Shown in pieces: positions 1-33,591 of a stretch of DNA of 33,591 nucleotides (position 1 is its first letter; the number at the start of each line of letters is the position of its first letter). Below the pieces are notes generated by a model, which saw only the letters and a list, made by a program, of their open reading frames with translations, was not told the DNA's origin and searched no databases. Both the position numbers and the translations under genes were made by a program. Source of the stretch: a virus (lineage: Duplodnaviria; Caudoviricetes); the IMG/VR virus record IMGVR_UViG_3300022867_000039, positions 1 to 33,591 of that record; one strand, given 5' to 3'.

Positions 1-380
1 CCAACTCCAGTAGTATCAGTTGCCACTACACCTAAATTAGATACTAAGTTTGTCATTGAAAGACTACCTCCAGTAGAACCATAACCAAAGATAGCTTTAT
101 CTCCACCATAACCAGCAGCTGCTAAAGCATATCTAGCAGTTCCAACTCCAGTAGTATCAGTTGCCACTACACCTAAATTAGATACTAAATTAGTCATTGA
201 AACATTACTTCCAGTAGAACCATAACCAAAGATTGCCTTATCTCCACCATAACCAGCAGCTGCTAAAGCATGTCTTGCTGTACCAACTCCAGTAGTATCA
301 GTTGCCACTACACCTAAATTAGATACTAAGTTTGTCATTGAAAGAAAACCTCCATTAGAACCATAACCAAAGATAGCTTT
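1..380 (-). repeat. 141-bp (47-aa) tandem repeat, ~2.7 copies, Kelch-like beta-propeller blades
   Basis: CCAACTCCAGTAGTATCAGTTGCCACTACACCTAAATTAGATACTAA starts at 1, 142 and 283. The unit encodes KAIFGYGSxGxxxSMTNLVSNLGVVATDTTGVGTARxALAAAGYGGD. Confidence 0.9.
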
Positions 381-2531
381 TTGAGTAGGTGGTTCGACAG
401 GTGCTTCTGCTACATCATCATCATCTAAAGGAATCCAACCATTGGTAGCACCTGAATAAACTATATTAATTGTTTGACCATTTATTCTATATTCAACATT
501 AAATGTATCATCTTCACCTTGATAATTTAAACCATTAGAATCTATTATAATTTTATTAGTTCCCCAAGTTCTTGCGTAGTCTGCAAGTATAATTTGGTCG
601 CCATTAGAAGCTGAACTAGGTAAAGTTATAGTACAAGTATTAGAAGTAGTATCTATCCAGTAAGCATTACCAGCAACCGCTGTAAGAGTTGAAGCTGTTA
701 TAATTGTTTGCCAATCTATTCCACCACTAGCAGAGTCAGACCAAGATATATCTGTACCATCAGATGTTAATACTTGAGTAGCAGTACCTTTAGTTAAAAC
801 TGTTGTAGCTGCACTAGCATTACCATAAATAATACTTCCTCTACTTAATGCGTCTAATTTATTTAATTCTGTTGCAGTAGAAGTTACTACTACATCTTCA
901 TTTATTTTTGGTGAAGTTAAAGTTTTGTTTGTAAGTGTATCTGTGCTTGTTCTAGCAACTAATGTATCTGCTCCAGATGGTATAGTAACAGTTCCAGTAT
1001 TTGATATAGAAGTAATTATTGGAGTTGTTAAAGTTTTATTTGTTAAGGTTTGTGCTGTTGTTTTATCTACAGTTGTTCCTGTATCAATTGCTATTGTGCC
1101 AGAACTTGTAATTGCACCACCAGATAAACCAGTACCAGCAGTGATAGAAGTAACTGTTCCAACATTTTGTGGAGTAATTGTTGTATAAGTAATACTTGTA
1201 GATCCTAATGTTGCATCAGTATTTGTTGTGCATAAAAATATTTTATCATCATTGACTGAACCTTGATTAACTACAACCATACCACCTGATAGTTCTGCAA
1301 TAGTATCATGTTCAGGATCTCTTGATGCTGCACCACTTGATACTGCAAGATATAAACCATTTTCTGTAGCAGTAGATTGATTTTTTAAAAGAACTCTATC
1401 TCCAGAAACAAGTGTAACACCATCAATAACATCTCCAGCTTCAAGAGCTGATGAAATAACTACATTGGCAGTTGAAGCACACTCTGCAATAATTCTAGTT
1501 CTTAATCCAGCAACTGCATTATCAACATAAGTTGTTGCTGCCTTAGCATCTATTTGTGTTTGAGCATTAGAGCTTAAAGTATTAATATATTGAAATTCTG
1601 AACTTGTTACAGTTCCATCTGCAATTTTAGTTGCATCTATTGCTGCACTAGAATTAATATCTGCATCAACAATTGAATCATTTGCTATTTTTACAGAAGT
1701 AATTTGAGAATCAGCTATGTGAGCTGTATCTATTGAACCATCTACATACTGGTCAGAGTCAATAGAATTAACTGCCATTTTAGCGACTGTAATTTGTAAG
1801 TCTGCAATATGAGCTGTGTCAATTGAGCCATCTACATAATGTTCACTATCAATTTGATCATCACCTATTTTAGCACTTGTTATAGCGTCAGCATTTATTT
1901 TAGCTGTAGTTACAGCATCAGTTCCAATTTTATCTGCTGTTATTTGTGCAGATGCAATATGAGCTGTATCTATACTACCATCAACATATTGATCTGAATC
2001 TACAGAATTAACTGCCATCTTAGCAACTGTAACTGCATCATCTGCAAGTTTAGCAGTTGTAACTGATCCATCTACTAATTGAGTTGTTCCAATAACTTCA
2101 CCAGGAATAGATGTGTTTGTTTTTGATAAAGCTGCAATATAAATATTTGTAATAGCTTCACTTGATAATGAACCACTATCCCAAGTTACATTTATAGTAG
2201 TGTTTGTAAAAAAAGTTGAACTAGAAATAGTTCCATAAATTGTTCCTGGAGTAGAAGCTGTTAATTTAATTCTTCTTCCAGTATGATAAATTGCTGTAAC
2301 ATTAACACCAGCAATTGTAAATGAAGTTCCACTTGCATAAGCTGCTGTAAAAGCTGCATCACCATCTCCGTACTCAACCCATTGACTATCATTATACCAT
2401 TCTCTAGTATTCTTCATCAATGCTCTTATTGCATTATTCAGATTAGAAGGTAACATTCCCTCAGCTGTACTTATACCATTTAAATCTATGTTGTTAGCTT
2501 GGGTTGTTGAGTAATCTTTTATTCCTGCCAT
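1..2531 (-). CDS. Tail fibre / receptor-binding protein, running off the left window edge (absent from the ORF track)
   Basis: Hand translation from ATG at 2531 (RBS TAGGAGA) is open to position 1: MAGIKDYSTTQANNIDLNG..., internal (S/A)(V/I)TxAKI/VDGSIDTAHIA repeats, TLTNKTLT motifs, C-terminal 47-aa repeats. Lies downstream of tail structural genes. Confidence 0.85.
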   Translation of the reverse strand, partial: MAGIKDYSTTQANNIDLNGISTAEGMLPSNLNNAIRALMKNTREWYNDSQWVEYGDGDAAFTAAYASGTSFTIAGVNVTAIYHTGRRIKLTASTPGTIYGTISSSTFFTNTTINVTWDSGSLSSEAITNIYIAALSKTNTSIPGEVIGTTQLVDGSVTTAKLADDAVTVAKMAVNSVDSDQYVDGSIDTAHIASAQITADKIGTDAVTTAKINADAITSAKIGDDQIDSEHYVDGSIDTAHIADLQITVAKMAVNSIDSDQYVDGSIDTAHIADSQITSVKIANDSIVDADINSSAAIDATKIADGTVTSSEFQYINTLSSNAQTQIDAKAATTYVDNAVAGLRTRIIAECASTANVVISSALEAGDVIDGVTLVSGDRVLLKNQSTATENGLYLAVSSGAASRDPEHDTIAELSGGMVVVNQGSVNDDKIFLCTTNTDATLGSTSITYTTITPQNVGTVTSITAGTGLSGGAITSSGTIAIDTGTTVDKTTAQTLTNKTLTTPIITSISNTGTVTIPSGADTLVARTSTDTLTNKTLTSPKINEDVVVTSTATELNKLDALSRGSIIYGNASAATTVLTKGTATQVLTSDGTDISWSDSASGGIDWQTIITASTLTAVAGNAYWIDTTSNTCTITLPSSASNGDQIILADYARTWGTNKIIIDSNGLNYQGEDDTFNVEYRINGQTINIVYSGATNGWIPLDDDDVAEAPVEPPTQKAIFGYGSNGGFLSMTNLVSNLGVVATDTTGVGTARHALAAAGYGGDKAIFGYGSTGSNVSMTNLVSNLGVVATDTTGVGTARYALAAAGYGGDKAIFGYGSTGGSLSMTNLVSNLGVVATDTTGV
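1700..2060 (-). repeat. Internal tail-fibre shaft repeats (DS[D/E][Q/H]YVDGSIDTAHIA x3)
   Basis: Three near-identical peptide blocks in the hand translation, embedded in 10-residue xxTxAKIxxx periodicity. Confidence 0.75.
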
Positions 2532-2534
2532 AAT

Positions 2535-2684
2535 TTAATCTCCTAAAAACCAAGCATAAGCTTTATTATTTTCTTGATTTTTTTCGTTTATTAATGCGTT
2601 AATTGCTTCTTCAATTTGTCTTTGAAAAAATTCTTGTGTTTCAAAACTATATCTTACGTTATCTATATCACTTTTATCTGTCAT
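2535..2684 (-). CDS. Small tail-associated hypothetical protein (49 aa)
   Basis: Probable true start MTDKSDID at 2684, overlapping the stop of the 603-aa gene (ATGA). The ORF-track start at 2735 is probably too far upstream. Confidence 0.65.
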   Translation of the reverse strand: MTDKSDIDNVRYSFETQEFFQRQIEEAINALINEKNQENNKAYAWFLGD

Positions 2685-4492
2685 CTCAAACCTGATTTTG
2701 ATGCAATTAAATCTATTCCTTGAGCATCCTTCCAAGCTCCACCACTTGGTATTTTAACATTTACTTTAACGTATCTGCCAGATTGTCGTACTGGATTAAC
2801 ACCTGTAGAGTTCATACTTGAAGTAGTTGATTCAGTAACTGCATCTGTAAGTCTATCTCTTGTCTTAATAGTTACTGTCGCTGCAGCATCTACAATTGGT
2901 CTTACACTTATTATAGACGATCTTAATCCAGGAAACAACTCTAATTCTGTAGTTTCTATTTCTCCAACATTTTCTGTTCCTGAAAAAATAGCAGCTTTAT
3001 AATCACTATCTATACCACCTAGTAATAATTGTCCACCACTCCAAAAATCTGTGTCTAAAGAAATATTAATATTATCTAAATTTTCAGAAATAATATCCAT
3101 TAACTCAACTGTATAAGCTCCAACAAATTGAGAAAATATTGTACTAGCATTAGCATTAGCAGATGACCATTTCTCAGTAGCATAATTATAAATTAAAACT
3201 TTATCACAAATTCCAGTAGTATTTGCTGTGTCAGAAGATGAAGGGTAAAGCCAAATTGCTAATTGATTAAAAGGATCTACAGCAGCACAAATTCTATCTG
3301 AATATGCTTTGTTTAAATTAATATCAAAAAATCTATTTACTTTTTCTGCACCAATAGCTTTTACTGTATCTCCATTAATTTCAAAAAATCCATCATCAGC
3401 ATAAAAAAATACTCTACGATTATCTTGACAAACTGTTCTTCCATAAACAGCTCCTCTATTTGGTGAGATCATTGACAATCTAAATACAGTTGAACCACCA
3501 ACATAATCCATTCTAATTATAGAATTTTGTCTGAATACATAACTAATTTCTCCAGATGTTATATGAGTAATTTGTCCACCAGAACCAGGAAGTTGTTGAC
3601 TATCTGATTGTTTAGTTCCTGCTTCCCAAGTTGCTAAATCATTAATTCCAGACCATTGTATTTTATTTGAAGCTGTTAAATCATTTCCAGTTACTAAAAA
3701 ATCTCTTACTACTCCTGAAACTTTAAATATTGGAACTGTACCTGATGTTGCAATGTTAGATAGATTTGCAAAAACAGTTGACGTACCCATTAAATAATAT
3801 TGAGGTGCATCTACACCATTACTTGCAATTACATAATTTCCAAATTGAGTAAAAGTTATATAATCTGTTGAAGCTCCTGTTAAAGGTGTTCCACCAATAA
3901 AATTTGTTGTTGTTAATCTTACAGTATCTGTTGAAACATTGGTTAAATTTTCTCTACCAATAGTTGCTCTTGTTACTGTAACAACTGCATCCGTAACTGT
4001 TGCTGTAAAATCGGCATGAGCATGAATAGCAGTTTGTAAATTTGTTGCTGTAGTATTATTATTTGTTTGTACTTGAAATTCATTTGTAGATGGAGAACTA
4101 GACGTTGAAGTAAATACAATAGTTGAAGCATCATTTTTAGTTAAAGTAATAGTTTTTCCATCAGCTATATTTCCATAATCAGAAACTGTAATTGTACATG
4201 AAGCTTTAGCAGTAGATAATAATAATCCACTAGCACCTAACTCATTAAATGCTCCTCCAGTTAAAGTATAGAGAGTATCTTGTGTTGCTACAAAATTAAA
4301 AACGGTATTAGAATTATCTCTAAAAGAACCAGCTCCTCTTGAATCTTTTGGTAGAGCATTAGTAGAATAATTAACTAGAGAGGGAAATCTTTTATAAGAA
4401 TTTAAAGCATAGTAAACATTGTTAGCTACATTAGCACCAGGATTATTATGTTCTGGTTGATCTGGTAGCCATTCGCCAAAGGGTACTTGCAT
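2681..4492 (-). CDS. Tail tubular protein B / nozzle-like structural protein
   Basis: 603 aa, beta-rich. N-terminal PFGEWLPDQP motif typical of podovirus tail stabilisation proteins; follows the adaptor gene. Confidence 0.7.
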   Translation of the reverse strand: MQVPFGEWLPDQPEHNNPGANVANNVYYALNSYKRFPSLVNYSTNALPKDSRGAGSFRDNSNTVFNFVATQDTLYTLTGGAFNELGASGLLLSTAKASCTITVSDYGNIADGKTITLTKNDASTIVFTSTSSSPSTNEFQVQTNNNTTATNLQTAIHAHADFTATVTDAVVTVTRATIGRENLTNVSTDTVRLTTTNFIGGTPLTGASTDYITFTQFGNYVIASNGVDAPQYYLMGTSTVFANLSNIATSGTVPIFKVSGVVRDFLVTGNDLTASNKIQWSGINDLATWEAGTKQSDSQQLPGSGGQITHITSGEISYVFRQNSIIRMDYVGGSTVFRLSMISPNRGAVYGRTVCQDNRRVFFYADDGFFEINGDTVKAIGAEKVNRFFDINLNKAYSDRICAAVDPFNQLAIWLYPSSSDTANTTGICDKVLIYNYATEKWSSANANASTIFSQFVGAYTVELMDIISENLDNINISLDTDFWSGGQLLLGGIDSDYKAAIFSGTENVGEIETTELELFPGLRSSIISVRPIVDAAATVTIKTRDRLTDAVTESTTSSMNSTGVNPVRQSGRYVKVNVKIPSGGAWKDAQGIDLIASKSGLR

Positions 4493-4500
4493 TAATATTC

Positions 4501-5178
4501 CTAAACGTTGTTGTTTGTAGAAAATCTACTTATATCATTAAATGAACCTGCTACACTTACATCTGATCTTTGTTGTAAAGGTGCATTACCATAAGAATCT
4601 TCTTTGTCATTTCTATCAAGTCTTTCCAAAGCCGTTTGATACATTTTTTCCCATTGTCCAGCTTGATTAGGCTCAATACCACCTAAGAAATTAGAAGCAT
4701 GATATAATGAACCATATAAATAAATAGCTGGGTGATTTGTTAAAATATAATTTGAAGTGTTTGTAACTGATAGTGGATCAAATTCTTTATAGTGATTTAT
4801 AATTCCTGAATATGAAGATGATGGTACTGGAGCAAATCTTAAATTATCTCCTAAGATTGTATAAGTAGAAGGCATACCAGTTGATGATGTTCCTTTAATC
4901 TGATCCATTTGAGATGGAGTAATATAATTTAAAGCATACTTAACTCCACCTTGTAAAATATAAAAATCTCTTACTTGTAAAAATCCTGTTGGTAAAGTTA
5001 CTAATTCAGAATCAACTGTAATTGAAGATTGAGTAATCATTTTTCTAACTCTTAATTTAGAATTAAAATCTTTTTCTGCTAAGACAATAAAGTCTTCCGC
5101 TATCTCTGTTGTTAGATCAGTTCTATTTAACCAATTTGCAAGTGATGTTTTTAAATCTGAGTAAGTTGCTAATGCCAT
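4501..5178 (-). CDS. Tail adaptor / tail tubular protein A-like
   Basis: 225 aa; MALATYSDLKTSLANWLNRTDL...SNYIL...YLYGSL pattern of phage head-tail adaptors; synteny. Confidence 0.7.
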   Translation of the reverse strand: MALATYSDLKTSLANWLNRTDLTTEIAEDFIVLAEKDFNSKLRVRKMITQSSITVDSELVTLPTGFLQVRDFYILQGGVKYALNYITPSQMDQIKGTSSTGMPSTYTILGDNLRFAPVPSSSYSGIINHYKEFDPLSVTNTSNYILTNHPAIYLYGSLYHASNFLGGIEPNQAGQWEKMYQTALERLDRNDKEDSYGNAPLQQRSDVSVAGSFNDISRFSTNNNV

Positions 5179-5510
5179 TATATATTACCTTCTGCTGTTT
5201 TAAAGTATTGAAACTCATTACTATTCAATTTTGTTTTTAATATTTTATTCTGTACTTCTGGTGGTAAACCAAACCAATTATTACTACCATTATACTCTTT
5301 TGCCCAGACACTTAAAGCAATAGTTGGAATACTAGCAACTCTTTTTAAATCTCTTGATTTAGAATAACCATCATTTAAATTTAGTAGTTTTTTATTATGA
5401 TCTAAGTGAGGAGTTATATCAACTTCTTCCTTAGTAATAATTTTACCTTCCATGTCATCTTGCATGTAAGTAGTTTTTTGTAATCCATCTAATACTGTAT
5501 CTTTTCTCAT
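5178..5510 (-). CDS. Hypothetical phage protein
   Basis: 110-aa ORF coupled to both neighbours in the structural operon. Confidence 0.7.
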   Translation of the reverse strand: MRKDTVLDGLQKTTYMQDDMEGKIITKEEVDITPHLDHNKKLLNLNDGYSKSRDLKRVASIPTIALSVWAKEYNGSNNWFGLPPEVQNKILKTKLNSNEFQYFKTAEGNI

Positions 5511-5641
5511 CTGCCTTGACCTTTATATCTATTCTGACTTTTTTGCCTACACTCAGATTTGTTCTGAGATTTCTTATGGCAACCTGGTCGTTTTTTATTC
5601 TGATCTCTTTTTACATAAAATGCAAAATTTTGTTTAGCCAT
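5507..5641 (-). CDS. Small basic peptide (44 aa)
   Basis: Hand translation MAKQNFAFYVKRDQNKKRPGCHKKSQNKSECRQKSQNRYKGQGR. It fills the gap exactly, with TAATG and ATGA overlaps. Confidence 0.7.
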   Translation of the reverse strand: MAKQNFAFYVKRDQNKKRPGCHKKSQNKSECRQKSQNRYKGQGR

Positions 5642-5925
5642 TAGCCAGACATTTCAGTAATAGAAATTTCAGCAGTACCAATAAAAGCTACTTTTTCACC
5701 TGGTGAAACTTTAAAAATTTCAGGTTGGTCAGCAGGTATAAAGATAGTTGATGAATCAGCAGTTGCAACAGCAGTTGGGTTTGCACCGAATAAAATATAA
5801 ACATCAGCAGTTGCTGCTATTCTTACATATTCAGTTTGTGTTCCAAAAGCACTAGATTGAGCAGATGTTCCATCACTTGTTTTACCTTGATGTGTTATAG
5901 GTCTTAGTCCGTAATTAAAACTCAT
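5641..5925 (-). CDS. Virion structural protein (putative decoration)
   Basis: 94 aa, GGAGA RBS, beta-rich, downstream of the capsid gene. Confidence 0.6.
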   Translation of the reverse strand: MSFNYGLRPITHQGKTSDGTSAQSSAFGTQTEYVRIAATADVYILFGANPTAVATADSSTIFIPADQPEIFKVSPGEKVAFIGTAEISITEMSG

Positions 5926-5948
5926 TTTATTTCTCCATTAGTTAGTAA

Positions 5949-5978
5949 GGGGGAAGTACCGCTAGGTAAGATCCCCCA
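5949..5978 (-). terminator. GC-rich hairpin (terminator or processing/stability stem)
   Basis: Minus strand GGGGGA-TCTTACCTAGCGGTACT-TCCCCC right after the 113-aa gene; the U-tract is poor. Confidence 0.45.
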
Positions 5979-5995
5979 AATATTGTTATATCTTA

Positions 5996-6337
5996 TTATC
6001 TTCTAATAACAAAAGTTATTTCCATTTTAGAAGCGTTTGTAGATCCACCGTTAGTAATACATTCAAGTGCTGAACCTTCATTTACATTATTTAATGCTGT
6101 AGGTTCTACTTCATATTGTTTTCCAGCTGAAGCTGTTGCAATATGACTTATTGCACCAGAAGTACAAGCTACACCGTCTATTTCAAAAGTAACAGCTGCA
6201 GTTCCAGTAGTGGTTGCTTTGTTGTGAGCAAATATTTTAACTATTCTACCAGCGTCTGGTATAACTACAAAAGTAGATGATGCAGTTGATACGTCAGGTA
6301 TTGCTGATGTTAAAAAGTAATCGTTTAATGTTCTCAT
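5996..6337 (-). CDS. Virion structural protein (putative head decoration)
   Basis: 113 aa, GGAGA RBS, immediately after the major capsid gene. Confidence 0.6.
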   Translation of the reverse strand: MRTLNDYFLTSAIPDVSTASSTFVVIPDAGRIVKIFAHNKATTTGTAAVTFEIDGVACTSGAISHIATASAGKQYEVEPTALNNVNEGSALECITNGGSTNASKMEITFVIRR

Positions 6338-6403
6338 TGTGTTTTCTCCATTTGTTGTTCCATCTATAACCTTATTAAGATTTCAACGTTTTGTTTAATT
6401 GAC

Positions 6404-6432
6404 TGGGGTGCATTTTTTTAGGTTACACCCCA
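6404..6432 (-). terminator. Hairpin downstream of the major capsid gene
   Basis: Minus strand GGGGTGTA-ACCTAAAAAAA-TGCACCCC. Typical position for a partial terminator or stabilising stem. Confidence 0.55.
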
Positions 6433-6446
6433 AGCAAATTTATTTA

Positions 6447-7397
6447 TTATGAAGTAGTTAAATCTGTGATTAAACCACTTGCTTTTTCATTTCTTGACTC
6501 AAGAGTGTATTCAGCAACCATAAATCTCTGATCTGCATCAGCGTCTTGTGCAGGAGTTTGTAGTGAGAAGTCTCTTAAGAAAGAACAAGCCCAGTATTCC
6601 ATATCTAAAATAAGTGCATCTTGACCTATTTTAGCAGAAGTAGCATTAGCACCTCTTATGAATCTATTAGGAGATACTTGCATAGTTCCAAAATCTGACT
6701 CATATACATCAATAGAAGTAATTAATCTTCTATCTTCTGCAGCGTCAAATCTAGTAGAACCACCAGTAAATCCAGATAGTTTTTGTTTGTTAAAAGCATT
6801 AACCATAATCATGTTAGGGTTTCCGCCTTCATTGTAACAAGATACTAGAACACCTTTTAATTGTGCTTCAGTAAATGCTCTTTGAGTACCATCTGTTCTG
6901 ATTGCACCATTACCAGCACCTGAACCACCTGCACCAGCGTCAACATTAGTTTCAAACCAAGTTTGAGCTCCTCCAAGTTTTCTAGCTGTAGTAGCATCAC
7001 CTGCTGCTTTAGCAATATTAGTTAAAAGAGCTACTTCCATATCTCTTTTTAACTCTTTAGCACTTTTTGCAACTTGGTAAGCTAACTCATTGTTTCTTCC
7101 AGCAGAAGTTACAGAATCTTGCGTTCCTGAAACTTTAATTCCTTTAGTAGAAATTTGAGTGTAGTTAGTTTCTTTAACTGATGGTGTTAGAGTTGCATAA
7201 CTTATACTAGCTCCTTCAATAGCAGCATTTGCCGCAACCGCAGCTAGTGCGTCAGTTTGCCATTCATGTAGTGTGTTTGTTGCTTTTGTTTTCGCAATTC
7301 CAGACATAAAAGGAGTTTCAGTTGGACTGATCGAATATATAATATCCGATAGGTCTTCTCTGTTTCCTATAGCTTGGTATGTTTGATATGTAGCCAT
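6447..7397 (-). CDS. Major capsid protein (DUF5309/SU10-like family)
   Basis: 316 aa; GNREDLSDII...ISPTETPF...HEWQTD...YESDFG signature; follows the scaffold gene. Confidence 0.9.
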   Translation of the reverse strand: MATYQTYQAIGNREDLSDIIYSISPTETPFMSGIAKTKATNTLHEWQTDALAAVAANAAIEGASISYATLTPSVKETNYTQISTKGIKVSGTQDSVTSAGRNNELAYQVAKSAKELKRDMEVALLTNIAKAAGDATTARKLGGAQTWFETNVDAGAGGSGAGNGAIRTDGTQRAFTEAQLKGVLVSCYNEGGNPNMIMVNAFNKQKLSGFTGGSTRFDAAEDRRLITSIDVYESDFGTMQVSPNRFIRGANATSAKIGQDALILDMEYWACSFLRDFSLQTPAQDADADQRFMVAEYTLESRNEKASGLITDLTTS

Positions 7398-7422
7398 TTT
7401 ATTTTCTCCGTTAGGTTATTGT

Positions 7423-8403
7423 TTATAGATAACGCATCAATAAATCGGTAGCATCTTTTGTGCTTCCTGATTTCTTCAACGTCTTAATCTGATTCAACCT
7501 AGTTTGGCTATTTATATCTTCTTTAGTAGTTTTAACGCCTGACCTAACAAATTTAGATGGTTTAACTTTTTTACTTACTAAATTAGTTTTAACTGCATTA
7601 GCTTTCATTCCATCCATAATTACATCAAAATATCTTGAATCATAAATCCTAGAAACATCCTCATTTGAGAATCCTTTAGAACTTAGGTAGTTCATAATAT
7701 TTGACTTAACTGCATTACCCTTCATAGGATCAGCAAGTACAGGATGTTTTAAGTGAAGTTTTTTTTGTTCACCTTTTAACACTTCCTGAAATTGAGCATT
7801 TTGATGTTCTCTCAATCTTTGCTGTGCTTGTTGAATCGTTTGTTTTCTTTTAGTCATCTTACGATCAACTCTAGCAGCTTCAGTTGGATCTTCATCCCAA
7901 AGAGCATCAAGCTCCTTAGAATTCATATCATTGTTAATCTCAGCATTTAAAGTAACTACTAATGAATTTAAATCATCCATTTTAGTTGAATACTGATTCT
8001 TCAAACGATCTTCCTCAGATTTAAGCTCTCTTTTTTCGATTGCTATTTCTTCAGTTTTTCGTCTGTAGTCGGCATCCTTTTGATAACCTGCTTTTAATTC
8101 ATCAAGGTCAACATCAATCTTTTCACCATTAACTGTAACCTGGTGTAGATCGGTTGCTTTTTCTTCAATTGCATTTTCATCTTCTGATGCTTGTTCTTCT
8201 TCATCAACTTCTTGAGTTTCATCAAGTTGAGCTTCTGGTTTTTGTTCAACCTCAGATTCTACTTCTGTAGTTTCTTCTGGTTCAACTGGTGCTGCTTCTT
8301 TTGTAGATTTGTTGATAACTCCATTAGAGTCCATCAAACCTTCAATAGTTTTAGCTGCACCTTGTACTGACTCATTGTTCAGTAAAGGGTTTCCTTCAGA
8401 CAT
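7423..8403 (-). CDS. Capsid scaffolding protein
   Basis: Acidic N-terminus, VxVNGE...V.LDELKAGYQKDADYRRKT motif, coiled coil; lies between portal and capsid genes. Confidence 0.85.
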   Translation of the reverse strand: MSEGNPLLNNESVQGAAKTIEGLMDSNGVINKSTKEAAPVEPEETTEVESEVEQKPEAQLDETQEVDEEEQASEDENAIEEKATDLHQVTVNGEKIDVDLDELKAGYQKDADYRRKTEEIAIEKRELKSEEDRLKNQYSTKMDDLNSLVVTLNAEINNDMNSKELDALWDEDPTEAARVDRKMTKRKQTIQQAQQRLREHQNAQFQEVLKGEQKKLHLKHPVLADPMKGNAVKSNIMNYLSSKGFSNEDVSRIYDSRYFDVIMDGMKANAVKTNLVSKKVKPSKFVRSGVKTTKEDINSQTRLNQIKTLKKSGSTKDATDLLMRYL

Positions 8404-8419
8404 ATAGTCTTCTCCTAGT

Positions 8420-8442
8420 TAAGCTGTCTTTCGACTTGGCTT
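8420..8442 (-). promoter_or_regulatory. Hairpin with GAAA tetraloop just upstream of the scaffold RBS
   Basis: Minus strand AAGC-CAA-GTC-GAAA-GAC-A-GCTT followed by AACTAGGAGA. Confidence 0.4.
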
Positions 8443-8458
8443 ATTCTAACCTTAATGG

Positions 8459-8755
8459 TTAAAATTTTGTGTTATTCTGTTGTTGTCTGAAATCTTCTAA
8501 CTGTTTCGAAGCTAGTTTTCCAGTCTCAACTATTGTATGTAAGTGTTGCTCAACTTTACCTACAACATTATAAGCGATCCAAAGTTTTTCTCTAGTATCA
8601 CTTTCATCAGCACCTGTTTTTAAAAGTAGTGCTTCAGAATAAATTTTTTTAAGAGTTTCTATACTCTCTTGAAAAAGTTTACTCCCCAATATTTGTTTCG
8701 CTTCGTTCGATCGGCTCACTTCCACCGCTCTGTCCGTCTGGTCTTTCGTTTCCAT
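8459..8755 (-). CDS. Conserved hypothetical protein following the portal gene
   Basis: 98 aa helical ORF overlapping the portal 3' end. Confidence 0.7.
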   Translation of the reverse strand: METKDQTDRAVEVSRSNEAKQILGSKLFQESIETLKKIYSEALLLKTGADESDTREKLWIAYNVVGKVEQHLHTIVETGKLASKQLEDFRQQQNNTKF

Positions 8756-10919
8756 TTAATCCTTTTACTTGTTGTTGAAACATATTAGTTGATTTTTGTG
8801 CTTGGTCAAGGATTTTACTTTGTTCTGAAAATACTATCTTTTCCATCTCTGCATCTGCTTTAATTTTTGCACTATCTAATTGAGTATTATATTTCAAAGA
8901 CATTTCTTTCATTTTAGCTTCAAAATCTAGCATTAATTTTTTATTATCTTGCTCTAACTCTTTATATTTAATTTCAATATCTGCCATTTTTCTTTTATTT
9001 TCAGCATCAATTCTAGTAAATTCAATTTTTTCAATTGGAGATGGCTCAGGTGGTTGTGGTGGTGGCATCATTTGTTTACCCACATCTGGATTAACAAAGT
9101 AAGTATCTACATTTTTAAGTCCAGCGTTTTCAACCATCTTCGTTAAAGTATTATATATATTTTTAAGACTCACCATTGGTAATTCTCTACCTCCTTGCAA
9201 TTGGAAGGCTTGAATTTGTCTTTCTAAAATAGAATTTAACATTATAGTTTGTTGTTCTTTAGAACCAGTTCCTAATCCTACAACAATTGATATATTGAAT
9301 CTATCTTTCCACTCAGTAGGTCTAACTGGAATGTATTGGTTACTCATCATAATAATTTTTTCTTTATCTTGATACTTAACCATTAGTTCAAATATTTTTT
9401 TAAATAATTCTTTAACACCTGTCTCTGCAAAGACTCTAGCAATCAATTCTGATCTCATTTGAGTTTGCGTCATCAAAGCATTTACACCAGTTGCAGTTTT
9501 AGCATTTAATGTATCAGGACTTAAACCTTGAGCTTCTTTTGAAACACCAGTTCTACCTTCTCTAACTGAATCTAAATAACTTAATAAAGGAAAAGCTTGT
9601 TGTGAAATTGGTTGAGCTTGTAGGGGTTGTAAAACTTGGTTAGGTGGTTGTTTAGTTCTAACGATTCCACCAGGTCTAGTCGTAAGTAGGTCATCCATAT
9701 TAACCATACCATCCATGATTGCAACTCTGTTGTTATTTGTTAAATACATATTGTCTAACAACTGTCGCATCACAGTAGATTTCATTAATTGAACATCTTC
9801 AACTAATTCTGAAATTGATCTGCCATAAAATCTGTGTGGCATAGGAATAGGAGTTACTGTAACAAAAGGTGCATTATCACAAGGTGTATTAGATAGGATA
9901 TTAGAACCTTGATCTCCAGCTGCTACAACTTTTCTTAACTCTGCAATACCATCACCATCATAATCATATTTTATATAACACTCATAAACTAAAACTTTTT
10001 CTGTTGAACTATCTGTTGAAGTGCTAGTTGGATAATCGTCTATATCTCTCATCCTTACAACTTGCTCAGTATTGAAAACATCTAAACTTGATTTTGGTAA
10101 TTCATCAACTTCATCTTGTGAGTAACCCATCGAAACTAAATCTGATCTTGTCATTAAAACTTTATGAGCTACAAAATTTGCATCATCAATCGTCTTAGCA
10201 TTTCTTTCAATTAAAAATTCTTCTGGCGGAACACTTTCAATTTTTACTTTACCTGTTTTTTTAATTCTTTTAATTTTACAATTATATAAATCAAAATTAG
10301 GTTCTTGAACTTGGCTTGTGTCCATACCTTGTAATTTATATTGTTCTAAAGTTGCTTCAAATTGTTCTCTAGCATCTTCATCTTCAAAAACTTCTTCTTC
10401 AACAAATTCTATTTCGTCTTTAGTATTTTCTAAATCTTCTTTTTCTTGAGGTGATAGGTTTTCGTAAGTTTCGTATTCAACTTTTTCAGAGTCGTCCCAA
10501 TAAATTTTTAGGAAACCATTTTTTTCTATTAGAGCATCTTTAAAAAAATTATATAATAATTGGAAACCATTATTTTCTTTGTAGAATACATGATTTAAAT
10601 AAGCTGTCGCTTGGTCTGCCATAGGAACATCTTCACCAGTCATAGGTTCGCAACGAACAACATTATCGGAAGCTGTGAATACTCTTAATAGATTTGGTAA
10701 TAGACTTTCAATCGTATCAGATACATCTGTACTTACTACTTGTGAACGACCATCTATTTCCGTTCCAAGTTTATCGCCTAAATAATATTCTAAAGATTTT
10801 CTTCTTTGCTCTGAAAGCTGTCCACCTAAATAACCTAATCCATTTGTGATCTGGTTGCTTATTAAACTTTTTAATTCTATATCTGATTTTTCTTTTTGAT
10901 CTTTATTTTTTTTTGCCAT
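8679..10919 (-). CDS. Portal protein
   Basis: 746 aa; GRSQVVSTDV, P.PHRFYGRS and long C-terminal coiled-coil barrel as in podovirus portals; follows TerL. Confidence 0.9.
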   Translation of the reverse strand: MAKKNKDQKEKSDIELKSLISNQITNGLGYLGGQLSEQRRKSLEYYLGDKLGTEIDGRSQVVSTDVSDTIESLLPNLLRVFTASDNVVRCEPMTGEDVPMADQATAYLNHVFYKENNGFQLLYNFFKDALIEKNGFLKIYWDDSEKVEYETYENLSPQEKEDLENTKDEIEFVEEEVFEDEDAREQFEATLEQYKLQGMDTSQVQEPNFDLYNCKIKRIKKTGKVKIESVPPEEFLIERNAKTIDDANFVAHKVLMTRSDLVSMGYSQDEVDELPKSSLDVFNTEQVVRMRDIDDYPTSTSTDSSTEKVLVYECYIKYDYDGDGIAELRKVVAAGDQGSNILSNTPCDNAPFVTVTPIPMPHRFYGRSISELVEDVQLMKSTVMRQLLDNMYLTNNNRVAIMDGMVNMDDLLTTRPGGIVRTKQPPNQVLQPLQAQPISQQAFPLLSYLDSVREGRTGVSKEAQGLSPDTLNAKTATGVNALMTQTQMRSELIARVFAETGVKELFKKIFELMVKYQDKEKIIMMSNQYIPVRPTEWKDRFNISIVVGLGTGSKEQQTIMLNSILERQIQAFQLQGGRELPMVSLKNIYNTLTKMVENAGLKNVDTYFVNPDVGKQMMPPPQPPEPSPIEKIEFTRIDAENKRKMADIEIKYKELEQDNKKLMLDFEAKMKEMSLKYNTQLDSAKIKADAEMEKIVFSEQSKILDQAQKSTNMFQQQVKGLNGNERPDGQSGGSEPIERSETNIGE

Positions 10920-10920
10920 A

Positions 10921-12192
10921 TTAAACTATATAATTTGTATTAATTCTTATCGGCTTTTTCCAATCCGATCTTTCTATAGGTTCTGTAACAGCACCATATC
11001 TTATCGAATCACAAAAGTGAGATGCCCAATTGTGTAGAGGTTTATTTCTAAAGCAATTATTTTTTTCATCCCAACGTTTACAATATGACTTTAACGCTTC
11101 TACAAGCTTATTGCAATTGTTTTTATGAAAGTAGCATTTAGGCAACATTCTTCTAACTTGTTCAATACCGTCTTCTACACTAAGTTTGGGTGCTATGTCA
11201 AATTCTAGTCCTAATTCTTTTGCTGTTTCCCATCTTGATTTATTAGTGCCAATCTCCCTAACTCTAATATCATGGGGTGCAATATGTTTTGAATATTTGT
11301 AAGGTTTACTATCTATGATATTAATGTAGTGTTCTAAACCCTCTCCTGAGTTCTCATAGCAATCAATAATTCTAATTTCGCCACTAGGTCTTCGTTGAGC
11401 AAAGGTTATTACGGTACTGTCATTCATTCCTAAGTCCCACCAGGTTTCAACTTCCAAATCATCCTCTATATCAAAATTAGTAATATTGCCTTTCTTCTCT
11501 AATTCTTCAATCGTAGATCCAAAGTAAGAACCACTTATTCCAGCTTGGAAAGAACACTCAAATTCCTGAGCATAACTTTCTGGAGACATAGTTTGTTTCG
11601 CAGCGTCTAGTTCGTCTTGAGCTATAATCTTAGTCTCTGAAGCTTTGAAAACAGCTGTGAACCAGTCTTTGTTTGATTTTGCTTTCTCATGTAATTCATA
11701 GAACCAATTTCTTCCCATTGGAGTACCAATAAATATTGCAAAACCTTTTCTGTCGGAGAGGCATGGTCTTAAAACAGTATCAAAAAGGTCTGGCGAAAGA
11801 TTCTGAGTTTCATCACAAACTATACCATCAAAGTATTGACCTCTTATGGCAGCACTATTCTCACCACCTAATATCTGTATTCTGGAATTGTTAATTGGAA
11901 AGTCAACTCTTAATTCTGACTCATTAAACTTAACTCCTGGAATTGTGGCAGAAAATTGTTTCATATAGTCCCAAGCTGTACTTTTGCCTTGCAGACGGAA
12001 TGGAGAGATGAAAGCGTATCTAGGATAGGGTTTACTGGACGTTAGAGCCGCTCTGATTAGGTGGTTGATAGCAAACACAGTCTTACCCCCCCTTCGATGA
12101 ACGATGACTACGTTAAAACGGTTTGTGTCGCATTTTTCATGCAAAAAATTTTGGATTTCTCTTGGTGCGTATGGAATTACTATTTGTTTCAT
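10921..12192 (-). CDS. terL: Terminase large subunit
   Basis: Walker A HRRGGKT, Walker B GIVCDE, IGTP coupling motif, nuclease WDLG...D, C-terminal SH..D..RY. Confidence 0.95.
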   Translation of the reverse strand: MKQIVIPYAPREIQNFLHEKCDTNRFNVVIVHRRGGKTVFAINHLIRAALTSSKPYPRYAFISPFRLQGKSTAWDYMKQFSATIPGVKFNESELRVDFPINNSRIQILGGENSAAIRGQYFDGIVCDETQNLSPDLFDTVLRPCLSDRKGFAIFIGTPMGRNWFYELHEKAKSNKDWFTAVFKASETKIIAQDELDAAKQTMSPESYAQEFECSFQAGISGSYFGSTIEELEKKGNITNFDIEDDLEVETWWDLGMNDSTVITFAQRRPSGEIRIIDCYENSGEGLEHYINIIDSKPYKYSKHIAPHDIRVREIGTNKSRWETAKELGLEFDIAPKLSVEDGIEQVRRMLPKCYFHKNNCNKLVEALKSYCKRWDEKNNCFRNKPLHNWASHFCDSIRYGAVTEPIERSDWKKPIRINTNYIV

Positions 12193-12212
12193 ATTTTAAA
12201 AAGCACCCCCCC

Positions 12213-12398
12213 CTAATGTAAAGTTTTGTTTTGATTTAAAAAATCTTCTTCCAGGACAAACTGTTCTTTAATAAACAATGAAAAGTCTTCAGCATCAGCT
12301 TTATCCCTGAACCCTTCAAAGTGAGTAATGACTATTGGTTTTTTTGTAGTCTTATTTTTGACTATAAAGATTGTTGTTTTTAAGAATTTATCATCCAT
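12213..12398 (-). CDS. Hypothetical protein
   Basis: 61-aa ORF co-oriented with, and just upstream of, terL. Confidence 0.6.
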   Translation of the reverse strand: MDDKFLKTTIFIVKNKTTKKPIVITHFEGFRDKADAEDFSLFIKEQFVLEEDFLNQNKTLH

Positions 12399-12472
12399 GT
12401 GTATATGCCTTGTATCGATATTATTTTAAGAGGTAACTCTAAAAATGGGTATAGCCAATTTAAACCCCCCCA

Positions 12473-12489
12473 TGTTCGCTATTTGTTCT
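12473..12489. promoter_or_regulatory. Alphaproteobacterial LexA (SOS) box
   Basis: TGTTC-GCTATT-TGTTCT, an exact GTTC-N7-GTTC, in non-coding DNA upstream of the 61-aa/terL genes. Confidence 0.6.
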
Positions 12490-12663
12490 TCATAATCCCT
12501 TACATTATTACTAGTGATAATTTAAGATTATCAATAGTAATAATTAATGCTTTTATATTTCTTTCATATTGGCTAGGTTTTAACTTCGTATGTAATATTT
12601 GTAAATTTTATGTGTAAATTATAAATCATTCCTATATATATAAATACTTCTAGTCCATAATAC

Positions 12664-12711
12664 TGTGACATATTTATCACACTTAACTGTATTTGTGACA
12701 TATTTGTCACT
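12664..12711. repeat. Tandem pair of 18-bp palindromic sites, 30 bp apart
   Basis: TGTGACATATTTATCACA (12664-12681) and TGTGACATATTTGTCACT (12694-12711). Confidence 0.8.
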
Positions 12712-13138
12712 ATGGTTTACTCCAACTGATGGTTAATGGTTGATTCTTCTCTGAGTTAATGCTTAAAACCTCTGCACTTTTGCCGTATCTTTTAGCGTTT
12801 AGTTTACTTGCAGACCATTGAGAACTAGCAACGATTATTTTATATAAGTTAACCAAGTTTTGAGCTGCCTTTGGATCTAATTCTCCTGATTCTATTTTAA
12901 TTTCTAGTTCTTTTCTTTTGTCTTCCAGCTCTGAAAGTCTTAGATCAACTGCCAATTCCTTTGCTTTGATGTATCTATCCATTAAAATATTATCTTTAAT
13001 TAAATAGTTTCTAAAAGATTGCCATGTAAAATCTACATCATCTCTACTAAACACTTCTCTAATGGTTAAACCATCAGCAATAAGATTTAAAAGCTTATCA
13101 AATAGTTTTTCTGTTAATTTCTTTTTTCTTCCTGCCAT
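12710..13138 (-). CDS. terS: Terminase small subunit
   Basis: 142 aa; LIADGLTIRE HTH-like start and W.ASKL.AK.YG end as in Sf6/P22-like TerS; upstream of terL. Confidence 0.75.
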   Translation of the reverse strand: MAGRKKKLTEKLFDKLLNLIADGLTIREVFSRDDVDFTWQSFRNYLIKDNILMDRYIKAKELAVDLRLSELEDKRKELEIKIESGELDPKAAQNLVNLYKIIVASSQWSASKLNAKRYGKSAEVLSINSEKNQPLTISWSKP

Positions 13139-13181
13139 GTTAATTTCTTTACTTTAGTAAAGCCATAATAATATTTATAGG

Positions 13182-13275
13182 GTTACCGGTAGAGATAGAA
13201 AGGAAAGGGAAAACTCCACCGGCAACAGTTATATAACTAATAGACCAAAGCTTAAGGGAGCTAGTAGCCTAGAAT
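13182..13275 (-). ncRNA. Putative structured leader/sRNA with two hairpins bearing C/U-rich loops
   Basis: 13-bp stem GTTGCCGGTGGAG/CTCTACCGGTAAC (two G-U pairs, valid only on the minus strand) with loop TTTTCCCTTTCCTTTCTAT. Second stem TAGGCTA..AGCT-CCCTTA-AGCT.TGGTCTA. TATAAT at 13292-13287 just upstream. Confidence 0.55.
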
Positions 13276-13299
13276 TTACTTAACACATTATATGGTATA

Positions 13300-13581
13300 T
13301 TACAAATCAAAAGGCTTTTTTTTAGGCTTAAAACTTCTAGTTGTTAGTGTAATAGGATTTTTCTTTATTTTACCTTTAAAAAGTAAATCATCAATTATAG
13401 TTTGGCAGGTGTAACTACCGTATAATCCATCATTTATAATTAGATACATTTGCTCAAATGAAAGCATTCCATTTTCAAAGTCTGATTGAATGTATTTATT
13501 AATTTCAATCTTCTCTGCCAGGCTATAGCTATTATTATAACTCTTTTGTAATGGTTTATTATTATAAAGATACTCAGTCAT
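13300..13581 (-). CDS. Hypothetical protein, possible replication accessory
   Basis: 93 aa, coupled to the initiator gene; function inferred from position only. Confidence 0.6.
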   Translation of the reverse strand: MTEYLYNNKPLQKSYNNSYSLAEKIEINKYIQSDFENGMLSFEQMYLIINDGLYGSYTCQTIIDDLLFKGKIKKNPITLTTRSFKPKKKPFDL

Positions 13582-13987
13582 CCTTAAAGCCTTTTAACTT
13601 TTTAAATCCTTTATTATTATTGTTATTACTATTATTGTTATTACTCTTATAATGGTACCCAAATTTTACGTAGTCTGATTGCGTAGATTTTGGGTAGTCA
13701 GGGTACGTAGATTTTGGGTAGTCTCTAGGTAATTTCAAGGTATATCTGTTCGCACTTGATAACCTCTGTATAACTATATATCCAATATCTGAGAGCTCTT
13801 TTTTTGCCTTTTGAAGTGTATTTATTGAGATTCCAAGCTTAAGACATAAATTAGAGTTTCTAAGGTTCCTATAATTAGCCGATAAGCTTTTTATGTAACA
13901 AAATAAGACTTTAGCGTCATTTGATACCCTATTATCATAAAACAGAGCATTTGGGATCATAACAAACCCTTTTTTTAATTTATTCAT
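13574..13987 (-). CDS. Replication initiator-like winged-HTH protein
   Basis: F.MIPN...D..VS..AK.L...I...L...LGIS.NT..K..KEL...GYI pattern of phage replisome-organiser HTH domains; contains iteron-like repeats. Confidence 0.7.
   Translation of the reverse strand: MNKLKKGFVMIPNALFYDNRVSNDAKVLFCYIKSLSANYRNLRNSNLCLKLGISINTLQKAKKELSDIGYIVIQRLSSANRYTLKLPRDYPKSTYPDYPKSTQSDYVKFGYHYKSNNNNSNNNNNKGFKKLKGFKDD
13600..13723. other. Putative origin of replication: three 24-bp-spaced iterons plus an AT-rich tract
   Basis: CGTAGATTTTGGGTAGTC at 13682 and 13706, CCCAAATTTTACGTAGTC at 13658; adjacent (TTA/TTG)n tract at ~13611-13650. Confidence 0.7.
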
Positions 13988-14017
13988 ATTCCTTTATTTC
14001 CTTCCTTGCTAGACCTC

Positions 14018-14045
14018 CTTATATACCCAAATTTTGTGTAGTCAA
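14018..14045 (-). promoter_or_regulatory. Leftward sigma70-like promoter of the initiator gene, containing an iteron
   Basis: TTGACT-16 bp-TATAAG; the spacer overlaps TACCCAAATTTTGTGTAGTC (14024-14043). Confidence 0.6.
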
Positions 14046-14048
14046 TAA

Positions 14049-14065
14049 AGAACATTCAGTGAACA
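14049..14065. promoter_or_regulatory. Alphaproteobacterial LexA (SOS) box between the divergent promoters
   Basis: AGAACA-TTCAGT-GAACA, an exact GAAC-N7-GAAC. Confidence 0.6.
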
Positions 14066-14095
14066 AATTAATTTAATTATTTATTGTTTTAATGC

Positions 14096-14124
14096 TTGAC
14101 AGTATAGAACGTATATAATACAAG
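14096..14124 (+). promoter_or_regulatory. Rightward early promoter
   Basis: TTGACA-17 bp-TACAAG (alternatively TATAAT at 12 bp) at the head of the plus-strand arm. Confidence 0.6.
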
Positions 14125-14130
14125 AATAGT

Positions 14131-14421
14131 ATGTTTAAAACAAATCAAACAAAGGAAAAAAACATGAGTAGTGTATATGACGACTTCGGCAATTTAAAAA
14201 ACAATTGCTTAACAGTTACACCAACAAGTGAACCGATAAATATTAGAGGTTCAAGAAGTGATTCCAACTGGTGCATTGAAGCAGTAGGACATGACTTAAA
14301 AAATAATATTAATTTTAATGCAAATTGTGTTTTCTGGACAAAAAAAGAGGCATTAAGTTTTTTAAAAACTGGTGTTCATAATTGTTCAGTTACTAAGCAA
14401 ACATTATATCAAATCAAATAA
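14131..14421 (+). CDS. Early hypothetical protein (true start possibly 14164)
   Basis: AAAGGAAA RBS precedes ATG at 14164 (MSSVYDDFG). Confidence 0.65.
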   Translation: MFKTNQTKEKNMSSVYDDFGNLKNNCLTVTPTSEPINIRGSRSDSNWCIEAVGHDLKNNINFNANCVFWTKKEALSFLKTGVHNCSVTKQTLYQIK

Positions 14422-14435
14422 AGGAAAGAAAAACA

Positions 14436-14876
14436 ATGATTACAACAAACAACGAAAGAAACATAATAGGCAATAAATATGAACAATTTAAAAGCATGGA
14501 TATTAAAGAAATAGCCAAATTTATAAGAAACGATTTAAAACAATTTAAAGATTGTAAATTTTCAGTATCTATTCAAAGATATTCTGGCGGTCGTTCAGTT
14601 CATGTTAAATTAATGAGTTCAACAAATTTAAAAAGATTTGTAAATATTAAATATGATAGTACGCAAGAAACAAGATTTAATTTTTCAAAAGATTTTAAGG
14701 AAAAAGTTGAATCTATTATAAATCAATATAATTATGATAAGTCAGATCCCATGACAGATTATTTTAACGTAAATTTTTATAGTCATTTTAATATTGATTA
14801 TAATTTTCAAAAATTAATTGAAGATAAAATTACAGATACAATTGACTCTGTAACTTATTTTACAAAAATTAATTAA
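14436..14876 (+). CDS. LPD29-like (large polyvalent protein-associated domain) early protein
   Basis: IAK.IR..LK...KFSV....YSGG.S ... YNYD.SD.MTDYF motif, recalled as LPD29. Confidence 0.6.
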   Translation: MITTNNERNIIGNKYEQFKSMDIKEIAKFIRNDLKQFKDCKFSVSIQRYSGGRSVHVKLMSSTNLKRFVNIKYDSTQETRFNFSKDFKEKVESIINQYNYDKSDPMTDYFNVNFYSHFNIDYNFQKLIEDKITDTIDSVTYFTKIN

Positions 14877-14881
14877 TAAAA

Positions 14882-14914
14882 CTTTAAAGGGTGCATTAAT
14901 TTGCACCTTTTAGA
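14882..14914 (+). terminator. 14-bp hairpin after the LPD29-like gene
   Basis: CTTTAAAGGGTGCA-TTAAT-TTGCACCTTTTAGAG followed by ATTTATTT. Confidence 0.6.
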
Positions 14915-14957
14915 GATTTATTTAATAATAGATCATAACCAATAGAAAGGGTAAAAC

Positions 14958-15239
14958 ATGACTACAATAAGCAACGATACAAAAGAAACTTTAATAAATA
15001 AAGCTTCTCAAATCTTAGCAAACAAAGAAATAGGTTTTTCAAATGAACAAATAGAAACTTTAAAAAAATCTTATGAAGATTTAAGAGGTAAAAAAATATC
15101 ATTTGAAAAAGGAACTGCTTTGTCAAAATTATTAGATAAACAGAATTTAACCAAAACACAATTAAAGCAATTAGTAGATGCAAAAATTCCTTTTGTATCT
15201 GGTTTGGCTTTAAATAAATTAATTAAGAAAGGAAAATAA
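14958..15239 (+). CDS. Early hypothetical protein
   Basis: 93 aa, GAAAGGG RBS, TAATG coupling to the next gene. Confidence 0.7.
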   Translation: MTTISNDTKETLINKASQILANKEIGFSNEQIETLKKSYEDLRGKKISFEKGTALSKLLDKQNLTKTQLKQLVDAKIPFVSGLALNKLIKKGK

Positions 15240-15430
15240 TGATAATATTAAAGAAAAATGGAGATTTTAAAGAAATGGGAGAGCCAAGAAAAGAAACTCA
15301 ATTTTGGTTATTCTTTGAAAAGGGAAAAGTACCAAAGTATGGTTTGGCAAGAACTGAATCGGCTTTAAAACAATTTAGGGATTTATTAACTTTTAATAAA
15401 TATAAACCAATCAATAATACAATTAACTAG
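15239..15430 (+). CDS. Early hypothetical protein
   Basis: 63 aa, GAAAGGAAA RBS. Confidence 0.6.
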   Translation: MIILKKNGDFKEMGEPRKETQFWLFFEKGKVPKYGLARTESALKQFRDLLTFNKYKPINNTIN

Positions 15431-15442
15431 AAAAAGGAATAT

Positions 15443-15550
15443 ATGAAAAAAGCAATATACTACGTTCTAGGGTTCGCATTTTCTGTAATGGTATTTGTAA
15501 CCTTAATAATGATGATGTTACACCAATGGGCAACTCATGGGGGAATCTAA
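15443..15550 (+). CDS. Small single-pass membrane peptide (35 aa)
   Basis: MKKAIYYVLGFAFSVMVFVTLIMMMLHQWATHGGI with AAAGGAA RBS. Confidence 0.6.
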   Translation: MKKAIYYVLGFAFSVMVFVTLIMMMLHQWATHGGI

Positions 15551-15553
15551 ATA

Positions 15554-15730
15554 ATGAAATATTATATTAAATATAAATATTGGAATACAAAAACAGACAA
15601 AATAGAAATTATTAAACATGAGTTTGAAAGGTCTTTTAATGATTTAAAGGATTTATTTGATTTCATAGATGATTTTAAATCTTCTAATTGTATTTATAGA
15701 GATCAAGTAATAAAAATTGATAAGATATAA
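15554..15730 (+). CDS. Small hypothetical protein (58 aa)
   Basis: Hand translation MKLYIKYKYWNTKTDK...; tiles the early operon. Confidence 0.55.
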   Translation: MKYYIKYKYWNTKTDKIEIIKHEFERSFNDLKDLFDFIDDFKSSNCIYRDQVIKIDKI

Positions 15731-15805
15731 ACATGAAAGCAATATTAAAAAAACTGTTTAAATTAATCAAAGAATGTTTAGGCATAGAAAGAGAAAGGGA
15801 TAATA

Positions 15806-15985
15806 ATGAAAATAATTAATAGAGGGTTAACTGTTGACATAGTAACCAATGAAATAGAAGTAATAGATAGAATGTTAATAATGTTTCATAAGGCTATGGA
15901 CAATGCAACCAATCCACAATTCAAAGAGCTCTGGAGTAAAAAATATGAAAAAGCAAAAGATTACAAAAACAAAAACACTTATTAA
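15806..15985 (+). CDS. Small hypothetical protein (59 aa)
   Basis: MKIINRGLTVDIV... with GAAAGGGA RBS. Confidence 0.55.
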   Translation: MKIINRGLTVDIVTNEIEVIDRMLIMFHKAMDNATNPQFKELWSKKYEKAKDYKNKNTY

Positions 15986-16115
15986 ATTAATGGAGGAAAC
16001 ATTGGTTAATGTTTTAATAGGTTCTGAAGCTATGAATGGGGTTACCTATAACAAGTATAAAAACTTTAAAAAGGAGGGGAAAAAATGCTTGAAGCAATCA
16101 TTATTATTGAATTAA
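15903..16115 (+). CDS. Small hypothetical protein (true start likely internal MKKQK)
   Basis: GGAG precedes the second Met. Confidence 0.5.
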   Translation: MQPIHNSKSSGVKNMKKQKITKTKTLIKLMEETLVNVLIGSEAMNGVTYNKYKNFKKEGKKCLKQSLLLN

Positions 16116-16148
16116 CATTAATAATATTTTACCACTTAACTAATTAAT

Positions 16149-16424
16149 ATGGATATTTCATTATTAAAAATAACAAAGATGAAAAAATTTGTTAAATGGA
16201 TGGAAGTAAGAAACGTTCATATAGGGTTATGGGATATATATAATCCTTTAGGTAAAATATATCAAGGTTTAGAACGTAGGCAAAAAATAGCAAGTGAAAG
16301 AGATAGCTTTGTAAGTAAAAGAAGGAAAACCAGAAAGAGTTGGTCAAATGCTTTTACAAGATATGGTCGATTAGAAAAAACTCTTGATGTTTATGGCTTT
16401 GTACTTAGGAGATTAAAAAAATAA
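16149..16424 (+). CDS. Hypothetical basic protein
   Basis: 91-aa ORF in the early operon. Confidence 0.55.
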   Translation: MDISLLKITKMKKFVKWMEVRNVHIGLWDIYNPLGKIYQGLERRQKIASERDSFVSKRRKTRKSWSNAFTRYGRLEKTLDVYGFVLRRLKK

Positions 16425-16439
16425 CCAAAAAGGATAAAA

Positions 16440-16646
16440 ATGAATAATATTAAAAATTGGAGTTTACTTAATAATAAGGATAAAAAATATTGGATTAATA
16501 TTTATTCTAAATTAAATAAAAACGATTTTATTCCAAAAGAATATATGAGACCATTGAAAGGTATTAAAAATCTTATAGATCATCAAATAAAAACAGGTAA
16601 AACATTATTTGAAAATGGAAATGGGATTACAAAAGATTTTTTTTAA
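16440..16646 (+). CDS. Hypothetical protein
   Basis: 68 aa, AAAGGA RBS. Confidence 0.6.
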   Translation: MNNIKNWSLLNNKDKKYWINIYSKLNKNDFIPKEYMRPLKGIKNLIDHQIKTGKTLFENGNGITKDFF

Positions 16647-16647
16647 T

Positions 16648-17412
16648 ATGAATAAAAGCTGTTCAGAATGTAAAAAAATAAAAGATGTTAAATATTTTTT
16701 TTGGAGAAAAGATACTCAAAATTATAGAGCAACCTGTAAAGAATGTTGCTTTAAAAGATCAAAGAAATATTACAAGAAACATAAAAAAAGTTTATTAATT
16801 TGGCATAAAGAATACCGTTTAGAAAATAGAGATAAAATTAATAAAGAACTAAAAGAACATTATTATAAAAATAATGGTGCTGAAAAAAGAAGGTTATGGA
16901 GAATTAAAAATCCATTAAAAGATAAAAAAACTGCCAAAAGATGGAGATTAAATAATCCTGAAAAACTTAAAGAAATACATAAAAAAAAATGGCAAAATAT
17001 TTTAAACAACCCTATATTACATAGGGAGATATTAGATAAGCAAAAGATAAGAAACTCAACTTTAAAAGCAAAATTAAAAAATAGAAAATCATGTAGAAAA
17101 CATTTTCTAGCAAATAGAGAGTATTATTTAAAAAAGAATAAAGATCATTATCTTGATAATAAATTATATTATAATTTAAAATCTATGCACAGAAGAAAGC
17201 ATATTTTAATTAGAATCCCTAAATGGGCTAATTTAGAAAAAATTAGAGAGATATATAAAAAGAGTAAAAAGGGTTATCATGTTGACCACATTATACCGCT
17301 TCAAGGTAAAAATGTTTCAGGACTCCATGTAGAAAATAATTTAAGAATTATAAAGGCTACAAGTAATTTAAGTAAAGGTAATAAATTTCCATACAATGGA
17401 ATATCAATATGA
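16648..17412 (+). CDS. HNH endonuclease with N-terminal CxxC...CxxC zinc finger (homing-endonuclease-like)
   Basis: CSEC...CKEC; C-terminal YHVDHIIPLQG..VSGLHVENNL....SNLSKGNK. The start at 16648 (MNKSC) is preferred over 16609. Confidence 0.85.
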   Translation: MNKSCSECKKIKDVKYFFWRKDTQNYRATCKECCFKRSKKYYKKHKKSLLIWHKEYRLENRDKINKELKEHYYKNNGAEKRRLWRIKNPLKDKKTAKRWRLNNPEKLKEIHKKKWQNILNNPILHREILDKQKIRNSTLKAKLKNRKSCRKHFLANREYYLKKNKDHYLDNKLYYNLKSMHRRKHILIRIPKWANLEKIREIYKKSKKGYHVDHIIPLQGKNVSGLHVENNLRIIKATSNLSKGNKFPYNGISI

Positions 17413-17591
17413 ATAAAACCAATATATATGGAGATTATAAGGTCTGTATAAAATGCAAGAATCCTTCAGATGTAGTAGAGGGATCAAAAAATTACTGCGT
17501 TGAATGTTGGTATGTTCATGTTAATGGTAAAAGCATAAAGGAAGTGGAAAAGCAAATAGAAGAAGAAGAAAGGTTTATTAAAAAAAAATGA
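17409..17591 (+). CDS. Small zinc-ribbon protein
   Basis: CIKC...CVEC. Confidence 0.65.
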   Translation: MNKTNIYGDYKVCIKCKNPSDVVEGSKNYCVECWYVHVNGKSIKEVEKQIEEEERFIKKK

Positions 17592-17707
17592 AATACTTAA
17601 TAATATTTATATTTCTATCAGGATGCTTTCTAAGCGATTACGATTTTAACCCCACAACTACGATATTAAAACAACTAATAAAAGGACAAAGTAATGAAAA
17701 AAAGTAG
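17588..17707 (+). CDS. Small putative lipoprotein (39 aa)
   Basis: MKYLIIFIFLSGC: short signal with LSGC lipobox; ATGA overlap with the upstream gene. Confidence 0.55.
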   Translation: MKYLIIFIFLSGCFLSDYDFNPTTTILKQLIKGQSNEKK

Positions 17708-18251
17708 TGCGTTAGCTTATGTAGGACACAATGCGAATGGAGATAGAGAAAAAGATGACTTTTACCCAACACCAGAAAATGCAACCCAATCATTATTAGA
17801 TAAGCAAAAATTTGAAGGTGATATTTGGGAGTGTGCTTGTGGTAATGGTGCTATGTCTAAAGTTATGATTAAAAATGGTTATGATGTTTATAGTTCAGAT
17901 TTAATTAATAGAGATTATGGAGAAATAGGAATTGATTTTTTAGAATCTGATAAACAAGTGGATAATATTGTAACCAATCCACCTTTTAAATTAGCAACAG
18001 AATTTACATTAAAGGGATTTGAGTTGGCTAGAAAAAAAGTTGTCATGCTTTCTAAAATTTCTTATTTAGAGGGTGTTAAAAGAAGGGAACTAATATTTAA
18101 TAAAGATAAACTAGAAAGAGTTTTAATATTTACTAGGAGAGTTCCATTTAAAAAAGAATCAACTCAAAAATTAGCAGGTGGTTTAATGGCATTTGGTTGG
18201 TTTATTTATGATGTTAATTATAACGGTAAACCTCAAATAGATTGGATATAA
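17694..18251 (+). CDS. DNA amino-methyltransferase (probably N6-adenine)
   Basis: DFYPTP, WECACGNG SAM-binding motif, catalytic IVTNPPF. Confidence 0.85.
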   Translation: MKKSSALAYVGHNANGDREKDDFYPTPENATQSLLDKQKFEGDIWECACGNGAMSKVMIKNGYDVYSSDLINRDYGEIGIDFLESDKQVDNIVTNPPFKLATEFTLKGFELARKKVVMLSKISYLEGVKRRELIFNKDKLERVLIFTRRVPFKKESTQKLAGGLMAFGWFIYDVNYNGKPQIDWI

Positions 18252-18253
18252 AA

Positions 18254-18748
18254 ATGATAAAAGTTAAATTAGATCCGTTTGAAGTGCAATTAGCCTTTGA
18301 GAACTCAACAAAAAGGTACATAGAGAACTTGAAGCAAGGTAAAGGGTTTTCTTATGGCTACACAGGTGGCTTTGAAAGACAAATAACAGATGGGGTTATT
18401 GGAAGCTTAGGAGAAGTAGCTTTTGCAAAGGCAACTAATACTTATTTCAATAGCTCTTATTCTGATTCTTTTTCAAGATATACAGATACCGATTTTCAGA
18501 ATCATATAGAGATTAGATCACAAAAAAAGAAAGATCCTAATTTTTTATTGATTAGACCTAATGAGAAAAAAGCAAGATATGTTTTAGTTGTCCATGATGG
18601 CGATTTTGAATTTAGTATTATGGGGTGGTTCTCTTATAAAGATGATGGGGAGGAGATGTCTAAAAGATTAACTGACTTTGGTTACTCAAATAGACCTCCA
18701 GCATATAGAGTTAATATTAATGAACTAAATAAAATGGAAGATTTATAA
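18254..18748 (+). CDS. Putative PD-(D/E)xK-like nuclease-fold protein
   Basis: G..GE.A...D....IEIRS arrangement; ATG 18254 is preferred over TTG 18242. Confidence 0.5.
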   Translation: MIKVKLDPFEVQLAFENSTKRYIENLKQGKGFSYGYTGGFERQITDGVIGSLGEVAFAKATNTYFNSSYSDSFSRYTDTDFQNHIEIRSQKKKDPNFLLIRPNEKKARYVLVVHDGDFEFSIMGWFSYKDDGEEMSKRLTDFGYSNRPPAYRVNINELNKMEDL

Positions 18749-19401
18749 TGAATGATAAAATAAATTTTAAATTATTTAAACCTTTTGGTTCAACCCTTGC
18801 TAAATCTGTATTACCTTTAGATTTAATCAAAGAATTTCAAGAGGATTTAAAACAGATAAGAGAAGATAAAGACAAGATTATAACCCATGATTGGGGGAAT
18901 CAATTAATTGGTCAAGTACATGGCGAATATTTAATAACACCTGAGTTAATGCTTAAATGGAAAGGATTATTTTTTGATCCTATTATTTCTGGTTATACTA
19001 GTAGCCATTATAAAGATAATAAAATAGAAAGCATAAAAATTACTTCAGCTTGGTATGTAGTTCAAAAACCAGGAGATTATAACCCTTGTCATACTCATGT
19101 AACTTATACCAATCAAGGTAAAGGTGCTGATCTAAGTTGTGTTGGTTACTTAAAAATACCTGATGCCATGAAACCAAATAAAAACTCTAAAGAACATGAC
19201 GACACTTCAGGGAATGTAGAATTTTTAGAAGGTTCGGAGAATATGTTTTTTGATGCAAATTATAAAGCCTTGCCAGAGGTTAGAGATTGGTATTTGTTTC
19301 CTTCAAATTTAAGACATACCGTTTATAAATTTGATTCGGATAATAAAGATGATGAAAGAATATCATTTAGCTTTAATGCGATAATAATATTTAAAGCTTA
19401 G
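18748..19401 (+). CDS. 2OG-Fe(II) oxygenase (TIGR02466-like)
   Basis: W......DYNP.HTH...LS.V.YL...LFPS.LRH.V...ERISFSFN. Confidence 0.8.
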   Translation: MNDKINFKLFKPFGSTLAKSVLPLDLIKEFQEDLKQIREDKDKIITHDWGNQLIGQVHGEYLITPELMLKWKGLFFDPIISGYTSSHYKDNKIESIKITSAWYVVQKPGDYNPCHTHVTYTNQGKGADLSCVGYLKIPDAMKPNKNSKEHDDTSGNVEFLEGSENMFFDANYKALPEVRDWYLFPSNLRHTVYKFDSDNKDDERISFSFNAIIIFKA

Positions 19402-19425
19402 AGGTGTATCAATATGTATTATTTA

Positions 19426-19454
19426 TTGACAACGTTTGTTTCAACAACTAAAAG
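19426..19454 (+). promoter_or_regulatory. Promoter of the recombination/regulator operon
   Basis: TTGACA-17 bp-TAAAAG in the 19402-19482 gap. Confidence 0.6.
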
Positions 19455-19482
19455 GTAAATAGACAATGAAAGGAAATAAATA

Positions 19483-19737
19483 ATGCTTAAAACAATAGGG
19501 AAAGAGTGGACAAAAAAGGAAGATGGGGGTTGTTTTACTGCCGATCATATGAGTCCAAGTCAGCTTAATAAAAGCTTAGACTTGTGGTTCAATGATTATG
19601 TTGTCTTAACAGCTCAACAAAGAAAATCATTACCAGGTAATCTAAATATGGATATTGGTGGCATAGTTGGTCAATCTGTTCAGGATATGATTGTTTATAA
19701 TTTAACACTTGAAGAAGTTATGAAAGGAAAAAAATAA
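19483..19737 (+). CDS. N-terminal module of a PD-(D/E)xK exonuclease (stand-alone)
   Basis: HMSPSQLN....W...Y.........M..G..V resembles the conserved start of PDDEXK_1/Cas4-like phage exonucleases; no catalytic motifs. Confidence 0.55.
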   Translation: MLKTIGKEWTKKEDGGCFTADHMSPSQLNKSLDLWFNDYVVLTAQQRKSLPGNLNMDIGGIVGQSVQDMIVYNLTLEEVMKGKK

Positions 19738-20033
19738 TGTCAGATCAGATAATGATGGAACTTGCAAAAATGCAAACCAAGATAAGAGCCTATGAACAAG
19801 ATAATAAAAAATATGCAGAACAGTTAAGAAATAGAGATGATGAAATAATTGAACTAAGAACTAAAATTAATTCATTAGAGTTAACGGATAAGAAGATAGC
19901 TCAAAATAAAAGTTATTTAGAGTTAAAAGCAAATAAGGATAAAGAACAAATAATAGAAAATCAAAAACTAAAGGAAGGAAATAAAAATGACAATAAAACA
20001 AAAAGTAGTTCAGGAAGAAAGTCCGACAAGTAA
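19737..20033 (+). CDS. Coiled-coil hypothetical protein
   Basis: 98 aa, heptad-like charged sequence. Confidence 0.65.
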   Translation: MSDQIMMELAKMQTKIRAYEQDNKKYAEQLRNRDDEIIELRTKINSLELTDKKIAQNKSYLELKANKDKEQIIENQKLKEGNKNDNKTKSSSGRKSDK

Positions 20034-20619
20034 AAATACTGAAGAAAAATTCAAAGGTTCTTTCAGGGAAAAAAGGTTACAATGTATAGCTTCACTAGAT
20101 TCTAATGTTGAAAAATTAGACTTTAAAGGAAAGAGTTATTTAACAGTAGCTAAAAGACATAATCACTTATTAAAATTTTTTCCAGAATCTAAGATAGATG
20201 AGCAGATTATTTTTCAAGATGATAAAAAAGTTATAGCTAAGACTACATTATATATTGGAGATACTCCTTATAGTGTTGGTCATGCAGAAGAAATAAGAGA
20301 TGCTAACTTTATTAATAAAACAAGTGCTTTAGAGAATGCTGCTACTTCAAGTTTAGGAAGGTGTTTAGCTTCATTTGGATTACATGGTACAGAATTTGCT
20401 AGTGCAGATGAATTAGTTAATGCTGTAATTAATCAAGGAGCAACTACAAAAAATTCAATTAAGGATAAGATAAAACAACAGACAACTGAAACTAAGTTGA
20501 CTAAGTTATATTCTGATTGGAAGAACGAAACTGAATCAGTTCAAAAAGAATTTGATTCTCAACAACAAACAATAAAAACTAATGGAGGACAAAACAATGC
20601 CAATAAGCAACAATGGTAA
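19987..20619 (+). CDS. Single-strand annealing recombinase (Rad52/Sak-like)
   Basis: KGK.Y..V..R ... GHAEE...INKTSALENA.TS.LGR.LA..G...EFASADE motif of phage SSAPs. Confidence 0.65.
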   Translation: MTIKQKVVQEESPTSKNTEEKFKGSFREKRLQCIASLDSNVEKLDFKGKSYLTVAKRHNHLLKFFPESKIDEQIIFQDDKKVIAKTTLYIGDTPYSVGHAEEIRDANFINKTSALENAATSSLGRCLASFGLHGTEFASADELVNAVINQGATTKNSIKDKIKQQTTETKLTKLYSDWKNETESVQKEFDSQQQTIKTNGGQNNANKQQW

Positions 20620-21010
20620 CAGTAAGCAAAAAGATTGGGTATTATTTCCATATAATGGAGCTGATGAAAGAGCAATTAAACTTGACTTCTCAGGAAACAT
20701 TATTTTAGATAATGGTCATAAAGGAACAATCTTGGGTGTTAAAGCTCAATCAAAAAATGGTAACACTAAGTTTGTTAAAGTGTTTGCACAAATAGGAGTT
20801 CTCTTTAAAGGGGATGACAAGTTTACTGGAGAAATGAATTATCCAGATGCTGGTGGAGAGAAAGGTTTGATTGGTTGGACTAATGATGAGGGTAATATTT
20901 TATCTGGTTATAAGAATGATCCTAGACCTAAACAAACTCAACAAACAACAACACCTATTGCAAGACCTCAAGCAGAGGTTAAGGTAGAAAGTAAAGAAAT
21001 TCCATTTTAA
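20582..21010 (+). CDS. Single-stranded DNA-binding protein-like
   Basis: Beta-rich core, Q/T/P linker, terminal EIPF SSB-type tail; follows the SSAP gene. Confidence 0.6.
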   Translation: MEDKTMPISNNGNSKQKDWVLFPYNGADERAIKLDFSGNIILDNGHKGTILGVKAQSKNGNTKFVKVFAQIGVLFKGDDKFTGEMNYPDAGGEKGLIGWTNDEGNILSGYKNDPRPKQTQQTTTPIARPQAEVKVESKEIPF

Positions 21011-21013
21011 TTA

Positions 21014-21217
21014 ATGGAGTTTATTTTTTTATTTATGTTTTTTGTAGATGGAACTATTGAAAAAGTATCAGTACCTTTTGGTAGTTCATCTATAAATTGC
21101 TTTAATAGATTAGAAAAAGTTGTAAAAATAGATTATCTACCAATAGGTGTTAGATATAAAGATAAACAAGTAGCAGCGTATTGGTGCAAAGACAAGGAAG
21201 GAAATTATGCCAGATAA
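21014..21217 (+). CDS. Hypothetical protein
   Basis: 67 aa, hydrophobic N-terminus, two Cys. Confidence 0.6.
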   Translation: MEFIFLFMFFVDGTIEKVSVPFGSSSINCFNRLEKVVKIDYLPIGVRYKDKQVAAYWCKDKEGNYAR

Positions 21218-21512
21218 TGTAAAGTTTATAAATGATATGGAAAAGTTACTACATGAAAAAGAAGGGGATTACGGACAGTTTGACCATACGTCTTATGTAA
21301 TGGCTGGAATGATGGAGAAGTATTTATCAATTCATAATAACAAAACAATTAAAGTTCCATTAAAATTCTTTGGTTTATTTATGATCTTTCTTAAATGTTG
21401 GAGAGTAATGCAATCAAGTAATTATAAAAAGGATAGCTTTGATGACATCAACGGATATACAGAACTTTTAAGGAGGTTAGTAGTAAATGAAAATAAAACA
21501 AAGAGGACTTAG
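21207..21512 (+). CDS. DUF6378-like helical protein
   Basis: K..DYG.F ... M..LK..R......K.DS..DI.GY pattern. Confidence 0.6.
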   Translation: MPDNVKFINDMEKLLHEKEGDYGQFDHTSYVMAGMMEKYLSIHNNKTIKVPLKFFGLFMIFLKCWRVMQSSNYKKDSFDDINGYTELLRRLVVNENKTKRT

Positions 21513-21723
21513 ACCAATGACTCCAAAAATGTTGAAGCTATTGCAATTTATTAGAAACTATAGTACAAAATATGGATATATGCCAACTTTTTTAGAAATG
21601 GCTGCAGAGATGGAATATAAAAGTAAAAATTCGGTTAGTGTTCTGATTGATAAGCTTGAAGAACGCAACGAATTAAAAAGAGATTATGCTGGTTATAGCA
21701 GAAATGTTGTCTTAAATGTTTAA
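21487..21723 (+). CDS. LexA-like DNA-binding domain protein, no peptidase domain
   Basis: MTP....LL.FI.......GY.PTF.EM...M..KSK.SV..LI..LEER..L.R aligns by eye with alphaproteobacterial LexA N-terminal domains. Confidence 0.8.
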   Translation: MKIKQRGLRPMTPKMLKLLQFIRNYSTKYGYMPTFLEMAAEMEYKSKNSVSVLIDKLEERNELKRDYAGYSRNVVLNV

Positions 21724-21970
21724 AGTTTTAAAGACATCTATTGTAGAGTTTTCAGCTGATGTAGAAGAATTTTTTGATGGTGAAACAATTGAAGAAGCGA
21801 CCAAAAAAGCACACTATCAATCAATGCCTGGTGAACTTGCTAAAATTAATATTACCGACTGCAAGGTTATCAAGGAAGCTATAAAAATAGTTGGTAAGGA
21901 GCAACATGGATCCAAAAAAAGTATTGGAACTGAAAGTTCGGCAACAGGAGGAGAGCAGAAAAATGTTTAA
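21716..21970 (+). CDS. Hypothetical protein
   Basis: 84-aa ORF overlapping both neighbours. Confidence 0.6.
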   Translation: MFKVLKTSIVEFSADVEEFFDGETIEEATKKAHYQSMPGELAKINITDCKVIKEAIKIVGKEQHGSKKSIGTESSATGGEQKNV

Positions 21971-22070
21971 ATTTCAAGCTCTAGTCCAAAAGAAGAAAAA
22001 CTTAATTGCTGACATAAGTTCTAAAATTTTTGAAGAAGAAATGAAAAGACCATTTAGAATAAGTTCTTAA
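21906..22070 (+). CDS. Small coiled-coil protein (54 aa)
   Basis: MDPKKVLELKVRQQEESRK... preceded by AAGGAG. Confidence 0.6.
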   Translation: MDPKKVLELKVRQQEESRKMFKFQALVQKKKNLIADISSKIFEEEMKRPFRISS

Positions 22071-22147
22071 GGGTTTTTTTGTTTTAAACTGAAAGTTGTA
22101 TAAGCTTATTGGGTATTTTATACTCAAAATAAAAGGAAGGAAAACAA

Positions 22148-22438
22148 ATGATACAAGAAAAAGAAAATCCGTTTAAGAAAGATATGGAGTTCTATAGAGG
22201 AATAGGAATCAAAATCAAAGAAGCTAGACATACCAATATTAATCAATTTACTGGAAAGTGTTTTTTGATAACTCAAACAAAAGTTGCAAAGGCATTAGGA
22301 ACTACCTTTCAACAAATTCAAAAATATGAAAAAGCACATAATCGTATTCCTTTAATTTCATTAATTAAGATAGGAAATTACCTAAAGAAACCTTTAAGTT
22401 ATTTTGGGGTAGAGTCTTACAGAGAGGATAAAGAATAA
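22148..22438 (+). CDS. XRE-family HTH transcriptional regulator
   Basis: TQ..VA.ALG.TFQQIQKYEK..NRI motif typical of alphaproteobacterial XRE proteins. Confidence 0.85.
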   Translation: MIQEKENPFKKDMEFYRGIGIKIKEARHTNINQFTGKCFLITQTKVAKALGTTFQQIQKYEKAHNRIPLISLIKIGNYLKKPLSYFGVESYREDKE

Positions 22439-23079
22439 TGTTTGTACCGGTAAAAGATAAGCTAGATAAATTAGTTGCCTTAACACCTGCTGACCAAGAA
22501 AAATTAAGTTATTATAAAAGTATAGTTCCTTTAATGATTTCTAATTGTCATAAGGCTCACCAAACTATTCCTGGTTATGATAAGTGTAAACCAGAGGTAG
22601 AAGCTTTTAAATGGTTTGATGGTATTAATATTCCTATTCATGGTTACATAGATTTAAAAGGAGATAATCTTATCATTGAAGATAAATGTAAGATGCCTAG
22701 AAGGGGAATTGTCAAAAAAGATGGTACTAGATCTTGGTTTCCTGGAAAGCTACCAGTTGATAAACCTTCTCCATATAACTTATTACAAGTTGATTTCTAT
22801 TGGTCTGTATTTCAAGTACCAGTTTATCTTTGTTATGTTAATGAGGTAGAATTTAAAGTCTTTCATGCTGGAAATTGTGATGAACTAAAGCCTGAGAATA
22901 TTAAAAAAAGAATACCTACAATTATTCAAAGAGCTAAAGTTAGACAAAACATAATGAAGATTAGTAATGATCCTAATGTTCTTAAAGATTATATTCAACC
23001 AGACTTTACACATATGTTTTGGAATAATGATGCTGATGAAAATTATCTTAAAAATGCTAAGAGGTTTTGGGGATATTAG
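22438..23079 (+). CDS. PD-(D/E)xK exonuclease catalytic module
   Basis: E...IPIHGYIDL....IIEDK...Q...Y motifs; lacks the usual N-terminal SxS/G..H segment. Confidence 0.75.
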   Translation: MFVPVKDKLDKLVALTPADQEKLSYYKSIVPLMISNCHKAHQTIPGYDKCKPEVEAFKWFDGINIPIHGYIDLKGDNLIIEDKCKMPRRGIVKKDGTRSWFPGKLPVDKPSPYNLLQVDFYWSVFQVPVYLCYVNEVEFKVFHAGNCDELKPENIKKRIPTIIQRAKVRQNIMKISNDPNVLKDYIQPDFTHMFWNNDADENYLKNAKRFWGY

Positions 23080-23256
23080 TTACCAATCAAATTTTGATTT
23101 AGGTGTTTCATCATCTTTCTTCATACATAGATAGTGAGCTTTAGTGTGATTAGCAAAAGCTACAAAAGAATCAGTAGAAATCATATCTTTATAACAGTAT
23201 CTACACTTACCCACATCAGCTATTTTTTCTGATCTTACCCAAGTTTTTTTAGCCAT
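23080..23256 (-). CDS. Small zinc-finger protein (58 aa)
   Basis: MAKKTW...CRYC...H..C; its stop abuts the convergent exonuclease stop. Confidence 0.65.
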   Translation of the reverse strand: MAKKTWVRSEKIADVGKCRYCYKDMISTDSFVAFANHTKAHYLCMKKDDETPKSKFDW

Positions 23257-23317
23257 AGAAATTCTTATTCCCCACCATCATCCCAGTTGACAAGCAACCA
23301 CACCATATAACAATTTA

Positions 23318-23407
23318 TTATTTTTTATTTTTTTTCTTCTTAGCTTTCTTAGCAGCTTCCTTACCTTTTTTAGTGTAAGGGTATTTTTTTCCGTTTACCA
23401 TTGGCAT
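23318..23407 (-). CDS. Lys-rich peptide (29 aa)
   Basis: MPMVNGKKYPYTKKGKEAAKKAKKKKNKK with AGGAGA RBS. Confidence 0.65.
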   Translation of the reverse strand: MPMVNGKKYPYTKKGKEAAKKAKKKKNKK

Positions 23408-23408
23408 A

Positions 23409-23552
23409 TTATTTTCTCCTGTTATGTTTGTTTTTATTTTTTCCCATATACCAATTACCAGGTTCATAGTTCCATCTTTTACCATGATGACCTCTTAGAT
23501 CGGCATATAGCATTCTAGCTTTCACTATGAATTTTAATATACTTCTTACCAC
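23409..23552 (-). CDS. Small basic peptide (47 aa, GTG start)
   Basis: MVRSILKFIVKARMLYADLRGHHGKRWNYEPG...; tiles the gap. Confidence 0.5.
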   Translation of the reverse strand: MVRSILKFIVKARMLYADLRGHHGKRWNYEPGNWYMGKNKNKHNRRK

Positions 23553-23794
23553 TTTTTACAACTCCAAAATCTAGCGGTTAATTTACTAGTAGCGGTAGCA
23601 CATTTATGTCTAGCTCTAAATGATTTTCTTCTCTTAGGATCAGATTTTCCAATAGTCATATTAGCATCACCAAATCTAATAAGTTTTACTTTATTTCCAG
23701 ACTTAGCTAATACTGCAAATTTTTTAGTTTTAGTTCTAGCATTCTTAGGCTTGTTATATCCAGAAAATTTCTCACCTCTATAATCTATTGCCAT
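23546..23794 (-). CDS. Small basic phage protein (RRKSFRARHKC...WSC family)
   Basis: IRFGD..M......P.RRKSFRARH.C......TAR.WSC..W, a recurrent phage motif of unknown function. Confidence 0.7.
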   Translation of the reverse strand: MAIDYRGEKFSGYNKPKNARTKTKKFAVLAKSGNKVKLIRFGDANMTIGKSDPKRRKSFRARHKCATATSKLTARFWSCKKW

Positions 23795-24222
23795 GTCTTA
23801 TAACCTTCTTTATCTTTAACTAATGCTTGTCCTCTACCATTAGGAACATAAGAAACATGAATCCATCCACCATTTTCTTCAGTATAATATTCTAATATTG
23901 CTTGATCCATTGGTAGGTTCTCTACTATATGTTTAAATACTTTCTTATTATCTACACCAGGAATAATAAAATCTGCTGCACAACCAGAACAATGTTGTGA
24001 TGTAATTTTAGATCCCACTAAAGATGATAGTTCTTTAGACCTAAATCCAGAACTTACTACTAAAGGTAATTCAAAGTCGTCTCTTAAAGGTTGTAATATA
24101 TTAATACATAACCTTTTAAGGTTTTCTATTTCTTCTTCATTAGGAGTATTATCTATATTATTTCTTAAAGCTGTTTGGGATATAGTTAATTCCTCTAATG
24201 TAAAGTTAGTGCTTAATTTCAT
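23785..24222 (-). CDS. Endolysin, peptidase M15A family
   Basis: LS.NFTL.EL, SSGFRS, SQH..G.AADF, WIHVS zinc-peptidase motifs. Confidence 0.9.
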   Translation of the reverse strand: MKLSTNFTLEELTISQTALRNNIDNTPNEEEIENLKRLCINILQPLRDDFELPLVVSSGFRSKELSSLVGSKITSQHCSGCAADFIIPGVDNKKVFKHIVENLPMDQAILEYYTEENGGWIHVSYVPNGRGQALVKDKEGYKTWQ

Positions 24223-24394
24223 TTTCTGTTACTCCTGCAAAATATTTATAATCATATTTGACTACTCTGCAATCATCTTTTTTCTTAAATTTACTTTTCT
24301 TAGCAAAGAAATCAGCATTATCTTTAGTGTCAAAGATTATATTAGTGTATGCTCTGTAGAAATCGTCTGAAACTTTATGGAGTACACACCACAT
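24206..24394 (-). CDS. Hypothetical protein
   Basis: 62 aa, coupled within the lysis region. Confidence 0.6.
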   Translation of the reverse strand: MWCVLHKVSDDFYRAYTNIIFDTKDNADFFAKKSKFKKKDDCRVVKYDYKYFAGVTENEIKH

Positions 24395-24609
24395 TAAGGA
24401 TAAGATAGTATTTCTTTTGCTTCTTTCTTTAATTCTTTTATTTTTTTATTAGCTTCCTCTAAATCAGTAGTGGCATTTTCTAATTTTTGCAGACACCTTT
24501 TATTTGCAGAGTCTTTAGACTTACCTGCGTCTTGGAGTTCGGCAATATCTTGCTTTAAGATTCTTACCTGTTCCTTATATTCATTAAGTATCTCTGTATT
24601 ATCTGACAT
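24394..24609 (-). CDS. Coiled-coil hypothetical protein
   Basis: 71 aa heptad pattern. Confidence 0.65.
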   Translation of the reverse strand: MSDNTEILNEYKEQVRILKQDIAELQDAGKSKDSANKRCLQKLENATTDLEEANKKIKELKKEAKEILSYP

Positions 24610-25201
24610 CTATTTTTTTTTTAATGTTTAAATAGTATTTTTTTAAAGATATGGATATTTTATTTTTAGTACTTAAAGAAAGTGGTTTTCTTTTTATTGG
24701 ATCTCTATTTTTTGCGAAGAACGACAATTTATCTCTCATTTGTTTAGTCCAAACTCTTGTTTTATTACTTAAAGATAAGTCTGGTCTTTTCCTACCTAAG
24801 TTTAAAATTCTAATTTTTTCTTTGGTTTCATCAGTATGTTTTCTACCTTTAAAATATAATGATATTTTTTTCTTATGTTCTTCTGTAAGTTTTCTACCTT
24901 TTACTCCACCTCCATCTAAACCATTTTCATGAATAAGATTTGCAAACTTATTACTATTAACAACATCATAAAAATGTGACCAATAAAGTGCTTTTTTGGA
25001 AAAGTTTTTTTTACTTGTTCCTTTATAAAGTATTTTTGTTTTAATATTATTACCATGTACTTTTAAATGTCTTTTCCAATATTTACCAGAACCTTTATAC
25101 TTAAAAGGCGTATATCTTATATTATCTGATCTTTCTGTAAATTTACAAAGATAATTTAAATTGGTTATGTTATGAGTTTTAATTAATAAATAATATTGCA
25201 T
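24599..25201 (-). mobile_element. Free-standing GIY-YIG/Seg-like homing endonuclease with NUMOD3 repeats
   Basis: Degenerate YYL...YLC, Y.GSG..W...L..HG core; GRKLTEEHKKKIS and KGRKHTDETKEKI NUMOD3 motifs. Confidence 0.75.
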
Positions 25202-25581
25202 TATTTCTTTTTAAATAAATCTAAACTTGGTTTTAATCCGTATATGCTGGAGAATATTCCGACAGTTAGCCAAACATACCAATCAGGTAGGTTATTAAAA
25301 TATTCAAAGAATAAATCTAATTTTTCTTTAGCATTTGGAGTACCAGAGAATACAGAATAAGAAATAACAATAATAGGTAGTATAACAATGAATAAAACAA
25401 TTTCATCTTTAATTCCTTGATTTTGATTATCCATGACTTTACCTTGATAAGTAATTTCACCTTTTGCCATTTTTTCTGCATGATTTCTTTCTGCTAAAGC
25501 AACTAAACTTTTTGTTTCTTGTTTTCTTTTATAGACATCTGCACCTGTTTTAAATGCCATTCCCAATAAGTTTAACCACAT
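25201..25581 (-). CDS. Holin-like membrane protein
   Basis: KDE-TM...LP.WY-TM-YG pattern; upstream of the endolysin gene. Confidence 0.65.
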   Translation of the reverse strand: MWLNLLGMAFKTGADVYKRKQETKSLVALAERNHAEKMAKGEITYQGKVMDNQNQGIKDEIVLFIVILPIIVISYSVFSGTPNAKEKLDLFFEYFNNLPDWYVWLTVGIFSSIYGLKPSLDLFKKK

Positions 25582-25589
25582 AATATTTT

Positions 25590-25697
25590 TTACTTTTTAT
25601 AACCTAATCCTGTATCTCTATTATTATATAATTTTTGCCAAGACCAAGAACTTAATTTACTAGAATAATGATAAATAAACAACACTATATGTTTCAT
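25590..25697 (-). CDS. Small hypothetical peptide (35 aa)
   Basis: MKHIVLFIYHYSSKLSSWSWQKLY...; ATGA overlap. Confidence 0.5.
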   Translation of the reverse strand: MKHIVLFIYHYSSKLSSWSWQKLYNNRDTGLGYKK

Positions 25698-25864
25698 ATT
25701 TTATAAGCTTTCTTATCTTTATTGATACCCTTTTTGATTATATAATCTTGAGTACCATTAGCACCTGTCACAACTTCTTTTTTTAAGTTTCTAAAAAGAT
25801 TCATTTCTTTATATTGCTTTTCAAGTTTCTTTTGAAAGTAAAGTAATGTCTTATTATCTCTCAT
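25694..25864 (-). CDS. Small basic hypothetical protein (56 aa)
   Basis: MRDNKTLLYFQKK...GANGTQDYIIKKGIN; TAATG and ATGA overlaps. Confidence 0.6.
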   Translation of the reverse strand: MRDNKTLLYFQKKLEKQYKEMNLFRNLKKEVVTGANGTQDYIIKKGINKDKKAYKI

Positions 25865-26076
25865 TAGACTTGTTCTACTTCTTTACATATAAATTTTGTT
25901 GCTACTTTATTATTATTAATAAAGCTATCTTCTTGTGCAATTATTAATTCCCTAGATATTTCAAATGCAGCAATAGTACATTCTTTCCATGAATTATATT
26001 CTTGCTTTATTTCTACTGGCTCTAAGCATTGATCGTTTATAAAGGAACATAAAAATATTACTAATATAAATTTCAT
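25864..26076 (-). CDS. Cys-containing, possibly secreted small protein (70 aa)
   Basis: Probable start MKFILVIFLCS at 26076 rather than 26127. Confidence 0.6.
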   Translation of the reverse strand: MKFILVIFLCSFINDQCLEPVEIKQEYNSWKECTIAAFEISRELIIAQEDSFINNNKVATKFICKEVEQV

Positions 26077-26162
26077 GGGTAATGACTTACAAGTAATGTA
26101 AATAAAATTAATGCAATAATTAAACAACCAGTAAAATAATAGTTCATATTTAACTCCATAAT

Positions 26163-26267
26163 TTATTTTTTCTTTTTACATCTACATCTAGGTGCAAATA
26201 GATTACCAATATATGCAAAAGCATTATCTATTTTGCTAAAAAACTTTAATAAAAATTTATCAATCAT
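26163..26267 (-). CDS. Small peptide (34 aa)
   Basis: MIDKFLLKFFSKIDNAFAYIGNLFAPRCRCKKKK. Confidence 0.5.
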   Translation of the reverse strand: MIDKFLLKFFSKIDNAFAYIGNLFAPRCRCKKKK

Positions 26268-26586
26268 AATGAAACATCTTTAATTTAATGTTAAGCCTTT
26301 TTTGTTCTTTTGTTGGACTTCTTGAAATTCTGTAAGAACCTTTAGGCTTATTTTTTAAACTTTTGCCTTTTTTGTTTTTTCTAAATGTAGCACACTTTAC
26401 ATCTATCAAGTTTATTTTACCATTCTTATCTACGATTACAAGATCAAATGGACAACTTGGATCAACTGATTTAGCTACCCAATAGCCTTGTCTAGTATAA
26501 TCTGCGATTGTTTGGTATTCCCCTACTGTTCCTTTAATGGAGGTTTTCTTTTGTCTTTCAGAGATTATTTGTTTATCTGATTTCAA
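26260..26586 (-). CDS. PD-(D/E)xK endonuclease (Holliday-resolvase-like)
   Basis: KG..GE.........GY.V.......PFDLV.......LIDVK. Confidence 0.7.
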   Translation of the reverse strand: MKSDKQIISERQKKTSIKGTVGEYQTIADYTRQGYWVAKSVDPSCPFDLVIVDKNGKINLIDVKCATFRKNKKGKSLKNKPKGSYRISRSPTKEQKRLNIKLKMFHYD

Positions 26587-26591
26587 AATAG

Positions 26592-26765
26592 TTATTTAAA
26601 ATAATTATAGCCGCTTGTTATTATTCCTGCTAAAGCTACTAAAATCCATATAGCACCTTTACCTTTATTAATGTCTGCTCTAAGTGATTTGGTTTCACTT
26701 CTTAGTTCTCTTATCTCTTTTACTAAAAAATCTATCTTTACTTCTGTGGCAGATTTTCTAGACAT
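26592..26765 (-). CDS. Coiled coil plus C-terminal TM small protein (XhlA/holin-like, 57 aa)
   Basis: MSRKSATEVKIDFLVKEIRELR...GKGAIWILVALAGII. Confidence 0.6.
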   Translation of the reverse strand: MSRKSATEVKIDFLVKEIRELRSETKSLRADINKGKGAIWILVALAGIITSGYNYFK

Positions 26766-26767
26766 GA

Positions 26768-28864
26768 TTAATCCTGAACCGTATTATTTATAATGTTATT
26801 TTTGTCTTTTTTATAAATACTTTGAAATTGTTGGTAAAGTTCTTTTTCCTCACCTTCACTATCTTTAATAAGACCTCTTAAAAGTTTATCTCCAGCAATA
26901 TATCTAATTGATCTTGGTGCGGTAATATCAAGAGATTCAATTGCAAGTTCTACATTTCTAGGACTAGCAAAAAATTTAGATGCTTTTTTTGTCATATAAA
27001 TTAAAGGTATTGATGCAACTGGAGAACTAACTACTCCTGCACCCATTAAAGCACCACCTGCTACAGATTTTACTCCGCCTAACAAAGCTCTCCTTTGTAT
27101 AAATGAACTAACATCAGGCACTTCCATTTGTGAATGATATTTAGAAACAAGTATTAAATCTTTTAATTTTTGTTTATTTAATGAAGTTCCTTTAGTTATA
27201 TTTTCTAAAATATCAGATTGTTTTCTTCCTATTAAACCCAATTCTTCTTCAAGAATATTAGGATTAAAAACTAATCCTTTTAAATCATCTCCTCTTACTG
27301 CTGCTGATGTAAAAGCATTATCAATTACTTTTCTGGAAACTTTAGCAAAATTATCACCACCTATTAATATTCTTAAATCTTTTATAGCTGATGGAGATCC
27401 AGTTTTAATAACATATTTAAATAATTCATCAGACTCTATTGAACCTGGTTTATCAAAGCCTTTATAAAAAATATTTTTATCAGCTTTTAAAAATTGTTGA
27501 GCAGTTGATCTTTGAAAAACTTTAATACCATTAGCATAAAATTTATCTGCATTTTTTAATTCATTTACTAAATTTTTTAAACTTTCCTTACTAACATTTG
27601 GATTAGTTCCAAACGCTGATAAATTATATTTATTAAAATCTCTTAAAGATAATTCTGTTGCTTCAGCAATTTGTGATAATTTAAATACGCCACCCCCATC
27701 TTTCCCTGTTATTCCTTTAGAAAATTCAGCAAGGTCTTTTTTAATTTGTTTTACTTGTGCTGGAGTTACAAAATCTTCCAAATTAGATAAACCTTTGATA
27801 TATTGTTCATAAGCTTTATTAATATTTGCACCTATAGGTTTTTTAACTTGTAATTTAAATTGTCTATTTCTTAAACCTTTAAGACTTGATTTATCAACTG
27901 ATTTAATTAATGGTATATTTTTTCCTTGAACAATTTTTGTTGTAACAGAAATTGGTCTATTTTTTAAAAAATCATCTATTGCTTTTTGAGATTCTTTTCT
28001 TATTTTTTCTGATGGAATAAAAGGTTTATTAATTTTGGCACTTTGTTTATAAAAAACATTATATAAACTAGAAGCAACATTTCTAAATTCTTGATTAGTA
28101 TTTTTAGCTGCATTAAACATATCAACTCCTAATTCTGATAATGTAGCATTTGGTGCTAAATCATTTAAAACTTCATTTTTAACATTAGATATTTGTCTTC
28201 CTCTTGTTTCTGCTGCTCTCCGTATAGGACTACCAACAATAGGAAATACACCAACCACTTTTGAATAACCCCTTCCTATTTTTCCACTAATATCTAAGGG
28301 ATAAACATTTACTCCTATTCTTTTTCCTGCATCATATAATTCTTTTACTTCTTTACTAACCAATTCTCCTTTTCCTCTTTTTGATAATAACCTTGTTACC
28401 ATAGGTTTAAGACCAGGAATTGAAGCAGCTCCTAATGAAAACATACTTTCTCTTTTTATATCTTTAAATGCTTGTTTTGCTGTATCGTCTAAATTTAAAT
28501 TTTCACCTTTAATATAAGATTCTAAAATATCATAAGCTTGTCCTACCCCAGCAGCACCTAAAATTCCACCACCTATTCCACCAACTATTGCACCAGGAAT
28601 CCCTGCAACAGCACCTCCACCCATAGCACCTAATCTTGCACCAGAAGCAAAACCTGCCATTCCACCAGCTGCCAAAGATGTATCTCTTGATTTAAAAGCA
28701 TTTAAAACACCTTCGGTAAATGATTTTGTTTTTTGTTCTTCAGTTTGTGGTTCTTGAGTTTCTTGTTTTTTTAATGCGTTTATTATTGCTTCTTTTTCTG
28801 CTTCATTAGGAGTATTTCCTTGAAGTTGAACATCACCCAATCCATCTATATATACTTGTGCCAT
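26768..28864 (-). CDS. Internal virion / DNA ejection protein (large)
   Basis: 698 aa with Gly/Ala-rich hydrophobic segments; last of an ejectosome-like series. Confidence 0.65.
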   Translation of the reverse strand: MAQVYIDGLGDVQLQGNTPNEAEKEAIINALKKQETQEPQTEEQKTKSFTEGVLNAFKSRDTSLAAGGMAGFASGARLGAMGGGAVAGIPGAIVGGIGGGILGAAGVGQAYDILESYIKGENLNLDDTAKQAFKDIKRESMFSLGAASIPGLKPMVTRLLSKRGKGELVSKEVKELYDAGKRIGVNVYPLDISGKIGRGYSKVVGVFPIVGSPIRRAAETRGRQISNVKNEVLNDLAPNATLSELGVDMFNAAKNTNQEFRNVASSLYNVFYKQSAKINKPFIPSEKIRKESQKAIDDFLKNRPISVTTKIVQGKNIPLIKSVDKSSLKGLRNRQFKLQVKKPIGANINKAYEQYIKGLSNLEDFVTPAQVKQIKKDLAEFSKGITGKDGGGVFKLSQIAEATELSLRDFNKYNLSAFGTNPNVSKESLKNLVNELKNADKFYANGIKVFQRSTAQQFLKADKNIFYKGFDKPGSIESDELFKYVIKTGSPSAIKDLRILIGGDNFAKVSRKVIDNAFTSAAVRGDDLKGLVFNPNILEEELGLIGRKQSDILENITKGTSLNKQKLKDLILVSKYHSQMEVPDVSSFIQRRALLGGVKSVAGGALMGAGVVSSPVASIPLIYMTKKASKFFASPRNVELAIESLDITAPRSIRYIAGDKLLRGLIKDSEGEEKELYQQFQSIYKKDKNNIINNTVQD

Positions 28865-29958
28865 TAATATGCCTCAAATTCACCAGTTTTTGGATTAAGT
28901 TTTAATCTTTTTTTTTCACCTTTATTTATACCAACATCTAATAAACTTTGATAAGATGTTACATAAGTATTCATTAATGCTTGTACTTCTTTTAATCTAT
29001 TTTTAACTTCCTCAGATCCTGTTAAACCTGTTAATTTCACTATCTTTTTAGCATCCTGTATTTGAACATTTGTTATTTTTTGACCTGGATATAATACTTT
29101 AGCGAAACCAGATGCTATTGTATTTTCTAAAGCATTAATTGTTGGTATATTAGGATCAAAAATAAAATCTTTACCCATTCCTTCTGGTAAAAGATTTTCA
29201 ACATCTATATTAAGATCTTTTAATAAAGTTCCTATTTGATTACCTTTTTTTCTTATTGTACCAACACCACCTGATAAAGTTGGATCTTCATCAATTTGTA
29301 AAATAACTCTACCTAACTGATCTGCTATATTACCAACAAAATTTACATCCTCTACTAATGCATCTCTCTTACCTGGAGAAATAACACCACCCATCATTTG
29401 AGTCATAGCTTGAGCGGCACTATCTGTTTTTATAGTTTGTGCTTTAATAAAATTATTAAATTCTGGAGTTCCTGGAGTTAAACCAATTTCTAAAGCTACC
29501 TTATATGCACTTGATCTTTTACCTTCAGCGTTCATAGTTGCTAATTCTTTTTTTGCAATAAAGTCAAAAGCTTTGTCAGGATTTGCTTCCATTAAAGCTC
29601 TTATTGTACTTCCTTCAGGTAATGTTTTTTTATATTTATCTACAAATTCTTGAGATTTTTTTCTTTGACTCATTTGATCTAAAAAAGCAGATGTTTGAGA
29701 AGTTTGAGTTATAGCAGGAAGTAATGATGAAATAGGATCTTTACCTTGAATACCTTGACTAAAAATAGAAGCACCTAATAAAGCTGATTGAGGTATATTA
29801 TTTAAAAGTCCACCTTCTTGATTATTCATTTTTTGAAAATCTATTAATCCACCTGCACCAGATTGACCACCTTGACCAAATAAACCTTGAGTTCCTTGAC
29901 CACCATCAACACCTGCTGTTCCTGTCATATATTTTCTGTATAAATCTAAAAATGCCAT
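28864..29958 (-). CDS. Internal virion / DNA ejection protein
   Basis: 364 aa, Gly/Gln-rich N-terminus, synteny. Confidence 0.6.
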   Translation of the reverse strand: MAFLDLYRKYMTGTAGVDGGQGTQGLFGQGGQSGAGGLIDFQKMNNQEGGLLNNIPQSALLGASIFSQGIQGKDPISSLLPAITQTSQTSAFLDQMSQRKKSQEFVDKYKKTLPEGSTIRALMEANPDKAFDFIAKKELATMNAEGKRSSAYKVALEIGLTPGTPEFNNFIKAQTIKTDSAAQAMTQMMGGVISPGKRDALVEDVNFVGNIADQLGRVILQIDEDPTLSGGVGTIRKKGNQIGTLLKDLNIDVENLLPEGMGKDFIFDPNIPTINALENTIASGFAKVLYPGQKITNVQIQDAKKIVKLTGLTGSEEVKNRLKEVQALMNTYVTSYQSLLDVGINKGEKKRLKLNPKTGEFEAY

Positions 29959-30740
29959 TATATTAATCCTCTTGTTGTTAAATAATCTTTGTAAGGGTTG
30001 CCTGCCATATTTGTACTACTGTATGAGCCATAGGGTGCTTGTGAGTAGCCGAATTGTTGACTTGGTGTACTTATACCCAATATATTATTTATGTTACTTT
30101 TAGCATTATTATAACTTGTTTCAAGACTAGATGAAAGAGAAGATGTTGGTTGATTGGCAAAATATTGATTGACCATAGATTGTGGTGCTACTTGACCTGT
30201 CATAGCAAATGGCAATTGAGATATTGCATTATTTATATAATCTTGTTCTCCACCACCTACAGCAGTATTTGTAGTATTTCCATTGCCACCTGTATATCCT
30301 AAAAATTCATAACCTGGTACACCTGACATCATATTTCTAGCTTGATTAGTTTGATATAATGTTTTTAAAGCACCTAGCATTGAAAGATTATATGGATTTG
30401 ATTTTACATTAGCTGAATAATTATCAAAAAAACTTGTAATACTATCTCTATCTTGTGGGGAAACATCTACTTGAGGATCTGGATCACCATAAACAGGATT
30501 TTGTTGTTGATAAGCTATTTCTGCTAATGCTCTTTGAAAACCAGGATCTACTGTATTATCATTACCACCACCATAACTTTGTTCTCTACCAGATTGGTTT
30601 TGTGAAGAATCATAAGAACTAGATCCATATTGAGATTCAGCATCTTGTCTTCCACCACCACCAGAATTATTATTAGAACTACTATTAGAACTACTATTAG
30701 AACTACTACTTGATCCTCCTGAATAATCTCCGATTGGCAT
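29958..30740 (-). CDS. Low-complexity virion-associated protein
   Basis: 260 aa, S/N/G-rich N-terminus encoded partly by a 12-bp repeat x3 at 30671-30706. Confidence 0.55.
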   Translation of the reverse strand: MPIGDYSGGSSSSSNSSSNSSSNNNSGGGGRQDAESQYGSSSYDSSQNQSGREQSYGGGNDNTVDPGFQRALAEIAYQQQNPVYGDPDPQVDVSPQDRDSITSFFDNYSANVKSNPYNLSMLGALKTLYQTNQARNMMSGVPGYEFLGYTGGNGNTTNTAVGGGEQDYINNAISQLPFAMTGQVAPQSMVNQYFANQPTSSLSSSLETSYNNAKSNINNILGISTPSQQFGYSQAPYGSYSSTNMAGNPYKDYLTTRGLI

Positions 30741-30752
30741 AATATATATCCT

Positions 30753-30863
30753 TTAGATTATTATAGAAATAAATAATAAAACAAATAAAACTAAAATATA
30801 TTTAGATGGTTTTTGTTCAATGTTTACTTCAAAGTCGTAAATAATTTTTCTTAGTTTGTCCAT
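30753..30863 (-). CDS. Small membrane peptide (36 aa)
   Basis: MDKLRKIIYDFEVNIEQKPSKYILVLFVLLFISIII; TAATG overlap. Confidence 0.55.
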   Translation of the reverse strand: MDKLRKIIYDFEVNIEQKPSKYILVLFVLLFISIII

Positions 30864-31576
30864 TATAAAAGACCACCTAAGTAACCTAATCCACCACCGA
30901 TTAAAGCACCAGTTCCACCACCGAATGAACCACCTAGCATAGCTCCACCCATAGCAGTTGAGAATGGATTTGATTGTGTGTTTTGTTGAGCAGTAGTTAC
31001 TGGAAAACCAGAAGCTATTGGATTAACTAAATTTGAATATTGCCGTAACGCATTATATGGAGCTAATTGTTCTTGTCTTTGAATATTTTCTAGTTGAGAA
31101 CCTGTTTGAGTTAAACCTGGTATTTGAGTTGCAAGACCTAATTGTCTTCCTCTTTCTTGACCATACTCTTGGAAAGCTAAAGGTAAAGCGGCATTAGCTA
31201 CTTGAGAAACAACTTGGTTTTGCATCATTGGAGAACCTGGTGTTCTACCTGCTCCACTAAATTGTTGTGCTACATTAGTATAAATATCTCCAGCAGTTTG
31301 TTGTAATAAAGGTGATAAAAAAGGATTTAAATATTGTCCACCAAGTGTTGCAGCCATTTGTTGATTTGCAGCTGTACCTAATTGTTCTTGTTGAGCAAGA
31401 CCACTTAATGTTTGTTGTGAGGGAGCTACATAACCTGAAGCACCTACTCCTTGATTATATAAATTACCAGACTCTGATAGTATTTGATTTAATGCTGGTT
31501 GTGCTGGTGCATAAGGTGTTACCCCTTGTGTTGTTGCTGTGTTGCCACCTCCTGATGATCCTCCGCCAAAACTCAT
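30863..31576 (-). CDS. DNA ejection / pilot protein
   Basis: MSFGGGS start, Gln-rich body, Gly-rich hydrophobic C-terminus. Confidence 0.65.
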   Translation of the reverse strand: MSFGGGSSGGGNTATTQGVTPYAPAQPALNQILSESGNLYNQGVGASGYVAPSQQTLSGLAQQEQLGTAANQQMAATLGGQYLNPFLSPLLQQTAGDIYTNVAQQFSGAGRTPGSPMMQNQVVSQVANAALPLAFQEYGQERGRQLGLATQIPGLTQTGSQLENIQRQEQLAPYNALRQYSNLVNPIASGFPVTTAQQNTQSNPFSTAMGGAMLGGSFGGGTGALIGGGLGYLGGLL

Positions 31577-31803
31577 ATTTTATCCTCTTGTTTAATTTGT
31601 TTTATATTTAACACCTTTTGCTGTTGCCTTTGCTCCAGGAATACCTGTGTAGGCATAGTCTTGTGTTAAATTTTGTTTTATCTTTTGATCCTGCATTTGT
31701 TTTTTTAATTTTTTTCTTTGAAATGGACTTAATTTTTCTTTATTTTTAAAAAAATTTACAACTTTACTTGTCATTGATTTTATCCTCTTGTTTAATTTGT
31801 TTT
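31577..31803. repeat. Perfect 27-bp direct repeat, 200 bp apart
   Basis: ATTTTATCCTCTTGTTTAATTTGTTTT at 31577-31603 and 31777-31803. Confidence 0.95.
31592..31774 (-). CDS. Small basic protein inside the direct repeat
   Basis: 60 aa; uses the GAGG RBS within the repeat. Confidence 0.6.
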   Translation of the reverse strand: MTSKVVNFFKNKEKLSPFQRKKLKKQMQDQKIKQNLTQDYAYTGIPGAKATAKGVKYKTN

Positions 31804-32216
31804 TCTAAAACAATATGGGTTTTTTTATACCCATGATTATTATAGACTTTTTGCCAACCTGGTCTAGCTATTAATTCCATCATCTTGCAACCTTCATCTT
31901 TAGCAAATTCTTCAACTCTACTTATTAAGTGTTGCCATTTAGACATTTGCCTTCCAGTCACAATATAGACATGACAGACTTTACCATGTTTTCTTTTTAT
32001 TATTTCAGTAACTACTACACCAAAATATTTATCAGATGTTTGTTTTTCTTTTTTATCCCAAATAACCCAGACTTGAAATTTATCTTCTTTAGCAGTCTCA
32101 AAGACATAATCTGAATCGGTAAGTTGACCTGAATAAGCTAAAGCAGATTTAATATCTTTTTCTACTAATGACCAAACTTTATCAAGTTCTATAATTGGTA
32201 TTCGTACTAATTCCAT
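31764..32216 (-). CDS. GNAT-fold / internal virion protein A-like
   Basis: G..M..W......E.FAK..GC...E..AR.GW pattern; precedes the ejection genes. Confidence 0.6.
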   Translation of the reverse strand: MELVRIPIIELDKVWSLVEKDIKSALAYSGQLTDSDYVFETAKEDKFQVWVIWDKKEKQTSDKYFGVVVTEIIKRKHGKVCHVYIVTGRQMSKWQHLISRVEEFAKDEGCKMMELIARPGWQKVYNNHGYKKTHIVLEKQIKQEDKINDK

Positions 32217-32251
32217 AAATACTATATAAACTAATTAAAATCAATGTATAT

Positions 32252-32590
32252 CTAAGAACTCTTTTCGTCAAATATTTCTAAGTAACTAACCATACCTTCA
32301 ATGGTATCTACTGTTCCTACTTGTATTTTAAGTATATCTGCTGACTCTAAAACAATAGGAGATAATGCAGCATTAACTGTTTCTCCAGAAGATAAATCTT
32401 TATGATATACTTCAAAAGTAGCTGAAGCTGAACTATCAGTTACAGATACTTCTACAAGATTGTTTGAAGCATGTTCATTAGTAATTTGTATATTTTTAAT
32501 AATTGTTGTTCTTCCAGCAGGTACTGTGTAAATAGTTGTAAGATCTGTTGTGCTTATTGCAAACCCTGCGTTTTTATATATATTTGCCAT
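32252..32590 (-). CDS. Virion structural protein (beta-sandwich)
   Basis: MAN.YKN....TTIYTVP...IIK.I...IVLE..D.L motif common in marine phage tail regions. Confidence 0.6.
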   Translation of the reverse strand: MANIYKNAGFAISTTDLTTIYTVPAGRTTIIKNIQITNEHASNNLVEVSVTDSSASATFEVYHKDLSSGETVNAALSPIVLESADILKIQVGTVDTIEGMVSYLEIFDEKSS

Positions 32591-32597
32591 AAATTAT

Positions 32598-32957
32598 TTA
32601 TTTAGGAATATCTGTCTTAACTTTTGATATTCTTGTTTTCCAACTATCAATTCCATTATCATAAATTTCTTCTAGTTGTGTTTCCCAAGCACCATAAGAT
32701 TTTTTTCTTAAATCTAATACTACTCTTGCAACAACTGCATCATTAATTGTTAAACCCCATTCTTGACAATAAGTAAAATCAAATCCAGAAGGTACTGTGT
32801 TTAATAATTGTAATTCAGTAAATGTATCTTTAGCTAATAACAAGAAGGCATCATTACTTGGTGTCTGTGCTATAATTGCAACATCTCTTTGAATAGGGTT
32901 TTCCATTGTTCCAAAAAAGGTTTCCCAGTTACTTGATTCTATTTTATATAATTTCAT
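32598..32957 (-). CDS. Tail-fibre assembly-like protein
   Basis: C-terminal R...Y.....QL..IY..G.D.WK..I..VK...PK motif; downstream of the tail fibre. Confidence 0.55.
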   Translation of the reverse strand: MKLYKIESSNWETFFGTMENPIQRDVAIIAQTPSNDAFLLLAKDTFTELQLLNTVPSGFDFTYCQEWGLTINDAVVARVVLDLRKKSYGAWETQLEEIYDNGIDSWKTRISKVKTDIPK

Positions 32958-33549
32958 CTTCTACTCCTGTTAATGCTATTTTTAATGTTGGGTTTATATT
33001 TCCTTCAAGAATTTTTGTTTCTTTAGGAATCAAACCTATACTCTTTAATGCGTTCCAAGTATAAGGATTACTCATGGCATTTCTTAGTTTAGCTGGTGAT
33101 GGTCTGCCATTGGCAATCATTTCAGCCTGTATTTCTCTACCTATATTGACAGTAAATTCATTTGCAGCATTAGCTTCAAACATTTCTTCATCACTATAAC
33201 CTTTAATTCTTGTAGGTTCTGCAATCACATAAAGTTCTTTTAATAGTTTATTTAAAATTTCAATCTCTTTTTTATTAAGTGCATATGCTTCAGTTGCTGA
33301 TACTTGATGACTTTCAAGTTCCATAATTTCAGCTTTTAATTCCAATATATCTTCTTGCAAACCAGCTTCTTTTTCAAGACGATTTAGTTTTGCTAGTTTA
33401 GCTTGGTATTTTAAATTACCTACTTCTTCTAATACGGCTGCTCTCACCCTACCTTCTAAAAAACCTTTTAAAGTTTTTATCTTTTCCCAAGCCGTATCTC
33501 CTATGACTTGGTATCGGTAGTTAAATTCTGTGTTTAGTTTTGATGCCAT
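32944..33549 (-). CDS. Coiled-coil protein following the tail fibre
   Basis: 201 aa; starts 5 bp after the tail-fibre stop. Confidence 0.65.
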   Translation of the reverse strand: MASKLNTEFNYRYQVIGDTAWEKIKTLKGFLEGRVRAAVLEEVGNLKYQAKLAKLNRLEKEAGLQEDILELKAEIMELESHQVSATEAYALNKKEIEILNKLLKELYVIAEPTRIKGYSDEEMFEANAANEFTVNIGREIQAEMIANGRPSPAKLRNAMSNPYTWNALKSIGLIPKETKILEGNINPTLKIALTGVEDEII

Positions 33550-33554
33550 AAATT

Positions 33555-33591
33555 TTATGCTGTTGTTGAATACCCTGCTGCTGCTAAATAC
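33555..33591 (-). CDS. C-terminal end of the tail fibre gene (continuation across the window edge)
   Basis: Encodes YLAAAGYSTTA-stop, matching the LAAAGY of the 47-aa repeat, and is in frame with position 1. Confidence 0.8.
   Translation of the reverse strand, partial: YLAAAGYSTTA

Follow-up and report, generated by a model that had tools for sequence, protein, structure and literature searches.

The window analyzed here, that is, the whole 33.6-kb virus record (30% G+C), belongs to an HTVC106P-type pelagiphage. Its nearest named relative is Pelagibacter phage HTVC106P, to which the DNA is 69% identical across the locus described below; identity amounts to 80% for the capsid and 88% for TerL. 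The minus strand carries the structural genes and the plus strand a block of small genes (14131-23079), and the labels "late" and "early" are used throughout as inferred from strand and gene content. The element under study lies on the minus strand, between a 93-amino-acid (aa) open reading frame (ORF) and terS and ~0.8 kb downstream of a replication-initiator-like gene (rep). In the direction of the minus strand, the features of the locus are as follows.

13574..13987, minus strand: replication-initiator-like helix-turn-helix (HTH) gene, candidate target (phrog_186/4221/270, PF13730)
13300..13581, minus strand: 93-aa ORF, function unassigned, directly upstream of the element (homologue of HTVC106P gp69)
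13300..13305, minus strand: -35-like hexamer TTGTAA, putative promoter part by its sequence, 17 nt before the probable -10
13283..13298, minus strand: single NrdR-type palindromic box in the promoter spacer, a predicted site
13277..13285, minus strand: probable extended -10, TG-n-TAAGTA in the window, with the -10 proper at 13277-13282
13241..13271, minus strand: hairpin P1 (from folding), with loop CCCUUA at 13253-13258
13227..13238, minus strand: linker of the two hairpins, a perfect 12-nt palindrome (AGUUAUAUAACU) through which two RNA molecules are predicted to dimerize
13182..13226, minus strand: hairpin P2 (from folding and relatives), with a 13-bp stem and a 19-nt pyrimidine loop (13195-13213) ending in UCCUUUCU
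13149..13166, minus strand: 5-codon upstream ORF between P2 and terS (from the sequence)
12710..13138, minus strand: terS, encoding the small terminase subunit and opening the structural operon (phrog_1482, PF20901)

The terS gene of the window is not preceded by a Shine-Dalgarno sequence. The 5-codon ORF in front of it (13149-13166, minus strand) arose by a short duplication and is found in a minority of relatives (also in L004, L012, L181, L189, L199, and L203). Two palindromes of the type TGTGAC-N6-(A/G)TCAC(A) are located just after terS (12663-12710), and similar TGTTG...CAACA motifs are present in the control regions of phages HTVC010P and HTVC203P. Inside rep (13610-13730), GTAGATTTTGGGTAGTC occurs twice together with ATTATT/GTTATT runs, repeats that resemble an iteron-bearing origin such as that within a lambdoid O gene. 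The window furthermore contains a homing-endonuclease-like gene among its lysis genes (24599-25201, minus strand), its early block includes a gene resembling endonuclease VII (16609-17412, plus strand), and HTVC106P gp06 (L156:1427-1552) is annotated as alternative ribosome-rescue factor A.

A preliminary description of this DNA had proposed two minus-strand hairpins with the loops listed above, and both are present. The minus strand of the element has a minimum free energy of -30.2 kcal/mol with a z score of -5.5 (0 of 200 shuffles), compared with a z score of -0.8 for the plus strand, and there is no second such hairpin in the 33.6-kb window. The corresponding element of HTVC106P is found at 36018-36120, likewise on the minus strand. 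Two scans for TerS returned 80 loci each, mostly overlapping, at TerS identities of 64 to 99%; a scan of genome contigs yielded a single locus. Among the 156 records with a TerS match, those with an upstream anchor gave 73 distinct leaders, short or anchorless loci (e.g., L007, L069, and L075) being left out. P2 precedes terS in all 73 leaders, with 12 to 18 pairs, 21 different stem starts, and loops of 13 to 26 nt that are 94% pyrimidine. Every P2 loop contains CCUUUC and none contains CCUCC; the leaders were parsed with CCUUUC constrained to be unpaired, and unconstrained folds of a subset of leaders resulted in the same hairpin. The element's own strand folds more stably than the opposite strand in 66 of the 73 leaders. 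A P1 hairpin enclosing CC(C)U was observed in 72 leaders, the exception being L039, a natural P1 deletion (L039:1966-2094) in which the palindrome and P2 are intact.

As to the covariance analysis suggested in that description, the stems were found to covary across relatives and the loops to be conserved. When 16 of the leaders were put into a plain alignment with MAFFT, the P2 stem had 98.4% of its cells paired, with 25 double changes; none of 500 shuffles scored as high, and slid controls reached 22 to 53%. RNAalifold returned the same P2 stem, with compensatory changes in 5 of 10 pairs, and in L003, at a TerS identity of 99%, the P2 stem differs by double changes. Scanning for the motif without reference to TerS produced 76 matches, of which 72 were at the same locus and 4 were unrelated. 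We consider it nearly certain that a conserved two-hairpin structure heads the structural operon of HTVC106P-type pelagiphages. An Rfam search, which had also been suggested, provided no family that matches the element, either in the window (E of at most 5) or at six other loci (E of at most 1). Two other candidates were discarded: a plus-strand ribosome-binding site (RBS) as the cause of the purine run, since no start codon follows, and a phi29 pRNA-like role, since the phage has a TerS protein.

In 72 of the 73 leaders, the two hairpins are joined by a linker that forms a perfect palindrome of 10 nt or more, represented by 13 different sequences; the background frequency of such palindromes is 1.9% in genome windows and 4% in shuffles. 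The linker is complementary to itself across its centre, and its length shifts by 2 nt between phages that are 99% identical in TerS (L001 versus L003). Because of these two properties, the linker would fit RNA-RNA pairing better than a hairpin or an operator. In cofolding, the dimer keeps both hairpins intact, with a gain of -10.6 to -16.7 kcal/mol in all 14 representatives, and, as P2 adjoins the palindrome in most leaders, the dimer may form a stacked rod with one loop per end. Neither this linker nor the NrdR-type box is part of the preliminary description. That the palindrome instead binds a dimeric protein and marks a site at the DNA level (a packaging start, origin, or operator) appears highly improbable: the location between the replication-initiator-like gene and terS and the other operator-like palindromes nearby would agree with such a site, but the conserved G-U pairs function on one strand only, and an operator would rarely tolerate the 2-nt change in length.

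The start of the element had been placed just after a TATAAT sequence (13287-13292). Promoter-like elements do lie upstream of P1, but this TATAAT is located within the NrdR-type box and occurs in only 6 of 59 leaders; it was rejected as the -10 in favor of TG-n-TA, which directly follows the box in 59 of 59 box-bearing leaders. At the register of this probable -10, TATAAT is found in 9 of the 59. Because TG-n-TA follows the box, transcription is predicted to start near 13271, at P1. T19, A20, and A21 of the -35-like hexamer are invariant in the alignment, a conservation that is confounded with coding because the hexamer shares bases with the stop codon that ends the 93-aa ORF.

The palindromic box was identified by its resemblance to the NrdR consensus and is present in 59 of the 73 leaders, allowing at most 4 mismatches to that consensus; the 14 leaders without it belong mostly to one clade. 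Near-identical boxes precede the ribonucleotide reductase genes in five small genomes of 30% G+C (G002-G007). An nrdR gene is present in four of these five genomes and in G134, a SAR11-like genome (1.2 Mb, 29.8% G+C) that served as a host proxy and is not the demonstrated host. The NrdR-type boxes of the bacterial genomes compared are paired, 30 bp apart, and bacterial NrdR sites are described as two tandem boxes ~31-32 bp apart (PMC2892513). Tandem boxes were not found near the element in the window or in HTVC106P, where the box is single. In HTVC010P-type phages, an NrdR-type box immediately precedes the first late gene's start codon (L245:705-725, L250-L323), and a very conserved motif, GGGACTCGAGGACTCCCTTA, lies upstream of it. 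In 19 of the 73 leaders, including that of HTVC106P (L081:930-955), the interval from P2 to the start of terS contains another palindrome, of the TTAGAA-N3-TTCTAA type and presumably Irr/ICE-like by its consensus; it is also present in the control regions of HTVC010P (L245:34800-34830) and HTVC203P (L248:34700-34800) and is absent from the window. It is possible that this palindrome serves iron sensing or acts as a roadblock that ends the RNA.

P2 does not resemble an intrinsic terminator, given its loops of 13 to 26 nt and the lack of a U-tract behind it (0/73 leaders), and the terminator scan did not list it. Because no U-tract follows P2, the RNA would be the terS leader or a fragment cut from that leader. 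The element might act in cis on transcription, for which HK022 put-like and nut-like elements are a model, its hairpins binding RNA polymerase, Rho, or a phage protein to aid read-through of the ~24-kb operon. It begins where transcription of the structural operon is predicted to start, it has no terminator, its position is fixed within the group (72 of the 76 motif matches are syntenic and 4 unrelated), and its C/U-rich open loops resemble a Rho-loading sequence. We regard this explanation as unlikely; it leaves unexplained the palindrome that is self-complementary through its centre, as well as two observations described below, namely, the avoidance of the loop complement by late RBSs and the presence of the same loop at another locus in HTVC010P-type phages.

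The end of the P2 loop, UCCUUUCU, is identical to the final 8 nt of the 16S rRNA tail, which ends in CCUCCUUUCU in 12 of 12 genomes read and in G134. As the loop core is the 16S tail, any strong Shine-Dalgarno sequence will match the loop. Five matches to RBS regions of the window (at 14420, 14942, 15226, 19468, and 19722) had been noted at the outset, and all were found at those places. The predicted target RBS is of the type AGAAAGG(A/G)AA, or AGAAAGGAAA-type, and the predicted targets in the window include the following.

13997..14006, minus strand: rep RBS (AGGAAGGAAA), predicted target, -7.3 kcal/mol (-11.6 in HTVC106P, second best)
14420..14428, plus strand: RBS of ORF 14436, predicted target, 9 bp, -8.7 kcal/mol
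14942..14951, plus strand: RBS of ORF 14958, predicted target, 10 bp, -8.6 kcal/mol
15226..15235, plus strand: RBS of ORF 15239, predicted target with the best score, 10 bp, -10.7 kcal/mol
15793..15800, plus strand: RBS of ORF 15806, predicted target of the GGG type, pairing in the CCC register of the loop, 8 bp, -10.5 kcal/mol
19468..19476, plus strand: RBS of ORF 19483, predicted target, -5.9 kcal/mol
19722..19730, plus strand: RBS of ORF 19737, predicted target, 9 bp, -7.2 kcal/mol
19972..19981, plus strand: RBS of ORF 19987, predicted target beyond the five first noted, 10 bp with one G-U pair, -9.7 kcal/mol
21195..21204, plus strand: RBS of ORF 21207, predicted target beyond the five first noted, -9.1 kcal/mol
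22134..22143, plus strand: RBS of the HTH regulator ORF 22148 (PF01381), predicted target beyond the five first noted, -9.1 kcal/mol

The RBS types differ largely between the two gene classes. In the window, GAAAGG or AAGGAA is present in 10 of 26 non-late RBSs and in 0 of 32 late RBSs (p = 1e-4). GGAGA was seen in the five late genes for which it had been reported, but as a mark of the late class it does not hold, because it occurs in only 5 of the 32 late-strand genes; GGAG is found in 7 of the 32. The solid contrast is the avoidance of GAAAGG/AAGGAA by late genes, rather than their use of GGAGA. A similar split was observed in HTVC106P (7/25 non-late versus 0/45 late). Across 24 loci, in which homologous sites are not independent and starts are first-ATG calls, GAAAGG was found in 48 of 245 distinct early upstream regions versus 0 of 112 late ones, and GGAGA in 9 early and 27 late regions. 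Ranking early against late RBSs by predicted pairing, as had been recommended, led to the same separation: an accessibility-corrected energy of -5 kcal/mol or better was reached in the window by 12 of the 26 non-late RBSs and by none of the 32 late ones (p = 0.0016), and in HTVC106P by 10 of 25 and 4 of 45, respectively (p = 0.006). The sparing of late genes is incomplete, in that the RBS of terS itself has GAAAGG in 16 of the 73 leaders.

The evidence for covariation between the loop and its putative targets is mixed overall. Within the HTVC106P group, GAAAGGG and GAAAGGA sites occur at 13:11 with CCC-register loops and at 7:62 with other loops, counts that are phylogenetically non-independent; a cruder loop/target split within the group was weak (9/25 versus 30/160). 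In one clade, the P1 loop tracks the rep RBS (AACCCUUU/AAAGGGUU; 9 nt in L059). The length of the perfect match of P2 to the cognate rep RBS was no better than in permutations (p = 0.12). The duplex energies of cognate loop-rep pairs did beat permutations (0/5,000), the sequences being related, and the rep RBS ranks high both in the window and in HTVC106P. These two results, along with the matching terS RBS in 16 of 73 leaders, could point to a local controller of one or two genes, either the replication initiator 0.8 kb upstream or terS downstream. This seems very improbable to us. A matching terS RBS is missing in 57 of the 73 leaders, and where it exists it mostly lies 3 to 6 nt from a 12-bp stem, probably too close for a pseudoknot; several clades (L043, L055, and L066) pair poorly with their own rep RBS. 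A pseudoknot in cis between the loop and the terS RBS was likewise dismissed, the spacer presumably being too short.

Similar hairpins were found in HTVC010P-type phages, which are described as the second most abundant pelagiphage group (PMC12753301). HTVC203P shows the same RBS split, with 9 of 22 non-late versus 0 of 40 late RBSs. A strict hairpin scan retrieved nothing in HTVC010P or HTVC203P, whereas a looser scan detected hairpins in both, so HTVC203P was dropped as a counterexample that would have the split without the element. The hairpin of HTVC203P has a 12-bp stem and a UUCCCUUUC loop, and that of HTVC010P is a nested version; a model built from the window's family picks the HTVC203P hairpin with an E value of 0.014. 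The location is as follows.

L245:28197-28311, minus strand; L248:6798-6879; L432-L436 (further isolates): HTVC010P-type anti-RBS hairpin, after the SSB-position gene

This site follows the gene after the Erf-like recombinase, and all seven close isolates of the HTVC010P type have a similar stem and loop behind the SSB-position gene. CCUUUC is found at this locus in 80 of 80 contigs, with changing inner stems, and 79 of the 80 have a CCCU-type motif behind the hairpin, like the P1 loop. These copies are mostly without the palindrome and are part of the recombination operon, outside the late operon and its promoter. Since they sit at a different locus, the loop motif is not tied to terS, and the same loop before unrelated genes would favor action in trans. 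Six HTVC010P-type isolates have CCC-type loops, yet their RBSs are GAAAGGA and GAAAGGG at 23:6, which speaks against a fine covariation of loop and target. The region before HTVC010P gp01 (52 distinct leaders) contains a conserved motif and no P2-like hairpin. A comparable hairpin is missing from HTVC028P, HTVC111P, the initial 36 kb of the 61-kb HTVC023P, and Venkman, each with 0 to 1 GAAAGG RBSs, in a comparison of two lineages with the hairpin and four pelagiphage/methylophage records without it.

In about one-third of the proxy genome G134, GAAAGG was present in only 2 of 375 RBS regions and AGGAG was the enriched motif. Considering this GAAAGG/AGGAG pattern in the phages and in G134, late genes use a host-like RBS and early genes an unusual type that fits the loop. 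A broad action on host mRNAs, which had been raised as a possibility, is unsupported in the proxy, where an energy of -5 kcal/mol or better is reached at 14 of 372 RBSs. Among the six top-ranking matches, three are genes for ribosomal proteins S16 and L7/L12 and for EF-Tu. A point against a trans-acting RNA is that only one of the five small genomes searched gave a match for Hfq, and G134 gave none. No comparable hairpin below -14 kcal/mol was contained in 400 kb of G134. We judge it quite unlikely that the RNA is directed at the host, blocking a few mRNAs with strong outer-tail RBSs or drawing away, as a decoy, a factor that recognizes the 3' end of the 16S rRNA. The identity of the loop end with the 16S tail and the three translation genes among the best matches would be in accordance with this, as would the ribosome-poor infected SAR11 cells reported for other pelagiphages (PMC11066056). 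However, the proxy genes that pair are few, G134 being a proxy, and a decoy of the tail should retain CCUCC, which 0 of 73 loops do.

We consider it moderately probable that the element acts in trans as an RNA, its open loop pairing with RBSs of early and replication genes of the phage itself and preventing translation of these genes. The conserved unpaired loop complementary to RBSs that is expected of an anti-Shine-Dalgarno small RNA was found. Of the early-to-late switch first proposed for this DNA, the covarying stems, the conserved loops, and the predicted pairing with non-late genes only are borne out; a broad action on the host is not supported in the proxy. The promoter with the NrdR-type box in its spacer would start the RNA at P1, the 5' end of the terS transcript, and the RNA may be released by cutting in the AU-rich stretch behind P2. 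P2 keeps the pyrimidine loop open, as its covariation shows. Two copies are predicted to pair via the palindrome, with both P2 stems stacking on the duplex, and the resulting rod, with a loop at each end, could grip two RBSs simultaneously. In sequence, the loop reproduces the outer part of the 16S tail, UCCUUUCU, and never the CCUCC core; this complementarity is observed, and by prediction 8 to 10 bp would form with early-type sites and repress them, whereas structural and host genes, with sites of the GGAG type, would offer ~6 bp. As an outcome, ribosomes would shift to the structural mRNAs and replication initiation would be braked, although the predicted targets cover only 12 of the 26 non-late genes.

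The question addressed is how small SAR11 podoviruses, which count among the most abundant viruses known and have no RNA polymerase of their own, order their gene expression. A wider proposal, which we put forward tentatively and hold to be doubtful as a whole, is that two major pelagiphage groups use two Shine-Dalgarno types and an RNA that reads only the early type and that, in the HTVC106P group, this RNA is self-dimerizing and two-headed, with an NrdR-gated promoter that lets the cellular dNTP status set off the translational change from replication to packaging. If this were true, the host nucleotide sensor NrdR would time a translational switch. Cultured phage-host pairs exist for both groups, HTVC106P with HTCC7211 and HTVC010P with HTCC1062, which makes the proposal testable. 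The published pelagiphage transcriptome that was found is described as covering HTVC022P and HTVC027P, which are other than the HTVC106P group.

RsaE/RoxS, RNAIII, and 6C are host small RNAs with C-rich loops, whose open pyrimidine loops pair with RBSs at the GGAG core. The phage loop differs in that it matches the outer 16S tail and the phage's own RBS type. P1 c4 and P22 sar are phage antisense RNAs that regulate by base pairing. They have one or few specific targets, whereas the loop described here is predicted to fit about half of a gene class by RBS type; the same difference applies to lambda PreS/LPR1, described as a phage small RNA and base-pairing regulator (10.1101/2024.10.31.621285). 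The alphaproteobacterial cuckoo family of small RNAs, or RSs0680 (CcsR), is reported to have CCUCCUCCC in all loops and shares with the element adjacent hairpins, here two, with variable compensating stems and conserved anti-Shine-Dalgarno-like loops (PMC4615179). Membership in this family failed at the motif, as CCUCC is present in 0 of 73 P2 loops; the P1 loops are of CC(C)U types, so that the two loops differ, and the element has a palindromic linker, is phage encoded, and has no Rfam match. A catalogue of structured RNAs from IMG/VR contains unnamed candidates tied to Pelagibacterales phages (85 mentions; PMC10690425), and the element may already stand among them. As far as their descriptions go, by which alone they were compared, no function of this kind is proposed for them. 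The available part of the HTVC106P preprint (10.1101/2019.12.14.876532) makes no mention of a noncoding or small RNA or of a promoter. A literature search that covered few subscription papers retrieved neither a description of the element nor a regulatory RNA that dimerizes via a covarying palindrome to show two anti-RBS loops. T4 RegB is a protein endonuclease that cuts at GGAG and separates early from later mRNAs by their Shine-Dalgarno sequences. Here, an RNA would spare GGAG; by sorting mRNAs according to their RBS type, one RNA would provide a protein-free early-to-late switch, the RNA counterpart of T4 RegB.
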